Source: an uncultured Alphaproteobacteria bacterium (GTDB taxonomy: Bacteria > Pseudomonadota > Alphaproteobacteria > Bin95). Taken from it: a stretch of 64,000 nucleotides of DNA. Shown here piece after piece: positions 1 through 64,000 of the stretch. Location of the stretch: NCBI GenBank assembly GCA_963974445.1, contig CAXBDI010000004.1:1068-65067 (forward strand). Direction: 5' to 3'. A program made the position numbers and the translations under genes. Numbering within the stretch: position 1 is the first letter of the stretch; each line of letters opens with the position of its first letter. The notes under the pieces were generated by a model. The model saw only the letters and a list, made by a program, of their open reading frames with translations, was not told the DNA's origin and made no database searches.

Positions 1-7
1 CTCATAG

Positions 8-48
8 AAAAAGGGGCTGTCGCGCAAGCGTGACAACCCCATTATTTT
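8..48. terminator. Bidirectional rho-independent terminator. Stem ggggctgtc (13-21) pairs with gacaacccc (32-40). A T-tract follows on the plus strand (42-48) and an A-run precedes on the plus strand (8-12), which is a U-tract on the minus strand.
   Basis: A near-perfect 9-bp inverted repeat with a 10-nt loop, flanked by U-tracts on both strands. It sits immediately 3' of the minus-strand lipoprotein ORF, which ends at 67. Confidence 0.6.
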
Positions 49-66
49 GCTGGTGGACAGACAACC

Positions 67-654
67 CTACTCGAATGCTGCGCTTAAACCAGCTAGGCTA
101 TAAGCCCCCCCTCTTGCCCCTCCGGAGTAATGAAACTCATCAATATAGAATAGACCCGTTCCAACTCTTTTTCTCCTTACTATTTGGATATTTCGACGGG
201 ACTCCTCGTTTGACAATTGAACGCTACAACTTGTAGCGTAGCTATCGTTTACGACAGGACCCGTTTGACATTCCGCAACGCTCTTATACTCTCTCCCGGC
301 ACCAGTTAGTATAAAATCAACCTTCTGGGGAGGTGAGTTGGGTGGGAACAAAAAATCTGACGAGAAGCTAGCCGGCCCCCCGAAAACGTAAACCGTAGAT
401 AGCCCACGTCTACTCAAAGTAAAGTATGCCACTGCTTTGTTATTGCCGTCATTGTCGAACGACCCATCTGGCTGACGGGTGAAAGTGTTTGGCTCCCCGT
501 TAACGAGAATAACGACTTGCTTTTGGGGAGCACCAGCCGTGAGCGAAGCTGGGATGGCTCCTCCAGCCGCCGATGGCCCACCGGCACTACTGCATGCACT
601 CAGAGCCAACAGCGCGCCGCTGATCAGCAAAAAACCGAATTTAGTCATTTTCAA
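67..654 (-). CDS. Hypothetical secreted lipoprotein (195 aa) in a lower-GC segment.
   Basis: N-terminal signal peptide with a lipobox (…LLALSAC SS). No recognisable catalytic motifs. Local GC is visibly lower than in the rest of the window. The terminator lies directly downstream. Confidence 0.5.
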   Translation of the reverse strand: MKMTKFGFLLISGALLALSACSSAGGPSAAGGAIPASLTAGAPQKQVVILVNGEPNTFTRQPDGSFDNDGNNKAVAYFTLSRRGLSTVYVFGGPASFSSDFLFPPNSPPQKVDFILTGAGREYKSVAECQTGPVVNDSYATSCSVQLSNEESRRNIQIVRRKRVGTGLFYIDEFHYSGGARGGAYSLAGLSAAFE

Positions 655-793
655 TCTCCAAGGATCTGACCTGCCAACTTGGCAGTGACTTCATAATGCA
701 GCATAAAGCAAATTCCACATTTGTCAGAGCGTGTTTGGGCAGGGACATCGACGTCTTGTCTCGTGTTGGGAAAACCGGATTCCCATGACTTTC

Positions 794-845
794 TATAAAA
801 TAATTCGGGCCCCGACCGCCGCTTTTACGCGGAGCCGAGGCCCGG
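794..845 (-). terminator. Candidate rho-independent terminator of the TAXI-TRAP gene.
   Basis: An imperfect GC-rich inverted repeat (806-822 / 829-845) is followed on the minus strand by a U-rich run (plus strand 795-805, A/T-rich). It lies 10 bp 3' of the stop at 856-858. Confidence 0.4.
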
Positions 846-855
846 TCGTCTGCGA

Positions 856-1836
856 TTACATCCAACCGCGCTCTTTGTAGTACTTCACCGCGCCATCGTG
901 CAGCGGCGCCGAGTTACCGGCACGGATCATGTCCTCTTCCTTCAAGTCCGCAAAAGCCGGATGCAGCTTCTTGAAGCGGTCGAAGTTGTCGAACACGGCT
1001 TTAACGACCTGATAGATCGTCTCCTCCGGCACATCGGAGGACGACACGAAGGTCGCCTTTACGCCGAAGGTGTTGGTGTCGGTGTCGGTGCCCTTGTACA
1101 TGCCGCCGGGGATGGTCGCCTTGGCGTAGAACGGGTTATCCGCCACCAATTTGTCGATGGCCGGCCCTTCGACAGAGACCAGATTGGCGTCGGTCGTCGT
1201 CGTGGCTTCCTGAATCGAGCCCGAGGGGTGGCCGACCGTGAACACCATGGCGTCGATCTTGTTATCGCCCAGCGCGCCGGCCTGCTCCGCCGACTTCAAC
1301 TCGGAGGCGAGCGCGAAATCGTCGATTGTCCAGCCTTTCGCCTCCAGCACCACATCCATCGTCGCCCGCTGGCCAGAGCCCGGGTTGCCGATGTTGACGC
1401 GCTTGCCCTTCAGATCGTCGAAGGTCGCGATATTCGCGTCCTTGCGCGCGACGACCGTGAACGGTTCGCTATGCACGGAGAACACGGCGCGCAGCTTATC
1501 ATAGCCCTCGCCTTCGAACTTGGACGTGCCATTGTAGGCGTGATACTGCCAGTCGGACTGGGCGACGCCCATCTGCCGGTCGCCGTTCTTGATGGCGTTG
1601 ATGTTGTCGATCGAGCCGCCGGTCGAGGGCGCCGTGCACTTGATGCCGTGCTCGGCGGAGCCGCGATTCACCAGCCGGCAAATCGATTGCCCCACAACAT
1701 AGTACACACCGGTTTGCCCGCCGGTGCCGATAGTGACGAAGCTTTCCTCCGCAGAACTGGCTGTATGTGTCAGACCACTTACTGCAAAAGCGAAAGCCGC
1801 AACGCCTGCTATGAGTCCGTGCTGCTTAAGAGGCAT
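856..1836 (-). CDS. TRAP transporter solute-binding subunit, TAXI family.
   Basis: 326 aa with a signal peptide. The motif GTGGQTGVYYVVGQSICRLVN and the length are typical of TAXI-type TRAP periplasmic receptors. Confidence 0.75.
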   Translation of the reverse strand: MPLKQHGLIAGVAAFAFAVSGLTHTASSAEESFVTIGTGGQTGVYYVVGQSICRLVNRGSAEHGIKCTAPSTGGSIDNINAIKNGDRQMGVAQSDWQYHAYNGTSKFEGEGYDKLRAVFSVHSEPFTVVARKDANIATFDDLKGKRVNIGNPGSGQRATMDVVLEAKGWTIDDFALASELKSAEQAGALGDNKIDAMVFTVGHPSGSIQEATTTTDANLVSVEGPAIDKLVADNPFYAKATIPGGMYKGTDTDTNTFGVKATFVSSSDVPEETIYQVVKAVFDNFDRFKKLHPAFADLKEEDMIRAGNSAPLHDGAVKYYKERGWM

Positions 1837-2084
1837 CTTCTTTCTCCCGTTAAAGTTCGATCAAAAACCATGCGAAGCTTGTCACACATTCAATAGATTA
1901 ACAAGATCAATCCCATTTCTAAATTCTTCACTTTCTGCTTACTGCCTCTGCAACAATATTAAACGAATTGACAGCAAAGAACCGAAATTTGCGCTGCCGC
2001 GTCTTGACTTTCCGCATTTTGACATGACCGGTGATTGACGGCGCTTCTCACCACCCGCAAGTCGGCGGAACCAAAGACCAACCC

Positions 2085-2648
2085 CTAAAACGTTGGCGGC
2101 GTACACGCTGAGATGACGATGCAGGTGGAGTTGCCTATGTTGCGGAAGCGGTGCGGCAACCGCGAATCGAACAGGTAGGCGTCGCCGGGCCCGAGAACGC
2201 TGGTCTGATCGGCAACCGTCACCTCGATATGGCCCTCGACGACGATCCCCGCCTCCTCCGCCTCATGGGCATAGAGTTCCTCGCCGGTGTCGGCGCCGGG
2301 TTCGTAGCGCTCATGCAACATCTGCAGGCTGTGCACAGACGCATCGCCCACCTGGCGGAATACCGCCTTGATCCGGCCATCGACGCACGGCGGCGAGATC
2401 TCCCGCAACTCATCGTGGGAGTAGAAGATCGGCTCCTCCACCGCGGCTTCGGCGGCGAAAAACTCGGAAATCGACACGCCGAGGCCGGCCAAAATTTTCT
2501 TCAGCGAGGAAATCGACGGGCTGGTGCGGTTCTGCTCTACCAGCGAAATCATCCCGTTGGTGACGCCACTCAGATCCGCCAGCTGCCGTTGCGACAGGTT
2601 CTGGGTCATTCGCAGCGCCCGCAGCCGCTTGCCGACATCTATGTCCAT
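2085..2648 (-). CDS. XRE-family HTH plus C-terminal cupin transcriptional regulator (PuuR-like).
   Basis: N-terminal HTH_3 motif (LRALRMTQNLSQRQLADLSGVTNGMISLVEQNRTSPSISSLKKIL) and a C-terminal cupin fold (HSHDELREI…GIVVEGHIEV). Same architecture as E. coli PuuR. Divergent to gabT. Confidence 0.75.
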   Translation of the reverse strand: MDIDVGKRLRALRMTQNLSQRQLADLSGVTNGMISLVEQNRTSPSISSLKKILAGLGVSISEFFAAEAAVEEPIFYSHDELREISPPCVDGRIKAVFRQVGDASVHSLQMLHERYEPGADTGEELYAHEAEEAGIVVEGHIEVTVADQTSVLGPGDAYLFDSRLPHRFRNIGNSTCIVISACTPPTF

Positions 2649-2714
2649 CAGAGTCTCCCATTCGGATCGATTCGTTGGATTATCATAATTTACATCTTGC
2701 CGAATATATTAAAC

Positions 2715-2752
2715 TTGATTAAAAAAAAGTCCATAGCGTTTGATTTAATCAA
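2715..2752. promoter_or_regulatory. Candidate operator in the divergent regulator/gabT intergenic region: inverted repeat ttgattaaa (2715-2723) … tttaatcaa (2744-2752).
   Basis: A perfect 9-bp inverted repeat sits in an AT-rich 140-bp divergent promoter region. The second arm is embedded in the near-palindrome ttgatttaatcaa. Confidence 0.4.
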
Positions 2753-2788
2753 CGCCCGCATCGCATATCGCGGGAAGGAGTACAGGTC

Positions 2789-4069
2789 ATGTCCGCCAAC
2801 GCAGAACTTTGGGCCCGCCGCCAGGCCGCCGTCCCGCGCGGCGTCGCCACCGCCGCCCCGATCTTCATCGACCGCGCCGAGAACGGCGAGCTTTGGGATG
2901 TGGAGGGCAAGCGCTATGTCGATTTCGGGTCCGGCATCGCCGTGACCAACACCGGCCACCGCCATCCCAAGGTTATGGCCGCCGCCATGGCGCAGATGGA
3001 GAAGTTCACGCACACCGCCTTCCAGGTCACCGGCTATGAGGTCTACGTCAAACTGGCGGAGCGGCTGAACGCCCTCGCGCCGATCAAACAGGCGAAGACC
3101 ATCTTCTTTACCACAGGTGCCGAGGCGACCGAGAACGCAATCAAAATCTCGCGCGCCCACACTGGCCGGCCTGGCGTCATCACCTTCACCGGCGGCTTTC
3201 ATGGCCGCACGCTGCTGACCATGGCGATGACCGGCAAGGTCGCGCCCTACAAGACCAAGTTCGGCCCCCTGCCCGCCGGCGTCTTCCACTGCCCGTTCCC
3301 GATCCCGCACCACGGCGTCAGCACCGAGGACTCGCTGCGGGCGCTCGACCATATCTTCCGCGCCGACTGCGGGCCGGACCAGGTGGCGGCCATCGTCATC
3401 GAGCCGGTGCAGGGCGAAGGCGGCTTTTATCAGGTGCCGAAACCCTTCATGAAGGCGCTGCGCGAAATCTGTGACCAGCACGGCATCATGCTGGTGGCCG
3501 ACGAGGTGCAGACCGGCTTTGCCCGCACCGGCAAGCTGTTCGCGATCGAGCACTATGACGTCGAGCCGGATCTGATCCCGATTGCCAAGGCGCTGGGCGG
3601 CGGCTTCCCGATTTCCGGCCTGATCGGCAAGGCGGAGATCATGGACGCGCCGGAGCCGGGCGGCCTCGGTGGCACCTATTCCGGCAGCCCGGTTGCGTGC
3701 GCGGCGGCTCTGGCGGTGCTGGATGTCATCGTCGAGGAGAAGCTCTGTGAGCGCGCCAATACCATCGGTGCCAAGATGGTGAAGCGGTTGGAGGCGGTGC
3801 GCCGCTCCAACACTTCCACGCCCATCGGCGACATCCGCGGCCTGGGCGCGATGGTGGCGTTCGAACTGGTAAAGGAGCGTGGCGGCCACGACCCGGCGCC
3901 GGAGGCGATCAAGCCTGTACTCGATGGTGCGCTGGACCAGGGGTTGATCCTGCTGTCCTGTGGCTACTACGCCAACACCATCCGCCTGATAGCGCCGTTG
4001 ACCATCACCGACGACCATCTGGACCAGGGGTTGGACATTCTTGAGAGCTCCTTAGTGCAGGCCGCCTGA
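2789..4069 (+). CDS. gabT: 4-aminobutyrate--2-oxoglutarate transaminase (class III PLP aminotransferase).
   Basis: 426 aa, full-length similarity pattern to GabT/PuuE (…DVEGKRYVDFGSGIAVTNTGHRHPKV…, …LVADEVQTGFARTGKLFA… with the PLP lysine region). Confidence 0.85.
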   Translation: MSANAELWARRQAAVPRGVATAAPIFIDRAENGELWDVEGKRYVDFGSGIAVTNTGHRHPKVMAAAMAQMEKFTHTAFQVTGYEVYVKLAERLNALAPIKQAKTIFFTTGAEATENAIKISRAHTGRPGVITFTGGFHGRTLLTMAMTGKVAPYKTKFGPLPAGVFHCPFPIPHHGVSTEDSLRALDHIFRADCGPDQVAAIVIEPVQGEGGFYQVPKPFMKALREICDQHGIMLVADEVQTGFARTGKLFAIEHYDVEPDLIPIAKALGGGFPISGLIGKAEIMDAPEPGGLGGTYSGSPVACAAALAVLDVIVEEKLCERANTIGAKMVKRLEAVRRSNTSTPIGDIRGLGAMVAFELVKERGGHDPAPEAIKPVLDGALDQGLILLSCGYYANTIRLIAPLTITDDHLDQGLDILESSLVQAA

Positions 4070-4093
4070 CCAACGGCCGGTACGGAAGGAGAG

Positions 4094-4140
4094 CCGGCGC
4101 GGACCTGCATTCATGTCAGGTCTGCGCCGGTTCTATTTTC
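4094..4140. terminator. Rho-independent terminator between convergent gabT (+) and the mscS-like gene (-).
   Basis: Stems gccggcgcggacctg / caggtctgcgccgg with a 9-nt loop, followed by ttctattttc. Confidence 0.6.
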
Positions 4141-5442
4141 CGACGGTCCGTCTTTGCCCGGCAGGATCGTCACATCGCGGCGGGGATAGGGAATTTGGAT
4201 GCCGTTCGCCTTGAACGCATCCCACACAGCCAGATAAACGTCGCCGCGCACATTGGTCAGGCCGTTGACCGGGTCCCTGATCCAGAAGCGTAGAATGAGA
4301 TCGATGGACGAGTCGCCGAAGCCAACGATATGGCAGACCGGCGGCGTCACGGTGACGACGCGTTTGACCGTCGCTGCCGCCTCCCGCGCGACCCGGCGGA
4401 CGACGTGCGGGTCGGAATCGTAGCTGACGCCAAAATAGATATCGAGCCGGATATCTTCGTTGGAATACGACCAGTTCACCACCTGGCTGGTGATCAGATC
4501 CTCGTTCGGCACCAGGAATTCCCGCCCGTCGCGGGTCAGGACGGACACGTAGCGAGCGCCCAGGGTCTGAATCCAGCCGAACGTCTCCCCCAGCGAGATG
4601 ACGTCGCCCGGCTTGATCGACTTATCCATCAGCAGGATCAAGCCGGACACCAGGTTGGACGCCACCTTTTGCAAGCCAAAACCGATGCCTAGACCGATGG
4701 CGCCGGACAGAACCGTAATGCTGGTCAGATCGAAGCCACTGGCGTACAGCCCAAACAGGATAGCCGCGCCGAACAGGCCCATCCGCAGCAGCTTGGTCGT
4801 TAGCACCCGCATTGACGGCGAGATATCCTCGACCGTCTCGATCCGGCGCACGAGCAGGCGAGATATCCAACTGGCGATGGCGAACAGTAATGCCACCGTC
4901 ACCACTGCTTTAATCACCAGCAGCAGCGAGAGCCGAACTTCGCCAAATGTCAGGGCGGCGCTGTCGAGTACGGCGAAGGTCTCATCGACGATGCCGATCG
5001 CCGACAGCGTGAAGAATATCCAGGCGGCCCAGGTGACGATGGTTCGCAACAACCCATTGCGAATGATTCGCGAGGCGATCGACACGAATACGATGACCGT
5101 AACGAAGCTTGCGATGGCGGAGACATAGTAGCTGCGGCTCAGCCAAGTCGCCGACTGCAGTACTAAGACGCTCAACCACGCAAGCAGTATAAACATCAGC
5201 GGTCGCAGCCGCCGGATCAGCAGCAATGGCAGCCGCAGTTGCGACAGCCGCTTCTGCGGCAGATCGCGCAGCCGCTGCTCCAGCTTCGGGCCGATCAGCC
5301 GGGCGGCCAGGTGGGCAACGCCGAACAGCAGCAGCATCAGGCCGAACTGGATCAACACCCAAGGCTGACCCAGAGTTTCGACCCAGCCCGACACCAGGCC
5401 CGGCAGCGAGTTCAGGAAATCCAGTATCGCCGCGACGTCCAT
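4111..5442 (-). CDS. Mechanosensitive ion channel, MscS family (multi-TM N-terminus plus MscS beta-domain).
   Basis: 443 aa with several N-terminal TM helices, then the MscS signature region (LLLMDKSIKPGDVISLGETFGWIQTLGARYVSVLTRDGREFLVPNEDLITSQVVNWSY). It starts 4 bp after the upstream C45 gene stop, so is probably co-transcribed. Confidence 0.8.
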   Translation of the reverse strand: MDVAAILDFLNSLPGLVSGWVETLGQPWVLIQFGLMLLLFGVAHLAARLIGPKLEQRLRDLPQKRLSQLRLPLLLIRRLRPLMFILLAWLSVLVLQSATWLSRSYYVSAIASFVTVIVFVSIASRIIRNGLLRTIVTWAAWIFFTLSAIGIVDETFAVLDSAALTFGEVRLSLLLVIKAVVTVALLFAIASWISRLLVRRIETVEDISPSMRVLTTKLLRMGLFGAAILFGLYASGFDLTSITVLSGAIGLGIGFGLQKVASNLVSGLILLMDKSIKPGDVISLGETFGWIQTLGARYVSVLTRDGREFLVPNEDLITSQVVNWSYSNEDIRLDIYFGVSYDSDPHVVRRVAREAAATVKRVVTVTPPVCHIVGFGDSSIDLILRFWIRDPVNGLTNVRGDVYLAVWDAFKANGIQIPYPRRDVTILPGKDGPSENRTGADLT

Positions 5443-5445
5443 GGC

Positions 5446-6423
5446 CTATGCGGCCTCCGGGTAGGAGATGCGCCGCGCGCCGTGCGCTGGCTCGTCGAGC
5501 GACAGCCGCCAGACCTCGCCCGGCCAGCGCAACTCCATCCGCCGCTCAGCCGGGTAATAGACTGCGGTGTAGAGCGTGCCGAACCCCTGTCCGAAGGCGA
5601 GCGAGTAAAGCGGCGGCCGCAAAAACGCGCCGATAAAGCGCTCCGCAGGCTCCACATGCAATGTCAGGCGATGCAGCAGGAAGCGCTCGCGCTCGACCGT
5701 CGCGGTCAGGCGGGCGTGGCTGGTCCACTCGACCCGTTCCTGATGGTTTGTCGCCACCGCTGCGTGGGTGATGATGGTCTCGCGGCCGGGCGACATATAG
5801 GCGGTGACGTAGCGCCGCTTCGCATCGAGCGCCGTCACGTTGTAGCTCATATGCACGGGCAAACGCTTCAGCGCCCGTTCCGCCTCCGCCGCCGTTTCGC
5901 AGGTTTGCAAGACATAGCGCAGGATCAGCGGCACGCCGAAGCCCCGCCCGATCGCCCGCCGACCGCCGAATGTCAAGGACAGGGCCAGGCCGGCGTCGTT
6001 CACGCCATCGACCAAACCCCACATGCCATCGGACGTACCCATGACCTTGCGGCCCTGCCAGTCCGATTGCAGCACCACCCCGTCGAAAGCGTTCGGGCTG
6101 TAGTCGTAATTGCGCGCCAGCAGGGGCTGCGGCCCCGGCCAGATCGCCTGACTGCACCCGGCCAGATAGGCGGGCGGCCTCCAGAACGACAGGAACCGGG
6201 CGGCAGGATCGCTACCGCCGGCCAGTTCACACAACTCCTCATAAAGCGGCACGACCTCCGGCATATACCGCACCAATGCGCGGCGGCATTCCATGTAGGT
6301 CGGGCGGTTTTCCAGCCCTTCCCTCGCCCACCACTGCCGGTAGGCCGGCCAGAGGCGCTCGAACCCCTGCTTCCAGACCGGACCGGGCCCGTCGTCCGCA
6401 AGGGCTTGAAACACAACCTGCAT
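5446..6423 (-). CDS. Peptidase C45-family Ntn-hydrolase / acyl-CoA:6-APA acyltransferase-like protein.
   Basis: 325 aa. It has a Gly-Cys autoprocessing/nucleophile candidate (…AYLAGCSQAIW…) and overall C45 (isopenicillin-N-acyltransferase-like) architecture. The assignment is family-level only. Confidence 0.5.
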   Translation of the reverse strand: MQVVFQALADDGPGPVWKQGFERLWPAYRQWWAREGLENRPTYMECRRALVRYMPEVVPLYEELCELAGGSDPAARFLSFWRPPAYLAGCSQAIWPGPQPLLARNYDYSPNAFDGVVLQSDWQGRKVMGTSDGMWGLVDGVNDAGLALSLTFGGRRAIGRGFGVPLILRYVLQTCETAAEAERALKRLPVHMSYNVTALDAKRRYVTAYMSPGRETIITHAAVATNHQERVEWTSHARLTATVERERFLLHRLTLHVEPAERFIGAFLRPPLYSLAFGQGFGTLYTAVYYPAERRMELRWPGEVWRLSLDEPAHGARRISYPEAA

Positions 6424-6458
6424 CGCTCGCCTGACTCTTGGGGTTGCCGGGACAAGCC

Positions 6459-7907
6459 CTACATGATCTTGAACGCAGGCTCGGTCGGTGCTGCGGACGG
6501 CAGCGGCTTGGCGGAGAACAGGTTCTTAATCCCGGAAATCCAACCCTTCGAACGGTCGTTCAGGCGGAAGCGCTGATCCATCGCCCGGCCGCGCGTCACC
6601 AGGATGCCCAGATCGGCGCCCTCATAGCGGAAATCGCCCGGCCCCAGAATCCGCAGGAAGAACGCCTCTTTCTCCGTCTCCACCGCCCGGCGGTGATAGT
6701 CGAAGCGGTCATAGGACAGCGTGCCGTCGTCATTCATGCGGTAAATGCCGGTTTCCGGCGCGTGCGTGACGACGTCGACGGTGTCCTCCGTATGCTTGAT
6801 CACCATCTGGCACCAGGAATCGATATTGGCCTGGTCGGCCCAGCGATTGTTGAGTTCGGCGACATCCAAATCAAATGGCACGCCGGAAAACTCCAGCAGG
6901 TGGAACAGGAACAGCGGCGCATCGGCGTGGGCGAAGGCGGCGTGGTTGGTCATGGATGATGCGCCGGTGATGCGCGGATTCAACTCGCCCAGGTAGATTT
7001 CGCCGGTTTTCTCCTCGATCAGGAAATCCAGCTCGAAATAGCCGCGATAGCCCTCCTTCCGCAACTGCTCGCCGAACTTGAAGGTCAGGTCGCGGGCTTT
7101 TTGGCGGACTTTCGGGCTGAAAGCGGTGGAGAAAATTTCGTTGCCGCACCAGCCGCCGCGATAAGGGGTCAAATCCTTGAATCCAACCAACTCGGTCATC
7201 AACGGGCCGACGATAGTGCCTTGCTTGGTCGCGCACGCCTCGATCGCAGAGCCTCTGCAATCGATGCGTTTCATGATCTTGATCTCGCCCTCGCCGACGA
7301 TCTCATGCTCATGCTGGCGAAAATCCGCCTCGGAGTTGATGAAGAAGGTCGTGTGGCCGGAATCGCCGAACGCCGATTGCAGCACGAGGTCGCTGCCGAT
7401 TCCGGCCTCCTTGACGATCTCCTGCAAGTGGTCCCAGCCTTCCACCTTCGACAGGGTGTTCGGCACCGATGGCACGCCCGCCTTGTCGCCGATGCGCACG
7501 GTTTCGATCTTGTTGTCAACGCGGCTGCGCAGCTTCGCCTTTGGGAACCAGACTTCGGCGCCCAGCTCCTTCGCCAGCTTTTCGGTGGCCTCGTCAAACA
7601 TTAAGAACACGAACTTCGGCTTGCCGCCCCGCTCCTTCACGAAGTCGTGCACCTCCTTGTGACCGAGCAGGTAGTTATTGATGTCTTCTATAGATGTGAA
7701 TTCCGCATGCGGAACTTCCGACGGCACCAGCACGTTGGGATGGCGGCCGTCATAGCAGTCGATATAGGTGATATACTTGAAGTTCTTCACCCACTCATCG
7801 ATGCCGAGCAGGTTGAAGTTCGTTGCAGAAATAAAATAGATCGGCTGATCGTTGCGATGGAAAAAACGACGAATTTCCGAAATATTCTTCAGGGGTTTGC
7901 GAGCCAT
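6459..7907 (-). CDS. ATP-grasp carboxylate-amine ligase (D-Ala-D-Ala-ligase-like catalytic core with a ~130-aa N-terminal extension).
   Basis: 482 aa. It carries the ATP-grasp Mg/ATP motif …YFELDFLIEEKTGEIYLGELNPRITG… (E-x-N-P-R) and a central P-loop-like region KAKLRSRVDNKIETVRIGDKAGVPSVP. Confidence 0.6.
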   Translation of the reverse strand: MARKPLKNISEIRRFFHRNDQPIYFISATNFNLLGIDEWVKNFKYITYIDCYDGRHPNVLVPSEVPHAEFTSIEDINNYLLGHKEVHDFVKERGGKPKFVFLMFDEATEKLAKELGAEVWFPKAKLRSRVDNKIETVRIGDKAGVPSVPNTLSKVEGWDHLQEIVKEAGIGSDLVLQSAFGDSGHTTFFINSEADFRQHEHEIVGEGEIKIMKRIDCRGSAIEACATKQGTIVGPLMTELVGFKDLTPYRGGWCGNEIFSTAFSPKVRQKARDLTFKFGEQLRKEGYRGYFELDFLIEEKTGEIYLGELNPRITGASSMTNHAAFAHADAPLFLFHLLEFSGVPFDLDVAELNNRWADQANIDSWCQMVIKHTEDTVDVVTHAPETGIYRMNDDGTLSYDRFDYHRRAVETEKEAFFLRILGPGDFRYEGADLGILVTRGRAMDQRFRLNDRSKGWISGIKNLFSAKPLPSAAPTEPAFKIM

Positions 7908-7945
7908 GATGATGTCTCCGCCTCTCGATTATTGTCGTGAAAAGT

Positions 7946-10708
7946 CTATTCGGCCGCGATGGCCGGTGTGGTCCCGACGTTCGACAAAGCTGCGTCGGTA
8001 AAGATGCGCAGGCCCAGTTCCGGCCGGTAGCCGTGGATCTCCGTTACATCCAGTGCGCGCATGAACGCCAGGATGCCGGGACTGATGACCTGGCCGGGCA
8101 CCAGGATGGGGAAACCCGGCGGGTAGGGAATGATGAAGGACGCCGACACCAACTCCCGCCCGTTCGCCATCGCCTCGTCCATGGTTCGGTCGGACAATGG
8201 CATGTAGTCGCAGTTTTCCTCGTTGTAGGAGAGGAAAAACGCGGTGCGGATATCGCCTTCCGGCGTCTCCCCGGGCGAGCGGAAGGCGTCGTGGAAGCGG
8301 CTGAAGTCCGGCAGTGGCGGCACGTCGACCACCAGTGACTTAACCCGGCGGTCGAACGCCAACCGCTCCATCCGGCTGGCGTCGTCGAGCAGGTCGTCCA
8401 AGTCCTTCGCAACCTCGACCAAGACTTCGATCAGGTAGGCAACCGACGAGCGGGTCGTGCCGATGTTCGTCATGAACAGCACGGAATTGCGCGACGTCTT
8501 GTTGATCTGGATGCCGTATTTGTCCATCAAGATCTGAGTCTTAAACGTGTCGCCATCCCAGCCGGTGCCGCCGACCGCCAGCGTGATGCGGGTCGCATCC
8601 AGCACAAATTCGTCGTTGGTCCACGACTCCCAAATATCGGTCCAACCCTGTTGCGGGTCGTAATAGCTGGTGACGCCGCTTTCGCGGTACTCCTCCGGGA
8701 TCATGTCGCCGGCGGTCAGAACGCGGAAATACTTCTTCAGCAGCGGGTGAATGGCGATGGCGCGGCGCAGCGACATCGCGGCCTCGACCTGATGCTGTAC
8801 GAACTCGAAGCCCTCCAACTCCACCTGCCGCCGCCCGACGTCGAGCGATGCGATGATCTGATAGTTGGGGGAGGTCGAGGTGTGGGTCATATAGGCCTCG
8901 TGGAACGACTGCTCCACCTCGCCCTTGAAATCCTGATCGTTGACGTGGATCATCGAGCCCTGACGCAACGAGGTCAGCGTCTTGTGGGTCGATTGCGTCG
9001 CATAAACCCGAACCCGCGCATTCGGCGGCGGAATCAGGCGGGTGTTGAGCAAGGTTTCTTCGTCCGCGCCCTCAAGCTCCGCCTGTTGCGCCTCGTAAGC
9101 CGCCGCATGCTCCGGCGTCCGCAGCCGGGTGCGCAGCGTGTTGGCGGTGTTCATGCCGGTGCGCTCGCGATAGGTCGGGTTGAACCGGGCGAAGGCGAAC
9201 CAGGCCTCATCCCACAGGAATACCAGATCTCGCTTGATCGCCAGGCATTCCTCCATCACGCGCTCGACGTTGTAGACGATGCCGTCGAACGTGCAGTTGG
9301 TCAGCAGCAGCATCCGCACCCGATCCAGCTTGCCCTCCGCCTTCAGGCGCAGCAGCTTGCTCTTGATCTCGGTCAGCGGCACCGCGCCATACATGGAATA
9401 GGCGTCGAGCGGATAGCTTTCCAGGTAGACCACTTGGGCGCCCGACAGCACCATGCCGTAGTGATGCGATTTGTGGCAATCGCGGTCGACCAGGACGATA
9501 TCGCCTGGCCGCACCACCGCCTGCACGACGATCTTGTTGCAGGTCGAGGTGCCGTTGGTGGCGAAGAAGGTCTGCTTCGACCCAAAGGCTACGGCCGCCC
9601 GCTCCTGCGCTTCCTTGATCGGTCCATGCGGCTCCAGCAAAGAATCCAGGCCGCCGGAGGTCGCAGACGTTTCCGCCAGGAAGATGTTGGGCCCGTAAAA
9701 CGCGCCCATATCCTGAATCCAGTGGGAGCGCGTGATGGATTTGCCACGGCTGATCGGCATGGCATGGAACACGCCGGTCGGCTGCTTGGAGTATTCCTTC
9801 AACGCATTGAAAAACGGCGTCTTATGACGGGCCGCAACACCGCGCAGGATGTTGAGATGCAGTTCCAGGAAATCCTCCTGGTTATAGAACACCCGGCGGC
9901 AGAGCCCCAGATCGAGCCCGGCGACGTCCTCGACCGAGCGGTCGGTGATCAGGTAGGCGTCGAGCTCCGGCCGGATTTTGGCGATCTGGCGGCAGAGTTC
10001 CGGGCCGTAATCCTGCGGCGCCAACTCGTCAATGTCTTCGTCCTGCATCCGCGTCAGATAGCGCTGCAGGATCGGCAGTTGGTTTTCGGACTTCAGCGTC
10101 AGCCCGGGCCGGACGATGACAGCCTGAATATTATGGTTGAACAGGATGGCGATCAGCGCGTCTTCGAAGCTGGGCGTCACCACCGCCTCGTAGGTGAAGG
10201 CGTCTTCCTCGCGCCGTATCCGGGCCAGGCTTTGCCTTTGAAAGCGTTCCTGATAATCGGTGACCTGGTCGACGATCAATATCTCGAAATATGGCTTTTG
10301 CAGCGCCCGCGACTCGATGGACGCATGCAGGTCGTCATCGGTTTCCTCGTATTCATTGTCGCTACGGCCCAACGGCACAGAGCGCCGGCGATACGTGCCG
10401 GACGTCAGGGCGCGGGCGATGCGGCGGGTTGCGAACGCCAGGTCGTCGAAATTGCGGTTTTCCAACAGCTTGCGCAGATGCTGGAAGGCGGCCCGACCCG
10501 GAAAGGCCCAATACATTTCGATGGGCGCCAAAGACTCCAGCAGCGCTTGCGCCTTGGCAAAGCTGGTCTTCGATTTCGCGGGTTTCTCGTCGCTGAGCCG
10601 AACCAGGGTTTCGCAGGTCTCGCGCAAGGTGCTCCAGCGGTCCTGGCGCAACTGCACGGCACTATAGTAGTCGCTCAGGGACGCTTCCGTCCCCTTCATC
10701 GAATCCAT
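7946..10708 (-). CDS. Orn/Lys/Arg decarboxylase-family PLP enzyme (fold type I), unusually long at 920 aa with an extra N-terminal domain.
   Basis: It has a wing-like region (KPYFEILIVDQVTD…) and a PLP major domain (…FFATNGTSTCNKIVVQAVVRPGDIVLVDRDCHKSHHYG…, …ATQSTHKTLTSLRQGSMIH… with the PLP-Lys). About 140 aa precede the wing domain with no assignable function. Confidence 0.75.
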   Translation of the reverse strand: MDSMKGTEASLSDYYSAVQLRQDRWSTLRETCETLVRLSDEKPAKSKTSFAKAQALLESLAPIEMYWAFPGRAAFQHLRKLLENRNFDDLAFATRRIARALTSGTYRRRSVPLGRSDNEYEETDDDLHASIESRALQKPYFEILIVDQVTDYQERFQRQSLARIRREEDAFTYEAVVTPSFEDALIAILFNHNIQAVIVRPGLTLKSENQLPILQRYLTRMQDEDIDELAPQDYGPELCRQIAKIRPELDAYLITDRSVEDVAGLDLGLCRRVFYNQEDFLELHLNILRGVAARHKTPFFNALKEYSKQPTGVFHAMPISRGKSITRSHWIQDMGAFYGPNIFLAETSATSGGLDSLLEPHGPIKEAQERAAVAFGSKQTFFATNGTSTCNKIVVQAVVRPGDIVLVDRDCHKSHHYGMVLSGAQVVYLESYPLDAYSMYGAVPLTEIKSKLLRLKAEGKLDRVRMLLLTNCTFDGIVYNVERVMEECLAIKRDLVFLWDEAWFAFARFNPTYRERTGMNTANTLRTRLRTPEHAAAYEAQQAELEGADEETLLNTRLIPPPNARVRVYATQSTHKTLTSLRQGSMIHVNDQDFKGEVEQSFHEAYMTHTSTSPNYQIIASLDVGRRQVELEGFEFVQHQVEAAMSLRRAIAIHPLLKKYFRVLTAGDMIPEEYRESGVTSYYDPQQGWTDIWESWTNDEFVLDATRITLAVGGTGWDGDTFKTQILMDKYGIQINKTSRNSVLFMTNIGTTRSSVAYLIEVLVEVAKDLDDLLDDASRMERLAFDRRVKSLVVDVPPLPDFSRFHDAFRSPGETPEGDIRTAFFLSYNEENCDYMPLSDRTMDEAMANGRELVSASFIIPYPPGFPILVPGQVISPGILAFMRALDVTEIHGYRPELGLRIFTDAALSNVGTTPAIAAE

Positions 10709-10759
10709 TCGATGCCCTCCCGTATATCGGATATACGAGCGGGTCCGCGACCAAAGGAC

Positions 10760-11701
10760 CTACTCAGAGATCAGAGAGTAGTCGGGTTCGGCGCCTATTG
10801 CAAATTCTGTCTCGCCCGGCGGCCGGATACCGATGCCGCGGACCTCGCCCTGACGCGGCATCTCAAGGGGACCTAGAGACTGCAGATAGCTGTCGGCGCC
10901 GCTCGCCCGGTCGTAGATCGGAAAATCCGATTCGCGGTCGCGGAAGCTCTTCAGCACCTGGCCCAAGCCCATGATGCCGGTTTCGCGCTGGCGGCGCACC
11001 AGATCGAAGTCGACTTCGACCGGGAACATATCCTCCTGCCCCGCCGATTGGTGGAGGACGTGAGAGGTCGGCGCCACCACGCACGACCGGCCAACGCCGC
11101 CGGCGCCGAGACCGTTCACGTCGATGACATAGCACTGAAACTGTGCCGCAGTCGCACGCGCAATCGCCAGTTCGGCGTCGCGGTCGACCGTCCCGGTCAG
11201 AACCGGGTGCAACAGCACCTCGACACCCTGCGACGTCAGTTGACGGGTGGTCTCAGGGAACCAGATATCATAGCAGATCGACAGACCGAAACGCCCGACC
11301 TCCGGCACATCGAAGATACAGAATTCGCTGCCGCCGGCGACCTCCGCCTCATAGGGGCGGAACGGAAACATTTTCCGATACCGTGTCACCACTTCGCCCG
11401 TCGGCGAGATTACGCTGGCGGTGTTGTAGATCCTGCCGTCCTCCGCCTTCTCGAACATCGAGCCAGGCAGCAGCCACACGCCATACTGGTGCGCCATCGC
11501 CTGGAACTTCGCCTCGGCCTCGTTCGGAAACGGCTGGGCGTAGCGCGGCAACGGCCCATAGGGGGCGAGTTCACTAAACAGGACCATCTGTGTCCAGGGA
11601 AAGCGCGCCATCAACACGTCGAGGCGATGCTGCATCGCCTCGATATTGTCGTGAAGGGCCGAAACGTGCATTTGCACGCCCGCGATAGCAAAGGGTGTCA
11701 T
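10760..11701 (-). CDS. Carbon-nitrogen hydrolase (nitrilase superfamily) amidase/acyltransferase.
   Basis: The E-K-C triad context is present (…FSELAPYGPL…, …RYRKMFPF…, …FGLSICYDIWFPE…). The start is set at MTPFAIAG (11701), which has a GGAGG Shine-Dalgarno 7 nt upstream. The track ORF extends to 11758. Confidence 0.7.
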   Translation of the reverse strand: MTPFAIAGVQMHVSALHDNIEAMQHRLDVLMARFPWTQMVLFSELAPYGPLPRYAQPFPNEAEAKFQAMAHQYGVWLLPGSMFEKAEDGRIYNTASVISPTGEVVTRYRKMFPFRPYEAEVAGGSEFCIFDVPEVGRFGLSICYDIWFPETTRQLTSQGVEVLLHPVLTGTVDRDAELAIARATAAQFQCYVIDVNGLGAGGVGRSCVVAPTSHVLHQSAGQEDMFPVEVDFDLVRRQRETGIMGLGQVLKSFRDRESDFPIYDRASGADSYLQSLGPLEMPRQGEVRGIGIRPPGETEFAIGAEPDYSLISE

Positions 11702-11926
11702 GGAAAAGCCTCCAAGGCCGGCAACGTCCGCACCGTAAAATGGCGCAGTCGAACGCAATCAATCTAGGTGGCGATTCTTTACCCCAGAACAATCGCCGCC
11801 ATTGCCGCAGAGCCGAGCAAGGCCTACAGGCGGCTCGCAATTTACTGACAACAAGGGGGGGCTGGTGAAGTATGGCGGCGAGAGTTTGAACCGAAGCCCT
11901 CTTGGCCTTTGCTGCACAGAAGACAT

Positions 11927-12002
<76 letters not shown>

Positions 12003-12083
12003 ATGCCAATGGGTGCGCCACCCATCTGGTCCGGTGGCGCGGAAGGCAGTTTATGCGGCGGCTGGCCAGGCAAAGTCAAGCGG

Positions 12084-13640
12084 CTATTCCCGCTTTTGCG
12101 CCTGCCCCAGAACCCAGGCCGGCAGCAGCGCGAACAGGAACACGGCCGCCAACGCCAGGAAGCTATGTTGAAAGGCAAAACCCTGGGCTTGCGCCTGCAC
12201 CATCTGCCCCAAAAAGTCCAGCGCGACGCTCTGGCTGACCGCGCTGTCGATCCCGCTCGGCACCAGCAGGCGCTGCACCGATTCCAGCAACACTTCGCTG
12301 GTGCCATTCGCTGCCGTCTGCGTCGCGGTCAGGGCCTCGGAATAGACGAGGGTCTGCATTTGCAGCCAAACAACGATCAGGTTGGTGCCGGTGGCCCCTC
12401 CCAATTGCCGCAGGAAGTTCATATTGCCGGAGCCTTTCGGCAGTTGCGAGGGCGTCAGCGCCTTCAGCGCCGATGCGGACAGCGACGGCAGAATGAACGC
12501 CAGGCCGCCGCGGCTGATGGCGGCGAACCCGGCAAAGGTCCAGAACCCGGTGTTCACGTCGCTGGAGATCATCAGGGCCGTTCCCAGAGAGAACGCAGAT
12601 AGCCCCATCATCACCATGATATAACCCGGCAACCGATCGGCCAACCGCCCGGTGAAGGGCAGCATCGCCGCCAGCAACAGCGCCGCCGGCGCCAGCACCA
12701 TGCCGGCTCTGGTCGGAGTGTAGCCTTGAACTTGCTGAACAAATACGGGAATCACATAGCCGGAAGCGAAATTGCCCAAGCCGAAGACGAAGGCGACGAG
12801 CACCGCCGCGCTGAAAACCGGATTTCGGAACAGATCCACCGCCAGCAAGGGCGTCGAACTGCGCATTTGCCACCAGATGAACAGGCCGCCGCTCAGCACC
12901 GCACCCACCGCCAAGGCCGTCACATGGTCGCTGGACCAGCCGAACCGCGGCCCATTCGCCATCGCGGTCATGCCGCAATACAACGCAATGCTCAGCAAGC
13001 CATAGCCGGCCCAATCGAACCTCGGCAAGCGCTCGGCGCGCGGCGGCGACGGCATAAAGATCAGGCCGCCGACAATCGCCAGCGCCACCAGCGGCAGCGG
13101 CAGAAAGAACATTGCCCGCCAACTGAACGCATCGATGGCGATGCCGCCCAGCGCCGGCCCTAGGCCGGGGGCGAGCACCATGCCAGTGCCGAACACCCCC
13201 ATGGCCGTGCCGCGCCGGTCGGGCGGAAAGACCTGGAACACCGTCGTCATGACCAGCGGCTGGATGACCCCGGCGGCAAAGCCTTGCACGACACGGCCGA
13301 CAATCAGAACCTCGATGCTGGGCGCGGTTGCGGAGATGAACGAGCCCACGACAAACAGGCCAAGCATCGAGACATAGGCCATCCGCTGTCCCAGCGCGCC
13401 GATCATCCAGGCGTTGAGCAACTGGCTGGCCGTCATCGTCGCCAGGAACGCCGTCGCCATCCATTGCGCCTGGCTTTGGCCGATGCCGAACGCCCCCATG
13501 ACGTTCGGAACAGCGACATTGACCAGGGTCGCGGTCATCATCACCGACGTCGCACCCAGCAGGCCCGCCGCCGCGACGAACCAGCGGTAGTTGGGGCCGA
13601 AGCGCTCGAACAGGGCTTCGACCGTATCGTGCTGGTTCAT
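12084..13640 (-). CDS. MFS transporter, DHA2 (EmrB/QacA-like, 14-TMS) drug:H+ antiporter family.
   Basis: 518 aa with 14 predicted hydrophobic spans and the DHA2 motif region (…GRVVQGFAAGVIQPLVMTTVFQVFPPDRRGTAMGVFG…). Confidence 0.8.
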   Translation of the reverse strand: MNQHDTVEALFERFGPNYRWFVAAAGLLGATSVMMTATLVNVAVPNVMGAFGIGQSQAQWMATAFLATMTASQLLNAWMIGALGQRMAYVSMLGLFVVGSFISATAPSIEVLIVGRVVQGFAAGVIQPLVMTTVFQVFPPDRRGTAMGVFGTGMVLAPGLGPALGGIAIDAFSWRAMFFLPLPLVALAIVGGLIFMPSPPRAERLPRFDWAGYGLLSIALYCGMTAMANGPRFGWSSDHVTALAVGAVLSGGLFIWWQMRSSTPLLAVDLFRNPVFSAAVLVAFVFGLGNFASGYVIPVFVQQVQGYTPTRAGMVLAPAALLLAAMLPFTGRLADRLPGYIMVMMGLSAFSLGTALMISSDVNTGFWTFAGFAAISRGGLAFILPSLSASALKALTPSQLPKGSGNMNFLRQLGGATGTNLIVVWLQMQTLVYSEALTATQTAANGTSEVLLESVQRLLVPSGIDSAVSQSVALDFLGQMVQAQAQGFAFQHSFLALAAVFLFALLPAWVLGQAQKRE

Positions 13641-13806
13641 CGGCGGGATTCACGCGCCCGGCGCGCACTGCTTGGCGAAACAAAGGCTTCGGCATTGTTG
13701 CCCGTCTTGCGCCAATCGGCAAGCGGGCTTGCAAAATCGCTGGCGCGTCCGCCGAAAAAACATCCCGGACGAGCCGCGCATCGCGTCAGAGCGCTTTGGC
13801 TTGGCG

Positions 13807-14607
13807 CTACAGCCCGCGCTCGGCCAGCCACTCCAGCACATGGCGGGCTCCGCCATGCTCGAACAGGTTTACATGGCCTGCCTCGTCCAACAGGACAAAC
13901 CGCTTCGGCTCCGGCAATTCGCGGAACAGCCGTTTGGCGTGAGAGATCGGCACGGTCTTGTCCATGCCGCCATGCAGCATCAAGACCGGCGCGGTCATGG
14001 CCGACGCGATGGCCATCGAATCCCAGCGGTCCTTGATCAGCCGCGCCGTTGGAAACATCGGATAACGGGCCTGCGCCATATTGGCGGCGCTGTCGAACGC
14101 CCCCTCCATCACCATCGCCCGCGGCCGGACCCGCAATGCCAGTTGCAGGGCAACGCTGCTGCCCAGCGACTCGCCATAATAGACGAGCGGCGCGTCGGGC
14201 GCCTGGCGCGCCAACCAGTCGGCGGAACTCTGCGCATCCTTGACGATGGCGGCTTCGCTCGGCCTGCCAGCATTGCCGCTATAGCCGCGGTAGGCGGGCA
14301 TCAACAGGCCATAGCCGGCCTTGGTGAACTCTGTGAACTTGTTGGCCCGGCAGGCCAGCGGCCCGGCATTGCCATGGAAATACAGCACCACCGGACGCCC
14401 GTCCGCCGGCGGCATCCACCAGGCCAGCAGCGACAGGCCGTCATAGGTCTCGATCCGAACCTCGGAGACGCCGGTCAGGCCGATGGCCTGCGGCGAGTCC
14501 GTTGGTTCGGAGCCCGGATACATCAGTCTGCCTTGAAAGGCGTACATCAACCCCAAAGCACCGCTATACGCAGCGCCGGCCGCCAGAGCGCCAGTCCAAA
14601 GCATCAA
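13807..14607 (-). CDS. Alpha/beta-hydrolase fold protein (BEM46/S9-like serine hydrolase).
   Basis: 266 aa with a nucleophile-elbow GESLG (…VYYGESLGSSVALQ…) and a C-terminal His region (…LDEAGHVNLFEH…). Confidence 0.7.
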   Translation of the reverse strand: MMLWTGALAAGAAYSGALGLMYAFQGRLMYPGSEPTDSPQAIGLTGVSEVRIETYDGLSLLAWWMPPADGRPVVLYFHGNAGPLACRANKFTEFTKAGYGLLMPAYRGYSGNAGRPSEAAIVKDAQSSADWLARQAPDAPLVYYGESLGSSVALQLALRVRPRAMVMEGAFDSAANMAQARYPMFPTARLIKDRWDSMAIASAMTAPVLMLHGGMDKTVPISHAKRLFRELPEPKRFVLLDEAGHVNLFEHGGARHVLEWLAERGL

Positions 14608-14634
14608 TATCGTCCGTCTTTTAATGGATCGTCC

Positions 14635-15495
14635 TTAGTGATGGATAAAAATTGGGACGGGGCAGGCGCGAAGCAACTGCTTTGTCACCGAGCCGACAAT
14701 CAATTGGCGCCACAATGAGCGATTGCTAAACGCGCCCATCACCAACATGCCCGCATTCATGCTTTCGACGGTGTTCAAGATGGTTTGCGCGATCTCGCTC
14801 GATGCCTGCAACGCGTGCTTGGTGACGCTGACGCCATGGCTTTCAAAGTAAGCGGCACCGCGAGCTGCCAGCAACTGCGCCTTGTCATCGTCTTCGTCGA
14901 TGGACAGCACGTGTATCCTCTCGCCTTTACCCAGGCCCATCAGATGGAACATCTGCATGGCCCGGCTGGCGGGTATCGAGCCGTCGAACGACACCACGAC
15001 GCCCTTGCCGGGCAGCGGTGCGTTCGGTGGGATCATGATCACCGGCCGCGGATTGTCGCGCAGCAACTGCTCCACCTCGTCGCCGATATCCTGCCCGTTG
15101 ACGCCATGAAAGTTGGTATCGCGGCCGATGATAATCAGGTCGTGCCGGTCGGCTTCGTGCGCGATCTGTTCCGCCGGCACACCTTCCACCTCGACGGCCC
15201 GGGCCGGCACGCCCTCCTTGCGGCAGTAGTCGCGGAATTCGGAAATGCGCTTGTCCAACTCGCTGCGCTGCTTGGCCAGCATCTTTTCATCGCGGTGGTC
15301 CTTGTAGTGACCGCCGCCAATCGGCATGGCCATCGGCCGGGTCACCCATGGCGTATCCAGCACGGCAATACCCGTCAGCTCCGCGTTGTACCGCTTCGCC
15401 AAGGTCACGGCATAGGCCTGAGCGCGAACGCTGGACTCGCTGGTATCGACTGCCACCACCATGGACTTGATCATCTTCGTGCGCTCCTTAGCCAT
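14635..15495 (-). CDS. Universal stress protein, tandem UspA domains.
   Basis: 286 aa with two Usp-like halves (…MVVAVDTSESS…LIIIGRDTNFHGVNG… and …VVVSFDGSIPASRA…LVMGAFSNRSLWRQLIVGSVT…). Confidence 0.75.
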   Translation of the reverse strand: MAKERTKMIKSMVVAVDTSESSVRAQAYAVTLAKRYNAELTGIAVLDTPWVTRPMAMPIGGGHYKDHRDEKMLAKQRSELDKRISEFRDYCRKEGVPARAVEVEGVPAEQIAHEADRHDLIIIGRDTNFHGVNGQDIGDEVEQLLRDNPRPVIMIPPNAPLPGKGVVVSFDGSIPASRAMQMFHLMGLGKGERIHVLSIDEDDDKAQLLAARGAAYFESHGVSVTKHALQASSEIAQTILNTVESMNAGMLVMGAFSNRSLWRQLIVGSVTKQLLRACPVPIFIHH

Positions 15496-15635
15496 GCCGG
15501 GCTCGTTGAGGGATATTGTTCAGGCTATCATATGCGACAGGCGAGGCGTATGGGCAAGCCGCCGCTGGCGTTTCCGGTGACCAACGGCTAGCTTTTGCGC
15601 TTCTTGTTTCACTCGTGCCGGAGCCTGTACCGCCC

Positions 15636-16685
15636 ATGAACGCGATGAATGTCCTGTATTTCGACTATGTCATGGACCCGGTGTTTCTGGAGATGCTGGA
15701 GGCCGACGGCGGCTTCGCTATCGACCGCCGCACCCTGGCAGCGCCCGAGGTAGAGAATCTGGCCGCACTCAGCAACACCCACGTCTATCAGATCAGTTCC
15801 GCCAAGGACGAGTTGCCCAAGGTGTTTTGGGGCAGTGCGGCCTTGTTCGAGCGCTGCCCGAACATCCTGCTACTGTCGACCTATGGTGCCGGCTATGACG
15901 TCTGCGATCTGGAGGCAGCCACGGCTGCCGGGGTTGCCGTCGTCAATCAGGCCGGCGGCAACCGCGAGGGCGTGGCCGAGCACGCGCTCGCCATGATGCT
16001 GACGGTCGCCAAAAAGCTGATCCAGGCCGACCGCGCCACCCGCCGTGGCGGTATCACCGACCGCACCGCCTTCAAAGGCATCGAACTGCAAGGCAAAACC
16101 GTCGGCATTATCGGCATCGGCCATGTCGGCGAGCGGCTGGCCGCCATGTGCCGCAGCCTGTTCGACTGCCGCATTCTGGCCTTCGACCCCTACCTATCCG
16201 CCGACCAGATCGCCGCCAAGGGCGCGGAAAAGGTGGAGAGTTTGCAAGAACTCGCCGCCGGCAGTGACTTCATCTCGCTCAACTGCCCGCTGACGCCCGA
16301 AACCCGCGGCATGGTCGATGCGAGTGTGTTCGAGGCGATGCAGCCCGGTGCGATCTATGTCGCCACCGCCCGCGGCTATATTCACGATGAGGCAGCCCTC
16401 GCCTCGGCCCTCAGCTCCGGCCATCTTGCCGGCGCCGGCATCGACGTCTGGGATACGGAGCCGCCGCCGACCGACCATCCGTTGCTGGCGATGGATAACG
16501 TTATCCTGTCGCCGCACACCGCCGGCGTGACCTTCGAGAGCCGCCGCAACATCGCCAAAATCACCGCCGAGCAACTGATCGCCATCCGCAATGGCGAAAA
16601 GCCGCCGCGCCTCCTCAACCCGGAGGTCTGGCCCCGGTTTCGAGAGCGCTTTGAAGCAGTCTACGGGCAACGCCCGGCAGACTAA
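15636..16685 (+). CDS. D-isomer-specific 2-hydroxyacid dehydrogenase (PGDH/GyaR-like), NAD-binding.
   Basis: Rossmann motif GIIGIGHVGERLA and the catalytic region (…ISLNCPLTPETRGMV…, …DVWDTEPPP…LSPHTAG…). The start is taken at the internal ATG (MNAMNV). The track ORF begins upstream at 15516. Confidence 0.8.
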   Translation: MNAMNVLYFDYVMDPVFLEMLEADGGFAIDRRTLAAPEVENLAALSNTHVYQISSAKDELPKVFWGSAALFERCPNILLLSTYGAGYDVCDLEAATAAGVAVVNQAGGNREGVAEHALAMMLTVAKKLIQADRATRRGGITDRTAFKGIELQGKTVGIIGIGHVGERLAAMCRSLFDCRILAFDPYLSADQIAAKGAEKVESLQELAAGSDFISLNCPLTPETRGMVDASVFEAMQPGAIYVATARGYIHDEAALASALSSGHLAGAGIDVWDTEPPPTDHPLLAMDNVILSPHTAGVTFESRRNIAKITAEQLIAIRNGEKPPRLLNPEVWPRFRERFEAVYGQRPAD

Positions 16686-16711
16686 CAGCCTGCCGCGTCG
16701 CCGAACCCGCC

Positions 16712-17371
16712 CTAGCGGTGCGCCACCAGATCGAGGAACTCCCGGCGCATCACCGGATCGGTCTTGAAAACGCCGCGGGTGCAGGTCGTCAATGTGTCGG
16801 CGCCGGGCTTGTGTACGCCGCGGGTCGTCATGCACATGTGCGCCGCCTCGATCAGCACGGCCACGCCCTTGGGCTGCAGCACGTTGTTGATGGTATCCGC
16901 GATCTGGGCTGTCAGGGTTTCCTGCACCTGCATCCGCTTCGCGAACGCATCGACGACCCGCGCCAGCTTGGAGATGCCGACGACGCGCCGGTCGGGCAGA
17001 TAGGCGACGTGCGCCCGGCCGATAATCGGCACAATGTGGTGCTCGCAATGCGACTCCACCCGAATGTCGCGGACGATGATAATTTCGTCGTAGCCGTCGA
17101 CCTCCTCGAAGGTACGGCCGAGGATATCGACCGGATCGTCATTGTAGCCGGCAAAGAAATCCTGCCACGCGCCCACCACACGCTTCGGCGTGTCGATCAG
17201 GCCCTCGCGGTTGGGGTCTTCGCCGATAAAGGCAATGAGCGTGCGAACGGCCTCCTTCGCCTCTTCCTTACTCGGGCGCCGGCGGGAGGCCGGGGAGGTG
17301 CGATCGTCGGCCATCTGCGGCTCCTCTGCGTACGTGCCGGCAGGCGCCGACGTGTCTATTCTGTCCATCAT
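16712..17371 (-). CDS. folE: GTP cyclohydrolase I.
   Basis: Conserved core …[20 protein letters not shown]…[22 protein letters not shown]…[17 protein letters not shown]…. The start ATGATG is preceded by GGAGA. The track ORF extends to 17416. Confidence 0.85.
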
Positions 17372-17505
17372 ATTTCTCCGCGCTGCCGGACCGCACCACA
17401 TAATCGACGGTCCCACAAATTACGTCCATTCCAGTAGGTTGGATCACTCGCAACGCGAGCCGTTCGATGCTGTGACGAACCTGATACGCACAGAGGCGCC
17501 CAGCC

Positions 17506-19008
17506 TTAGGCCGGCGACGTTCGCTTCGCTACCCTAAACATAAGGATTAACGGCACGCTTGCCAAACAGGCAGCCGTATATAGGGCGAATGCGTTTAAAT
17601 AGCCCAGCATGCTGGCCTGGCGCAAGATCTCCCCAGATATTCCTGCCACGCCACGCATAGTGTCCAAGGTCATGCCTGCCGCATCCAGATTTTCGTTGAA
17701 GGGCGACGCGTACTCCCGCATGCGCGAGTAGTTCTCGCCGCGGCTGCGGATCACGGTCGCAACCGACAACGAAATAAAGATGCTGGACCCCAAATTGCGC
17801 AGCAAATGGAAGATCGCGGACGACTCCGCCAGATAGGCGGGATTGAGCGTGGAGAACGAGGCGACGGTCAACGGTACCCAGAACAAGCCGACCGCCATGC
17901 CCTGCAACGCACCGACAAAGGCGACCGTCGCAAACGGCACGTTGTGGTCGAAGGTCATCATAATAAGGCCGCTCAACGCCTGGATTCCCACACCGATGCC
18001 CATGCCGATGCGCGGGTCGACCCGCGCGATAAACATCGCCGAGAAAAAACCCGCCAGCGCGCCGATACCGCGGGCGCCCAGCAACTCGCCGATGACCGAG
18101 TTTGGATAGCCCATCAGGCCCTGCAACATCGGTGGAAACAGCACCATCGGCGTGAAATTCAACATGCCATAGATGAAGACCGTCATCAGCCCCAGCGCGT
18201 AGTTGCGGTTCAGCAGCAGGCTGGGCGTCAGGAACGGTTTGGCCGTCGTCAGCGAATGGACGATGAACACGTACAGCGCCAGCGCGCCCAGCGATGCCTC
18301 GATCACAATCTCCAGACTGTCGAACCAGTCCTGGCGCTGGCCGCGGTCCAGCATCAACTGGACGGAGGCAATTGCAACAGCCAGGGCGAGAAACCCGGTC
18401 CAATCCAGCTTGACGTTCGACTGGCGGCCCTTGTCCGACAATAGAAAATAAAGGCCGATGACCGCTGCTATTCCCACCGGCACGATCATGTAAAAGGCAT
18501 AACGCCACGAGTAAACGTCCGCCAGATAGCCACCCAGGATCGGGCCAAGCACCGGGCCGATGACCACACCCATGCCGAAGATCGACGTCGCCTGGCCGTG
18601 CTGCTCCTTCGGGTAGGTATCCAGGATGGTCGCCTGCGCCAGCGGAATCAGCGGCGCGCCCAATGCGCCTTGCAGCACCCGATACAGCACCAAAGTTTCC
18701 AGGGATTCCGCCATACCGCACAGCAACGTCGCGGCCGTGAACCCTGCCTGGCAATAGATCATCACATTGCGCCGGCCAAACCGGGCCGTCAGCCAGCCGG
18801 TCATCGGTGTCATGATTGCCGTGGCCAGGATATTGAACGTCATCACCCAGGCGATCTGGTCTTGGGTGGCGGACAGCGAGCCCTGCATCTGCGGCAGGAT
18901 CACGGAGACAACCAGCACCGTCGTCCCATAGAGCGTGGTCGCCATCGTGACCACGCCCAGTACCATGGCCCGCTTTAGCGGTGTGTCGGCAACGATCCCA
19001 CCGGCCAC
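17506..19008 (-). CDS. MFS transporter, DHA2 (EmrB-like) multidrug efflux family.
   Basis: 500 aa with 14 TMS. A long ORF in another frame (17534..19372, minus) is a GC-frame artefact. Confidence 0.8.
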   Translation of the reverse strand: MAGGIVADTPLKRAMVLGVVTMATTLYGTTVLVVSVILPQMQGSLSATQDQIAWVMTFNILATAIMTPMTGWLTARFGRRNVMIYCQAGFTAATLLCGMAESLETLVLYRVLQGALGAPLIPLAQATILDTYPKEQHGQATSIFGMGVVIGPVLGPILGGYLADVYSWRYAFYMIVPVGIAAVIGLYFLLSDKGRQSNVKLDWTGFLALAVAIASVQLMLDRGQRQDWFDSLEIVIEASLGALALYVFIVHSLTTAKPFLTPSLLLNRNYALGLMTVFIYGMLNFTPMVLFPPMLQGLMGYPNSVIGELLGARGIGALAGFFSAMFIARVDPRIGMGIGVGIQALSGLIMMTFDHNVPFATVAFVGALQGMAVGLFWVPLTVASFSTLNPAYLAESSAIFHLLRNLGSSIFISLSVATVIRSRGENYSRMREYASPFNENLDAAGMTLDTMRGVAGISGEILRQASMLGYLNAFALYTAACLASVPLILMFRVAKRTSPA

Positions 19009-19020
19009 AACGCCGCCGAT

Positions 19021-19746
19021 CTAGCCGTAGGCGCGGGCGACTTGCCCATGCATGGTGCACGCCGCTTCCGCAAGGGAGACGAACACTGGCGCGACGGCTT
19101 CCGGCGGCCGCACCGTTTCCGGGTCCTCGCCCGGAAATGCCTGCTCGCGCATGGCGGTCCGCACGGTGCCCGGGTCCAGCAGGTTGGCGCGGATGGAAGT
19201 TTTCACAACCTCTTTCGCATAGCTGGACACCAGGGTCTCCAGCGCCGCCTTGCTGGCGGCATAGGCGGCCCAATAGGCGAACGCATCCATGGCGGCGGCG
19301 CTGGTCACCATAATGACACGGCCAGCCTCGGAGAGGCGCAAACCTGGATCGAAGGCGCGCAGCAGCCGCCAATTGGCGGTCACGTTCAGGTCCATCGCCG
19401 CCTGCCAGTCCTTCGGACTCAGGTGGCCGACCGGTGTCAGCGGCGGCAGCACGCCGGCATTGCCGACCAGTATGTCCAAGCGGCCGAAACGCCCGGCAAC
19501 AGCCGCCGCCATGCGATCGATCTCGTCGAATTGGGTGAGGTCGAGCGGCACCAGAGTCGCCTCGCCACCGGCAGCGCGCACCCGGTCGTCGGTTTCCTCC
19601 AGCCCGCCTTGGGTACGCGCGACCAGGATCAGGTGGGCGCCCTCAGCCGCAAACCGCTCCGCCACCGCCGCGCCCAGCCCTCGCGACGCGCCGGTGATCA
19701 GGGCGATACGTCCGGCGAGTCGTCCCTCAGACTTCTGCATCATCAT
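19021..19746 (-). CDS. SDR-family oxidoreductase.
   Basis: TGASRGLG cofactor motif, NAG motif and the Y-x3-K region (…YAASKAALE…). The start is set at MMMQ (GGAG upstream) rather than the longer track ORF. Confidence 0.75.
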   Translation of the reverse strand: MMMQKSEGRLAGRIALITGASRGLGAAVAERFAAEGAHLILVARTQGGLEETDDRVRAAGGEATLVPLDLTQFDEIDRMAAAVAGRFGRLDILVGNAGVLPPLTPVGHLSPKDWQAAMDLNVTANWRLLRAFDPGLRLSEAGRVIMVTSAAAMDAFAYWAAYAASKAALETLVSSYAKEVVKTSIRANLLDPGTVRTAMREQAFPGEDPETVRPPEAVAPVFVSLAEAACTMHGQVARAYG

Positions 19747-19754
19747 CGCTCCGG

Positions 19755-21230
19755 TTACACCAATTCGGGCCGCTCGCGCTTGCCGGCCGCGCCGTGGTCG
19801 CGGTCCAGCAGGCGCACCGGATAGTCGCCGGTAAAGCAGGCATCGCAATAGAAGGGGGCCGCCTTGTCTCTGCGCTCCTGCCCCATGGCCCGGTACAGAC
19901 CGTCGATGGAGATGAAGGCCAGGCTATCGACGCCGATTTCCTTGGCGATGCCCTCCGGATCGAGGCGGGCGGCAATCAACTCATCCCGCTCCGGCGTGTC
20001 GATGCCGTAGTAGCAAGGGTGCGCGATCGGCGGCGAAGAGATGCGCATGTGGATTTCCCGGGCCCCGGCGCTCCGCATCATCTCGATGATCTTGCGGCTG
20101 GTGGTGCCGCGGACGATGCTGTCGTCGACCAGCACGATCCGCTTGCCCTCGACCATGGCCCGGTTCGGATTGTGCTTCAGCTTAACGCCCAAATGGCGGA
20201 TTTGCGCCGTCGGCTCGATAAACGTGCGCCCGACATAGTGGTTGCGGATGATGCCGTATTCGAACGGCACGCCGGCCGCCGCAGCATAGCCGATGGCGGC
20301 AGGCACTCCGGAATCCGGCACCGGCACCACGACGTCAACGCCACCCGGCGGATGCGATTCCCGCGATAACTCCGCACCGATGCGTTTGCGGGCTTCGTAA
20401 ACGCTCGTGCCCTCCATCAGGCTGTCGGGTCTGGCGAAATAGATAAACTCGAACACGCAGAACCGGCTCGGTTTCTTCGGGAATGGAAAGTGCGAGTGCA
20501 GGCCCTCGGCGTCGATGACCACCAGTTCGCCCGGCGCCACGTCGCGCACGTATTCTGCGCCGATAATGTCGAAGGCACAGGTCTCCGAAGCCAAAATATG
20601 TGCGTCCCCCAGCCGGCCCAGCACCAGCGGGCGAATGCCCAGCGGGTCGCGCACACCGATCAGCTTTTTCTGCGACAACGCGACCAGACTGTAAGCGCCC
20701 TCCACCTGGTGCAAGGCGTCGATCAGGCGATCCACTAGAGATTCCCGTACACTGCGCGCGATCAGGTGAACGATCACTTCGGTATCGGTGGTGGACTGGA
20801 ACAGCGACCCGCCGGACAGCAGCTTTTGATGCAGCGCGCGGGCGTTGGTGAGGTTGCCGTTGTGGGCGATGGCGAACCCGCCGAAGGCGAACTCAGCGAA
20901 CAGCGGTTGAATATTGTGGACAGCGCCCTCGCCCGTCGTCGCATAGCGGTTGTGGCCGATGGCGGCATAACCGAGCAGCCGGGAAATGACATCTTCCTTG
21001 TTCAGCACATCGCCGACCTCGCCGACGCCGCGTTGGGCATGAAAACGCTTGCCGTCGAAGCTGACAATGCCCGTCGCCTCCTGCCCGCGGTGCTGCAGCG
21101 CGTGCAGCCCGAGCGTGGTGTGCGCCGCCGCCTCCTCCGCACCATAAATGCCGAACACCGCGCATTCTTCGCGCGGGCCTTCCTCGTCGATCTGGCAGAT
21201 TGTCGTTGCAGCCGCTGGGTTTAAGGGCAT
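19755..21230 (-). CDS. purF: Amidophosphoribosyltransferase (glutamine PRPP amidotransferase) with an N-terminal propeptide.
   Basis: Ntn Cys in …REECAVFGIYG…, and a PRTase motif (…VLVDDSIVRGTTS…). The start is chosen at MPLNP (GAGGA 4 nt upstream). The track ORF overlaps cvpA, so its upstream part is spurious. Confidence 0.85.
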   Translation of the reverse strand: MPLNPAAATTICQIDEEGPREECAVFGIYGAEEAAAHTTLGLHALQHRGQEATGIVSFDGKRFHAQRGVGEVGDVLNKEDVISRLLGYAAIGHNRYATTGEGAVHNIQPLFAEFAFGGFAIAHNGNLTNARALHQKLLSGGSLFQSTTDTEVIVHLIARSVRESLVDRLIDALHQVEGAYSLVALSQKKLIGVRDPLGIRPLVLGRLGDAHILASETCAFDIIGAEYVRDVAPGELVVIDAEGLHSHFPFPKKPSRFCVFEFIYFARPDSLMEGTSVYEARKRIGAELSRESHPPGGVDVVVPVPDSGVPAAIGYAAAAGVPFEYGIIRNHYVGRTFIEPTAQIRHLGVKLKHNPNRAMVEGKRIVLVDDSIVRGTTSRKIIEMMRSAGAREIHMRISSPPIAHPCYYGIDTPERDELIAARLDPEGIAKEIGVDSLAFISIDGLYRAMGQERRDKAAPFYCDACFTGDYPVRLLDRDHGAAGKRERPELV

Positions 21231-21255
21231 TGGGTCCTCGGCCATTGCGTCAGGC

Positions 21256-21951
21256 TTATTGCCTCGTCGCGTCATCGCCAGTCTCCTGTGCAGCGCGAAG
21301 CAGTCTGTCGAGGCCGCGCCGTGCATCAGCGTTATAGCCGGGATCGCCACCGCCTGCACGGTTTTCCGGAACCGACGGCGCCGGCGCGTTGAATCCCTGC
21401 CGCAGCCGGTCCATTTCGGAACGCAGCCGATCCTCCGCCGCTTCCTCCGACTTGGTTCTCCAACCTTGCGGCAATTGCTTTTCCAACTCGCGTGCAGCTT
21501 CCCGCAGCATCGGCGTCACCTTGGCGCGATCCAGCCATTGCGGTTGCTCGTCCTGCGGCACAAACCAGGCAAATGCCATATAGGCGACGACCAACAACAG
21601 GATGCCGCGCAGAATGCCGAACAGAAAACCCGCAGCACGGTCGATGGCGTTGTGCTCGGAACCGGCAATCGCCTCGGCAATCGCGCCGCTGACCAGGCGC
21701 AGCGCGATGAACGAGACGAAGAACACCCCTACCCCCGCCGCCAGATCCGCCGCCAACTGCGTCTCGATATGCTGGCGCACGAACGTGCTGGCCTGCGGGT
21801 AGAAGTACGCGGTGGCCACCACCGCGCCGATCCACGTCGCCAGCGAAAACAGCTCGCGCACGAAACCGCGCAGATAGGCGATCCATGCCGACAGCAGCAC
21901 CACCGCCGCGGCGATGCCGTCCAGCACATAAAAATCGTTCAGGTCCGGCAT
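21256..21951 (-). CDS. cvpA: CvpA-family inner-membrane protein (colicin V production protein).
   Basis: 231 aa with an N-terminal TM bundle (…GIAAAVVLLSAWIAYLRGFVRELFSLATWIGAVV…). It is in the classic cvpA-purF arrangement. Confidence 0.8.
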   Translation of the reverse strand: MPDLNDFYVLDGIAAAVVLLSAWIAYLRGFVRELFSLATWIGAVVATAYFYPQASTFVRQHIETQLAADLAAGVGVFFVSFIALRLVSGAIAEAIAGSEHNAIDRAAGFLFGILRGILLLVVAYMAFAWFVPQDEQPQWLDRAKVTPMLREAARELEKQLPQGWRTKSEEAAEDRLRSEMDRLRQGFNAPAPSVPENRAGGGDPGYNADARRGLDRLLRAAQETGDDATRQ

Positions 21952-21957
21952 GGGTCG

Positions 21958-23349
21958 TTAGCCACCTTCGCGCAACCATTCGGTAAGGTCGGATAGACGG
22001 GGGATACGGACCGACGCAAGCGCGCCATGGGCCGCATCCGTTCGCGCTCCATTGCCTGGCGCGAGAGCGGCCAACGCCCGGCCAAAGCCCAGACGCTCCG
22101 CCTCGCGCAATCGCGCTGCCTCCTGCCCGACAGGCCGCAGTTCGCCGGAAAGGCCGACCTCGCCGAACAGCACGACATCGCGCGGCACCGGCTTGTCGAT
22201 CAGTGCGGAGACCAGCGCCGCCGCCGCCGCCAGGTCCGCTGCGGGCTCCGCCAACCGCAACCCGCCGGCAACATTTAGGAAGACATCGCGCCCTTGAAAG
22301 TCGTAGAGGCAGCGGCTTTCCAGCACAGCGATCACCATGGCCAGCCTGGCCGAGTCCCACCCGACCGCGGTCCGTCTGGGCGTCGCATAGCCTGGCTGGC
22401 CGACCAGCGCCTGAATTTCCACCAGCAGCGGCCGCGTGCCCTCGATACCGGCGAACACGGCGGAGCCGCTGAGCGCCGGACCATCGGCATCGCGCGCACC
22501 CAGAAACATGGCGGATGGGTTCGGCACTTCGGACAGACCCAGCCCGGTCATCTCAAACACGCCGATCTCATCGGTCGGGCCGAAGCGATTCTTGACAGCG
22601 CGCAGGATGCGGTACTGGTGGCTGCGGTCGCCCTCGAAATAGAGGACAGTATCCACCAGATGCTCCAGCACGCGCGGGCCGGCGATGGAGCCGTCCTTGG
22701 TCACGTGGCCGACCAGCACGACCGGCACGTTCTGTTTCTTGGCCGCCTGATTGAGTTCGTGGCCGGCGGCTTTCACCTGGCTGACGGTGCCGGGGGCGGA
22801 CTCGATGGTCTCCACCGCCATGGTCTGGATCGAATCGATCACCACCAACGCGTAATCCGAAGATATGCTGCTGCAGATCGTGCCGACGGCTGTCGCCGAG
22901 GCCAGATCGACGCCAGCGTCGCCAAGGCCAAGGCGCGCGGCGCGCATCCGCACCTGACCCACGCCCTCCTCGCCAGAGACGTAGAGCACTCGTTTGCCGC
23001 TAGCGCTCGCCGCTCTCGCCGCCACCTGCAGCAACAAGGTCGACTTGCCGATGCCCGGGTCGCCGCCGATCAGCAAGCAGCCGCCGGGCACCAGCCCGCC
23101 GCCGCAGACGTGGTCGAACTCTTTAATGCCGGTTTTCAGGCGCGGCAGTGGCTTGTCCTGGCCGGAGAGCGCCACCACGTCCAACCGGCCGGTCAGGGTT
23201 CGCGGCCCACTGGATGAGGCCGCCTGGATCACCGGCTCCTCGGCAATGGTGTTCCACTCGCCGCAGCCGCTGCATTGCCCCGACCAGCGGCCATGGGTGG
23301 TGCCGCAGGACTGACAGACAAAGACAGCGCGGGTTTTGGCCTTGGCCAT
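21958..23349 (-). CDS. radA: DNA repair protein RadA/Sms.
   Basis: N-terminal C4 zinc ribbon (CQSCGTTHGRWSGQCSGCGEWNT), a RecA-like Walker A (GGDPGIGKSTLLLQ), the KNRFG motif and a C-terminal Lon-like domain. The start is at MAKAKT. Confidence 0.9.
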   Translation of the reverse strand: MAKAKTRAVFVCQSCGTTHGRWSGQCSGCGEWNTIAEEPVIQAASSSGPRTLTGRLDVVALSGQDKPLPRLKTGIKEFDHVCGGGLVPGGCLLIGGDPGIGKSTLLLQVAARAASASGKRVLYVSGEEGVGQVRMRAARLGLGDAGVDLASATAVGTICSSISSDYALVVIDSIQTMAVETIESAPGTVSQVKAAGHELNQAAKKQNVPVVLVGHVTKDGSIAGPRVLEHLVDTVLYFEGDRSHQYRILRAVKNRFGPTDEIGVFEMTGLGLSEVPNPSAMFLGARDADGPALSGSAVFAGIEGTRPLLVEIQALVGQPGYATPRRTAVGWDSARLAMVIAVLESRCLYDFQGRDVFLNVAGGLRLAEPAADLAAAAALVSALIDKPVPRDVVLFGEVGLSGELRPVGQEAARLREAERLGFGRALAALAPGNGARTDAAHGALASVRIPRLSDLTEWLREGG

Positions 23350-23356
23350 ACTATTC

Positions 23357-24121
23357 CTAATCGCTCGGCAATGCCGGCACCGGGATGGGGCCTTCCAGCC
23401 GGCCATGCACGAATTGATCGACCACCGGGTCGCCGCTCTCCATCAACTCGCCAATCGGCCCGCTCCAGGCGATTTCGCCCTCATATAGCATGGCCGCATG
23501 GTCGCCGATCCGGCGCGCTGACGCGATGTCGTGGGTAATCGTCACCGCCGTCGCGCCGATATCGTCGATGGTCGAGCGGATCAGCGCGTCGATCTGCCGG
23601 CCGACCAGAGCGTCCAGCCCGGTGGTAGGCTCGTCGAACAGCAGCACGTCTGGCTCCGCCGCAATGGCGCGGGCGAGGGCGATGCGCTTTTGCGCGCCGG
23701 TCGATAGCTCCCCCGGCAAGACGCCGGCAATGTGTTCGTCGAGGCCGACGCGCTCCAGCCAGCCGGCCGCGGTCTTGCGCGCCTCGCGCCGCGACACCTG
23801 GCCGAAGCGCAGGCTGGCGAACATCACGTTTTCCCACACCGGCAGGCTGTCGAGCAGGGCTGCGTGCTGAAACAATACGCCGAAGCGTTTGTTTATATCC
23901 GCCCGCGCCTGCCCCTCCAGCCCGATCAGGTCGTCGCCCTCCAGCGTGATGGTCCCGGCATCGGGCGCAATAAAGCCCATGATGCATTTCAGCGTCACCG
24001 ACTTGCCCGAGCCCGACCCGCCCAAGATCACCAGCGAGTCGCCGCGCGCCACCTCCAGATCGACGCCACGCAAAACATGATTGCTGCCAAAGCTTTTGGT
24101 GAGGCCCTTAATGCTCAACAT
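23357..24121 (-). CDS. mlaF: ABC transporter ATP-binding protein, MlaF-like.
   Basis: Walker A GGSGSGKS, signature LSTGAQKRIALARA and Walker B LLFDEPT. Confidence 0.75.
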   Translation of the reverse strand: MLSIKGLTKSFGSNHVLRGVDLEVARGDSLVILGGSGSGKSVTLKCIMGFIAPDAGTITLEGDDLIGLEGQARADINKRFGVLFQHAALLDSLPVWENVMFASLRFGQVSRREARKTAAGWLERVGLDEHIAGVLPGELSTGAQKRIALARAIAAEPDVLLFDEPTTGLDALVGRQIDALIRSTIDDIGATAVTITHDIASARRIGDHAAMLYEGEIAWSGPIGELMESGDPVVDQFVHGRLEGPIPVPALPSD

Positions 24122-24140
24122 AAGTTGACTAACATTAGCA

Positions 24141-24917
24141 TCAGTTCGAGAAAAACAGCTCTGTCACGAAGTAGTTCGCGATCAGGATCAGGATGGCGGA
24201 CGAGACCACCGCCTGCGTCGTCGCCCGCCCAACGCCTTGCGCGCCGCCGGTGGAGCGATAGCCGTGGTAACAGCCCATCAGGGTGACGATGAAACCGTAG
24301 ACCGCGGCCTTGGTCAGGCCGCTGGCCACGTCCTCTGTCTCCAGCACGTCCCAGGTCTGGCGCAGGTAGGTGGCGGAGTTGAAGCCCAGCTTGTAGACGC
24401 CGACGATATAGCCGCCCATCACGCCGATAATGCTGCCAACCGCGACCAGGAAGGGCATCATGAAGATGCCGGCGACCAAGCGCGGCGCCACCAGATAGCT
24501 GAAGGGGTTGGTCGAAAGCGCCTCCAGCGCGTCGATCTGCTCGGTCACGCGCATGGTGCCGATCTCGGCGGCCATCGCCGCACCGATCCGCCCGGCGACC
24601 ATCAGGCCCGCCAGCACCGGCGCCAGCTCCCGGACGATGGACAGCACGACCACCATGGCCACCGCCCCCTCCGCCGAGAAGCGGCTGAAGCCGGAATAGC
24701 TTTGCAACGCCAGCACCATGCCGCTGAACAGAGTCGTCAGCGTGACGACCGGCAGCGACAGATAGCCGATGTCGATAAAGTGGCGGGCATAGTTGCGCCA
24801 GAAGAACGGCGGCCGCACCACGTGCGAAAGCCCGGTGGCGGCGAATACTAAGACACTGCCGATGGTCTGGAAAAAATCCAGGACGAATCGGCCAACGAGG
24901 GCAAACGGATTGATCAC
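24141..24917 (-). CDS. mlaE: ABC transporter permease, MlaE family.
   Basis: 258 aa, polytopic, with MlaE-like conserved stretches (…RELAPVLAGLMVAGRIGAAMAAEIGTMRVTEQIDALE…). Confidence 0.75.
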   Translation of the reverse strand: MINPFALVGRFVLDFFQTIGSVLVFAATGLSHVVRPPFFWRNYARHFIDIGYLSLPVVTLTTLFSGMVLALQSYSGFSRFSAEGAVAMVVVLSIVRELAPVLAGLMVAGRIGAAMAAEIGTMRVTEQIDALEALSTNPFSYLVAPRLVAGIFMMPFLVAVGSIIGVMGGYIVGVYKLGFNSATYLRQTWDVLETEDVASGLTKAAVYGFIVTLMGCYHGYRSTGGAQGVGRATTQAVVSSAILILIANYFVTELFFSN

Positions 24918-26006
24918 CTAGCCGGTCCTCGCTGCGGCATGCGCAGGCAAATACGTGCGGGCATAGCGCTGCCCGAGGCTTGTGAGGATTTCATAGCCGA
25001 TGGTGCCGGCCATGTCTGCCAGTGTGTCGGCGGACTGGTTGGGGCCGATGATCTCAGCCCAGTCGCCAGGCTTTGGCCGGCGGGCCAGGTGCGAGGCGTC
25101 GATGACGATGGAATCCATTGACACCCTGCCGGCGACAGGGGCCGCCTCGCCGTCAAAGTAAACCTCGCCGCGATTCGAGAGCGTCCGGTGCAGCCCGTCG
25201 GCGTAGCCGAGGCCGACCGTCGCCAGCACCTGCCCCTGCTTGGCTGCAGCGGACGCGCCATAGCCGACGGTTCCCGCCGCCGAAACCTGCCGCACCTGCA
25301 ACACCTGCACCTCCAGCGTGATCACCCGCCGCATCGGGTTGGCGGCGTAAGGTGTCGGGTTCAGGCCGTAGAGCGCCATGCCAGGCCGCACCAGATCGCC
25401 GCGAAACGCCTCACCCAGGAAAATCCCGCTGGAATTGCCGAGGCTGAGCGGCAGCCTGGCCGCCGTCGCCGCTTGCATCGCCATATCCCGCTGCGTACGG
25501 TTCAGCGGATGGTCGCGCTCGTCGGCGCAGGCGTAGTGGCTCATCAGGCCAGCGATGCCATACGCTTTCCAGTCCGGTTGTTTAGCGACGAGGTCTTGCC
25601 AGTCGGTCGCGGACAAGCCCAGCCGGTTCATGCCGGTATCCAGATGCAGCCAGGCCGGATGCGGAGCGCCCTGAGCCCGCCATGCCTCGACCGCGGCCAG
25701 GTGATTGAGGACCGGTGTCAGGCGATGCGCGATCAACTCGTCCACATGCGGCTCCACCTGCTCGCTGAGCACGATGATTGCCACATCGGGCAGGTACGCC
25801 CGCAAAGCTACGCCCTCTGCCAAGGAGGCGACGAAGAACGTTTCACACCCGGCGGCGTTGAGCGCCTGGGCGACGGGCGTCATCCCCAAGCCATAGGCAT
25901 CGGCCTTGACCACCGCCGCCGTCTCGGCCGGCGACGCCAAGGCGGCCAACTGTTGCCAATTGGCGACGACCGCGGCCAGGTCAATGGTCAGCCGGCCTAA
26001 CCCCAT
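24918..26006 (-). CDS. alr: Alanine racemase.
   Basis: PLP-Lys motif AVVKADAYGLG and a C-terminal β-domain (…GRVSMDS…). It lies next to dnaB, as in many proteobacteria. Confidence 0.85.
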   Translation of the reverse strand: MGLGRLTIDLAAVVANWQQLAALASPAETAAVVKADAYGLGMTPVAQALNAAGCETFFVASLAEGVALRAYLPDVAIIVLSEQVEPHVDELIAHRLTPVLNHLAAVEAWRAQGAPHPAWLHLDTGMNRLGLSATDWQDLVAKQPDWKAYGIAGLMSHYACADERDHPLNRTQRDMAMQAATAARLPLSLGNSSGIFLGEAFRGDLVRPGMALYGLNPTPYAANPMRRVITLEVQVLQVRQVSAAGTVGYGASAAAKQGQVLATVGLGYADGLHRTLSNRGEVYFDGEAAPVAGRVSMDSIVIDASHLARRPKPGDWAEIIGPNQSADTLADMAGTIGYEILTSLGQRYARTYLPAHAAARTG

Positions 26007-26009
26007 GAG

Positions 26010-27521
26010 TTAGTAGAACCCATCGTCCTCGCCACTGTCGGAGACGTAGTCGCGGAAGCGGGTGAACTCGCCGTCGAAGAACATCTTGACCCGGTCGGTC
26101 GGGCCGTGCCGTTGCTTGGCGATGATCACTTCGGCAAGGTTGTGGACGCGGTCCATATCCTGCTGCCACTTGTCGTAGGCCTCGGTGCCCGGGTCGGGCT
26201 CCTTGCGGCTCAGATAGTAGTCCTCGCGGTAGATGAACATGACCACATCGGCGTCCTGTTCAATCGAGCCGGATTCCCGCAGGTCGGCGAGTAGCGGTCG
26301 TTTATCCTCCCGTTGCTCCACCTGCCGCGAAAGCTGCGATAGCGCGATCACCGGAACGTCGAGTTCTTTGGCGATGGATTTCAGGCCCCGGGTAATCTCC
26401 GATACCTCCTGCACCCGCCCGTCGGAGCGGGAGCTGGCCGTGCCTTGCATGAGTTGCAGGTAATCGACGACGATTAGGTCCAGCGCGCCATGGGTTCGCA
26501 TCAACCGGCGGGCGCGGGTGCGCAGGTTGGCGACCGTGATCGCCGGCGTGTCGTCCAGGAACAGCGACAGCGAGTTCAGCCGCTGGCTCGCCTCGAACAC
26601 CGCCTCGAACTGGGCTTGATTGATGGCGCCGCGGCGGATGGCGTCGGAGGGCACGCCGGATTGCTCGCCCAGAATACGCAAGGCCAGCTGCTCCGACGAC
26701 ATCTCCAGCGAGAAAAAGGCAACGTTGTGCCCATCCCGCTCGATCAGTGTGCCGGCCTCATCGCGCTCGGCGCTGGAGGATGCCGCAGCGTTGAAGGCGA
26801 TGTTGGTCGCCAACGCCGACTTGCCCATGGCCGGACGCGCCGCCAGGATCAGCAGGTCGGACTTCTGCAACCCGCCCAACAGCCGGTCCAAATCCTTAAA
26901 CCCGCTGGTGATGCCGGTCAGCCGCCCTTCGCGCTGATAGGCGGCCTCCACCATCTTCAGCGTGTCTTTCAGCGTGCTGCTGAAGGGGCGGAAGTCGCCG
27001 CTGCCATTGCCGGTGGCGGCCAGGTTGAACAGGTGCTGCTCCGCCGCCTCGATCTGCTCGACCGCGTCTTGTTCGTTGTCAGGCCGGAAGGCGTCGTTGA
27101 CCACGTCCTCGCCCAACGCGATCAGCGAGCGGCGCAGATGCAGATCGTAGATCAGTTGGCCATAGTGCTTGGGATCGATGATCGTCAGCGCGTTCGCCGC
27201 CAGTTCCGCCAGATACTGCACGCCGCCCAGTTCCGTCAGGCTCTCCTCCTGGCCAAGCACGTGCTTCAGCGTGCGGGCGTCGGCGGTGCCGCCGCTCTCA
27301 ACCACCCGCTTCAGGGCTGCATAGATTTTCTGGTGAGCAGGATCGGCAAAATGCTCCGACAGCAGAAAGTCGCCGACCTTGTCGAAGGCGTTGTTATTGG
27401 CCAGCAACGTGCCGAGCAGCGCCATCTCCGCATCGAGATTGGCGGGCGGCTCCCGGCTGGGCGTGGCGAACGAACCGGCGATGGGCAGGGACAGAGGCGA
27501 TGCAATATTCATGCGGCGCAC
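26010..27521 (-). CDS. dnaB: Replicative DNA helicase DnaB.
   Basis: Walker A …ILAARPAMGKSALATNIA…, the LFLDDTP and DLIVVDYLQLM motifs, and an N-terminal DnaG-interaction domain. Confidence 0.9.
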   Translation of the reverse strand: MRRMNIASPLSLPIAGSFATPSREPPANLDAEMALLGTLLANNNAFDKVGDFLLSEHFADPAHQKIYAALKRVVESGGTADARTLKHVLGQEESLTELGGVQYLAELAANALTIIDPKHYGQLIYDLHLRRSLIALGEDVVNDAFRPDNEQDAVEQIEAAEQHLFNLAATGNGSGDFRPFSSTLKDTLKMVEAAYQREGRLTGITSGFKDLDRLLGGLQKSDLLILAARPAMGKSALATNIAFNAAASSSAERDEAGTLIERDGHNVAFFSLEMSSEQLALRILGEQSGVPSDAIRRGAINQAQFEAVFEASQRLNSLSLFLDDTPAITVANLRTRARRLMRTHGALDLIVVDYLQLMQGTASSRSDGRVQEVSEITRGLKSIAKELDVPVIALSQLSRQVEQREDKRPLLADLRESGSIEQDADVVMFIYREDYYLSRKEPDPGTEAYDKWQQDMDRVHNLAEVIIAKQRHGPTDRVKMFFDGEFTRFRDYVSDSGEDDGFY

Positions 27522-27611
27522 CCTATCCGATTCGATGCTGCTCCGTTAGCGAGTCGCGAGGTCCACGGTCATGAAATCACGTGAATCAGGTGCACAACTC
27601 GCCGGTAAAAC

Positions 27612-27989
27612 CTAGGCAGTCATCCGGTCCAACGCGGATTGCAACCGCTGGCCCAGATCGTCGCCCGCCTGCTGCTTGACGATGTCGGCAAGAGCCCGGT
27701 CGAAGCCGGACAGCTTTTCGTGACCCAACAATGCGTTCAGCCCATGCACGCCGGATGCGGGCGTGCCGCTCAGCAGACCGCTCGCCTCGCCCATTAAACC
27801 GCGACCGCCGCCGCCGCTGCCGGCAGCCTCGACATCGCCCAAGCCGTCGATCTTGTTCTCCAGTTCGCTGGCCAAGTGCCCTTCATTGCTCTCATGCAAT
27901 GCTTGCATCACCATCGCTACCGTCTGGCGCGCCAGGGCGTGATCGATATGGAAGCGTTTCGCGAGGCTGTCGACCAGGTCGTCGAGCAT
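27612..27989 (-). CDS. Hypothetical protein, Gly-rich (YidB/DUF937-like).
   Basis: About 125 aa from MLDDLV with a central Gly-rich segment (…AAGSGGGGRGLMGEASGLLSG…). Family assignment is weak. Confidence 0.4.
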   Translation of the reverse strand: MLDDLVDSLAKRFHIDHALARQTVAMVMQALHESNEGHLASELENKIDGLGDVEAAGSGGGGRGLMGEASGLLSGTPASGVHGLNALLGHEKLSGFDRALADIVKQQAGDDLGQRLQSALDRMTA

Positions 27990-28139
27990 GGCCGCATATC
28001 TCCTATGAGCTAAAATTACGGGGCCGCATCGCGCCACCAGCGTGATAGTAAAGCGAACCCGCTACGCCGCCGCCTTGACACAGGTCATCCGGGGATGGCT
28101 TCTGCATTATAATGCCAAAAATATCGGAGACACTCACCA

Positions 28140-28847
28140 ATGGCCGCCAAATTGACCGAAGCCGACCTCGCCGCACTGCGCGCGCTGGACACGCCGACCG
28201 TGTGCAACGCGCTGGAGGAGATCGACGCAAAGTTCCGCGACCGCGGCTTCACGACGGAGCCGCTGGTCTGCCCCTTCCCGCACCTGCCGCCGATTGTCGG
28301 CTACGCCCGCACTGCCTCGTGCCGCAGCATCAACCCCGGCGCGAAGAGCGGTGCTGCGTCAACCGAGATGCGGGTCAACTACTACGCCTATGTCAACGAC
28401 GGCGACGAGCCGAAAATCAGCGTCATCCAGGACCTCGACGGCGGCGGCCGTGGCCATGGGGCGTTCTGGGGCGAGGTGCAGTCGAACGTGCACAAGGCGC
28501 TGGGCTGCCTCGGCGTCGTCACCGACGGCTGCATCCGCGATATTCCGGATTGGGCCGACGGTTTTCAGGCGCTAGCCGGCTCGATCAAACCCAGCCATGC
28601 CCATGTGCACGCCGTCGACTTCGGCGGCCAGGTGATGATCTCCGGCATGATCGTCAACCACGGCGACCTGATCCACGCGGACCAGCACGGCGCCGTCGTC
28701 ATCCCGCTGGAGGTCGCCCGCGAAGTGCCCGCCGCCGCGGCCCGCATCGCAGTCAAGGAGAAGGTGATCCTGGACATCGCCAAGTCGCCTGACTTCTCGT
28801 TCGAGAAACTGCGCGCCGCCATCGCCGGGCCGAAAGACATCCACTGA
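28140..28847 (+). CDS. RraA-family protein (RraA / 4-hydroxy-4-methyl-2-oxoglutarate aldolase-like fold).
   Basis: 235 aa with the RraA-like core (…GEVQSNVHKALGCLGVVTDGCIRDIPDW…HADQHGAVVIP…). Confidence 0.65.
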   Translation: MAAKLTEADLAALRALDTPTVCNALEEIDAKFRDRGFTTEPLVCPFPHLPPIVGYARTASCRSINPGAKSGAASTEMRVNYYAYVNDGDEPKISVIQDLDGGGRGHGAFWGEVQSNVHKALGCLGVVTDGCIRDIPDWADGFQALAGSIKPSHAHVHAVDFGGQVMISGMIVNHGDLIHADQHGAVVIPLEVAREVPAAAARIAVKEKVILDIAKSPDFSFEKLRAAIAGPKDIH

Positions 28848-29370
28848 TGCCACGGCTACACCCCTTCGCCATTGCCGCGACCCTAGCGATGGTCGTGCTG
28901 ATCGTCGTCTCCAACATCGCGGTGGAGATACCGATCAACGATTGGCTGACTTGGGGTGCGTTAACCTATCCCGTCTGCTTTCTGGTCACCGACCTGACCA
29001 ACCGCAGATTAGGGCCGAGTACCGCCCGGCGCGTCGTCTATGTCGGGTTTGCCGCCGGCGTGGCGATGTCGCTGGTCTTCGCGAACGAGCGCATCGCCCT
29101 TGCCTCCGGCACCGCCTTCCTGCTGGCGCAACTGCTGGATATCAGCGTGTTCGACCGCCTGCGCCGCAGCGCGTGGTGGCATGCGCCGCTGGTATCCTCG
29201 TTGCTGGGGTCGGCGGTGGATACGGCGCTGTTCTTCAGCCTGGCCTTCGCCTTTACCGGCCTGCCCTGGATCACCTGGGGCATCGGCGATTTCGGCGTGA
29301 AGATCGCGGTCGCGCTGGCGATGCTCATCCCATTCCGCCTGCTGATGCCAAGTCTGCGACCGGCTCAACT

Positions 29371-29374
<4 letters not shown>
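28847..29374 (+). CDS. Queuosine-precursor transporter, YhhQ/DUF165 (VUT family).
   Basis: 175 aa polytopic membrane protein with the motif region [15 protein letters not shown] … [13 protein letters not shown]. Its start overlaps the RraA-like stop by 1 nt. Confidence 0.65.
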
Positions 29375-30536
<1,162 letters not shown>

Positions 30537-30552
<16 letters not shown>

Positions 30553-31052
30553 TCCGCGTCAATCTTGTTCAAGGCGGCGGTGACGCCGCTCAGCGAATAG
30601 GTGTCGGTCGTCAGCGTGCCACGGCTGGAGGTCCCCTTTACGACCATGGTGGCGCCGGCTTTCATGGCTTTGATCAGGCCGCTTTCGTCCTTCTGAAAGA
30701 CCCAGGCGGCATCGCCCTCCGAATAGAATTTGAACTGGCTTTTGCCGATGGTCGCCGTCGGCTCGTTACCCTTTTTGTACGTATAGCCGGCGATGACGCT
30801 GACCTCGTCGAACACATTGCCTTGCGGGCGGTGGGTGATCAGGAAATAGGCGGGGTCGCGGTTGGTGTAGTTGCCCTTTTCCTTCTTCGGCTCCGAGACG
30901 ACATAGCAGATCTTGCCGCCCGGATCGTCGAATGTGTATGCCCGCCAGTCCTTAAACGTGCCGACCTGAACCGGGTCCGCCGCGATTGCGGCAGCCGGAA
31001 GTAATGTCCCCATGGCCACGACAGCAATAAATTTCAGCGATTTCAGCTTCAT
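30537..31052 (-). CDS. Invasion-associated locus B (IalB) family periplasmic protein.
   Basis: 171 aa from MKLKSLKF… with a signal peptide and the IalB-like motif region (…[26 protein letters not shown]…). The track ORF's longer N-terminus is spurious. Confidence 0.7.
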
Positions 31053-31236
31053 GTGCTTCCCTCTGTTCCACCACTCTTTTGACCGAAATACACTCGAGAG
31101 GCAGATTTGCTCGCGGACCATAGTGAAGTTACATTGGCGGGCCAAGGGCCCATGCCTGAGACGCCATCGCGCAGCGGTCTGCCGGACCTCGGCCCTGTAT
31201 GCTGTGCTTGCCGTAGCGAAACCGGAGATACCAAGA

Positions 31237-32268
31237 ATGCGCGCCGTTTGGGTGGAAGATTGGAAACCGTTCGAGCAATTGCAACTGGAGCAGGTGCCGA
31301 ATCCTGTGATCGGCCCGCGCCAAGTCCGGGTTAGGACACAGGCAGCCGGTGTCAGTTTCGCGACCAGCCTGGTGGTCGAAGGCAAATATCAGCGCAAACC
31401 GCCCCGCCCCTTCGCCCCCGGTACGGAGGTTGCGGGCATCGTAACAGAGATCGGGTCCGAGGTGACCCGGTTCAAGCCTGGCGATCGGGTCTGCTCGGTC
31501 CTGGATTGGGGTGGCTTGGCTGACGAAGCCGCAGCGTTCGAGGTCAACACCTACAAAATCCCAGACGGCATGCCGTTCCCCGAAGCGATCTGCCTCACCA
31601 ATTCCTATGGCACGAGTGCGGCGGCCTTCACCTGGCCTCACTTGCTCCAGGTGAAGCGGGGAGATTGGGTGCTGGTGCATGGTGCTGCGGGTGGCGTTGG
31701 TATTGCGGCGGTAGAGATCGGCAAGATTCTCGGCGCGACCATCATCGCCACTGCAAGCTCCGACGAAAAGCTGGAGCTAGTGAAGGCGCATGGCGCGGAT
31801 CACACCATCAATTATCGCCATGAAAATTTCCGGGACCGCGTGCTGGAAATCACTAATGGCCGTGGCGTCGATGCCGTCTATGACCCCGTCGGCGGCGACG
31901 TGTTCATGCAGTCTCTACGCTGCATGGCACCGGAAGGCCGGATCATGCCGGTCGGCTTTGCCAGCGGCACGATCCAGCAAATTCCGGCCAATATCCTGTT
32001 GGTGAAGAACCTGACGGTCTGCGGACTCAATGCAGGCTACTATGTCGGTTGGTCGCCAAACGATGTCCGCTACGAATACGAAGACCGGATGCGGGCGTTA
32101 ATGACCTTGATTTTTGATTGGTTTGAGGCTGGCCAGATCAACCCCGTCTCCGGCGGTGTCCTCCCACTGGAACGCTTCCAGGATGCCATGGCAGAAGTGT
32201 TGGGCCGACGGGCGCAAGGCCGTATTTCCATCGTGATGAACGAAGAAGCGCAGAAGCACGGCTTTTGA
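31237..32268 (+). CDS. NADPH:quinone oxidoreductase / zinc-free MDR-family dehydrogenase.
   Basis: MDR fold with a GAAGGVG cofactor motif. The start is at MRAVWVED. The track ORF begins at 31012. Confidence 0.75.
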   Translation: MRAVWVEDWKPFEQLQLEQVPNPVIGPRQVRVRTQAAGVSFATSLVVEGKYQRKPPRPFAPGTEVAGIVTEIGSEVTRFKPGDRVCSVLDWGGLADEAAAFEVNTYKIPDGMPFPEAICLTNSYGTSAAAFTWPHLLQVKRGDWVLVHGAAGGVGIAAVEIGKILGATIIATASSDEKLELVKAHGADHTINYRHENFRDRVLEITNGRGVDAVYDPVGGDVFMQSLRCMAPEGRIMPVGFASGTIQQIPANILLVKNLTVCGLNAGYYVGWSPNDVRYEYEDRMRALMTLIFDWFEAGQINPVSGGVLPLERFQDAMAEVLGRRAQGRISIVMNEEAQKHGF

Positions 32269-32278
32269 AGGACTTCCC

Positions 32279-32788
32279 ATGTCCGCTGTCACTGCCACCA
32301 TCTCCTTCGGCAGTAATCTGGGCGACCGGCATGCGACGCTTGCCGGCGCCTACGCCGCGTTCTGCGCCGCGCCTGAGATCGAACCGCTCGCCGCCTCGCG
32401 CCTGTACGAGACCGCGCCGGTCGGCGGGCCTGGCGGACAGGGGCGCTTTCTGAATAGTGTGCTGAAGGTCGCAACGTCCCTCGACCCGCATGCTTTGTTG
32501 GCTCATTGCATGGCGGTGGAGCAGCAGTTCCAGCGTGAGCGCAACATCCGTTGGGATGCGCGCACGCTCGATCTCGACGTGTTGCTGTATGGTGAGCGTA
32601 TCATCACGACCGCTGATCTGGAGGTACCGCACCCGCGGATGCACTTGCGCCGGTTCGTGCTGGTTCCCTTGACCGATATTGCCGCCGACGTGACGCACCC
32701 GGCCTTGGGCGAATCCATCGCAGACTTGCTGGCAAAGCTGCCGGTGGAGCCCGGCGACGTCTATCCGATCGCCGACACCTGGACGTGA
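32279..32788 (+). CDS. folK: 2-amino-4-hydroxy-6-hydroxymethyldihydropteridine diphosphokinase (HPPK).
   Basis: 169 aa. HPPK motifs: …ISFGSNLGDR…, …YETAPVGGP…, …RWDARTLDLDVLLYG…. Confidence 0.85.
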   Translation: MSAVTATISFGSNLGDRHATLAGAYAAFCAAPEIEPLAASRLYETAPVGGPGGQGRFLNSVLKVATSLDPHALLAHCMAVEQQFQRERNIRWDARTLDLDVLLYGERIITTADLEVPHPRMHLRRFVLVPLTDIAADVTHPALGESIADLLAKLPVEPGDVYPIADTWT

Positions 32789-32795
32789 TAATACC

Positions 32796-33689
32796 ATGAT
32801 CAACGCCGACCAGATATTCGCCCGCTGGCAGAAACACAGTGACGCCCTCGCCGCCCCCGTGCGCACCGTAGCCCTGCCGAATCTCGGCCTGACATTCAAA
32901 GACCGCGCCTACCAGATGGGTGTCGTGAATTTCAGCCGCGACAGCTCCTATCGCGAAAGCGTCGTGTTCAGCCAGGAACAGGCGGACTATCGCTGCGATA
33001 AGCTGGTGCTGGAAGGCGCTACCATCCTCGACCTTGGCGCGGAATCGGTTGGCGATTTCGCATCCCGCGTCGATGCCAAGCGCCAGATCAAGACGCTGCT
33101 ACCGACCATCCGCCGCCTCGCCGAAAAGGGCGTGCCCGCCTCCGTCGAGACCTACTATCCAGAGGTGGCGGAGGCGGCGCTGGAAGCCGGCGCGGCGATC
33201 ATCAACCTGACCGGACGCGATGAAGACGGCGAGATTTACAAGCTCTGCGCTAAGCACAAGGCTGGCCTGATCCTCTGCTACATGGCTGGGCGCAATGTCC
33301 GCGATAACAAGGCCTTGCCCAGCCGTGAGGCGCTGATCGATGCGCAGTTCGACTTCTTCCACGAACAGTTGGACAAAGCCACCGCCCTGGGCGTCGAGAC
33401 CATCTGGGTCGATCCGGGCCTGGGCTTCTACAACAACCTGCCGGACGGGCCGGGGCGGGTGGCGTTTCAGATCGAGAACGCGCTGGAGGCGTTCCGCTTC
33501 CGCACCCTTGGCTGGCCGATCTGCCTGACGCTGGCCTCGCCGGTCTACTGGTTCCGGGAGGAGGTGCGGGTCGCCGAAACCGCCTATGCCATGCTGTGCA
33601 TGTTGTCGAAAGCCAACCTGATCCGCAGCCACGAGGTCGCGCGTGTGACGCCAATTCTGGCGGCGCAGGACCTGGTGCCGGCCTGGTGA
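32796..33689 (+). CDS. Dihydropteroate synthase-family (pterin-binding TIM barrel) protein, divergent.
   Basis: 297 aa. It shows the DHPS-like pattern (…ATILDLGAESVG… ≈ DIGGESTRP; …AAIINLTG…; …GLILCYMAG…; …WVDPGLGF…). Several canonical FolP residues are substituted: N-terminal GVVNFSRDSSYRES instead of GILNVTPDSFSDGG, and G→A, T→V and RP→GD in the pterin loop. Confidence 0.6.
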   Translation: MINADQIFARWQKHSDALAAPVRTVALPNLGLTFKDRAYQMGVVNFSRDSSYRESVVFSQEQADYRCDKLVLEGATILDLGAESVGDFASRVDAKRQIKTLLPTIRRLAEKGVPASVETYYPEVAEAALEAGAAIINLTGRDEDGEIYKLCAKHKAGLILCYMAGRNVRDNKALPSREALIDAQFDFFHEQLDKATALGVETIWVDPGLGFYNNLPDGPGRVAFQIENALEAFRFRTLGWPICLTLASPVYWFREEVRVAETAYAMLCMLSKANLIRSHEVARVTPILAAQDLVPAW

Positions 33690-33699
33690 GCCTGCAGCC

Positions 33700-34944
33700 G
33701 TGACCGAGCGCGACCGGCTCGTCGCCGGCCAGTACGAGGCCTATCCCTATCCCGACCGCAAGCCGGCGGACGAGCGCAAGCGCCTGATCGAGGGCTCGCC
33801 CTCCGCCCTGCCGGAGCTAACGCACTATCTGTTCCACGGCGAAACGCCCAACCCCTTCCGCGCCCTGATCGCCGGCGGCGGCACCGGCGACGCCGCGATC
33901 ATGTTGGCCCAGCATTGCGCGAGCGCGGGGCTGGATGCGGAGATCGTCTACCTCGATATGTCCGCCGCCGCCCGGGCTGTGACCGAGGCCAGAGCCAAGG
34001 TGCGCGGGCTCACCAATCTGCGTTACGTCACCGGCTCATTGTTGGAGGTGGGTACGCTGGCGCCCGGACCCTACGACTACATCGATTGCTGCGGCGTGCT
34101 GCACCATCTGGAGCAACCGGGGGACGGCCTGAAGGCGCTGGCCGGGCAGTTGAAGCCCGCCGGCGGCATGGGGCTGATGGTGTATGGCGCGCTTGGCCGC
34201 CGCGGCGTCTATGAGACGCAGGCGCTGCTGCGCCATCTCGCCCCGCCGGACCGGCCCGACCGGGAGCGGCTGACCCAAACCCGCCGCCTGTTGGAGGCGC
34301 TGCCCCGCACCAACTGGTTGCGCCGCAACCCCTTCGTCCAGGATCACCGCGAGGCGGGAGACGCCGGCCTCTACGACCTGCTGCTGCACGCCCGCGACCG
34401 GGCCTATACGGTTGAAGAGTTGGCCGAATTCGTGGGCGCGGCGGAGTTAAACATCGCCGCATTCATCGAACCGGCCCGTTACGATCCCGCGACGTACCTG
34501 CGCGATCCGCGTTTGTTGGCACCGTTGCAAGTACTTGATCCAATTGCCCGAGCCGCCGCGGCGGAGGCTTTGTGCGGCAACCTCCGCAAGCACATAGTGT
34601 ACCTGACCCCGGCGGGCGGGCGCCAGGGCCGCACGGCCGATCCGGCAGACCGTTCCCTGGTGCCGGTACTGCCGCGCCACGCGCCGGAGGTTTTGGCCAA
34701 AGCGCTGCGCAGTGGCAGCCTGAGCGTCGATCTTGAGGGCTTTCCGGCCAAGTTCCCCGCTCCCCCTCGCGCCGCCGCCATCGTGCAGCGGATGGATGGA
34801 AGGCGCTCTATCACCGCTATTCTCGGCGAATTGCGCGCCGCCGATCTGGCTCTTAGTGAGGATGCGGCGACGGAGGCGTTCAATGCGGTCTACCGGCTGT
34901 TGAACGGGCTGAACCTGCTGTTGTTGCGACGATCCCGCGCTTAG
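33700..34944 (+). CDS. Class I SAM-dependent methyltransferase (414 aa) with a C-terminal extension.
   Basis: GTG start 11 bp after the DHPS-like stop. Motif I LIAGGGTGD and the post-I acidic residue (…VYLDMS…). The C-terminal ~200 aa has no assignable function. Confidence 0.65.
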   Translation: MTERDRLVAGQYEAYPYPDRKPADERKRLIEGSPSALPELTHYLFHGETPNPFRALIAGGGTGDAAIMLAQHCASAGLDAEIVYLDMSAAARAVTEARAKVRGLTNLRYVTGSLLEVGTLAPGPYDYIDCCGVLHHLEQPGDGLKALAGQLKPAGGMGLMVYGALGRRGVYETQALLRHLAPPDRPDRERLTQTRRLLEALPRTNWLRRNPFVQDHREAGDAGLYDLLLHARDRAYTVEELAEFVGAAELNIAAFIEPARYDPATYLRDPRLLAPLQVLDPIARAAAAEALCGNLRKHIVYLTPAGGRQGRTADPADRSLVPVLPRHAPEVLAKALRSGSLSVDLEGFPAKFPAPPRAAAIVQRMDGRRSITAILGELRAADLALSEDAATEAFNAVYRLLNGLNLLLLRRSRA

Positions 34945-35470
34945 TGCGAGAGGCCTAAGCTTCGTCCATTCCTTCTCCCGTGCTCGACACGGGATCCATG
35001 CCTGAGGCTTGCCAGACAGGCTCCCGGCCTATGATCGCCTCTCAGGCATGGACCCCGGGGCAAGGGGAATGAGGGTAAAGAGGCCAGCGACCGGCAATGA
35101 AGCCGCGGTCTTAGTGCGAGAGGCTTAAGCTTCCTCCATTCCTTTTCCCGTGCTCGACACGGGATCCACGCCTGAGGCTTGCCAGACAGGCTCCCGGCGT
35201 GCCGTAGTCTCTCAGGCATGGACCCCGGGGCAAGCCCGGGGCAAGGGGAATGAGGGTAAAGAGGCCAGCGACCGGCGATGAAGCCGCGGTCTTAGTGCGA
35301 GAGGCCTGAGCCCCAGTCTATTCTTTTCCCGTGCTCGATACGGGATCCATGCCGGAGGCTTGCCAGACAGACTCCCGGCCTGTGATCGCCTCTCAGGCAT
35401 GGACCCCGGGTCAAGCCCGGGGCAAGGGGGAAGAGGGTAAAGAGGCTAGCAGCCGGCGATGATGCGTGAC
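34941..35470. repeat. Tandem array of three ~170-180-bp palindromic (hairpin-forming) repeat units. Unit starts are 34941, 35111 and 35292.
   Basis: Each unit starts ttagtgcgagaggc… and contains an inner palindrome cccgtgctcga(c/t)acggg plus long imperfect inverted arms (ggatccatgcctgaggcttgccagacag… / …cctctcaggcatggaccccggggcaaggggaatgagggtaaagagg). Copies are about 90% identical. The small ORFs called here are artefacts. Confidence 0.85.
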
Positions 35471-35531
35471 GCGCCGCAATCGGCCCATTAGGGTCAACCG
35501 ACCTAACTGATGCATCCGGAGTTCCGCTCAC

Positions 35532-36689
35532 GTGACCCTCGCCGCCGCTGCCGGTTTCGACCCCGGCCCGAATGCCCGCCTTGTTGGCCAGCCCAGCTCT
35601 CGCAACGAGTTGGATACACCGGCATTGCTGATCGATCTGGACGCCATGGAGGCGAATATCCAGGCGATGGCCGACCATTGCGCCACTACCGGCCAGCGGC
35701 TGCGCCCGCACACCAAGACGCACAAATCGGTGGAGATCGCCCGCCGCCAGGTCGCCGCCGGCGCGGTCGGCGTCTGCTGCGCGACACTGGGCGAGGCGGA
35801 AGTCATGGGCCGGGCCGGCATCCCCGGCGTGCACATTACTTCCCCTGTGGTCAGGCCGCACCGCATCGAGCGGTTGATCGCCCTGAATGCGGATGCCGAG
35901 AGCCTGTCGGTCGTCGCCGATCACCCGGATAACCTCACGGCCCTAGCGGAGGCCGCGGCTGCCGCCGGTCAGACGCTCAACATCATGGTCGATATCGATG
36001 TCGGCTCACGCCGCACCGGCGTCCCCTCCGCCCAGCAGGCGACGGCGTTGGCAGAGCAGGTGCAGAAGGCCTCCCACCTGACGCTTGCCGGCATCCAGGG
36101 CTATGCGGGCGGCCTGCAGCACATCTACGATTGGGACGAACGCGTCCGGCGCGGGCAGGAAGTTGCCGACTTTCTAAAGGAGGTGCGCCGGCAACTGGGC
36201 GAAGCCGGCATCGAACCGCCGGTGTTCTCCGGTGGCGGCACGGGCACGCACGCCATCGACCACAGCCAGGGCGTGCTGAACGAGTTGCAGGCGGGCTCCT
36301 ACGTCTTCCTCGACGTCGACTACCAACGCGTCGCCCATGCCGGCGAGGCCGCCAAGCGGTTCCGTGAGGCGCTGTTCGTGCAGGCGAGCGTCGTCAGCGC
36401 CGCGCAGGAGGACTGCGTCACCACCGATGCCGGCCTGAAGGCGTTCGCCACCGATTGCGGCGTCCCGGAGCTGCGCCGCGGTGCGCCGGAAGGTGCGTTC
36501 TATGGCTTTGCCGGCGACGAGCATGGCCGCATCACGTTTGCCGGCAGCGAACGGCTGCCGCTCGGCGCGGTGGTCGAATGCCTGTCGCCGCACTGCGACC
36601 CGACCGTCAACCTCTACAGCGTCTATCACGTCGTCCGAGGCGACACGCTGGTGGATATCTGGCCGGTCGATACCCGTGGTCTGCGGTAG
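35532..36689 (+). CDS. DSD1-family PLP enzyme (D-serine dehydratase-like / D-threonine aldolase-like, alanine-racemase N-terminal fold).
   Basis: 385 aa. PLP-Lys context …RLRPHTKTHKSVEIA…, followed by the …SGGGTGTH… and …FLDVDYQRV… regions typical of DSD1/DTA proteins. Confidence 0.7.
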   Translation: MTLAAAAGFDPGPNARLVGQPSSRNELDTPALLIDLDAMEANIQAMADHCATTGQRLRPHTKTHKSVEIARRQVAAGAVGVCCATLGEAEVMGRAGIPGVHITSPVVRPHRIERLIALNADAESLSVVADHPDNLTALAEAAAAAGQTLNIMVDIDVGSRRTGVPSAQQATALAEQVQKASHLTLAGIQGYAGGLQHIYDWDERVRRGQEVADFLKEVRRQLGEAGIEPPVFSGGGTGTHAIDHSQGVLNELQAGSYVFLDVDYQRVAHAGEAAKRFREALFVQASVVSAAQEDCVTTDAGLKAFATDCGVPELRRGAPEGAFYGFAGDEHGRITFAGSERLPLGAVVECLSPHCDPTVNLYSVYHVVRGDTLVDIWPVDTRGLR

Positions 36690-36705
36690 AGCCTGCGCGC
36701 GTCGG

Positions 36706-37719
36706 CTAGTTGCCGCGCAACTGCCGAACGCCATCGAGCACCGCCTGCATTTCCGGGCGGTCGGCCGAAGCGCCGTTTTGCAGCCGCGCCGTCGCCAGTT
36801 GCTCGGCTTTTTCCAGTGCTGATGCGGCGTCTTCGCTGCGACCCAATACGCCGTAAGCGCGGCCGAGGCGCAGCCAGCCGGCGGGGTCGTCCGGCTCCTC
36901 CGCCAGGCGGTTGGCGAGGCGTTCCACCATGCTCTGGATGAAGGCGGCGCGGTCTTGGCCGGACATCTCGCGCGCCGCGGCGACATCGGCGGCGGAAGGG
37001 CCACGCTCCGGCCTGGCGATATCGGCGACGCGCGGCGGTGGCCCGTCGCCAGATTGCGCCAGCAACCGCTCGACCTCCGCCAATTGCTGCGAGACCGGTT
37101 CGCGCCACCCGGCATCCGCCGGCGCATCGGCCAGCAGAGCGCGCCAGCGTTGCACGGCATCGGCATAGTCGCCCCTCTGTGCCGCCGCCAGCGCCACGAA
37201 ATGGCGGGACTTGGCCAAACTCGGATCCAGCGCCAACGAGCGTTCCGCCGCATCCAACGCCTGCGCATCGACCAGGCCTCGACCCGCGGCGATCCGCAGG
37301 TCGGCCAGTTCCGCCCAGTCTATTGCTGTCGCACTGTCGCCTTTCAGCGCCAGCACCCTGGACCAGGCGCTGCTGGCGGCGGGCCATTGGTTCAGCACGC
37401 GGTAGGAGCGGGCGAGTATGGTCCAGCCTTTCAGATCGTCCGGCCTATCGCGCAGGCGCTCCGCCAGACTGGCCACCATTTTGGCGAAATCCACCTGTTC
37501 CGGGCCAAGTGCGATCGCTGGCGCGTCGAGCTTGCGGGCGGCGAGCGGCTGGTCCGGCACGCTCGGCGAGCCGAGGACTGCATAGAGGCCCAAGGCCAGC
37601 ATCGGCACGCCGAAACCGCCGAGCAGCGCCGGACCCATGCCGGCCTTGCGCAGTGCATAGGCGATCCACCCGGCGACGCCGAGCGCAATTATCGCCAAAC
37701 CGATCCCGGCAAGTGTCAT
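36706..37719 (-). CDS. ccmI: Cytochrome c-type biogenesis protein CcmI (CycH), TM plus TPR.
   Basis: N-terminal TM hairpin, then TPR-like repeats. The start ATG overlaps the ccmH stop (ATGA). Confidence 0.75.
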   Translation of the reverse strand: MTLAGIGLAIIALGVAGWIAYALRKAGMGPALLGGFGVPMLALGLYAVLGSPSVPDQPLAARKLDAPAIALGPEQVDFAKMVASLAERLRDRPDDLKGWTILARSYRVLNQWPAASSAWSRVLALKGDSATAIDWAELADLRIAAGRGLVDAQALDAAERSLALDPSLAKSRHFVALAAAQRGDYADAVQRWRALLADAPADAGWREPVSQQLAEVERLLAQSGDGPPPRVADIARPERGPSAADVAAAREMSGQDRAAFIQSMVERLANRLAEEPDDPAGWLRLGRAYGVLGRSEDAASALEKAEQLATARLQNGASADRPEMQAVLDGVRQLRGN

Positions 37720-38171
37720 CGTCGGGCAGGCTCCCAATCGTCATCGCTATCCGGCGGGTCGTCCGGTGCCGCGGCCATCTGCGTGCGATTGCGCCGGACG
37801 ACCCGCCAGACGACCACCCCGCCCAACAGGATCACTGCCAACGGTCCGAACCATAAGATCCAAGTGGTCGGCTTCATCGGCGGTTTCAGCAGGACGAAGT
37901 CGCCATAGCGGGCGGTCAAATAGGATTTGATCTCTGCATCGCTGTCGCCTGCCACCAGCCGTTCGCGCACGATCCGGCGCAGGTCGCGGGCGATATCGGC
38001 CTCCGAATCGTCCAGCGACTGGTTCTGGCACTTGGGGCAGCGTAACTCTTTGCTCAACGCTCGCGCGCGTTGCTCCAATACCGGATCGCTCAACATCTCC
38101 GACGGCGCGATGGCCTGTGCCGTGCCAAGCGCCAGCATCATCGCGAGCAAGCTCAACAGAATCAGCCTCAC
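37716..38171 (-). CDS. ccmH: Cytochrome c-type biogenesis protein CcmH (CycL).
   Basis: GTG start with a signal peptide (MRLILLSLLAMMLALGTAQA) and the motif LRCPKCQNQSLDDSEADIARDLR. GTGA overlap with the ccmG stop. The upstream part of the track ORF (to 38825) is an artefact. Confidence 0.8.
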   Translation of the reverse strand: MRLILLSLLAMMLALGTAQAIAPSEMLSDPVLEQRARALSKELRCPKCQNQSLDDSEADIARDLRRIVRERLVAGDSDAEIKSYLTARYGDFVLLKPPMKPTTWILWFGPLAVILLGGVVVWRVVRRNRTQMAAAPDDPPDSDDDWEPARR

Positions 38172-38707
38172 TTCAGCGCCTCCACCAGTGGCAGGATAAC
38201 CTTTTGCGCCGTCTCCGGGCTGATCGGGCCGGCATGGCGCAGTTGTATCCGCCCCTCCCCATCGATCACGAAGGTCTCGGGAATGCCATAGACGCCAAAA
38301 TCGATCGCTACCCGGCCGTCCGGGTCGGCGCCGATCCGTTGGTAGTGATCGCCCAGCCGCTGCAGGAATGCCCTCGCCCGGTCCGGCGTATCCTTGTAGT
38401 TGATCGCGTGGATAGTGACGCCATTGCGGCTCGCCATGTCGTTCAGGATCGGGTGCTCGACCTGGCAAGCGCCGCACCAGGAGGCGAAGAAATTGACAAG
38501 CACCGGTTCGCCTGTCGCCAGATGGCGTGTCGCCAAGGGCTCCTCCGGCTGGCGGCCCGGCAGCGGCGGCAGATCGAACTGCGGCGCTGGTTTGTCCAGC
38601 AAGGCAGATGGCAGCACGCTGGGGTCGCGGCCAAGGCCGTTCCACAGATAGACCGCCAGTCCCGCGAACACGATGAGCGGCAGCAGATAGGGCAAACGCT
38701 TCATCAT
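38168..38707 (-). CDS. ccmG: Thiol:disulfide interchange protein CcmG/DsbE.
   Basis: Thioredoxin fold with WCGAC (…FFASWCGACQVEHP…) and an N-terminal membrane anchor. Confidence 0.85.
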   Translation of the reverse strand: MMKRLPYLLPLIVFAGLAVYLWNGLGRDPSVLPSALLDKPAPQFDLPPLPGRQPEEPLATRHLATGEPVLVNFFASWCGACQVEHPILNDMASRNGVTIHAINYKDTPDRARAFLQRLGDHYQRIGADPDGRVAIDFGVYGIPETFVIDGEGRIQLRHAGPISPETAQKVILPLVEALK

Positions 38708-38710
38708 CGG

Positions 38711-40669
38711 CTAGGCCGCAGCCTCCGCCGGCTGTTTCGCTGCCCGCGCGCGCCGCACCCGAACCTTGCCAGCAGCCGAGACCAAACCGCCAAGCGCCAT
38801 CAGCGTTGCACCGACCCAAATCCATGGCACCAGCGGGTTGTAATAGAGCCGGATCGCCCAGCCGGCGACCGCATCGCCCTCGCCCAGCACGGCGTAGAGG
38901 TCGCTGACCCAGGTCGTGTGGATCGCCGCCTCCGTCGTGTTTTGCTGCGCGACGGGATAGAAGCGCCGCTCTGGATAGAGGGTAGAAACAAGCTTGCCGG
39001 CATCATCTTTAACCGTGATCTCGCCACGCATCGCCTGATAGTTCGGCCCAACGGTATCGTAGACCCGGTCCAGCGTCCAGGAATAGCCGGCCAGTTGCAC
39101 CTGGTCGCCGGGCTTCATCAGTTTGACCGCCTCGCCCTGCCAGATGCTGGTCGCCGTGATGCCGGCTACCAGCACTGCGGCGGCGAAGTGGGCCATGGTC
39201 ATGCCATGCACCTCCATCGGCAGGCCGACGAGCCGCTGCAGAGCGCCCTTGCCCCACCACCGCTTCACCCAAGCGAAGATGGTCGCAGCCGCCAGCCAGC
39301 CCGCAATGGTCATACCGAACGCGCCGGCGATGCCGGATTCGCCGATCCACAGCGTGATGCCCAGCACCACTGCGGCGACGATCCCTGCCAGCCAAAGCTT
39401 TTTGACGGCCTCCACGGCCCTCGCCTGCCGCCAGGCGAACAGCGGCCCGAGCGCCATCATCGCCAGCATCGGCAACATCAATGGCACAAAGGTCGCGTTG
39501 AAGTAGGGTGGCCCGACCGAGACTTTATCGCCGGTCACCGCCTCCAGCACCAAGGGGTAGAGCGTGCCGAGCAGCACGGTCGCCGTCGCCGTCGCCAGCA
39601 GCAGATTGTTGATCAACAGCGCACCCTCGCGGCTGACCGGGGCAAAGCCGCTGCCGCCCTCCATACTGGGCGCACGGATCGCGAACAGCAGGAACGCGCC
39701 GCCAATGGCGATGCCCAGCAGGGCGAGGATAAACACGCCCCGCGCCGGATCGGTCGCAAACGCATGCACCGAGGTCAGCAGGCCGGACCGCACGATAAAC
39801 GTGCCGAGCAGGCTGAGCGAAAAGCCCAGGATGGCCAGCAGCAGTGTCCAGCTTTTGAATGAGTCCCGCTTCGCCACGACGCTGATGCAGTGGATCAGCG
39901 CCGTCGCCACCAGCCACGGCATGAAGGAGGCGTTCTCCACCGGGTCCCAGAACCAGAAGCCGCCCCAGCCAAGCTCGTAGTAGGCCCACCAGGAGCCGAG
40001 CGAGATGCCCATGGTCAGGCCGGCCCAGGCGATCAGCAGCCACGGTTTGGCCCAGCGCGCCCAGTCCGGCGTCACCTTCCCTTCGATAAGCGCCGCCACG
40101 GCGAACGAGAACGCGGTCGACATGCCGACATAGCCGAAATACAGCAGCGGCGGATGGAAGACCAAGCCGGGGTCCTGCAGCAGGGGGTTCAGCCCGTTGC
40201 CGTCGATTGGCAGGTCGATCAAGCGCGTGAACGGGTTGGAGGTCAGCAGCGTGAACAACAGAAAGCCGGCGGCGATCATGCCCTGCACCGCCAGCACCCG
40301 CGCCCGAAGCGTATCGGGCATGCCGCGGTTGAAGGTGGCGATGAACGCGCCGAACACCGCCAAGATCAGGATCCACAGCACCAGCGAGCCCTCGTGATGG
40401 CCCCAGGTGGCGGCCAGCTTGTAGAGGAAGGGTTTGGCGGAATGGGAATTGAGCGCAACCACCTGGACCGAGAAGTCCGACCGGGCGAACGCGTACATCA
40501 AGGCCAGGAACGCCAAGGCGACACAGATCAACTGCCCCCAGGCGGTGTGCCGGGCCAGGTTCATCAACTCCCGGTTGCCGCGATTGGCGGCCCAAAGCGG
40601 TACGGTTGCCTGTAGCGTCGCCAGGATCAGCGCGACAATCAGGGCAAAGTGGCCGGTCTCTACCGTCAT
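38711..40669 (-). CDS. ccmF: Cytochrome c heme lyase subunit CcmF.
   Basis: 652 aa polytopic protein with WGGFWFWDPVEN (WWD domain) and conserved His residues. Confidence 0.9.
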   Translation of the reverse strand: MTVETGHFALIVALILATLQATVPLWAANRGNRELMNLARHTAWGQLICVALAFLALMYAFARSDFSVQVVALNSHSAKPFLYKLAATWGHHEGSLVLWILILAVFGAFIATFNRGMPDTLRARVLAVQGMIAAGFLLFTLLTSNPFTRLIDLPIDGNGLNPLLQDPGLVFHPPLLYFGYVGMSTAFSFAVAALIEGKVTPDWARWAKPWLLIAWAGLTMGISLGSWWAYYELGWGGFWFWDPVENASFMPWLVATALIHCISVVAKRDSFKSWTLLLAILGFSLSLLGTFIVRSGLLTSVHAFATDPARGVFILALLGIAIGGAFLLFAIRAPSMEGGSGFAPVSREGALLINNLLLATATATVLLGTLYPLVLEAVTGDKVSVGPPYFNATFVPLMLPMLAMMALGPLFAWRQARAVEAVKKLWLAGIVAAVVLGITLWIGESGIAGAFGMTIAGWLAAATIFAWVKRWWGKGALQRLVGLPMEVHGMTMAHFAAAVLVAGITATSIWQGEAVKLMKPGDQVQLAGYSWTLDRVYDTVGPNYQAMRGEITVKDDAGKLVSTLYPERRFYPVAQQNTTEAAIHTTWVSDLYAVLGEGDAVAGWAIRLYYNPLVPWIWVGATLMALGGLVSAAGKVRVRRARAAKQPAEAAA

Positions 40670-40688
40670 GGCGTCTTCACCTTATTGC

Positions 40689-41126
40689 TCATTTTTCGTC
40701 GGGCTTCCATTGGCCGGAAGCTTTCAGCGCATCCGCCACCTCCGGCGGCATGTAGTTTTCGTCGTGCTTGGCCAGCACTTCTTCGGCTTGGAAGCTGCCG
40801 TCCGCCGCCAGCCGCCCGAAGGTGACGATCCCCTGCCCTTCGCCGAACAGGTCGGGCAGGCTGCCGCTAAAGGCGACCTTCACCGTGCGGGCACCGTCAG
40901 TCAGCTTGAACTCCACGTCAAGCCCATCCTTGATGACGGACCCCTCCTCAACCAAGCCCCCGATGCGGATGGCCTGGCCGGGGACGACTTTCTTCTCCAC
41001 CAGGTCGGTCGGGCTATAGAAGAAGACCAGATTGTCCTCGAATGCATTGGCCACCAGCGCCGCGGCGGAACCAAGCGCCAGCAGCGCCAGAACGACGACA
41101 TAGAGGCGGCGATGTTTCGGTTTCAT
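40689..41126 (-). CDS. ccmE: Cytochrome c-type biogenesis heme chaperone CcmE.
   Basis: 145 aa with an N-terminal anchor and the heme-binding His region (…VLAKHDENYMPPEV…). Confidence 0.85.
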   Translation of the reverse strand: MKPKHRRLYVVVLALLALGSAAALVANAFEDNLVFFYSPTDLVEKKVVPGQAIRIGGLVEEGSVIKDGLDVEFKLTDGARTVKVAFSGSLPDLFGEGQGIVTFGRLAADGSFQAEEVLAKHDENYMPPEVADALKASGQWKPDEK

Positions 41127-41139
41127 AGCTGCCTCACTC

Positions 41140-41322
41140 TCAAGTTCGTTCCACTTTCGGCGCGCGCCGACGTTCGCGGCGGCCGAGTGCCGCCTCTGCC
41201 TGCTCCGCCCTGTTCAGTCCGCGCCACGACCAGATGAACAGCCCCAGAATCACGGTGCCGGCGATGCCGTAGGCCGGCCAGATATAGGCGGCGTACCCGC
41301 CCATGTCGAAGAATTCGGCCAT
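41140..41322 (-). CDS. ccmD: Heme exporter protein CcmD.
   Basis: 60 aa with a single TM helix (YIWPAYGIAGTVILGLFIWSW), positioned between ccmC and ccmE. Confidence 0.7.
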   Translation of the reverse strand: MAEFFDMGGYAAYIWPAYGIAGTVILGLFIWSWRGLNRAEQAEAALGRRERRRAPKVERT

Positions 41323-41343
41323 ACTCTCGCCCTCCTTGCGCCG

Positions 41344-42132
41344 TTATGCCGGGTCGCCGGCGCGGGACCGCGCCAACTGCAACGCCAGCACCCGCCGCTG
41401 CGCCAGCTCCACCCGCATCCGCAACAGAAGAAGCATGATAAATAACCCCAAATAGGCCACACCCATCAGTAACAATGGCGTCAACATCGCGGGATCGATG
41501 GCCGGCGTGCCGATACGGCTGATGCTGGCCGGCTGGTGCAGCGTGTTCCACCAGTCGACCGAGAACTTGATGATCGGCAAATTGACGATGCCGACCAGCG
41601 CCAGGATCGCCGCGGCCCGTGCCGCGCGCTGTGGCTGCTCGAACGCATTCCAGAGCGCCATATAGCCCAGATACAAGAACAGCAGCACGACAACCGAGGT
41701 CAGGCGCGCATCCCACACCCACCAAGTGCCCCAGGTCGGCTTGCCCCAAAGCGAGCCGGTCGCCAGCGCGATCACCGTGAAGCCGGCGCCGATGGGCGCC
41801 GCGGCCTTGCCCGCCAAATCGGCCAGCGGGTGCCGCCAGATCAGCGCGATGGCGCTGGCCAGAGCCAGGGTGGAGTAGCCGAACATCGCCATCCACGCCG
41901 CCGGCACGTGCACATACATGATGCGCACGGTATCCTTCTGCTGATAGTCGATGGGCGAGGCGATCAGCGCGAAATAAAGCCCCGCCGCCAGGCACGGCAG
42001 CGTGATCGCCAGCACCCAGGGCTGGATCGCCCGCGACAGGCGCAAGAATCGGTTCGGGTTGGCGAAGCGGTGCCAGGACGACCCCTGCGCCCGGCTCCCT
42101 GCCTCTTTGTTCGAAGGGGTCGAAGCTGTCAC
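41344..42132 (-). CDS. ccmC: Heme exporter protein CcmC.
   Basis: WGTWWVWDARL (WWD motif), 6 TMS. Confidence 0.9.
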   Translation of the reverse strand: MTASTPSNKEAGSRAQGSSWHRFANPNRFLRLSRAIQPWVLAITLPCLAAGLYFALIASPIDYQQKDTVRIMYVHVPAAWMAMFGYSTLALASAIALIWRHPLADLAGKAAAPIGAGFTVIALATGSLWGKPTWGTWWVWDARLTSVVVLLFLYLGYMALWNAFEQPQRAARAAAILALVGIVNLPIIKFSVDWWNTLHQPASISRIGTPAIDPAMLTPLLLMGVAYLGLFIMLLLLRMRVELAQRRVLALQLARSRAGDPA

Positions 42133-42153
42133 CGATGCACCTTGTTCCCGAGA

Positions 42154-42819
42154 CTACTCGCCGATCTGCCGCAAGGCCGCCGCAGCCGCCCAGGGGGTCA
42201 GCACCAGCGAAACCAACATGATTGCCCCTAAGATGGAGATATGGCTGCTAAAAGCCAGTCCCGTTTCCGCCGCAGTGACCGTTCCGGACATGAAAATCAG
42301 CACAGGGATATAGAGCGGCAAAACCAGCAGAGCCAACAACACGCCGCCGCGGCGCGCGCCAATGGTCAGCGAGGCCCCCACCGCCCCGACCAGGCTGAGC
42401 GTCGGCGTGCCCAACGCAAGCGCCGCCAGCAGGCCAGCGATGGCCGGCCAACTCATTTGCAACAGCACGCCCAGCAACGGCGCGGCCAGCAGCATCGGAC
42501 CGCCGGTCACCAGCCAATGCGCCAGCGCCTTGCCCAACACAATACTCCACAGCGGCGCCGGACTGGTCAGCAGCAGGTCGAGCGTGCCGTCCTCATGGTC
42601 CTGCTGAAACAGCCGGTCGAGCGCCAGCAGGGTTGCGAGCAAGGCCATCACCGCCAGCAGGCCGCCGCCGATCCGGCCCAGCATGCCCGGCTCCGGCCCC
42701 AAGCCCAACGGAAACAACAGAATACCGAGCGCGAAGAACTGAACTGCCAGCAGGGCGCCGCCGCTTTCCGCCCGGGCCAGCATCATGTCGCGGTGCAGGA
42801 TGGCCCAAAACCCGCTCAC
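42154..42819 (-). CDS. ccmB: Heme exporter protein CcmB.
   Basis: 221 aa, 6 TMS, with the FxxDxxDGSL-like region (…FQQDHEDGTLDLLL…). Confidence 0.85.
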   Translation of the reverse strand: MSGFWAILHRDMMLARAESGGALLAVQFFALGILLFPLGLGPEPGMLGRIGGGLLAVMALLATLLALDRLFQQDHEDGTLDLLLTSPAPLWSIVLGKALAHWLVTGGPMLLAAPLLGVLLQMSWPAIAGLLAALALGTPTLSLVGAVGASLTIGARRGGVLLALLVLPLYIPVLIFMSGTVTAAETGLAFSSHISILGAIMLVSLVLTPWAAAAALRQIGE

Positions 42820-43442
42820 TCCGCAGGCCCCAACCGCAGGCGGAAAGTCGGCTCAAGGCCCAGATCCTGATGCGTGGCGATGATCGCCATGCCGCCGGCC
42901 TCGCGGTGCGCCGCCACCGCCGCCCCGAACGCCGCAGCGGAACCAGCGTCGAGCGCAGTGGTCGGCTCGTCCAGCAGCCAGAGCGGCGCCGGAATCGCCA
43001 CGAGACGCGCCAACGCCAGCCGCCGCTGCTGACCGGCCGACAGCACCCGCGCCGGTAAATCGACCAGATCTTCGATCCCGAAGGTGCGGCAGGCCGCATT
43101 CAAGGCCGTCGCATCCCGGACACCGGCCAGCCGCTGCCAGAACGCCAGATTCTGCGCACCGGTCATCGCGCCCTTCACGGAGTTTTGATGGCCCAGATAG
43201 TGGAATGCGGCCCTGCCTTCAGGGGGTGCGGGCTGCCATGCAACCGAGCCTTCAACCGCCGGTAGCAGCCCAGCCAGTATCCGCAGCAGCGTGGTCTTGC
43301 CGGTGCCGTTGGGGCCGGTTACCACCAGCGCCTCGCCGGGCGCCACCGTCAGGTCCAGCCCCTCGAACAACCAGCGCTCGCCGCGAGCGCCGGCAAGCCC
43401 GTGTGCGGAAAAGGAATAGGAAAAGCTGTGTGCTACCGCCAT
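42816..43442 (-). CDS. ccmA: Heme exporter ATP-binding protein CcmA.
   Basis: Walker A GPNGTGKTTLL, signature LSAGQQRRLALARL and Walker B LWLLDEPT. Confidence 0.85.
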   Translation of the reverse strand: MAVAHSFSYSFSAHGLAGARGERWLFEGLDLTVAPGEALVVTGPNGTGKTTLLRILAGLLPAVEGSVAWQPAPPEGRAAFHYLGHQNSVKGAMTGAQNLAFWQRLAGVRDATALNAACRTFGIEDLVDLPARVLSAGQQRRLALARLVAIPAPLWLLDEPTTALDAGSAAAFGAAVAAHREAGGMAIIATHQDLGLEPTFRLRLGPAE

Positions 43443-43617
43443 GGCGTGTCTTAAGCACGGCGCGGCCGCCTTGCCCAGCCACTCTGACGGCGCACCTGCC
43501 GAAAAAATCGGCCAGCGGGAAAAGACACGCTGGCCAAGTAGGGAGGGCAGAACATGGAAGTCTGTCGCGAACGGCGGCGCAGGATTGAATCCTCCACCGC
43601 CTATCCCAATCTAGCCC

Positions 43618-43695
43618 GGGCAAAGGGGCAAAAATACGGCGCAGGGCTCTCACACATTTATCACGATTTGTTTGCCTAACATTTGCCCCTTGCCA
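43618..43695. promoter_or_regulatory. Inverted repeat gggcaaaggggcaaa … tttgccccttgcc in the divergent ccmA / 43765-ORF intergenic region.
   Basis: The 13-14-bp arms are exact reverse complements, spaced about 48 bp apart within a 320-bp intergenic region. Confidence 0.35.
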
Positions 43696-43764
43696 TTGTA
43701 CAAAGAAGCTCCGATCCCAACTTAAACTCCAAGTGCAGGGTCGGAACAAACTGGAGACCCGGCG

Positions 43765-44301
43765 ATGATGAGGGCCAACTGGAAATCTACGCTGCTCGGC
43801 AGTATCGCCGTACTTGCAGTCGCCGTCGTGGGGGTGGAGGCTGCCGTATCGACGAAGAGCGACCCGCTGCTGTCAACTGCTAAGATGGGGCCGTACGCCG
43901 AACGCGCCTCAGAACTGTGGGAGGCTGCTGCGGTGTATGTACAGGATCCTGTGCGCGAGGAGACACTGCGCGATAGCGGCGCTATGGGCAAATGGTTCGA
44001 CGACTATTCCGGGCTCGCCGCAGTCGGCAGCGAATTCGGTACGCTGGTTGTGACCCGCGATTTCGGGTCGAGCGAGGACGCCGATCTCAGCACCCTGCGC
44101 GCCAATGCTGCCGGCAAGATCCAATCGGTGACCGTCGGCTTCAAATCGATCGGCGAGGACCAGTGGTTCTGGGCGCGGTTCGACGCGGAAGGCAATGTCG
44201 AGCACGATCTGAACGGCCGCCTGTTCGCTGGCCATTTCCACGCATCGGCCGACGCGCAGTGCGTTGCTGAGGCTTGGAGTGCGATGGAGGCAGCCAGTTA
44301 G
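43765..44301 (+). CDS. Hypothetical secreted protein (178 aa).
   Basis: Clear signal peptide (MMRANWKSTLLGSIAVLAVAVVGVEAAVS). No assignable domain. Confidence 0.5.
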   Translation: MMRANWKSTLLGSIAVLAVAVVGVEAAVSTKSDPLLSTAKMGPYAERASELWEAAAVYVQDPVREETLRDSGAMGKWFDDYSGLAAVGSEFGTLVVTRDFGSSEDADLSTLRANAAGKIQSVTVGFKSIGEDQWFWARFDAEGNVEHDLNGRLFAGHFHASADAQCVAEAWSAMEAAS

Positions 44302-44607
44302 CGACAGCGCACGTATTATGAGAGATCGGACGGTTCCCCCCAGCCGTCCGTAGGCCGGGTCGGCCCCCATGCCCTGCACTCACTCGGGGCTGACCCGGCC
44401 ACCTTTTCTCTCCAAGATTATGAAAACAGAACGGCTTTGGCCATGGCGGATTTACCCTCCCGGCATGGCGAGGCTGCTTCTACGCGGCAAAACAATGGCC
44501 GCCGCGAATCGACGCGACGCACTCCTGCGGTTCCCGGCACAACTTGTCCGGCCGGCGAATTCGGTAAACAATCTCTCCCGTCCTTACCCTGACAGGAGTT
44601 CGCGTTC

Positions 44608-46053
44608 ATGGCCGAGACCGCCAAGACCACCGTCATTCGCAACGCCGCCTGGGCCGTCGTTTGGGATGGCGAGCGGCACGCCTATGCGCGCGACGTCGAT
44701 GTCGCGTTTACTGGCGGTGCGGTCAGCCATGTTGGCAAGAATTATCAGGGAGCGGCGGATACGGAGATCGATGGCCGCGACCGCCTGGTCCTCCCTGGCA
44801 TGATCAACATCCACACCCACCCGACCAGCGAGCCGCTGCGCAAGGGCATCACCGATGAGACGCTGAGCCCCGGCTTCTGGCACTCCTCGCTGTACGAGTA
44901 TCTGACGATCTTCGGCAACGATCAGGCCGGCAGCATCGCGGCGATGCGGGTCGCACTGGCGGAGTTGCTGCTATCCGGCGTCACCACCGTCGTCGACCTC
45001 TCCATCGCCTTCGATGGCTGGCTCGATGTGATGGGCGGGGCCGGCATCCGCGCTGTCGCCGCACCGATGTTCCGCGACGCCCGCTGGTATACGGAAGACG
45101 GCCACGAGTTGAAATACGACTGGGACACCAAGGCCGGCCGCCAGAACTTCGACGCAGCGCTGCGCCTCATCGACCTGGCGAAGCAGCACCCGAGCGGCCG
45201 CCTCTCCGGCATGGTCGCGCCGGCGCAGATCGACACCTGCACGCCGGAACTGCTGCGCGACGCCCACGACGCGGCGGAGGAGCGCAACCTGCCGTTCCAG
45301 ATCCATGCCGCCCAAAGCGTCACCGAGTTCCACGAGATGAACCGCCGCCACGGCCTGACGCCGATCCAGTGGATGGACGAGATCGGCATCCTCACCGACC
45401 GCTCGATCATCGGCCACGGCATCTTCCTCGACCATCACCCTTGGCTACACTGGACGACAAGGCGCGATCTGGGACTGCTGGCCGACAACGGCGCGACCGT
45501 CGCCCATTGCCCGACGGTGTTCCTGCGCCGCGGCATCGCTTTGAATACGTTTGGAGAGTACGCCCGGCGCGGCGTCAATCTGGGCATCGGCACCGATACC
45601 TACCCGCACAACTATCTGGATGAGTTGCGCACGACGCTCTACACCGCGAGGGCCGTCGCTGGCTCCGTCGCCGACCTGACCACCGGCAACGTGTTCGACG
45701 CCGCCACCATCGGCGGCGCCCGCGCCATCCGACGCGACGACATCGGCCGCCTCAACGTCGGGGCGAGGGCCGACATCGTGCTGGTCGACCTGAAGCACCC
45801 GGCGATGATGCCGATGCGCGAGCCGCTGCGCTCGCTGATCTACGTCGCGGGCGACCGCGCCGTGCAGGACGTCTTCGTCGATGGCGAGCAGGTGGTGTGC
45901 GCCGGCAAAGTCCTCACCATCGACCTGGCCGCAGAGAGCCAGGCGCTGGAGGAAGCACAGGCGCGCTCCATGGCGAGTGTGGCGCAGAAGGATTGGGCGG
46001 GACGCGATACGGACGAGTTGGCGCCGATGGTGCTGCCGATGGTGGGGGAGTGA
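44608..46053 (+). CDS. Amidohydrolase-superfamily protein (chlorohydrolase/aminohydrolase group: cytosine/guanine-deaminase, MtaD, SsnA, AtzA-like).
   Basis: Metal-binding HxH (…INIHTHPTS…), then …HAAQS…, …GHGIFL… and …GIGTDT… motifs in the expected order. Substrate is unknown. Confidence 0.7.
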   Translation: MAETAKTTVIRNAAWAVVWDGERHAYARDVDVAFTGGAVSHVGKNYQGAADTEIDGRDRLVLPGMINIHTHPTSEPLRKGITDETLSPGFWHSSLYEYLTIFGNDQAGSIAAMRVALAELLLSGVTTVVDLSIAFDGWLDVMGGAGIRAVAAPMFRDARWYTEDGHELKYDWDTKAGRQNFDAALRLIDLAKQHPSGRLSGMVAPAQIDTCTPELLRDAHDAAEERNLPFQIHAAQSVTEFHEMNRRHGLTPIQWMDEIGILTDRSIIGHGIFLDHHPWLHWTTRRDLGLLADNGATVAHCPTVFLRRGIALNTFGEYARRGVNLGIGTDTYPHNYLDELRTTLYTARAVAGSVADLTTGNVFDAATIGGARAIRRDDIGRLNVGARADIVLVDLKHPAMMPMREPLRSLIYVAGDRAVQDVFVDGEQVVCAGKVLTIDLAAESQALEEAQARSMASVAQKDWAGRDTDELAPMVLPMVGE

Positions 46054-46145
46054 AGGTTAGGGAAATAAAGGGTCAATTCTGGCCTAAATACTGGAGTGAC
46101 CCCATAGGAGTGGACACATTGCGCGACGCTTGTCCGGGAGGCGCC

Positions 46146-47429
46146 TCAGGCGGCCTTCAATCCCTTCACAGGCGGGTTGGCCGCCTGCACCGGACGACGT
46201 GACACGAGCAGCCGCCGCGCCTCATCGCTCCGCCCGAGTTTCAATAGGACCGCGAGCATCGTGTGATCCAGGAGGTCCCGTTGGGCGCGGCTGCCGCCAA
46301 TGCGAGCGTGGTCGGATATGCCAGCGGCAAGGTGATCTGCGGCTCCCTCCCAATCCTGGTTCGCAATCGCCTGATAGGCCGTCGCCAACTCTTTGACGAC
46401 GTCCGCCGCGGGTCCCGCAGGATTGGCGACGATCGCGGCCAGCGCTTCGCTCTCGCCGGTCATTGCATAGGCAAGCGCCGCGTGGACGTCGGCGAACGCA
46501 ACTCCGGGGTTCGGAAAATGCTGATGCGCATATTCGCTGATCGCCCGCCAGCGCTCGGGCGGGACCGAAACCCCAGCCAGCTCCGCACGATACAAGATGG
46601 CGGCGTTGTCGGTCATAACGATCAGCGGGAAACTGAGAGAAGCATCCGGGGCGACGAACCGATCGACTAGGGACCACATTCCGGCGTGGTCTCCATTTCC
46701 CAATTTCCATAGCGCAAAATGCCATGAGAGATGGCCGTGCATGATGCCAGCGGGATCGTACCCAGGCAGCCAATTTTGCATGTAGTCCATGCCAGCTTCT
46801 GCTTCGCCGGCCTCGTAGTAGACATGCGCGCGAACATGCGCTCCGTGCGCATTTCGGGGGTTGACGGCCAACGATTGCTCTATCAGATCATCTGCCCGAT
46901 CCAGCTGACCCGTCTCGCAGAACGAGAAGGCGTGCTGGCTGACAAACCACCAATCATCGCCATAATGCGGCTGGAGCGTCGTCGTATAGGCGAGCAGTTC
47001 CGCCTCCCGGCCGGGCCGGCCCGAAAACCCGATTAGCCCAAACACGCTGGTGCAGGTCTGCGCGACGAGAACGTCTCGTGGGTGCTCGGCGACGTGGCTG
47101 CGGATAGCCGAATAAGCCTCGGCGCCCCTGCCTTCAATCAGGAGGGTCAGGGCGTTGACGTGCGCGGCGTCTTTGGCATTCAGCCCGTCGGCCAAGGCCC
47201 GCGCCGCTGCCATCGCCTCGCGCGCCCCCGCGATATCGCCCTTAATCTGGCGGGTGCGCGCCAGACCGCTGTGCCCTAAAGCAAAGCCTGGGTCTGAGAT
47301 GGTGACAGCTTCGAAGGCTTCTTGCATGTCTGGCGCCGCACCCAGCAGCTTATCAATCGCCTCAATATAAAGGTCACGCGTCGCCGCGGACGATGTCGAT
47401 AGTTGGTTGCCATATCGATCAGCCAGCAC
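46146..47429 (-). CDS. Tetratricopeptide-repeat protein (427 aa).
   Basis: Helical-repeat composition throughout. No catalytic motifs. It directly abuts the IS region. Confidence 0.55.
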   Translation of the reverse strand: MLADRYGNQLSTSSAATRDLYIEAIDKLLGAAPDMQEAFEAVTISDPGFALGHSGLARTRQIKGDIAGAREAMAAARALADGLNAKDAAHVNALTLLIEGRGAEAYSAIRSHVAEHPRDVLVAQTCTSVFGLIGFSGRPGREAELLAYTTTLQPHYGDDWWFVSQHAFSFCETGQLDRADDLIEQSLAVNPRNAHGAHVRAHVYYEAGEAEAGMDYMQNWLPGYDPAGIMHGHLSWHFALWKLGNGDHAGMWSLVDRFVAPDASLSFPLIVMTDNAAILYRAELAGVSVPPERWRAISEYAHQHFPNPGVAFADVHAALAYAMTGESEALAAIVANPAGPAADVVKELATAYQAIANQDWEGAADHLAAGISDHARIGGSRAQRDLLDHTMLAVLLKLGRSDEARRLLVSRRPVQAANPPVKGLKAA

Positions 47430-47481
47430 GGCGCACCCCTTTAGCTAGATTGTCATTTAACTCTACAGATCAGCATACCAC

Positions 47482-47664
47482 TCATCCGGAAAGCGTCGAG
47501 GGCGGTTTTGACGACGTCCGAGACGTCTTTGCCGGGCGCTGCAGCGTCAGCACCAACTCCACCAGCTCATCCTTGCTGAGCTTCGTATCCGTCCGGTCTG
47601 GGCGCTCTTGCATGATGGCTGCTGATGTCGATCCTTCAGACCCGTAGTGGGCGCTAGTGTCCAT
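47482..47664 (-). pseudogene. Transposase N-terminal remnant (leucine-zipper / …KDELVELVL.LQRPAKTSRTSSKPPS motif), copy 1.
   Basis: 60-aa ORF. Its motif is near-identical to the N-terminus of the artefactual 493-aa ORF at 52907. The N-terminal motif fits IS66-family TnpC-type transposases, but family assignment is tentative. Confidence 0.5.
47498..47583. repeat. 86-bp direct repeat, copy A. Partner is 52801-52886, with 3 mismatches.
   Basis: gagggcggttt(t/c)gacgacgtccgagacgtctttgccgggcgctgcagc(g/t)tcagcaccaactccacca(g/a)ctcatccttgctgagctt. Confidence 0.85.
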
Positions 47665-47693
47665 TAACGGAAGTGGACACTTAGGCGACCCTT

Positions 47694-48053
47694 ATGGCGA
47701 GGCGAAAGCAACGAGTCCGGCGGTTCTGGCCTGACGAAGAGAAGCGCCGGATCGTGGCACAAGCGCTGGCTTCGGGGGTATCGGTGGCCCAGGTTGCCCG
47801 GCGCTATGACCTCAATGCCAACCAGGTCTTCAACTGGCTGCACGATCCACGCTACCAGCCAGACGACGACGTTCTAGCCGAGACACAGTTCCTGCCTGTC
47901 GAGATTGTCGGGGAACCACGAGCCGAGCGTCAGCTTGAGCCGCCTGCCGCAGGGTATATCGAAGTCGCGCTGGCGAACGGACGCAGCATCCGGCTGATCG
48001 GCGATGTCGATCCGGATGCGGTCGCGCGATTGGTCCGGAGTCTGGAGACATGA
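47694..48053 (+). mobile_element. IS66-family accessory protein TnpA (orfA).
   Basis: 119 aa (…WPDEEKRRIVAQALASGVSVAQVARRYDLNANQVFNWL…). It has a 4-bp ATGA-type overlap with the next ORF, as in IS66 tnpA-tnpB. Confidence 0.8.
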
Positions 48054-48349
48054 TCCCGGTTCCGGCATCAACAAAGGTCTGGCTGGCGGGTGGCATCACC
48101 GACATGGGCAAGGGCTTTGCCGGATTGGCTGCGTCGGCGGAGGCAATCCTGAACACCGATCCCTACAACGGGCATCTGTTCGTGTTCCGCAGCCGCCGCG
48201 GTGATCTCATCGAGGTTATCTGGTGGGACGGCCAGGGCGCTTGCCTGTTCTCGAAGCGTTTGGAGAAGGGGCGCTTTGTCTGGCCGTCCGTCGCCGACGG
48301 CAAGGTTCACGTCACTGCAGCCCAACTTTCCGTGCTGCTCGAAGGCTGA
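48050..48349 (+). mobile_element. IS66-family TnpB (orfB).
   Basis: 99 aa ([67 protein letters not shown]…), the classic IS66 OrfB. Confidence 0.8.
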
Positions 48350-48513
48350 GGAGGGTCAGACAACGATCCGGGGGATCGTTTTTTCGACGAAGGACTGGCG
48401 AATGCCGCTACGAACCTGGCGGCCGTTGGTGGCAGGTTAAAACTCCCGGATTTTTGCCGTTTTCCGGTCGTTTTGGGATTCCCTGGCCGTGTTGATTTTG
48501 CTAGCATTTCCAT

Positions 48514-49260
48514 ATGCTCGACGAGGTCAAAACCCTGCCCAACGACCCGGCTCTCCTCAAAGGATTGATCGTCTCGCTGACGTCGGAGTTGACCAGCCGT
48601 GATGTCTTGATCGCCAAGCTGCAGCACCAGCTTTCCGGTCTCCGCCGCCATCAGTTCGGCTCCCGTTCGGAAAGCATCGATCAGCTTGAACTGACCCTGG
48701 AAGAGCAAGAGATCGCCCGCGCCGCCGAAGCGCCAGCCATCCCACCCGACCAAGCTAAGGGCGAGAAGCGCCAGCCCAAACGCCGCCCCTTGCCGAAGAA
48801 CCTGCCTCGGCGCGAGACCCTGTTATCGCCGGGCGAGATCTGTGCCGGTTGCGGCGGCAAGTTGCGTGCGTTCGACCAGGATGTGACCGAAGAATTGGAA
48901 TACATTCCAGGCCGGTTTGTCGTGAACCGGATTGTGCGGCCCGTTGCCTGGCAGGCGATGCCTGCATCGCCGAGAAGGGCGTATGGCCTGTTCCTGCTGC
49001 GAACAGATCGTGCAAGCGCCACTGCCGTCCCGTCCCATTGAGCGCGGGCGGCCAGAGCCGGGATTGCTGGCGCACGTGCTGGTCGGCAAATATGCCGACC
49101 ACTTGCCGCTCTATCGCCAAAGCCAGATATTCGGGCACGATGGCATCGATCTGCCTCGTTCGACACTGACCGACTGGGTCGGGCAAGCAACGAACCTGCT
49201 AGAGCCATTAGCAGAGGCCATTGGCCGTTCTACAGCGGCAATCTGGATGAGAAGCGCATT
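48514..49260 (+). pseudogene. IS66-family transposase TnpC, frameshifted and 3'-truncated.
   Basis: The N-terminus has an LZ region and a zinc finger (…GEICAGCGGKLR…). It continues in another frame (48932..): …LLAHVLVGKYADHLPLYRQSQIFGHDGIDLPRSTLTDWV…. It stops about half-way to the expected ~500 aa. Confidence 0.75.
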
Positions 49261-49289
49261 GCCTCGCCAGAACTGTTCCCGCAGGATCT

Positions 49290-49905
49290 TTGCTTGCCGC
49301 ATTAGAGGTGTTCCTGAGGGTCACTTCGGAGGCAGGCATGAGGCGGATCAGCATGGCAACGAGAGACGAACTCCTGAAGGCGGTGGCATCGCGATACCGG
49401 TGCGCACGGCGCGCCGAGAAGGGCCGGATTTTGACGGAGTTTGCGGAGATCTCCGGATATCATCGCAAGCATGCCGAGCGGCTTCTCCGGCGCGGGCCCG
49501 TTGTGGACCGCTCCCGGTCCCGGCCCGAGCGGCGGGTATACGACGAGCGTCCGCCGGATGGTGGGCTATCGCCGATACTCGGGCATCACCGCGGCAACCG
49601 AACTGGCGCGGCTCTATCGCAGCATGCCATCGTTCAAGCTGATGGAGAAGACCCGTGACGGCGCCCGGGTGGCGAAGCGCTACCATGCTCCGCTGACACC
49701 GTGCCAGCGCGTCCAGGCCCATCCGGCCGTTGCCCACGAAACGAAGGTTGCGCTGGCGGTGCGGTTCGGGACGCTCGACCCGGTCATGCTGCTCCACGAC
49801 ATCCGACAGGCACAGGCCCGGCTCACGGCGCTGGCCGATGCCACGCCATCCGCCGAAGCCAGCGTCGGCGCCAAGGCCGACGTGGAGCAGTTCCTCGAGG
49901 TGTAG
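49290..49905 (+). pseudogene. Transposase-like fragment of unassigned family, split over two frames.
   Basis: 49290..49658 (…ISMATRDELLKAVASRYRCARRAEKGRILTEFAEISGYHRKHAERLL…) then 49441..49905 (…KTRDGARVAKRYHAPLTPCQRV…). HTH-like N-terminus. Interrupted and flanked by other IS remnants. Confidence 0.4.
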
Positions 49906-50008
49906 CGCGACAATCTGAGTGAGAAGCGGGCGACGATCAAGATGAGAACCCAGTGTCGCAGCGTATTGATGATCGCGGCGAAGATTGTCGCGCGCAAGCT
50001 TTGCTTTT

Positions 50009-50686
50009 TCAGTCTGATTGTCGTGGAGCGTCAGCGGCGGCGGTATTGACGGGTGTGGCGTATGAGGCGGGTCGTCCGCGTCCCCGCTTTTTCTCGATGG
50101 CAACGCGTCGTCGGTAGCTTTCGACGTTCATCTCGAAGATGGTGGCGTGATGGACCAGTCGGTCGACGGCGGCGAGCATCATGGCGGGGTCGGGAAAGAT
50201 CTTACCCCATTCGCCGAAGGGCTGGTTGGCGGTGATCAGCATCGATCGTCGCTCGTATCTGGCACTGATCAGTTCGAACAGCACGCTGGTCTCGGCCTGA
50301 TCCTTGGCGACGTAGGCGAGGTCGTCGAGGATCAGCAGGTGATAGCGGTCGAGCCGATTGATGGCGGCTTCGAGGCCGAGTTCGCGGCGGGCGACCTGGA
50401 GCTTCTGGACGAGGTCCGTCGTCCGGGTGAAGAGCACGCGCCAGCCGTTCTCGATCAGGGCGAGGCGGATGCGAGATGGCTCTTGCCTCCGCCGGAGCCG
50501 CCCCAGGAACACCACATTCTCACGCCGGGCGACGAAGGCCAAAGCCGCCAGGTGTTCGATCTGCTTGTGCGGAACCGTCGTTGCAAACTTGAAGTCATAC
50601 TCTTCCAACGTCTTCACCACTGGGAAGCCGGCCATCCGCACCAGCGTCGCGGCTGAGCGCGCCCGCCGGCAGTCCCGCTCCGTCAC
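50009..50686 (-). pseudogene. IS21-family IstB helper ATPase, degenerate.
   Basis: IstB motifs are present (…FPVVKTLEEYDFKF…, …LLILDDLAYV…, …RSMLITANQPFGEWGKIFPD…LDRLVHH…). The Walker A GPPGVGKTH is not recognisable and is replaced by GRLRRRQEPSRIRLA. Confidence 0.65.
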
Positions 50687-50689
50687 CAG

Positions 50690-51015
50690 CGCCTCTTCCA
50701 GGAAGTCCAGAAAGCTCTGTTCAATCTCCGCCGCCCGGGTGGCCAGGGCAGGAAAGCTCTCGGCCAGGCCGGCCAGCTTCAGTTCGTTGCAGAGCTCGAC
50801 CAGGCGATCCGACTGCAGGCTCGTGCCGCCGCCCGCCCGATGGTGTCATAGATGGCAAGGTCGTGCTGCTCGATACTGAACCCGCTCAAGTCAGCGACTG
50901 CCGGTTGCCCCGTCTCACGCCATTGTGCCGCCCTTGGCAGCAGCAATGCCTGCTCGTCCGCAAACCGGTCTGTGGGCCACTGTTTCGTCTCGCCATGGCA
51001 GCGCACATTGGTCAC
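50690..51015 (-). pseudogene. IS21 IstA C-terminal fragment.
   Basis: Short minus-strand ORF immediately upstream of istB (50779..51015 and flanking sequence). The N-terminal part of IstA is missing. Confidence 0.35.
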
Positions 51016-51084
51016 GTTGCGCAGCCAGGCGCCGACCTCGGCATTGGCTGTCGCGGCATCGAGCCGGCGGCGCTTCTCGGCGAC

Positions 51085-51333
51085 AAAGGCTACGACGGTG
51101 ATGCCTTGATCTCAGCCCTGGAAAGACGCGCAATCAAGCCGGTGATCCCGCCGAAATCCAACCGCAAGGTCAAACACGACTGCGATTTCGCACTCTACCG
51201 CGAGCGCAACCTGATCGAGCGTTTCTTCAACACTATCAAACAGTTCAGAGGCATCGCCACACGTTACGAAAAAACTGCGCGGAACTTTCTCGCCGGCCTT
51301 CACTTGGTCTGTGCACTCGTTTGGCTCAAATGA
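51085..51333 (+). pseudogene. IS5-family (DDE_Tnp_1) transposase C-terminal fragment.
   Basis: …LLGDKGYDGDALISALERRAIKPVIPPKSNRKVKHDCDFALYRERNLIERFFNTIKQFRGIATRYEKTARNFLAGLHLVCALVWL, the typical IS5/IS427-group C-terminus. The N-terminal ~2/3 is absent. Confidence 0.7.
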
Positions 51334-51425
51334 CGACACGCCCTAACCCCGATCAGTATGCTGCGGTTTTGTGTTCGGCCAGAATGTCGCATCCGGCGAA
51401 TAGTGGATCAACTGCGCCAGCCGCG

Positions 51426-52463
51426 CTAAACCGAGATGATGACCTTGAGCGCCTTGGTCTTGGCGGCATCGCCGAAGGTGTCATAGGCCGCAACGATCTC
51501 ATCAAGCTTGAAGTGGTGGGTGATCAACTGCGTCGGATCGATCTTCTTTGATGCCACCGTCTTGAACAGCATCGGGATCGTGACCGTATCGACCAGCCGG
51601 GTGGTGATCGCGATGTTGCGGTCCCAGAGTTTTTCCAGATGCAGATCGACCTTCTTGCCATGCACGCCGACGTTGGCGATGGTCCCGCCCGCTGTCACAA
51701 GCTCCTGACACAACTCGAAAGTGGCGGGAATCCCGACAGCCTCGATCACGGTATCGACGCCGCGGTTCTCGGTCAGTTTCATCACCGCGTCCAGCGCCTT
51801 GCCATCGGAACTGTTGATCGTCGCCGTCGCGCCGAATTTGGTTCCGGTCTGCAATCGGTTGTCGTCCAGATCGATCATGATGATCTCGGCGGGTGAGTAG
51901 AATTGCGCGGTCAGAAGCGCCGCCAGCCCGATCGGCCCCGCCCCGACGATCGCCACGGTGCTGCCGGGGGCGATCCGACCGTTCAGAACCCCGCATTCGA
52001 GGCCCGTCGGCAGGATGTCGCTGAGCATCACCAGCGCCTCTTCATCGGTGCCCTTCGGGATGTGATAGAGGCTCATGTCGGCATGCGGCGTGCGCACGAA
52101 TTCGGCCTGGGTTCCGTCGATTGTATTGCCCAGAATCCAGCCGCCCGTCGTGCAGTGCGAATACATCTGCTTGCGGCAATAGACGCATGTGCCGCAAGCG
52201 CTGACACAGGAAATCAGCACATGATCTCCAGCCTTGAAGGCGGTCACGGCAGGCCCGACCTTGTCGATGATGCCGACCCCTTCATGCCCCAGGATACGGC
52301 CCGGTTCACAGGTCGGCACGTCGCCCTTGATGATGTGCAGATCGGTGCCACAGATCGTGGTTTTCGACATCCGCACAATGGCATCGGTAGGTTCGGATAT
52401 CTCGGGCTTCGGGCGATCCTCCAGCGATTTTTTTCCTACAGCCTTATAGACCAGCGCTTTCAT
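51426..52463 (-). CDS. Zinc-dependent alcohol dehydrogenase (MDR family).
   Basis: 345 aa from MKALVYK. Catalytic Zn ligands (…CGTDLH…GHEGVG…), structural Zn motif CVSACGTCVYCRKQMYSHC and NAD motif GAGPIGL. The track fuses it to an upstream transposase fragment (to 52907), which is an artefact. Confidence 0.85.
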   Translation of the reverse strand: MKALVYKAVGKKSLEDRPKPEISEPTDAIVRMSKTTICGTDLHIIKGDVPTCEPGRILGHEGVGIIDKVGPAVTAFKAGDHVLISCVSACGTCVYCRKQMYSHCTTGGWILGNTIDGTQAEFVRTPHADMSLYHIPKGTDEEALVMLSDILPTGLECGVLNGRIAPGSTVAIVGAGPIGLAALLTAQFYSPAEIIMIDLDDNRLQTGTKFGATATINSSDGKALDAVMKLTENRGVDTVIEAVGIPATFELCQELVTAGGTIANVGVHGKKVDLHLEKLWDRNIAITTRLVDTVTIPMLFKTVASKKIDPTQLITHHFKLDEIVAAYDTFGDAAKTKALKVIISV

Positions 52464-52758
52464 GATCGGTGTCCTTGTTTTGGAAGCCGAAGCTTCAATT
52501 GAGCGCCACCGGACTTCGGCATGCATGGATTGCGTGCCGCCTGCTGATGTGCCCGTTGGGGCGCAGGTGCTTTTGGACAGGTGCGATATCCAACAGAATG
52601 ACACAGATGCAGGAGGCCGTTGTTGATCCAGATCAATGTTCGGGTTTCGCAGCAACTCAACCTCGAGGCCCGGGACCGCCAGCCAGCAGTCCGGCGAGCA
52701 TTTGCAGAAGCCACGCAATCGTGATGAATAAGGCGGCGGATCTGCCACCGAACAGGTT

Positions 52759-52907
52759 TTGCGCGGCCTGGCCCAGGTTCGAGGCAGATCCCGCTCCCCC
52801 GAGGGCGGTTTCGACGACGTCCGAGACGTCTTTGCCGGGCGCTGCAGCTTCAGCACCAACTCCACCAACTCATCCTTGCTGAGCTTCTCGAGGGCATCAC
52901 GATCCAT
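52759..52907 (-). pseudogene. Transposase N-terminal remnant, copy 2 (MDRDALEKLSKDELVELVLKLQRPAKTSRTSSKPPS…).
   Basis: It holds direct-repeat copy B (52801-52886) and has the same orientation and motif as 47482-47664. Confidence 0.5.
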
Positions 52908-53078
52908 CCATAGTGTGAATCACGAATTGCACGCCTGCGCAAGGGGGTGGGTAGTTACCTTGGAAGGATGGAGAGACAGTTGCTTCATTCAAGCAACCAT
53001 TTGATTTATTGTCGAAAACCAGCGCCATCGCGGCGCAAGAAAAACGGCCAGAATGCATGATTCCGACCGTTTTGAAAA

Positions 53079-53153
53079 ATGGCTCCGCGGGTAGGATTCG
53101 AACCTACGACCGATCGGTTAACAGCCGATTGCTCTACCACTGAGCTACCGCGG
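53079..53153 (-). tRNA. tRNA-Asn (anticodon GUU).
   Basis: 75-nt cloverleaf TCCGCGGTAGCTCAGTGGTAGAGCAATCGGCTGTTAACCGATCGGTCGTAGGTTCGAATCCTACCCGCGGAGCCA. It has the U1:A72 pair and G73 typical of bacterial tRNA-Asn, anticodon loop CTGTTAA and an encoded CCA. Confidence 0.9.
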
Positions 53154-53287
53154 ACCAAGCGTTGGGGCTTAGGTGGAGGAGCGTCGCCTCCCTGCCGAAC
53201 GAGCGCGCATACTAGTGCGCACCTGCGGCGTTGCCAAGCGCGAACTGGCGCCCGCAATGCCGCAGTTTTCAGATGCGAGTCTGATGC

Positions 53288-55033
53288 TTAAACGACCGGC
53301 ACCCGCTTCGACGCCAGCATGGCCGGCGAGATCACGTCGACGTCCAGCGGCACGCGCCAACGCTCGGTCTCCCGCACTGCGGGCGCTGCGTTCGGTAGCG
53401 GTGCGCCATCGAATTCGAAGCCCTCGTAGCCATGGGATTGCACCTCATTACACTTCTGCACATAGACCGGAAAACCGCCGATATAGGGCATAAACACCCG
53501 CGGCCGACCCGGCACGTTCGCCCCCACATACCAGGAGGAGCAGGTGGAGCGCAGCGAGATCTCCGCCACTTCATTCACATGCTTGACCCAGTCGTCCTGG
53601 GCTTGCAAGGTCGGCTCGAAGGTCTCGGCACCGATGTCGCGCATATGGGCGATGCAATCGATCATCCAGTCGGCGTGTTGCTCGATGGATTGGATCATGC
53701 TGGCCAGCACGCTGGGGCTGCCCGGGCCGGTGATCATGAAGAAATTCGGGAAGCCGACAGAGGCGACGCCCAGATAGGTGCGCGGCCCGGCCTCCCACGC
53801 CTTCTTCAACGTCAGGCCGCCGCGGCCGCGGATGTCGATCTTGTCGAACGAGCCGGTCATTGCGGCAAAGCCCGTCGCGCAAACGACGGCGTCCGCCGGA
53901 TATTCGACGCCGTTGGTGACAACGCCGGTCGCGGTAAACCGCTCGATTGGATGCTCCGAGACATCAACCAGTTGCACATGCGGCAGGTTGTAGGTCTCGT
54001 AATAGCCGGTGTCGACGCACAGCCGCTTGCAGCCCAACACATTGTCGGGGCAGAGCAATTCCGCGGTCGCCGGGTCTTTGACCACGGCGCGGATCTTGTC
54101 CCGGGCGAAGTCTGCGACCGTGTCGTTAGAGGCTTCGTCGAACAACAGGTCGCCGAATGCGCCGAGGAACGGCAGGCCGCCACGCTCCCATGCCGCCTCA
54201 TAGGCCCGCCGCCGTTCGTCCTCGGAGACGTCTAGCGCCGATTTGGTGTTGAACGGGAAGTAGAAGCCGGTTGGCCGCGCCCGCGCCTTTGCCCGCAGTT
54301 CCGGATAGGTCGCCTTGACCTCCGCCACCTTGGCTGGGTCCAATCTTTCGTTCCAGGCCGGCACGGTGTAGGCCGGCGTGCGCTGAAACACCGTCAGTTG
54401 CGCCGCTTGCTCGGCGATCAGTGGGATCGATTGGATGGCGGACGAACCGGTGCCGATGACGCAGACCTTCTGGCCATGGAAGTCTGCGCCCTCCTTCGGC
54501 CAATGACCGGTGTGGTAGATCGGCCCGTCGAAGTCGTCCATGCCGGCGAAGTCCGGGATGTTGGCCGCGGAGAGACAGCCGACCGCCATGATGCAGAACT
54601 GCGCCTCGATCCGGTCGCCCTGGTCGGTCTCCACCAGCCAGCGCTTCGCCGTCTCATCGTAATGGGCGCTGGTTACGCGCGTGTTGAACTGGATATCCGG
54701 GCGCAGGTCGAAGCGGTCGGCGACGTGCTGGGCGTAGGCCAGGATTTCCGGCTGCGGCGCGTATTTCTCCGACCAGGTCCATTCCTGATCCAACTCCTCG
54801 GAGAAGGAATAGGAGTACTGCATGCTTTCGATATCGCAGCGCGCGCCAGGGTAGCGGTTCCAGTACCAGGTGCCGCCAACATCGCTACCGGCCTCGAACA
54901 CTTGCGCGGTGAAGCCCTGTTTGCGCAGGCAATGCAGCATATACATGCCGCCGAACCCCGCGCCGACGACAACGGCATCAACGGTTCGGTCGACGGTTCG
55001 CTCTTGGCTTGGATCGATAACGGCGGCGTTCAT
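53288..55033 (-). CDS. Baeyer-Villiger (type I flavin, FAD/NADPH) monooxygenase.
   Basis: Two Rossmann GxGxxG motifs (VVGAGFGG, VIGTGSSA) and the BVMO fingerprint FDGPIYHTGHWP (FxGxxxHxxxWP). Confidence 0.85.
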   Translation of the reverse strand: MNAAVIDPSQERTVDRTVDAVVVGAGFGGMYMLHCLRKQGFTAQVFEAGSDVGGTWYWNRYPGARCDIESMQYSYSFSEELDQEWTWSEKYAPQPEILAYAQHVADRFDLRPDIQFNTRVTSAHYDETAKRWLVETDQGDRIEAQFCIMAVGCLSAANIPDFAGMDDFDGPIYHTGHWPKEGADFHGQKVCVIGTGSSAIQSIPLIAEQAAQLTVFQRTPAYTVPAWNERLDPAKVAEVKATYPELRAKARARPTGFYFPFNTKSALDVSEDERRRAYEAAWERGGLPFLGAFGDLLFDEASNDTVADFARDKIRAVVKDPATAELLCPDNVLGCKRLCVDTGYYETYNLPHVQLVDVSEHPIERFTATGVVTNGVEYPADAVVCATGFAAMTGSFDKIDIRGRGGLTLKKAWEAGPRTYLGVASVGFPNFFMITGPGSPSVLASMIQSIEQHADWMIDCIAHMRDIGAETFEPTLQAQDDWVKHVNEVAEISLRSTCSSWYVGANVPGRPRVFMPYIGGFPVYVQKCNEVQSHGYEGFEFDGAPLPNAAPAVRETERWRVPLDVDVISPAMLASKRVPVV

Positions 55034-55095
55034 GGGCGTTTCTCCGAACGGTGCGGCTCAGTTTGAGGCAGATTGTTGCCATATCGCGGACGAAA

Positions 55096-55512
55096 TCAAC
55101 CGTCGAGCCGGCCCCACCATGCCCATCGGGCAATGCGAATGGCGATCACCGGCAGCGGCTCCAGCGCCATGCTACGGTATTGCCGGTATTTCTCGCGCAG
55201 CAATACCTGCGCCGCATCATGCTCTGGCCCCGTGTCCAAAACCTCCGCCGCGCCACGCACCATGACCCAGCCGAGTTGGTTCCAATCCTCGGCGTAGTGA
55301 TCGGCGACCAAAGCCACCTGCGGATTCTCCATGATATTGCGCACCCGCTTTAGAGGGCGGCTGCGATCTTTCGGCTTCTCGTCCACGGTGATGTAGAGCG
55401 AAGCCGCCGCCGGATCGAGTGTGAAGCAGACCGGGATCACGTGCGGAACGCCGCTAGCGTCGGCAGTGGCCAACCGCGCCACACGCTGGTTGGAGAGCCA
55501 AAGGCGTGCCAT
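55096..55512 (-). CDS. Pyridoxamine 5'-phosphate oxidase-family (FMN/F420-binding split-barrel) protein.
   Basis: About 138 aa from MARLWLSNQRVARLATADASGVPHVIPVCFTLD…, the PNPOx-like split-barrel pattern. The track ORF is N-terminally extended. Confidence 0.6.
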   Translation of the reverse strand: MARLWLSNQRVARLATADASGVPHVIPVCFTLDPAAASLYITVDEKPKDRSRPLKRVRNIMENPQVALVADHYAEDWNQLGWVMVRGAAEVLDTGPEHDAAQVLLREKYRQYRSMALEPLPVIAIRIARWAWWGRLDG

Positions 55513-55612
55513 CTTTCTAGTAAACAATAGTGGCTCCGATATCGCACTGACCAACACTTGAAGTATTGGCAAAGGAATCCCTTTTGGCAAAACAGCAGAA
55601 AGGATCAGACAA

Positions 55613-57592
55613 TCAGGGCTGAATCGCTCGGATAATCGGCGGTGCCACGAGTCCGGTACCCTGAGCACTCAAATGGTCGTCATCGGTATAAAGTGCATGC
55701 ATCCCATCGCTAACGGCGCAGGTGAGCGATCCGCACAATAGGCGGTGCGGGTATATAACTTGCACACCTTGCATCGACTCTACTGTTGTGAGGGCGGCGA
55801 AAACTAAAGCCTGACGGCGATCGAATTCCTGCCGCGAGATAGCCGGAATAGTGTAACCTAGATGCGCAGCCCGAATCATCATCGACGGCACAGAATAGCT
55901 TACTTCCGGTGTCGGGCCAATAACAACGACCCGCACACCTGCCTCAGTCAGCCGCTTCACCGTTCGTCGAAGGGCAGCCGCGAATGCAATGACCTTTCCG
56001 CCCGCCTCATCGTCATAAAGTGTTTTGGGCAGGCCGCCATCGCCTGGTGCTCGCGCTTCAGAGGCCAAATTCGCCCATCGTCCACCGAGGACTACCAATG
56101 AGACGCGGCCATTAGCTGCCATTTGCAACACAACCTTTTGCAGCTTTTGGCACTCGCCCCGGTTTTTGCGTTTCGAGGTGTGCACACCGATCAGAGGCGG
56201 GCAGTCCGGCATCGTCGCCATAACTCCGGTAAGGTCCGTGCCCTGCGCCAGCACTTCGCGATACATGCCGGCGTGAGAGTCGCCCCAAACCAGATAACTG
56301 ATTTTGCCCGCTGCTTCACCAAAAGCACAGATCGATGCCTTGGGAACGATTGGTAAGCCGTTGCCGGGTTGGCAGACCACATTATTAACATAACGATCCG
56401 CTGCCAAGCTCGCCTGCATTTTCTGGGCTGCTGGGGTCATCCGGCTGGGAACCCCATCCGCCATTTGCAATGAGAGCGCTGCAGCCGCAATTATCCCCAA
56501 AGCTACTAACAGAGCAACAGCCGGGCGGACGTGCGGGTGACTACGTTGAGCCTCCCGGAACGGGCTCTCTAAGAAACGCCAACTCAACGCCGCCAGCCCC
56601 AAAGTTCCTGCCAGGATTAAAACGCTGGCTCGTGTGTCCAACTCATTTCCCGTAGCCATCGTGTAAAAGGTGATCATCGGCCAGTGGAACAAATAGGTCG
56701 AGTAAGATATCCGACCGAGAAACACCAAGGGGGATGCCTGGAACAGGCGCCCGCCCAGACTTTCTGCTGGCAGCCCGGTTGCCAAGAAAACCGCCGCTGC
56801 ACCCACCGGCAGCAAGGCGGCAACGCCAGGGAACGGCGTATTGGTGTCAATCAACAGTGTCGCCGCAACAATTCCTGCAACCCCCAACCACGCTAGCAAT
56901 TGGCGAAAGGGTAGATGGCGCCGACGGCGCCGCTCCCAGCAGGCGACGCACCCGCCGACGGCGATCTCCCAAAAGCGAGACATGGGCAAATAGAATGCGT
57001 GCCGCTCGTCCGACAGTCCATAAAGTGCGAACAAATTGTAGGCAAACGATAGCGCAACAATAACCGCTAGCACCGGCAACAACCGCTCGATTGCCTGCCG
57101 CCGCATCAGCAATAGAACCAGAAAAGGGGCGGTCAGGTAAAATTGCTCTTCCACACCCAGCGACCAGGTGTGAACGAGAGGTATCTCCCGGGCGCTATCG
57201 CCAAAATATTGAAAGCGATCATTGAAGTAAAAATTCGAGACGGAGAATACGGCAGACAGAGCACTGTCGCCGAATTCAGCATACTGCGCAGGTGTCATCA
57301 GCCACCAACCGAGCCCCATACTGGCAAGTATGGTCGCACCGAGTGCGGGTAGGATGCGGCAGATGCGACGCCGCCAAAAAGCGCGCAATGAAAAGCGACC
57401 GGCGGCTACATCCTGCAGCACGGTGCGAAAGATAACATAGCCCGAAATTACGAAAAACACATCGACTCCGACGAAGCCGCCCGAGACAATACCAATATCT
57501 AAATGGAACAAAAAGACGATCAGAACAGCGACCGCTCGGAGCGTATCCACGTCCGCGCGATACCCGGAAGGAGGTTCACTTGCCCCCCTCAT
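55613..57592 (-). CDS. Acyltransferase-3 (OafA/YrhL-like) membrane O-acyltransferase with a C-terminal SGNH-like domain.
   Basis: 659 aa. The N-terminus has about 10 TMS with the AT3 motif region (…VDVFFVISGYVIF…). The C-terminal ~250 aa is soluble (…LVWGDSHAG…). Confidence 0.75.
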   Translation of the reverse strand: MRGASEPPSGYRADVDTLRAVAVLIVFLFHLDIGIVSGGFVGVDVFFVISGYVIFRTVLQDVAAGRFSLRAFWRRRICRILPALGATILASMGLGWWLMTPAQYAEFGDSALSAVFSVSNFYFNDRFQYFGDSAREIPLVHTWSLGVEEQFYLTAPFLVLLLMRRQAIERLLPVLAVIVALSFAYNLFALYGLSDERHAFYLPMSRFWEIAVGGCVACWERRRRRHLPFRQLLAWLGVAGIVAATLLIDTNTPFPGVAALLPVGAAAVFLATGLPAESLGGRLFQASPLVFLGRISYSTYLFHWPMITFYTMATGNELDTRASVLILAGTLGLAALSWRFLESPFREAQRSHPHVRPAVALLVALGIIAAAALSLQMADGVPSRMTPAAQKMQASLAADRYVNNVVCQPGNGLPIVPKASICAFGEAAGKISYLVWGDSHAGMYREVLAQGTDLTGVMATMPDCPPLIGVHTSKRKNRGECQKLQKVVLQMAANGRVSLVVLGGRWANLASEARAPGDGGLPKTLYDDEAGGKVIAFAAALRRTVKRLTEAGVRVVVIGPTPEVSYSVPSMMIRAAHLGYTIPAISRQEFDRRQALVFAALTTVESMQGVQVIYPHRLLCGSLTCAVSDGMHALYTDDDHLSAQGTGLVAPPIIRAIQP

Positions 57593-57663
57593 GCTTTTAT
57601 TTTCCCATTAGGAGCCAACAGAAACTATACCTACTGGCGCCACATATGTCAGGGTAAGCGAGA

Positions 57664-58287
57664 TCACTCCGCCGCGATGCTGGGCGCCCAAGGCCGGACT
57701 TGGTTGTCTTTGCCTTCGAAGCTGTCGATGTTCGGGCGCTTCTTCATGGTCAGACCGATGTCGTCGAGGCCGTTCAGCAGGCAGTGCTTGCGGAAGGGAT
57801 CGACGTCGAACTTCACCTTCTCGCCACTCGGGCGGGTGATCTCCTGCGCCTCCAGATCGACGGTCAGGCGGGCGTTTGCGCCCTTACGAGCGTCCTCCAT
57901 CAACTCGTCGACGATCTCTTTCGGCAGCTTGATCAACAGCATGCCGTTCTTGAAGCTGTTGTTGAAAAAGATGTCGGCGAAGTCGGTGCCGATCACGCAT
58001 TTAATGCCAAAATCGGTCAACGCCCAGGGCGCATGCTCTCGGCTAGAACCGCAGCCAAAATTGTCGCCGACCACCAGAATTTCCGACTTGCGGTATGCGT
58101 CCTGGTTCAGCACAAAGCCCAGCTTTTCGCTCCCGTCGTCGTTATAGCGCTGGTCATTGAACAGACTCTTGCCGAGGCCGGCGCGCTGAATCGTCTTCAG
58201 GAACCGCGCCGGGATGATCTTGTCGGTATCGATATTCTGCGCCGGCATCGGGGCGGCGACGCCGGTAAAATTCTCGAATTTTTTCAT
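57664..58287 (-). CDS. leuD: 3-isopropylmalate dehydratase small subunit.
   Basis: 207 aa with …[21 protein letters not shown]…. Confidence 0.9.
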
Positions 58288-58308
58288 GGCTCAAGCAACT
58301 CCGAACGG

Positions 58309-58500
58309 CTAGTTCAGCAGGTCTTCTTCGCTCTCATAAAGCGCGATGAAGTGCGGCAGATGGATGGCATCGATTTGGGTGTAGCGACCGGTCTTGGCAT
58401 CGCGGTAGTAGAGATCGCCGAGTACGTCGTCGTCCTCATAGTCCTCGTCGTCTTCGTCCAGCCAATCGAAATCGATATCCGCTACGACGGGTGGGGTCAT
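58309..58500 (-). CDS. Small acidic hypothetical protein (63 aa) between leuC and leuD.
   Basis: [32 protein letters not shown]…. Its ATG overlaps the leuC stop (ATGA), suggesting translational coupling. No known domain. Confidence 0.5.
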
Positions 58501-59921
58501 GAGAGAAATTCCCTTACGTCTGCCAAGTGGCCGGTGATGGCCGCCGCCGCCGCCATGGCGGGGCTAACCAGGTGGGTGCGTCCGCCAGGGCCTTGCCGGC
58601 CCTCGAAGTTGCGGTTCGAGGTGGAGGCCGAGCGTTCGCCCGGCCGCAGTTTGTCGTCATTCATCGCCAGGCACATAGAGCAGCCGGGCTCCCGCCATTC
58701 GAAGCCGGCCTCGACCAGGATTTTGTCCAGCCCTTCCTGCTCCGCCTGCTCTTTGACCAAGCCGGAGCCGGGCACGATCAGCGCGCGCACGCTGTCGGCC
58801 ACCTTGCGACCCTTGGCGATAGCGGCAACGGCGCGGATGTCCTCGATCCGGCCATTGGTGCAGGAGCCGACGAAGACGGTATCCACCTTCACATCGGTCA
58901 ACTTCTGGCCGGCCTGCAAGCCCATGTACTCAATGGAGCGTTGCAGGGCATTGCGGCGGTCCTCGTCGGCGATGGCAGACGGGTCCGGCACCGATTCGGT
59001 GATTGGCAGAGCATCCTCCGGGCTGGTGCCCCAGGTGACGTAAGGAATGATCTCAGCAGCATCGAGTACAACCTCTTTATCGTACTTCGCGCCTTGGTCG
59101 GAGGGCAGCGTTTTCCAATAGCTGACCGCCGCATCCCAGGCAGCGCCCTTCGGCGCATAGGGGCGGCCCTTCAAGTACTCGAAAGTGGTCTCGTCCGGGG
59201 CGATCATGCCGGCGCGGGCACCGGCCTCGATGGACATGTTGCAGACCGTCATCCGGCCTTCCATCGACAGGTCGCGGATGGCCTCGCCAGCGAACTCGAT
59301 CACGTGGCCCGTGCCACCGGCGGTGCCAATTTTGCCGATGATTGCCAGGATAAGGTCCTTGGCGGTCGTGCCGGCGGGCGGCTTGCCGTTGACGGTGACG
59401 CGCATGTTCTTCGCCGGACGCTGGATAAGCGTCTGGGTCGCCATGACGTGCTCCACCTCGGACGTGCCGATACCGAACGCCAAGCCGCCGAAGGCGCCAT
59501 GCGTCGCCGTGTGGCTGTCGCCGCAGACAACGGTCATGCCGGGCTGAGTCAGGCCCTGCTCTGGCCCGATGATATGGACGATGCCCTGGCGGATATCGTT
59601 GATTGCGAAGTAAGGGACGCCGAACTCTTTGACGTTCTTCTCCAGCGTCTCGACTTGAATGCGCGACTCATCGTTCTCAATACGACCGCCGCGATTGACG
59701 GTCGGCACGTTGTGGTCGGCCACGGCCAGGGTCTTGTCCGGACGGCGCAGCTTGCGGCCAGCAGCGCGCAGACCCTCGAAAGCCTGCGGGCTGGTCACTT
59801 CGTGCACCAGATGCAGATCGATGTAGATCAGGCAGGTGCCGTCTTCTTGGGTCGCGACCAGGTGGTTTTGCCAAATCTTGTCGAACAGGGTGCGCGGGGA
59901 CGCCATCGCCATCTTCTCCAT
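58497..59921 (-). CDS. leuC: 3-isopropylmalate dehydratase large subunit.
   Basis: Aconitase-family Fe-S ligands (…VCGDSHT…, …GSCTNGR…, …[10 protein letters not shown]…). Confidence 0.9.
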
Positions 59922-60038
59922 TCAAGGCTACACATAGCCGCCAAAGGTCAGGAGCCTAGCCTTAGAGGCGCCCGACGTTACAAGCAAGTTTACCTGCCGA
60001 ACAAGGCCAATCTTGAGCGGCAGTCCGGCGAGGCCGGT

Positions 60039-60473
60039 TTAGTCGGCAGCGCCACCCTCGGCTTCGGCCTGGGCAGCACGCGCTGCGGCTTTTTCCGCCA
60101 TCGCATTGCGCGACGCGCGGCTGCGCTCGGCAATACGCGCCGACTTCCCGCGACGCTCACGCAGATAGTAGAGTTTCGCCCGGCGCACCCGGCCCTGGCG
60201 CACCACATCGATGGACTCGATATTCGGCGAATACAGCGGGAACACGCGCTCCACACCCTCACCGGACGAGATCTTGCGCACGGTGAAGGAGGAGCTGATG
60301 CCGGCGCTCTTGCGTCCAATACAGACGCCCTCATAGGCCTGCACGCGCTCGCGCGTGCCCTCGACGACCTTGTAGTTGACCCGGACGGTGTCGCCCGGGC
60401 GAAACTCTGGAACCGGGCGCTCCGACGTCAGTTTCTTGATATTGGCAGCGTCGATTTGCTGAATAATGTTCAT
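60039..60473 (-). CDS. rplS: 50S ribosomal protein L19 with a short Ala/Glu-rich C-terminal tail.
   Basis: [52 protein letters not shown]… The track ORF's 122-aa N-terminal extension is spurious. Confidence 0.9.
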
Positions 60474-60498
60474 GATAATAGGACCTATCTTTCTCGAG

Positions 60499-61203
60499 TT
60501 AACCGGTGGCCGCCGCAGCACCGCCGTAGGCCGACCACAGGTCGGGCCGACGCGCTTTGGTGATGGCTTCAGCCTGGGCCAGCCGCCAGCGGGCGATGGC
60601 CGCGTGATTGCCGGAGAGCAGTACATCCGGCACGTGCCGGCCGTTCCACTCTGCGGGCCGTGTGTAATGCGGGTACTCCAGGAGCCCGCGCTCAAAACTT
60701 TCCTCTGCCAGCGATTTCGGCGCACCCAGAACACCTGGCAGCAACCGCACGCAGGCATCCAGCATGGCCAGCGCCGCGACCTCACCGCCGGAAAGGACGA
60801 AATCGCCGAGGCTGATCTCCTCCAACTCCCGCGCCTCAATCAGCCGCTGGTCGATCCCTTCATAGCGGCCACAGAGCAACGTGACCGCAGGCTCCGCCGC
60901 CAATTCCTTGGCCCGTGCCTGAGTGAGTGGCGCACCGCGCGGGCTGAGGTAGATTACCGGCCCCCGCTTGTCCGCCGCTTCCTCCAGCGCGCGATCCAGC
61001 ACGTCGGCCCGCATCACCATGCCGGCGCCGCCGCCGAACGGCGTGTCGTCGACACTTGCATGCTTGTCCATAGCAAAGCCGCGAATATCGACCGCGTCCA
61101 ATGCCCAATCGCCGCGCGCCAACGCCTTGCCCGCCAACGAGTGGCCAAGCGGTCCCGGAAACATCTCCGGGAATAAGGTGAGGACGACGGCGCGCCAGAT
61201 CAT
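60499..61203 (-). CDS. trmD: tRNA (guanine37-N1)-methyltransferase.
   Basis: SPOUT knot motifs (…[13 protein letters not shown]…, …[20 protein letters not shown]…). Confidence 0.9.
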
Positions 61204-61799
61204 GATACGTCGCCTTCACTCGAATCCGCCGCGGGGTCGTCCAACAAGCCCGGTGGCGGCTCCACCACCAGCCTGCCGCTGGCAATATCCACCTCCGGCA
61301 CAATGGCCAGGGTGAACGGCACCAGCAAAGTCTTGCCGTCAGCGGTCCCGGTCAGCTCCAGCGTGTCGCCTGCGCCGAAGTCGTAGACCGCCTGCACCGT
61401 GCCAAGCCGGGTGCCATCGCGCAGAGCCGCATCGAGGCCGATCAGATCGGCATGATAGTACTCGTCCGCATCATCGGTCGGCGGCAAAGCAGAGCGTTCG
61501 ACATAGAGCCGAGTGCCGCGCATCGCCTCCGCCTGGTTGCGGTCGGCGACCCCTTCGATCCGGGCGAGCAGCATCGCCTTTTGCTGGCCGATCAGGTCCA
61601 CCGCAAACTGGTGATGGCCATCGGCGTCGGTCAGCGGGCCGTAGGCGACGCAGTCCTCCGGCACGGCGGTGAAGGGCTTCAGACGCACCACGCCTCTCAC
61701 CCCATGCGCACCGGCGACCGCCGCGACGCAGATACGCGCCGCCGGTTCCGCTGCCGTTTTGCTGTGGGGAGAAACCCGTTGTTCCGTCATTGCCAACAC
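61200..61799 (-). CDS. rimM: Ribosome maturation factor RimM.
   Basis: …[16 protein letters not shown]… N-domain and a PRC-barrel C-domain. In the rpsP-rimM-trmD-rplS context. Confidence 0.85.
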
Positions 61800-61843
61800 C
61801 GTGACCGGGACCTTGTCTTGAGCCTGCCTGTCAGGAGAGCCAA

Positions 61844-62311
61844 CTACTCAGCCGAAGCTTTTTCGTCAGCCGCTGCATCGCCTTCGGCGGGGGCCGCATC
61901 GCCTTCGGCCGGGGCTGCATCCTCAACCGGAGCAGGTTCCTCAGCCGCAGCGGCCGCCGCATCCTCGGCGTCCTTGCGGCGCGCCTCGATCTCGCGCTGA
62001 CGCTCCTGCGCCTTCGCCTTCGGCTTGTCCTTCTTGGTCTGTGCCGGGATCGCCCGTGCCGGCATCATCTCCGCAGCAGCCAGGAAACGGGCGACACGGT
62101 CGGTCGGCTGCGCGCCATGGTCGAGCCAATGCTGGATGCGGTCCTTGGACAGGCGCACCCGGTCCTCATGCTCCTTGGGCAGCATCGGGTTGTAGGTGCC
62201 GACGCGCTCGATAAAGTTACCATCGCGAGGCGCGGTGATCTCCGTCACGACAATGCGGTAATACGGGCGCTTTTTCGAGCCGCCGCGGGATAGGCGCAGT
62301 CTTAAAGACAT
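61844..62311 (-). CDS. rpsP: 30S ribosomal protein S16 with a lysine/alanine/glutamate-rich C-terminal extension.
   Basis: [22 protein letters not shown]…GTYNP…. The C-terminus has low-complexity repeats ([16 protein letters not shown]). Confidence 0.9.
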
Positions 62312-62371
62312 TCGGAAACTCTCTCCTTAGGATATCTCAAACTTGGTGTCAGTGTTTCGAAGCGGTCAGGC

Positions 62372-63763
62372 TTAGCGCCCAAAGCGGGGCATACCGCCCC
62401 CCATCGGCGGCATGCCGCCACCGCCGCCCATTCCGCCCAGAAGCCCGGCCAGCCCTTTGCCGCCGCTCTTCTTCATCTTCTTCATCACGTCTTGCATTTG
62501 CGCATGCTGTTTCAGCAGCTTGTTGACCTGCTGCACATCCAATCCGCAGCCCGCCGCGATCCGGCGCTTGCGGCTCGCCTTGATGATCTCCGGCCTGCGC
62601 CGTTCCTGCGGCGTCATCGACAGGATGATCGCCTCCTGATGAGCCAGCAGCTTTTCGTTGACGTTCGCGTCGGCCATCGCCTGCTTCATCTTGCCCATTT
62701 GCGGCAACATGCCCATCAGCCCGCCGAGGCCGCCCATGCGCTTCATCTGCCGCAATTGGCCGAGCAGATCATCCAGGTCGAAGCGGCCCTTCTGCACCTT
62801 GGCCGCCAGCTTCTCCGCCTCGGCCTGCTCGATGGTTTCGGTCGCGCGCTCCACCAGGCTGACGACATCACCCATGCCCAGAATGCGGCCGGCGATGCGG
62901 TCCGGATGGAACACGTCGAGCGCGTCCAGCTTCTCGCCGACGCCCAGGAACTTGATCGGCTGACCGGTGACAGCCCGCATCGACAGCGCCGCACCGCCGC
63001 GCGCATCGCCATCGACCCGGGTCAGCACGATGCCGGTGACGCCCAAACGCTTGTGGAAGGTGTCGGCGATTTGCACTGCGTCCTGGCCGGTCATGGCGTC
63101 GGCGACCAGCAGCACCTCGTTCGGCTGCACCACCTCGCGCACCGCGGCGGCTTCCTGCATCATCGCCTCGTCGATGGTCAGACGGCCGGCGGTATCGACC
63201 ATGAGCACGTCATAGCCGCCCTTTTTCGCGCTTGCGACCGCGCGCTTGGCAATCGCAACCGGCATCTCACCGAAGATCGGCGGCACCACATCCAGACCGG
63301 CGCGCTCACCCAATTGCTGCAATTGCTGGATCGCCGCCGGGCGGTGCACGTCGACCGAGACCAGCAGCACCTTCTTCTTCTCGCGGTCCTTCAGGCGCAG
63401 GCCGAGCTTACCGGTCGTAGTAGTCTTACCGGAGCCCTGAAGGCCGACCATCATGATGATTTGCGGGGGGTTGCCGCGCAGGTTGAGCTCTGCGGGCTCC
63501 TTGCCCAGCATCTCGACCAACTGGTCGTTGACGATTTTGACGATCTGTTGGCCCGGCGAGACCGCGCGCAACACCTCGACCCCGATGGCCGCAGCGGTGG
63601 CCTTGTCGATGAATTGTTTGACGACTGGCAGCGCAACGTCCGCCTCCAGCAGTGCCGTGCGGATCTCGCGCATCGCGGCCTTGACGTCGGATTCCGAGAG
63701 CGCGCCGCGCTTGCGCAAGCGGTCAAAGACATCGCCGAGGCGGCCTGTTAAGCTCTCAAACAT
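62372..63763 (-). CDS. ffh: Signal recognition particle protein Ffh.
   Basis: N domain, SRP-GTPase G domain (GLQGSGKTTT, DTAGR, TRVDGD) and a Met-rich M domain ending in a Gly/Met-rich tail. Confidence 0.9.
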   Translation of the reverse strand: MFESLTGRLGDVFDRLRKRGALSESDVKAAMREIRTALLEADVALPVVKQFIDKATAAAIGVEVLRAVSPGQQIVKIVNDQLVEMLGKEPAELNLRGNPPQIIMMVGLQGSGKTTTTGKLGLRLKDREKKKVLLVSVDVHRPAAIQQLQQLGERAGLDVVPPIFGEMPVAIAKRAVASAKKGGYDVLMVDTAGRLTIDEAMMQEAAAVREVVQPNEVLLVADAMTGQDAVQIADTFHKRLGVTGIVLTRVDGDARGGAALSMRAVTGQPIKFLGVGEKLDALDVFHPDRIAGRILGMGDVVSLVERATETIEQAEAEKLAAKVQKGRFDLDDLLGQLRQMKRMGGLGGLMGMLPQMGKMKQAMADANVNEKLLAHQEAIILSMTPQERRRPEIIKASRKRRIAAGCGLDVQQVNKLLKQHAQMQDVMKKMKKSGGKGLAGLLGGMGGGGGMPPMGGGMPRFGR

Positions 63764-64000
63764 CGCAAGCTCTCAATACCGGGTTCATGATTGCAAACTG
63801 GCGCTTCGTTGAAACAACCGCCAACACTAATCGCGCCAGCGCGCGAACCTTCGCGGACTAGCGTGATCTATAGATCCAGATCATGGGCCAGACTGCCTGG
63901 CGCGTCAAGAATTTTCCGCCCTGCTGTCGACGACAGACGGTATGTCCGGTTTCAGTAGCACATGAGTTGTCCGGTTTCATCATAGGTCCGAAGGAGGACC

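Follow-up and report, generated by a model that had tools for sequence, protein, structure and literature searches.

A dihydropteroate synthase-like protein family linked to HPPK, with a remodelled active site that may serve an acceptor other than pABA

Gene content of the cluster

The 64-kb stretch of DNA analysed here (the window) carries a tight plus-strand cluster in which folK, a gene encoding a dihydropteroate synthase (DHPS)-like protein and a methyltransferase gene follow one another with gaps of 7 and 10 nt, as a sequence-only reading of the same DNA had reported, and folE, which that reading had placed apart from them, does lie 15 kb away (Table 1). A fourth cluster gene had been overlooked: it encodes an MDR oxidoreductase, is on the same strand and ends 10 nt upstream of folK (its start is inferred from the 345-aa orthologue in the related locus L003). 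The GC3 of the cluster genes is 0.79–0.83, and comparison with orthologues gives dN/dS values of 0.11–0.18 for the DHPS-like gene, 0.10–0.24 for the HPPK gene and 0.17–0.28 for the methyltransferase gene; these three are real genes under purifying selection.

The folK product is a FolK by its scores (PF01288, 127 bits; TIGR01498, 129.4 bits, above the cut-off of 54.1), and the MDR protein matches TIGR02824 at 208.7 bits, below the cut-off of 296.8. A ~181-nt repeat array begins at the methyltransferase stop codon, at a position that a 165-aa ORF occupies in relatives. The repeat search returned families D1–D3 and I1–I3, neither the rest of the window nor the related loci contain a further copy, and the array has no credible Rfam match; Rfam and promoter/terminator scans of the 30.5–36 kb region gave nothing useful.

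Table 1. Features of the cluster and the separate folE gene, in window coordinates
Feature	Coordinates	Strand	Evidence
MDR-family (PIG3/quinone-oxidoreductase-like) NAD(P)H oxidoreductase	31237..32268	+	ADH_N, ADH_zinc_N, ADH_zinc_N_2 matches
folK, 6-hydroxymethyl-7,8-dihydropterin pyrophosphokinase (HPPK), 169 aa	32279..32788	+	PF01288, TIGR01498
DHPS-like TIM-barrel protein, uncharacterised clade, 297 aa	32796..33689	+	PF00809, sub-cut-off TIGR01496
Class I SAM-dependent methyltransferase, 414 aa	33700..34944	+	Methyltransf_12/25/11 matches
Tandem array (three copies) of a ~181-nt repeat that contains inverted repeats	34940..35465	no strand	repeat search
folE (GTP cyclohydrolase I), first pterin step	16712..17416	-	PF01227, 248 bits

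Fold and family placement of the DHPS-like protein

The DHPS-like protein matches PF00809 at 111.5 bits and aligns over its full length with the FolP equivalog model TIGR01496 (model positions 3–254 of 258), where its score of 117.8 bits falls below the cut-off of 162.6; five relatives from other clades score 115–122.5 bits, all of them below it as well. The same model gives 318.2 bits for the FolP of Azospirillum and 343.8 bits for that of E. coli (the E. coli sequence is that of PDB 1aj0, and the Azospirillum folP gene, which adjoins glmM, came from a PLSDB search), and on this scale the protein and its relatives are, as the earlier reading had it, divergent DHPS homologues and not ordinary FolPs. 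The only NCBIfam models that the protein matches are DHPS and Sul models. Its AlphaFold2 model (pLDDT 86.6, pTM 0.88) has the eight strand-helix units of a (beta/alpha)8 barrel, and when this model was compared with the PDB by Foldseek the top 50 matches were all DHPS or Sul enzymes, the best of them with TM values of 0.68–0.85. The predicted fold can thus be assigned with confidence to the DHPS TIM barrel.

Active-site residues kept and replaced

In canonical DHPS, loop 1 (TPDSFSDGG) and loop 2 (ESTRPG) close over pABA and the pyrophosphate. We mapped the active-site residues of 29 family members in E. coli DHPS numbering, with six canonical DHPS sequences as comparison, and found that neither loop is present in its canonical form: the family's loop 1 reads S-R-D-S-S-Y-R-E-S, with Y-R-E in 29 of 29 members, and its loop 2 reads A-E-S-T/V-G, where Gly stands in place of R63 in 28 of 29. 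The corresponding motifs quoted earlier for the window protein, GVVNFSRDSSYRES and DLGAESVGD, are present in its sequence. The pABA and loop residues F28, R63, P64, R220, K221 and S222 are all replaced in the DHPS-like protein, and the family-wide changes comprise T24S, F28S/T, S29Y, D30R, G31E, R63G, D96E, D116L, R220S, K221S/P and S222V, with P64 variable. F28, R63, K221 and S222 are present in all six canonical sequences, except that R63 is N in Sul3. Candidates for residues that take over from R63 and K221 are R53, R141, R169, R234 and R236.

Other parts of the site have been kept. N22, S27, E60, S61, N115, D185, R235, R255 and H257 are invariant in all 29 members, and the DHPS-like protein retains the pterin and pyrophosphate residues among them (N22, N115, D185, R255 and H257), of which N22, R255 and H257 hold the pyrophosphate in DHPS. 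The canonical pterin-pocket set of D96, N115, D185, K221 and R255 is nonetheless incomplete, since Glu replaces D96 in 25 of 29 members and position 221 carries Ser or Pro, not Lys, in 26 of 29. When the invariant positions are compared with the DSSP strands of the model, they lie where the strands of the barrel end on the C-terminal side and in the loops directly after them, which argues for a remodelled, conserved active site and against decay. The altered hallmark residues of loop 1, loop 2 and the K221 region, which the earlier reading had picked out in the one sequence, are therefore a conserved property of the family.

Distribution of the family and its conserved neighbours

A search of 185,579 species genomes found 136 matches to the DHPS-like family, a rare, patchy and cross-phylum distribution. 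Its hosts are Alphaproteobacteria and Acidimicrobiia, with the eight Acidimicrobiia loci nested among the alphaproteobacterial ones. Carriers include OZ244951.1 (window clade), NZ_CP134616.1 and NZ_OZ245929.1 (Roseibium), CBDCWE010000003.1 and OZ244119.1 (Hyphomicrobiaceae) and Acidimicrobiaceae contigs, and Roseibium aggregatum has an orthologue of the window gene. A wider sister clade scores 200–280 bits with the family profile and is separate from canonical FolPs, which reach at most 160 bits. In its Verrucomicrobia members the DHPS-like gene is followed by a gene for a TmpR-like dihydropteridine/dihydrofolate reductase (NF012208, 202–210 bits; cut-off 325), and in a single case, the alga Amorphochlora, the sister-clade protein is fused to a pterin-4a-carbinolamine dehydratase. 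In the K221 region the core family and the wider clade are not alike, and the two may therefore not share one function. The family is a large, uncharacterised and ancient DHPS branch with a rebuilt acceptor site, and our literature search found no description of a FolP-like or DHPS-like paralogue of this kind.

The conserved partners of the DHPS-like gene encode a FolB-like aldolase, HPPK and a PruA/FolM-type pteridine reductase. An HPPK gene adjoins it in 43 of 84 related loci, and the recurring order is FolB-like, HPPK, DHPS-like, SDR, with 4-bp overlaps. The FolB-like protein scores 46.6 bits, below the folB equivalog cut-off of 72.15. An SDR with the motif TGX3RXG, which is the pteridine-reductase motif (PMC1971073, PMC13259868), is encoded next to the DHPS-like gene in 55 related loci; its best model is that of PruA/Brucella FolM (NF006597, 245–256 bits; cut-off 281), and its identity with Brucella FolM is 39%. 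In two related loci, L014 and L101, folE also adjoins the cassette. No gene for making an acceptor is conserved among the neighbours of the related loci, and hence the acceptor could still be pABA or pABA-glutamate.

The 64-kb window has no TGX3RXG SDR gene. An SDR-like match at 19351–19710 was considered and set aside, as it belongs to an ordinary SDR (19021–19848, minus strand), the only SDR found there, that adjoins purF and has TGX3GXG, without the pteridine-reductase arginine. The Roseibium cassette is without HPPK and that of the window clade is without FolB and SDR; the cassettes are thus incomplete in complementary ways, and the missing steps must be encoded elsewhere in those genomes. 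In most window-clade loci an MDR gene, often in two or three tandem copies, lies immediately upstream of the HPPK gene. As a partner across the whole family MDR is a weak lead: it recurs loosely in a few other clades (at no more than 40–44% identity), and MDR genes are very common. RraA-like genes occur within a few kb of the cassette in three clades (the window copy was identified by Pfam, that of L003 by existing annotation, and those of L019 and L083 were judged from sequence alone), and this was taken as coincidence, with housekeeping genes standing between them and the cassette. A tblastn search with E. coli FolP, Sul3 and Thermus DHPS as queries found no second DHPS homologue in the window or in the 84 loci of ~20 kb; Stappia and Labrenzia have no entry in the supplement of PMC1971073.

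The 414-aa methyltransferase

The earlier reading had proposed that folK, the DHPS paralogue and the methyltransferase may together make a methylated non-folate pterin-arylamine of the methanopterin type. The 7 and 10 bp gaps do suggest co-transcription, and the methyltransferase gene is probably transcribed together with the DHPS-like gene; it has also been retained, under purifying selection, in seven window-clade loci. An EgtD-like gene with the methyltransferase fold lies beside the Verrucomicrobia sister-clade gene in 24 of 86 loci, so methylation could recur as a theme, and the Agrobacterium methyltransferase for 2'-O-methylmonapterin is still unknown (PMC4488946).

Against this proposal, those seven loci (L005–L010, which are six of the 84 surveyed, and L092) are the only ones in which the methyltransferase gene is next to the DHPS-like gene; the sister lineage L003/L011 has lost it and kept HPPK and the DHPS-like gene, and it is absent from all of the 70+ more distant family loci. 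It belongs to a very large family (6108 matches), and its alphaproteobacterial orthologues elsewhere (54–55% identity) have no pterin genes alongside: their settings are RlmN-IalB-...-asparaginase II-methyltransferase and FabD-like/acyl-CoA dehydrogenase, with SpoU also a neighbour. The protein matches the generic class I domains Methyltransf_12/25/11 on residues 58–155 only, and its C-terminal ~250 aa match no Pfam family. By its scores it is not a UbiE/UbiG-type enzyme (UbiG TIGR01983, 17.6 bits against a cut-off of 102.95; PF01209, 22.1 bits, on the SAM-binding core only), and the EgtD-like protein of Verrucomicrobia is not similar to it. On these comparative grounds (narrow clade, loss in L003/L011 and unrelated orthologue neighbours) it was rejected as a partner of the DHPS-like protein and, judged from gene order, is a neighbour by chromosomal history that lies outside the pterin unit.

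Comparison with known DHPS-type systems

With canonical FolP (E. coli 1aj0, Yersinia pestis 3tyz) the DHPS-like protein shares the barrel, the kept pterin and pyrophosphate residues and an HPPK gene next door, and it differs in its sub-cut-off score, in the six replaced pABA and loop residues and Glu for D96, and in the family's own invariant Y-R-E and rare, patchy occurrence. Sul1–Sul4, the sulfonamide-resistant DHPS enzymes, are likewise horizontally spread DHPS homologues, with ~28% pairwise identity to our query; however, both the DSFSDGG loop and the SRK motif (K221) are intact in Sul3, and the query scores 26–65 bits with the Sul models against cut-offs of 475–600.

Archaeal enzymes of the MptH/MJ0301 type are DHPS-family enzymes that join DHPP to a non-pABA acceptor. 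The likeness is one of concept only, and gene context sets the two apart: no RFAP synthase (MptG) or H4MPT C1 gene was found among the 49 of 58 called window genes that were scanned by Pfam/NCBIfam (the other nine were named from sequence or left unnamed) or among the conserved neighbours in the 84 and 86 loci, and the methanopterin analogy drawn earlier is not supported.

The mycobacterial FolP2 (Rv1207, PDB 2vp8) is a DHPS paralogue that is reported not to complement E. coli folP and is thought to serve another pathway (PMC1971073). Our query matches 2vp8 at 57 bits compared with 84 bits for Thermus DHPS, and FolP2 clusters with cell-wall genes (PMC1971073), whereas the DHPS-like family is found with FolB, HPPK and pteridine reductase genes. 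A dihydropterin-ring reductase is coupled to a DHPS-type enzyme in Helicobacter pylori, where DHPS is fused to dihydropteroate reductase (PMC1971073). The cassettes resemble this in their reductase coupling, with SDRs that match the PruA/FolM and TmpR models; in contrast to the fusion, each partner has an SDR gene of its own in place of a flavin domain, the scores stay under the curated cut-offs, and the window has none.

Discussion

Which chemistry would such a protein carry out? Ordinary dihydropteroate is probably not its product. The reading that we prefer, and to which we give a little less than an even chance, is that it is a DHPP-using pterin transferase with a non-pABA acceptor. It would still bind DHPP (6-hydroxymethyl-7,8-dihydropterin pyrophosphate) from the HPPK encoded 7 bp upstream and ionise it as DHPS does. 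Since its pABA pocket has been rebuilt, it would pass the pterin-methyl group to some acceptor that is not free pABA, and the gene would be additional to a normal folP. The 7,8-dihydropterin so formed would, in most relatives, be brought to the tetrahydro form by the pteridine-reductase-type SDR encoded directly downstream. This reduction step is the least certain in the window clade, where that SDR is absent; there the upstream MDR oxidoreductase may substitute and is possibly the reductase partner. Of the non-folate pterin pathway suggested earlier, the divergent DHPS, its conserved changes and its tight linkage to HPPK are thus borne out, and the methyltransferase role and the methanopterin analogy are not.

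The main rival, which we consider rather unlikely, is that the protein is a genuine dihydropteroate synthase, if a highly divergent one, and uses DHPP with pABA or pABA-glutamate, either as the sole FolP of these genomes or as a redundant isozyme with a FolM/PruA/TmpR-type alternative dihydrofolate reductase, in which case the pair would be a bypass insensitive to natural antifolates. All of the sources examined name the protein dihydropteroate synthase, it sits in folB-folK-X-reductase clusters (with folE alongside in the two loci above), its partner SDRs match TmpR (NF012208) and FolM, families for which dihydrofolate-reductase activity has been reported (PMC1971073), its pyrophosphate and pterin residues are kept, and the window and 84 loci hold no second DHPS homologue. 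A folate operon that is self-contained and uses an alternative DHFR would have just this FolB-FolK-DHPS-reductase make-up. However, the family lies 40–47 bits under the curated FolP cut-off and ~200 bits under real FolPs, it is missing R63, K221, S222 and F28, and its patchy cross-phylum distribution is unlike that of a housekeeping gene. NCBI annotation gives the symbol folP to the Azospirillum gene and no symbol to the Roseibium family member, the eukaryotic relative is fused to a tetrahydropterin-recycling enzyme, and the cassette FolB-like protein is also below its equivalog cut-off.

It seems to us improbable that the protein binds pterin with different or no transferase chemistry, for example as a reduced-pterin carrier or sensor (in PruA-type signalling or cofactor recycling) or as a MeTr/MetH-like methyl-tetrahydropterin module. 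N22, R255 and H257 do not vary within the family, HPPK is tightly linked to it, in many cases by translational coupling, and DHPP is the only known product of HPPK. The conserved neighbours of the DHPS-like gene include no corrinoid protein, PruR or DcpA homologue, and with the three invariant residues this sets it apart from the methyltetrahydrofolate-binding MeTr/MetH proteins. On the other hand, PF00809 covers methyltetrahydrofolate-binding modules too, the pterin-contacting lysine of DHPS has been lost, the partners are PruA-type reductases known from pterin signalling (PMC4488946, PMC13259868), and the Amorphochlora fusion partner acts on tetrahydropterin cofactors. The three-gene methylated-pterin pathway is very improbable, given the comparative record of the methyltransferase gene and given that no methanopterin genes were found among the scanned window genes or in the loci.

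An extension of the non-pABA transferase reading, which we regard as speculative and on balance doubtful, is that the clade makes an undescribed conjugated pterin, in which DHPP is joined to a common non-pABA metabolite and the product is reduced by the dedicated reductase to a tetrahydropterin cofactor or signal that is recycled via the 4a-carbinolamine route, at which the algal fusion hints. If true, DHPP would feed a third line of cofactors, next to folate and methanopterin, and this line would span Alphaproteobacteria, Acidimicrobiia, Verrucomicrobia and at least one alga.

Sulfonamides act on DHPS, which is among the most thoroughly studied enzymes in vitamin synthesis, and any DHPS homologue, this clade included, is named dihydropteroate synthase in databases. 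The clade is conserved across phyla and has kept the DHPP site and replaced the pABA site, from which an unrecognised pterin product or an antifolate-insensitive DHPS/DHFR bypass could follow. Either outcome, if true, would offer pterin biochemists a defined two-to-four-gene unit in cultivable Roseibium strains, and would change how folate capability and susceptibility to sulfonamides and trimethoprim are inferred from genomes.

A DHPS-like family with an altered active site

The TIGR01496 dihydropteroate synthase (DHPS) model aligns over the whole length of the DHPS-like protein listed in the table below, with a score under the curated cut-off of 162.6 bits. A protein database search found more than 120 clusters of relatives, 49–85% identical and all about 295 aa long, every one of which is labelled dihydropteroate synthase. 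Six members from different clades score 115–122 bits on the same model; for calibration, the canonical alphaproteobacterial FolP of Azospirillum (its gene adjoins glmM) reaches 318 bits and that of E. coli 344. A 29-member alignment has 66% mean column identity and invariant motifs of its own, and by sequence the DHPS-like proteins are a distinct family and no one-off. The AlphaFold2 model is a confident eight-stranded barrel (pLDDT 86.6, pTM 0.88), and its top 50 PDB matches, 19–26% identical, consist entirely of DHPS and Sul enzymes.

Residues were compared by aligning the family with E. coli FolP (the sequence used is identical to PDB 1aj0, and its numbering is followed here), Azospirillum FolP, Sul3 and Thermus DHPS. 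N22, S27, E60, S61, N115, D185, R235, R255 and H257 are retained in 29 of 29 members. The family-wide replacements are T24 by S, F28 by S or T and S29-D30-G31-G32 by Y-R-E-S on the loop 1 side, R63 by G and P64 by variable residues in loop 2, and further D96 by E, D116 by L and R220-K221-S222 by S-S/P-V. By established structural work, the pyrophosphate in DHPS is held by N22, R255 and H257 and the pterin by D96, N115 and D185, and the pABA site is formed with F28, P64, K221 and S222. This pattern of kept and replaced residues says that the site for the HPPK product 6-hydroxymethyl-7,8-dihydropterin pyrophosphate (DHPP) is in all likelihood retained and the acceptor site rebuilt. When the alignment is set against the model, the invariant residues lie at C-terminal strand ends and the following loops, the barrel's catalytic face, and this clustering argues for a remodelled yet presumably working active site.

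The gene cluster in the window

The sequence-only reading described three tightly spaced genes with gaps of 7 and 10 nt; the ORF coordinates confirm these gaps, and the cluster stands except that a fourth member, an MDR-family oxidoreductase gene, was overlooked. Its start was deduced by comparison with a 345-aa orthologue at L003, a locus of a sister lineage. HPPK is a standard family member, GC3 is high in all four genes, and dN/dS against orthologues is 0.07–0.28. The window has a single MDR copy at folK and a further MDR gene at a distance of 19 kb; in four related loci (L005, L006, L009 and L092) two or three paralogous copies stand in tandem upstream of HPPK.

Features of the window
Feature	Position	Strand	Remarks
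MDR-family NAD(P)H oxidoreductase	likely start 31237	+	stop 10 nt before folK; same tight cluster
HPPK (folK)	32279–32788	+	169 aa; PF01288 127 bits; TIGR01498 129 bits, above cut-off of 54
DHPS-like	32796–33689	+	297 aa; match to PF00809 (pterin-binding); TIGR01496 117.8 bits
SAM methyltransferase	33700–34944	+	414 aa; class I core at residues 58–155
folE	16712–17416	minus	
SDR	19021–19848	minus	directly downstream of purF, 1.6 kb from folE
Vut_1 (YhhQ-type) transporter gene	28847–29374		abuts RraA-like gene
Tandem repeat array	34940–35465		three copies of ~181-nt unit
IS66-family remnants	47694–50686		HTH transposase ORF, TnpB_IS66, truncated IS66 transposase N-terminus; IS21-type IstB gene next, opposite strand
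Second MDR gene	51426–52907		

The repeat array runs from the methyltransferase stop codon up to a D-serine-dehydratase-like gene; its units are 86–98% alike with internal inverted repeats. Neither the rest of the window nor the related loci contain a further copy, Rfam gave nothing credible, and relatives have instead a 165-aa ORF (weak MopJ-like match) at this position. The IS66 remnants look like a decayed insertion-sequence patch. Two other clades (L019 and L083) likewise have RraA-like genes, recognized there by sequence only, no more than a few kb from the cassette; this is probably coincidence.

Conserved neighbours of the DHPS-like gene

Clustering of the ORFs around the DHPS-like gene at 84 loci gave a recurring order of FolB-like (44 loci), HPPK (43, by tblastn), DHPS-like and SDR (55) genes, frequently with 4-bp start/stop codon overlaps, and no other gene there is conserved across clades. 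The FolB-like protein scores 46.6 bits, under the folB equivalog cut-off of 72.15, and an alignment by eye with E. coli FolB suggests that it retains E, Y, E and K of the aldolase. The best model for the cassette SDRs is NF006597, on which they score 245–256 bits and Brucella FolM/PruA scores 450; one is 39% identical to the latter. They contain the TGX3RXG motif, a mark of pteridine reductases (PMC1971073, PMC13259868).

Roseibium cassettes consist of FolB-like, DHPS-like and SDR genes without HPPK, and those of the window clade of MDR reductase, HPPK and DHPS-like genes, with neither a FolB-like gene nor an SDR of the pteridine-reductase type within the 64 kb; the window SDR was rejected as such because its motif is the ordinary TGX3GXG. 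Of 86 loci in a Verrucomicrobial subclade, 22 have an SDR gene after the DHPS-like gene (about 65 extend far enough downstream to show one); the best match of this SDR, at 202–210 bits, is TmpR, a dihydropteridine/dihydrofolate reductase. As both the core cassettes and this subclade pair the DHPS-like gene with such an SDR, the deep recurrent pairing is with a pteridine/dihydrofolate-type reductase.

A distant EgtD-like methyltransferase-fold (Methyltransf_33-fold) gene adjoins the DHPS-like gene in 24 Verrucomicrobial loci. DHPS-like, TmpR-like SDR and EgtD-like genes form an operon on Verrucomicrobia-type metagenome contigs (L096 8001–11468, L101 6041–10232 and about 24 of L102–L181), where the EgtD-like proteins of two loci share 60% identity and the operon is sometimes accompanied by an EgtC-like amidotransferase gene or by folE; folE adjoins the DHPS-like gene in L101 and in the core-family locus L014.

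Distribution of the family

Among 185,579 species, each represented by one genome, a scan with patterns specific for the core family found only 136 relatives; the count covers that core and not its more distant members. The window clade comprises uncultured Alphaproteobacteria/Rhodospirillales MAGs (78–93% identity), and other carriers are Geminicoccaceae, Hyphomicrobiaceae, Filomicrobium, Neomegalonema, about 40 Roseibium/Labrenzia genomes and eight Acidimicrobiia MAG contigs, whose sequences are nested among alphaproteobacterial ones in a distance tree.

The Roseibium porphyridii cassette lies on a 49-kb circular replicon (NZ_CP120864.1, L085), small and non-mobilizable, with nitrate-assimilation and hydroxyproline-catabolism genes. 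From a CDS-free gap in this record and conserved rRNA-artefact-like ORFs, an rRNA operon appears to follow the Roseibium cassette, and is probably what fills that gap; the "plasmid" might be an assembly artefact and no true plasmid. Many Roseibium draft contigs break off roughly 1 kb past the cassette, which fits a repeated rRNA operon.

When 1.84 billion representatives were searched with a profile, the core family came out as one cluster at 504 bits, full-length relatives (the wider clade) score 200–280 and canonical FolPs at most 160. Core and wider members group together, apart from canonical DHPS; both have T24S, S29Y, D96E, a hydrophobic residue for D116, I117T and D258E, and both have lost K221 and S222. 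In the chlorarachniophyte alga Amorphochlora amoebiformis (P0247/P0401) a wider-clade DHPS-like protein is fused to a pterin-4a-carbinolamine dehydratase (PF01329, 40 bits against a cut-off of 26), the sole such fusion among the best 120 matches; its closest relatives are the Verrucomicrobial subclade, a large one with more than 600 metagenome matches.

Possible function

We tentatively prefer a DHPS-family transferase that would take DHPP from the adjacent HPPK and join its pterin part to an acceptor different from pABA, the product then being reduced by a pteridine reductase; in the window the upstream MDR enzyme might act as reductase. The main rival, a very divergent genuine DHPS, sole or redundant, with an alternative DHFR, seems to us rather unlikely. 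A search of the window and of related loci totalling about 1.2 Mb found no second DHPS homologue; indirectly, an extra, accessory copy is favoured by the patchy cross-phylum distribution, cassettes incomplete in complementary ways, a FolB-like partner that is likewise sub-threshold, NCBI annotation that gives no folP gene symbol, and the algal fusion. A pterin-binding protein with other chemistry is improbable.

Least probable is the three-gene methylated-pterin pathway of the sequence-only reading. The methyltransferase gene lies 3′ of the DHPS-like gene only in L005–L010 and L092, all of the window clade, and the sister lineage (L003/L011, 78% identical), fully syntenic with the window from Vut_1, RlmN and IalB through the ccm genes, keeps HPPK and the DHPS-like gene and has no methyltransferase. 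With 6108 matches the methyltransferase belongs to a very large family, and about 250 of its residues outside the core have no Pfam match. In other alphaproteobacteria, orthologues 54–55% identical are found 3′ of the same RlmN-IalB pair, where they adjoin SpoU and asparaginase II (with a 4-bp overlap), and another is flanked by FabD-like and acyl-CoA dehydrogenase genes; no pterin genes are near any of them; nor is the window protein similar to the Verrucomicrobial EgtD-like protein. The simplest history would be that the methyltransferase was resident first and the reductase-HPPK-DHPS-like genes later came beside it.

NCBIfam has no model dedicated to the DHPS-like clade, and searches of a paper library found no description of it. 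We regard the clade as a previously undescribed variant inside the DHPS family rather than as a system of another kind.

Follow-up and report, generated by a model that had tools for sequence, protein, structure and literature searches.

What is the conspicuous repeat that separates two neighboring genes in an uncultured marine alphaproteobacterium, and how did it come to lie there? In the window, by which we mean the whole stretch of 64,000 nucleotides that was analyzed, the repeat lies between the ORF of a 414-aa class I SAM methyltransferase (33700-34944, TAG stop at 34942-34944) and an Ala_racemase_N/D-Ser-dehydratase-like gene with a GTG start at 35532, both on the plus strand. An earlier reading, made from the sequence alone, had let the array run from the methyltransferase TAG to about 60 bp before the next gene, which matches the positions of the TAG and the GTG. 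It had left open whether the array was a terminator or attenuator stack, a small-RNA locus or a REP/BIME-like mosaic element. The reading that we favor, with a probability of about 70%, is that a CGTC-type REP dimer was set into the intergenic spacer and was then tandemly reiterated twice together with flanking DNA.

In the array (34941-35472), three units, U1 to U3, with lengths of 170, 181 and 181 bp, follow one another head to tail and make up about 530 bp of structured repeat in all. Tandem Repeats Finder reported a period of 181 with 2.7 copies (score 697, 34940-35415), a repeat search of the array gave three copies at spacings of 170 and 181 bp, and the alignment of 34941-35110, 35111-35291 and 35292-35472 had a mean column identity of 91%. 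The three tandem units of about 170-180 bp starting at 34941, 35111 and 35292, as proposed by the sequence-only reading, were thus borne out by all three analyses. The pairwise identities are 93% for U1-U2, 84% for U1-U3 and 82% for U2-U3. The linkers of U1 and U2 are 93-98% identical, and those of U3 match the other units at 70-73% on the left and 70-73% on the right. U3 has indeed diverged at its 5' third, as had been noticed, but the divergence extends to its right linker as well.

Each unit consists of a palindromic core of about 123 nt and a non-palindromic linker of about 58 nt. In the core, two REP hairpins of about 28 nt form a head-to-head dimer with their tags outward, and each hairpin is laid out as a 4-nt tag, an 8-bp stem, a 5-nt loop (CTYGA or CTTGC), the returning 8-bp stem and a CCA tail. 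The two REPs of a dimer are linked by the complementary arms CCATGCCTGAG and CTCAGGCATGG, which form the ends of a spacer of about 51 nt from tail to tail. The signature of one REP half accordingly reads tag, 8-bp stem, CTYGA loop, stem, CCA and TGCCTGAG. Five REPs in the array are intact, with no more than one mismatch in each 8-bp stem. The positions of the individual elements are collected in Table 1.

Table 1. Positions of the array, its REP hairpins and its borders within the window (REPs are written as tag/stem/loop/stem/tail).
Feature	Position	Strand	Description
Methyltransferase 3' end	34921..34944	+	includes TAG; last ~5-12 nt (CCGCG..CTTAG) repeated at each of the two junctions between units (GCCGCGGTCTTAG)
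Unit 1	34941..35110	+	170 bp; linker, REP head-to-head dimer, linker; right REP truncated by 11-nt deletion
U1 left REP	34971..34998	+	CCTT/CTCCCGTG/CTCGA/CACGGGAT/CCA
U1 dimer spacer	34996..35051	.	central stem; complementary ends CCATGCCTGAG ... CTCAGGCATGG, invariant between lineages
U1 right REP	35049..35068	-	truncated; tail TGG, first stem arm and loop kept, second arm deleted
Unit 2	35111..35291	+	181 bp; palindromic core 35133-35255 (123 nt)
U2 left REP	35141..35168	+	CCTT/TTCCCGTG/CTCGA/CACGGGAT/CCA
U2 dimer spacer	35166..35221		equivalent of U1 34996-35051
U2 right REP	35219..35246	-	CCTT/GCCCCGGG/CTTGC/CCCGGGGT/CCA (minus-strand reading)
Unit 3	35292..35472	+	181 bp; most diverged, outer stem decayed
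U3 left REP	35322..35349	+	TCTT/TTCCCGTG/CTCGA/TACGGGAT/CCA
U3 dimer spacer	35347..35402		equivalent of U1 34996-35051
U3 right REP	35400..35427	-	CCTT/GCCCCGGG/CTTGA/CCCGGGGT/CCA (minus-strand reading)
Leftover spacer	35473..35531	+	carries GGAG ribosome-binding site of downstream gene; aligns with relatives' 39-46-bp spacer

Two details of the units differ from what had first been proposed. The supposed 11-nt perfect inner palindrome turns out to be a hairpin, CCCGTG-CTCGA-CACGGG, in which a stem of 6-7 bp encloses a loop of 5 nt. An internal 12-bp duplication had been assigned to U2; the sequence concerned, the 11-nt CCCGGGGCAAG, is the loop plus the second arm of the right-hand REP hairpin and is found twice in U2, twice in U3 and once in U1. 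Since it is doubled in both U2 and U3, and since relatives too have this part of the right-hand hairpin, it is U1 that carries a deletion and U2 has no duplication.

Elements homologous to the core are dispersed and intergenic in other genomes such as Bosea. The 19-mer CTCAGGCRTGGAYCCCGGG, degenerate (Y) at one position, was found in at least 112 stretches of species-representative genomes, about 100 of them from Bosea and related MAGs; the matches listed are dominated by the Bosea GGATCCC variant and do not include the window's own species. Among these matches the 19-mer always lies inside a palindrome of about 110 nt, GTCATCCCGG...CCGGGATGAC, and an nhmmer profile of the three units aligns to elements of the family only at unit positions ~31-140. 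The motif centers of 99 of the 112 matches listed fall outside GC3-called genes, where genes account for 77% of the bases, and the flanking gene pairs among these matches are co-directional in 50 cases, convergent in 23 and divergent in 9. The Bosea copies among the matches listed end in a CCA tail in 85 of 93 cases, and their left-end tags are CGTC (43/91), GGTC (29/91) or TGTC (11/91). In individual homologous elements the tag is CGTC (L021, L034), GGTC (L004) or CCTC (L006, left). The elements of Bosea and Fulvimarina that are nhmmer-homologous to the units read CGTC/ATCCCGGG/CTTGA/CCCGGGAT/CCA, with the canonical AT...AT stem start. In the sampled Bosea loci the density is about one dimer of ~110 nt per ~24 kb. 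With two inverted CGTC-type REP hairpins in every unit and dispersed, intergenic homologues elsewhere, the REP/BIME-like option is the one that gained support.

The whole 181-bp unit behaves differently from its core. No second locus was found for it among the matches listed from GTDB representatives or in the JGI metagenome collection, and a plasmid BLAST with one unit gave no match. In the JGI metagenomes a window-specific 20-mer turned up the locus itself (L121), a solo copy (L120) and nothing else. The solo copy, on a TARA marine contig whose host organism is not assigned, is a single core without linkers, 78% identical and located between other genes. Within the 64-kb window, the search beyond the array by seeds, nhmmer and mismatch patterns yielded one weak REP-like singlet (31139-31160), and the ~1-3 kb gained past the window edges through exact-protein look-ups held no further copy. 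Nothing scored when the translation of a spurious 92-aa ORF across the repeat was used as a protein query, and a literature search by sequence strings returned cloning primers only. The ~58-nt linkers are absent from the homologous elements elsewhere (L120, L006, L101 and Bosea). The sequence-only reading had made the presence of copies elsewhere the test of a repeat family as opposed to a local duplication, and the answer is divided: the 181-bp unit occurs, among the matches listed and in the other collections searched, only here and is a local duplication, and the ~123-nt core is a member of a repeat family.

What did the site look like without the array? Loci L122-L128, from three related lineages whose methyltransferases are 74-78% identical to that of the window, show the same gene order, but their two genes are separated by a mere 39-46 bp in which the element is missing. 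The site between the methyltransferase and the downstream gene is thus empty in related lineages. The nearest array-less relatives stand at 74-78% amino acid identity, too far off for the place of insertion and the succession of steps to be mapped base by base. In the window, the first REP begins 26 nt past the methyltransferase TAG, and the repeat homology extends a few bases into the 3' end of the methyltransferase gene (CCGCG..CTTAG), becoming weak beyond ~12 nt. Neither the core nor the array is flanked by a direct duplication.

The folding of the units is uneven. U1 folds at -74.8 kcal/mol (z = -2.2 versus shuffles) and U2 at -83.2 kcal/mol (z = -2.3), and U3 is indistinguishable from shuffles (z = -0.2); where the z-scores fall below shuffles they are modest, from -2.2 to -2.45. 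The long imperfect hairpin that had been proposed for each unit is recovered as a hairpin or a four-way structure, with the z-score of U3 as just given. A comparison of six copies from four lineages placed 93.6% of cells in pairs, as against 22-57% in slid controls, and revealed double changes at ten pairs. The covarying versions of the left REP stem are GTG/CAC, GCG/CGC, GGG/CCC and AAA/TTT. REP stems, tails and arms are common to the lineages; loops and linkers are not conserved.

Could these hairpins affect the mRNA, and could they have been selected as a regulatory device? The flanking genes are co-oriented and only 39-46 bp apart in relatives, so that they are probably co-transcribed. Within such an operon mRNA, each dimer would fold as a very stable hairpin or four-way structure, which could stop 3'-to-5' exonucleases, or draw in endonucleases, in the stretch that separates the two cistrons. 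Such a barrier could uncouple the expression of the upstream gene from that of the downstream gene, as for REP/BIME elsewhere. Enterobacterial REP/BIME elements are documented to stabilise upstream mRNA segments, and by analogy with them we infer a possible hairpin-barrier role of the array. The stronger proposal, that an attenuator, a Rho-dependent terminator or an mRNA stabilizer was amplified to tune the ratio of the methyltransferase to the downstream enzyme, is consistent with three hairpins in series (-73 to -83 kcal/mol) and with a downstream gene that retains its own GGAG ribosome-binding site. However, copy number and hairpins bear no sign of selection; U1 has lost a REP arm and the outer stem of U3 has decayed, the relatives do without the array, and nothing sets the locus apart from a neutral REP cluster. 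A scan of 34000-36500 for promoters and terminators found no sigma-70-like promoter, no intrinsic terminator and no U-tract, which leaves the terminator or attenuator stack of the sequence-only reading unsupported. We consider a selected regulatory stack unlikely. The array encodes nothing and has neither a promoter nor an intrinsic terminator of its own, and its effect, if any, would be passive.

How, then, may the array have arisen? One REP dimer of ~123 nt would have come into a methyltransferase/downstream-gene spacer of originally ~40-46 bp. A segment of ~181 bp, comprising the dimer, ~58 nt of flank and the final few bases of the methyltransferase gene, would then have been reiterated twice in tandem, probably through unequal exchange or replication slippage at short homologies of the CGCG type. 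After the duplication the copies would have diverged by 7-18%, with U1 losing a hairpin arm and U3 its outer stem. The clean empty site, the reiteration of the dimer with bits of both flanks and the CGCG junctions mean that the locus could record an amplification of REP dimers that is independent of a transposase and relies on replication or recombination, for instance hairpin-induced template switching. Alternatively, the array could be a selected intercistronic RNA module. Between Bosea and the uncultured marine alphaproteobacterium the 11-nt arm CCATGCCTGAG and the CTTGA loop have hardly changed and the stems covary, which would fit a conserved protein partner. We offer these last three suggestions as speculation and give them little credence.

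A different origin would be three adjacent, independent insertions of a mobile MITE/REPIN-like element of ~170-180 bp, for example by a single-strand transposase that targets TTAG. CTTAG does precede each unit, (C/T)TAG is the ending of related genes too, the relatives have an empty site, and the mobilisation of REP-type elements is ascribed to IS200/IS605-like enzymes with insertion 3' of a short target (PMC3733652). The linkers speak against it. They are missing from all homologous elements elsewhere, as described above, and they contain copies of the last bases of the methyltransferase gene, which a tandem duplication of a segment predicts and repeated insertion does not. Since the linkers and the gene-end copies travel with each unit, TTAG-targeted insertion was rejected as the main explanation. 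The full-length unit is moreover confined to this locus among the GTDB matches listed and in the JGI metagenomes and plasmids searched, no Y1 transposase is present among the ORFs examined, and CGTC REPs are without an associated transposase (PMC3733652). Independent insertions are in our judgment quite improbable.

Lower still we place three tandem genes for small regulatory RNAs, or a processed sRNA locus, comparable to the AbcR1/2 or CcsR/cuckoo arrays downstream of an ORF. The units are tandem, homologous, highly structured and directly 3' of a gene, and for the pyrimidine-rich left outer arm of the unit (TTCCTCCATTCCTTTTCCC) pairing with Shine-Dalgarno sequences is conceivable in principle. 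These features are countered by the results of the promoter and terminator scan and by an Rfam search in which gathering thresholds gave no family and a cutoff of E<=10 added chance matches to miRNA hairpins and a 13.7-bit Atu_C10 fragment, and nothing more. The conserved part consists of REP stems and arms, not of a single-stranded seed; loops and linkers vary, the closest relatives are without the locus, and the fold of U3 has decayed. The small-RNA option of the sequence-only reading is accordingly very doubtful.

That a short-read metagenome assembly collapsed or looped a repeat is scarcely credible, for although five short-read contigs of the same organism end inside the array (L113, L115, L116, L118, L119) and a sixth (L114) shows a different order, U1-U2-U2-like, two independent metagenome assemblies agree with the window at 100% identity, L117 across the whole array and L121 over units 2-3, and a divergence of 7-18% between units is not what an assembly loop creates. 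The array itself accounts for the breaking of this organism's short-read contigs here.

Our preferred reading, a REP dimer reiterated with its flanks, explains a conspicuous repeat as an ordinary REP cluster, a common kind of bacterial junk or structural DNA, and its importance is limited to that extent. On this reading, an uncultured marine alphaproteobacterium joins the hosts of the CGTC-type REP superfamily, and the analysis documents an abundant family of the CGTC type in Bosea. The locus is a tidy natural case of a REP dimer reiterated along with its flanks at a site that is empty in relatives. It may help in the study of how transposase-less REPs amplify; CGTC-type REPs are not known to have a transposase.

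The closest known system is the CGTC-tagged REP superfamily, found mainly in Alphaproteobacteria (Di Nocera, De Gregorio & Rocco 2013, BMC Genomics 14:522; PMC3733652). Its REPs have a terminal, unpaired 4-nt tag CGTC, with TGTC and CCTC as accepted variants, a stem of 8-9 bp with A-T pairs at positions one and two, a loop of 4-5 nt and a short unpaired 3' CCA tail. The array REPs share with CGTC-2/CGTC-3 the 8-bp stem and the 5-nt CTTGA-type loop, and each of the five intact REPs, like the truncated right REP of U1, has its CCA tail. CGTC REPs occur mostly as HH dimers with the tags outside and spacers of 20-100 bp, sometimes with complementary ends (PMC3733652), and each unit of the array is one such dimer with a ~51-nt spacer of this kind. 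They are extragenic, near the 3' end of the upstream ORF and between unidirectional or convergent ORFs, and have no linked tyrosine transposase genes (PMC3733652); the array is likewise intergenic, just 3' of an ORF, between co-oriented genes and with no transposase nearby. The Starkeya novella CGTC-3 dimer, encoded in the supplement of that paper as VIPGLDPGIH...DGRVKPGHD, would correspond, when back-translated by hand, to the same GTCATCCC(C)GGGCTTGACCCGGGGATCCAT motif.

The array also departs from the superfamily in several respects. Its tags are CCTT (four) or TCTT (one), one base off CCTC. At the first stem position, where A-T would be expected, the left REPs have C.T or T.T and the right REPs G.T, the second pair is T-A only in the left REPs, and the left REP stem is CCCGTG/CACGGG. 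CGTC families comprise tens to thousands of units dispersed per host genome (PMC3733652); the 64-kb window and the few kb read beside it hold the array and the one weak singlet, and dispersal is shown for the homologous family in Bosea. The dimer is present three times in tandem with flanking DNA, and grouped CGTC elements are reported as rare (PMC3733652). The remark of the sequence-only reading that tandem repetition of a whole unit is atypical for REPs is upheld for the CGTC type, where none of 135 Bosea copies forms a tandem array, and holds for that type only. On its sequence, the array would be three head-to-head REP dimers of CGTC type with a degenerate tag, some features lying outside the strict definition of the superfamily.

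We know of no RAYT association for CGTC-type REPs. The units resemble REPINs (Bertels & Rainey 2011) in that two inverted REPs and a short spacer form one long hairpin and in that the family, in Bosea, is dispersed, intergenic and multicopy, but they have no GTAG cleavage motif, the tags being CCTT/TCTT in the array and NGTC in the relatives. Alphaproteobacteria seldom carry members of the largest RAYT group (PMC5581495). The ORFs examined in the window include no RAYT, and the neighbors of the array are the methyltransferase and the D-Ser-dehydratase-like enzyme. Fragments of IS elements at 47.6-51.4 kb of the window are of the DDE/IS21/IS66 types, not Y1. When considered as a MITE, the whole core is an imperfect palindrome; no flanking direct duplication was seen at the locus and no related IS was identified.

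RIME1 and RIME2 (Rhizobium-specific intergenic mosaic elements) and Bru-RS1/2 of Brucella are palindromic intergenic elements of ~100 bp in Hyphomicrobiales. By its size and position the array may be compared with them. In E. coli BIME-2, a tandem REP pair with conserved linkers, tandem reiteration is the rule. The array has no sequence relation to the GTAG-tagged enterobacterial REPs, and its linkers are specific to the locus, unlike the linker motifs of BIMEs, which are family-wide. In its architecture, however, it is similar to the BIMEs, being a head-to-tail, intercistronic mosaic of inverted REP pairs and linkers, and by analogy with BIMEs and GTAG REP clusters the same consequences at the mRNA level would be expected of it.

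Three head-to-tail units (U1, U2 and U3) lie between a methyltransferase ORF and a D-Ser-dehydratase-like ORF, starting at the TAG of the former and ending about 60 nt upstream of the GTG of the latter. This triplication, first read from the sequence alone, was confirmed by Tandem Repeats Finder (period 181, 2.7 copies, score 697), by a repeat search (copies spaced 170 and 181 bp apart) and by a three-way alignment with a mean column identity of 91%. The pairwise identities are 93% for U1-U2, 84% for U1-U3 and 82% for U2-U3. The best-kept parts (91-100%) are the short hairpins, or REPs, and the complementary arms joining them, while the most diverged are both U3 linkers (70-73%), the linker being the non-palindromic part of a unit, and the U2 central spacer (71%). 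The divergence of U3 had been placed in its 5' third; the 5' end has diverged, and so has the 3' end. The array is real, given that contig L117 spans it and contig L121 enters it, both 100% identical to the window and from independent metagenome assemblies of the same organism. Other short-read contigs of this organism end inside the array, and exact-protein matches put the window sequence in ENA, TARA and Logan marine metagenomes. In a further contig of the organism (L114:3297-3867; ENA ERZ3421942), the order is U1, U2, a second U2-like unit and then the contig end. This may be a copy-number variant with at least four units or a de Bruijn-graph loop, for which a 56-nt stretch identical in U1 and U2 is a candidate route.

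Features of the array and of the rest of the window
Feature	Position	Strand	Remarks
Array	34941-35472		three units
U1	34941-35110		170 bp
U2	35111-35291		181 bp
U3	35292-35472		181 bp
U2 palindromic core	35133-35255		123 nt
Methyltransferase ORF, 3' end	34915-34944		414-aa class I SAM methyltransferase
Methyltransferase stop codon	34942-34944		TAG
D-Ser-dehydratase-like ORF, start	35532		GTG; 385 aa, Ala_racemase_N/D-Ser-dehydratase-like
REP-like singlet	31139-31160	+	nhmmer E = 0.036
11-nt TCACCTGGCCT	31628-31638		flanked by GGCCT direct repeats
88-nt direct repeat, two copies	47497-47584, 52800-52887		97% identical
Patch together with the 88-nt repeats around it	47497-52887		~4 kb of insertion-sequence fragments: HTH_Tnp_1; IS66 leucine-zipper, zinc-finger and DDE pieces; IstB_IS21; DDE_Tnp_1
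ORF holding the second 88-nt copy in its 5' part	51426-52907	-	
tRNA gene near the second 88-nt copy	53083-53154	-	
Inverted repeat (repeat search)	60170-60207, 60371-60408		38-nt arms, 71% complementary, 163 nt apart

The palindromic core of U2 was delimited by self-alignment against the reverse complement, and the rest of the unit is ~58 nt of linker. The core consists of two short hairpins in inverted orientation. In its own 5' to 3' direction each starts with a 4-nt tag, goes on with a stem of 8 bp closing a 5-nt loop and ends in CCA, as in CCTT-CTCCCGTG-CTCGA-CACGGGAT-CCA and CCTT-GCCCCGGG-CTTGC-CCCGGGGT-CCA. The CCA tails continue into CCATGCCTGAG and CTCAGGCATGG, two complementary arms that pair as a central stem enclosing a ~30-nt loop. 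The inner motif, previously taken for an 11-nt perfect palindrome, is a stem-loop, CCCGTG-CTCGA-CACGGG. What had looked like an internal duplication in U2 is a deletion in U1: U2 and U3 each have two copies of the 11-nt CCCGGGGCAAG where U1 has one, and relatives share the hairpin whose loop and second arm it makes up.

As described from the sequence, the units form long imperfect hairpins. U1 folds at -74.8 kcal/mol (z = -2.2), its minus strand equally well at -76.9 kcal/mol, and U2 at -83.2 kcal/mol (z = -2.3). U3 gained nothing over its own shuffles (z = -0.2). Three homologous elements of other organisms were aligned with the three units, and from these six sequences RNAalifold derived a four-way structure of outer stem, left REP hairpin, invariant central stem and right REP hairpin. 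On this structure 93.6% of cells are paired, as compared with 22-57% when the partners were slid, and two-sided changes occur in ten pairs, a value matched in 1 of 500 shuffles. Around a constant loop CTYGA, covariation is seen in the stem of the left REP (GTG/CAC, GCG/CGC, GGG/CCC, AAA/TTT). Coming from six sequences, three of them near-identical, the covariation is supportive of structure conservation, not decisive.

Related elements were found in other genomes. The motif CTCAGGCRTGGAYCCCGGG occurs in at least 112 stretches of species-representative genomes, and about 100 of those listed come from Bosea species and MAGs related to them, with several in many of the genomes. Each Bosea-type match has the motif within a ~110-nt palindrome with the layout GTCATCCCGG-[variable hairpin]-CCGGGATCCATGCCkGAAC-loop-GCTCAGGCATGGATCCCGGG-[variable hairpin]-CCCGGGATGAC. 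Searches with the three units, by BLAST and as an nhmmer profile, aligned with these elements at unit positions ~31-140 only; the linkers matched none of them. Closer look-alikes are present in two uncultured alphaproteobacterial MAGs (L006, L101), and Fulvimarina pelagi (L021) has a half element. Among the matches listed, all 135 element places in Bosea loci are solo, with no head-to-tail array and the closest neighbours 350 bp apart. Motif centres lie outside GC3-called genes in 99 of the 112 matches listed, though 77% of bases are genic, and the genes flanking the listed elements are convergent in 23 cases, co-directional in 50 and divergent in 9. Extra copies in the sampled 8-kb loci correspond to about one Bosea dimer per ~24 kb. 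Many Bosea copies among the 19-mer match loci (L001-L112; for instance L018:1002-1059 and L034:3028-3094) carry a 14-22-nt insert, itself a hairpin, in place of the 5-nt REP loop, as in CCCGG-ACAAGCCGCGAAGCGGCGCCGAT-CCGGG and CCCGGG-TCTCCCTTCGGTCGC-CCGGG; the two REPs of a dimer often differ in their inserts, which makes them heterodimers.

In JGI metagenomes, a window-specific 20-mer hit L121 (the same locus) and one further contig, L120, and none else. L120 has a single ~100-nt core copy without linkers between two other genes, 78% identical to the unit core, and its right REP is that of U2, identical from stem through tail and arm. No further copy was detected in the few kb past the window edges, nor within the 64-kb window save one weak REP-like singlet. 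In the latter, GGGCC-AAG-GGCCC-ATGCCTGAG, a short hairpin leads into the arm sequence of the REP dimers (on the minus strand, an exact CTCAGGCATGG). An IalB-like gene and a Zn-dependent alcohol dehydrogenase gene diverge from the intergenic region that holds it, and it may be a decayed REP singlet or chance. At L113:7940, in another assembly of the same organism, the 11-nt TCACCTGGCCT is missing, and the Zn-dependent alcohol dehydrogenase ORF predicted there is a fragment of 199 aa; the cause is a polymorphism that shifts the frame or else an error of assembly. The patch between the 88-nt repeats has the look of a graveyard of insertion sequences or of what is left of an integrated element.

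The closest methyltransferase homologues (74-78% identical) are on contigs L122-L128 from at least three lineages, in which the gene order HPPK, pterin-binding enzyme, methyltransferase, D-Ser-dehydratase-like gene is kept; the two genes around the array are probably an operon. The spacer between them is 39-46 bp in those contigs versus 587 bp in the window, whose downstream end (CCGGAG to the start) aligns with the short spacers, and no element was detected at the L122-L128 loci. The ~540-bp array is therefore a lineage-specific gain. We infer a tandem reiteration of one segment, because the U1 and U2 linkers are 93-98% identical, the linkers have no locus other than the array among the matches listed, and both inter-unit junctions, GCCGCGGTCTTAG, resemble the end of the gene itself, CCCGCGCTTAG, as well as CGCGG(C/T)TAG of the relatives. 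The repeated stretch would run from the gene tail through the left linker and the REP dimer to the right linker, and the short CGCG-type homologies at either end are such as unequal exchange or slippage could use. Ongoing slippage or recombination, proposed in the sequence-only reading, is contradicted: the units differ by 7-18% versus ~100% identity between assemblies, which marks the duplications as old. Three independent insertions would not give the linker and junction pattern seen. The methyltransferase ends in LLRRSRA, where L122, L125 and L126 have FL(T/A/S)(D/G)RRG at equal length, each followed by the stop. The changed C-terminus coincides with the stretch resembling the junctions, and the repeat may have overwritten the gene end; conversion among the copies of the junction would be one way.

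As to function, the array is most likely a neutral or selfish REP cluster. Strong selection is spoken against by the decay of the U1 right REP and the U3 outer stem. By analogy with REP/BIME biology, its sole effect would be three very stable hairpins in the intercistronic mRNA, which could impede exonucleases or attract endonucleases and so uncouple both genes. A small-RNA locus, suggested earlier, is argued against by the lack of promoter-like sites in 34000-36500, by the lack of an Rfam family match for the array, and by conservation across lineages of REP stems, tails and arms and not of single-stranded segments. A stack of Rho-independent terminators is likewise argued against, with no terminator-like site detected in 34000-36500.

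The elements can be compared with the CGTC-tagged REP superfamily, found mainly in Alphaproteobacteria (Di Nocera, De Gregorio and Rocco 2013; PMC3733652). Its members have tags CGTC, with variants TGTC and CCTC, stems of 8-9 bp with A-T pairs first, loops of 4-5 nt and a CCA tail. They are mostly head-to-head dimers with spacers of 20-100 bp, in some with complementary ends, located between unidirectional or convergent ORFs; clusters are rare and a dedicated transposase is absent (PMC3733652). The literature argues against REPIN/RAYT membership of this type (PMC3733652), and Alphaproteobacteria rarely carry the largest group of RAYTs (PMC5581495). Two Bosea loci (L034, and L004 with tag GGTC) and Fulvimarina L021 read CGTC-ATCCCGGG-CTTGA-CCCGGGAT-CCA, an exact fit to the description; Bosea tags are CGTC, GGTC or TGTC, and the CCA tail is present in 85 of 93 copies. 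The window REPs share stem length, loop, tail, dimer geometry and position with CGTC REPs, whereas their tags are degenerate (CCTT/TCTT) and their first stem pair is not A-T. For these two reasons we class them, from their sequences, as divergent REPs of the CGTC type, which share homology with bona fide members without being strict members themselves. The earlier suggestion of a REP/BIME-like mosaic is supported by inverted REP dimers homologous to the dispersed, mostly extragenic Bosea elements. Grouping as in the array is rare for the CGTC type, and the array resembles E. coli BIME-2 in its architecture only. It adds a new member, repeated in tandem, to an already known element type.
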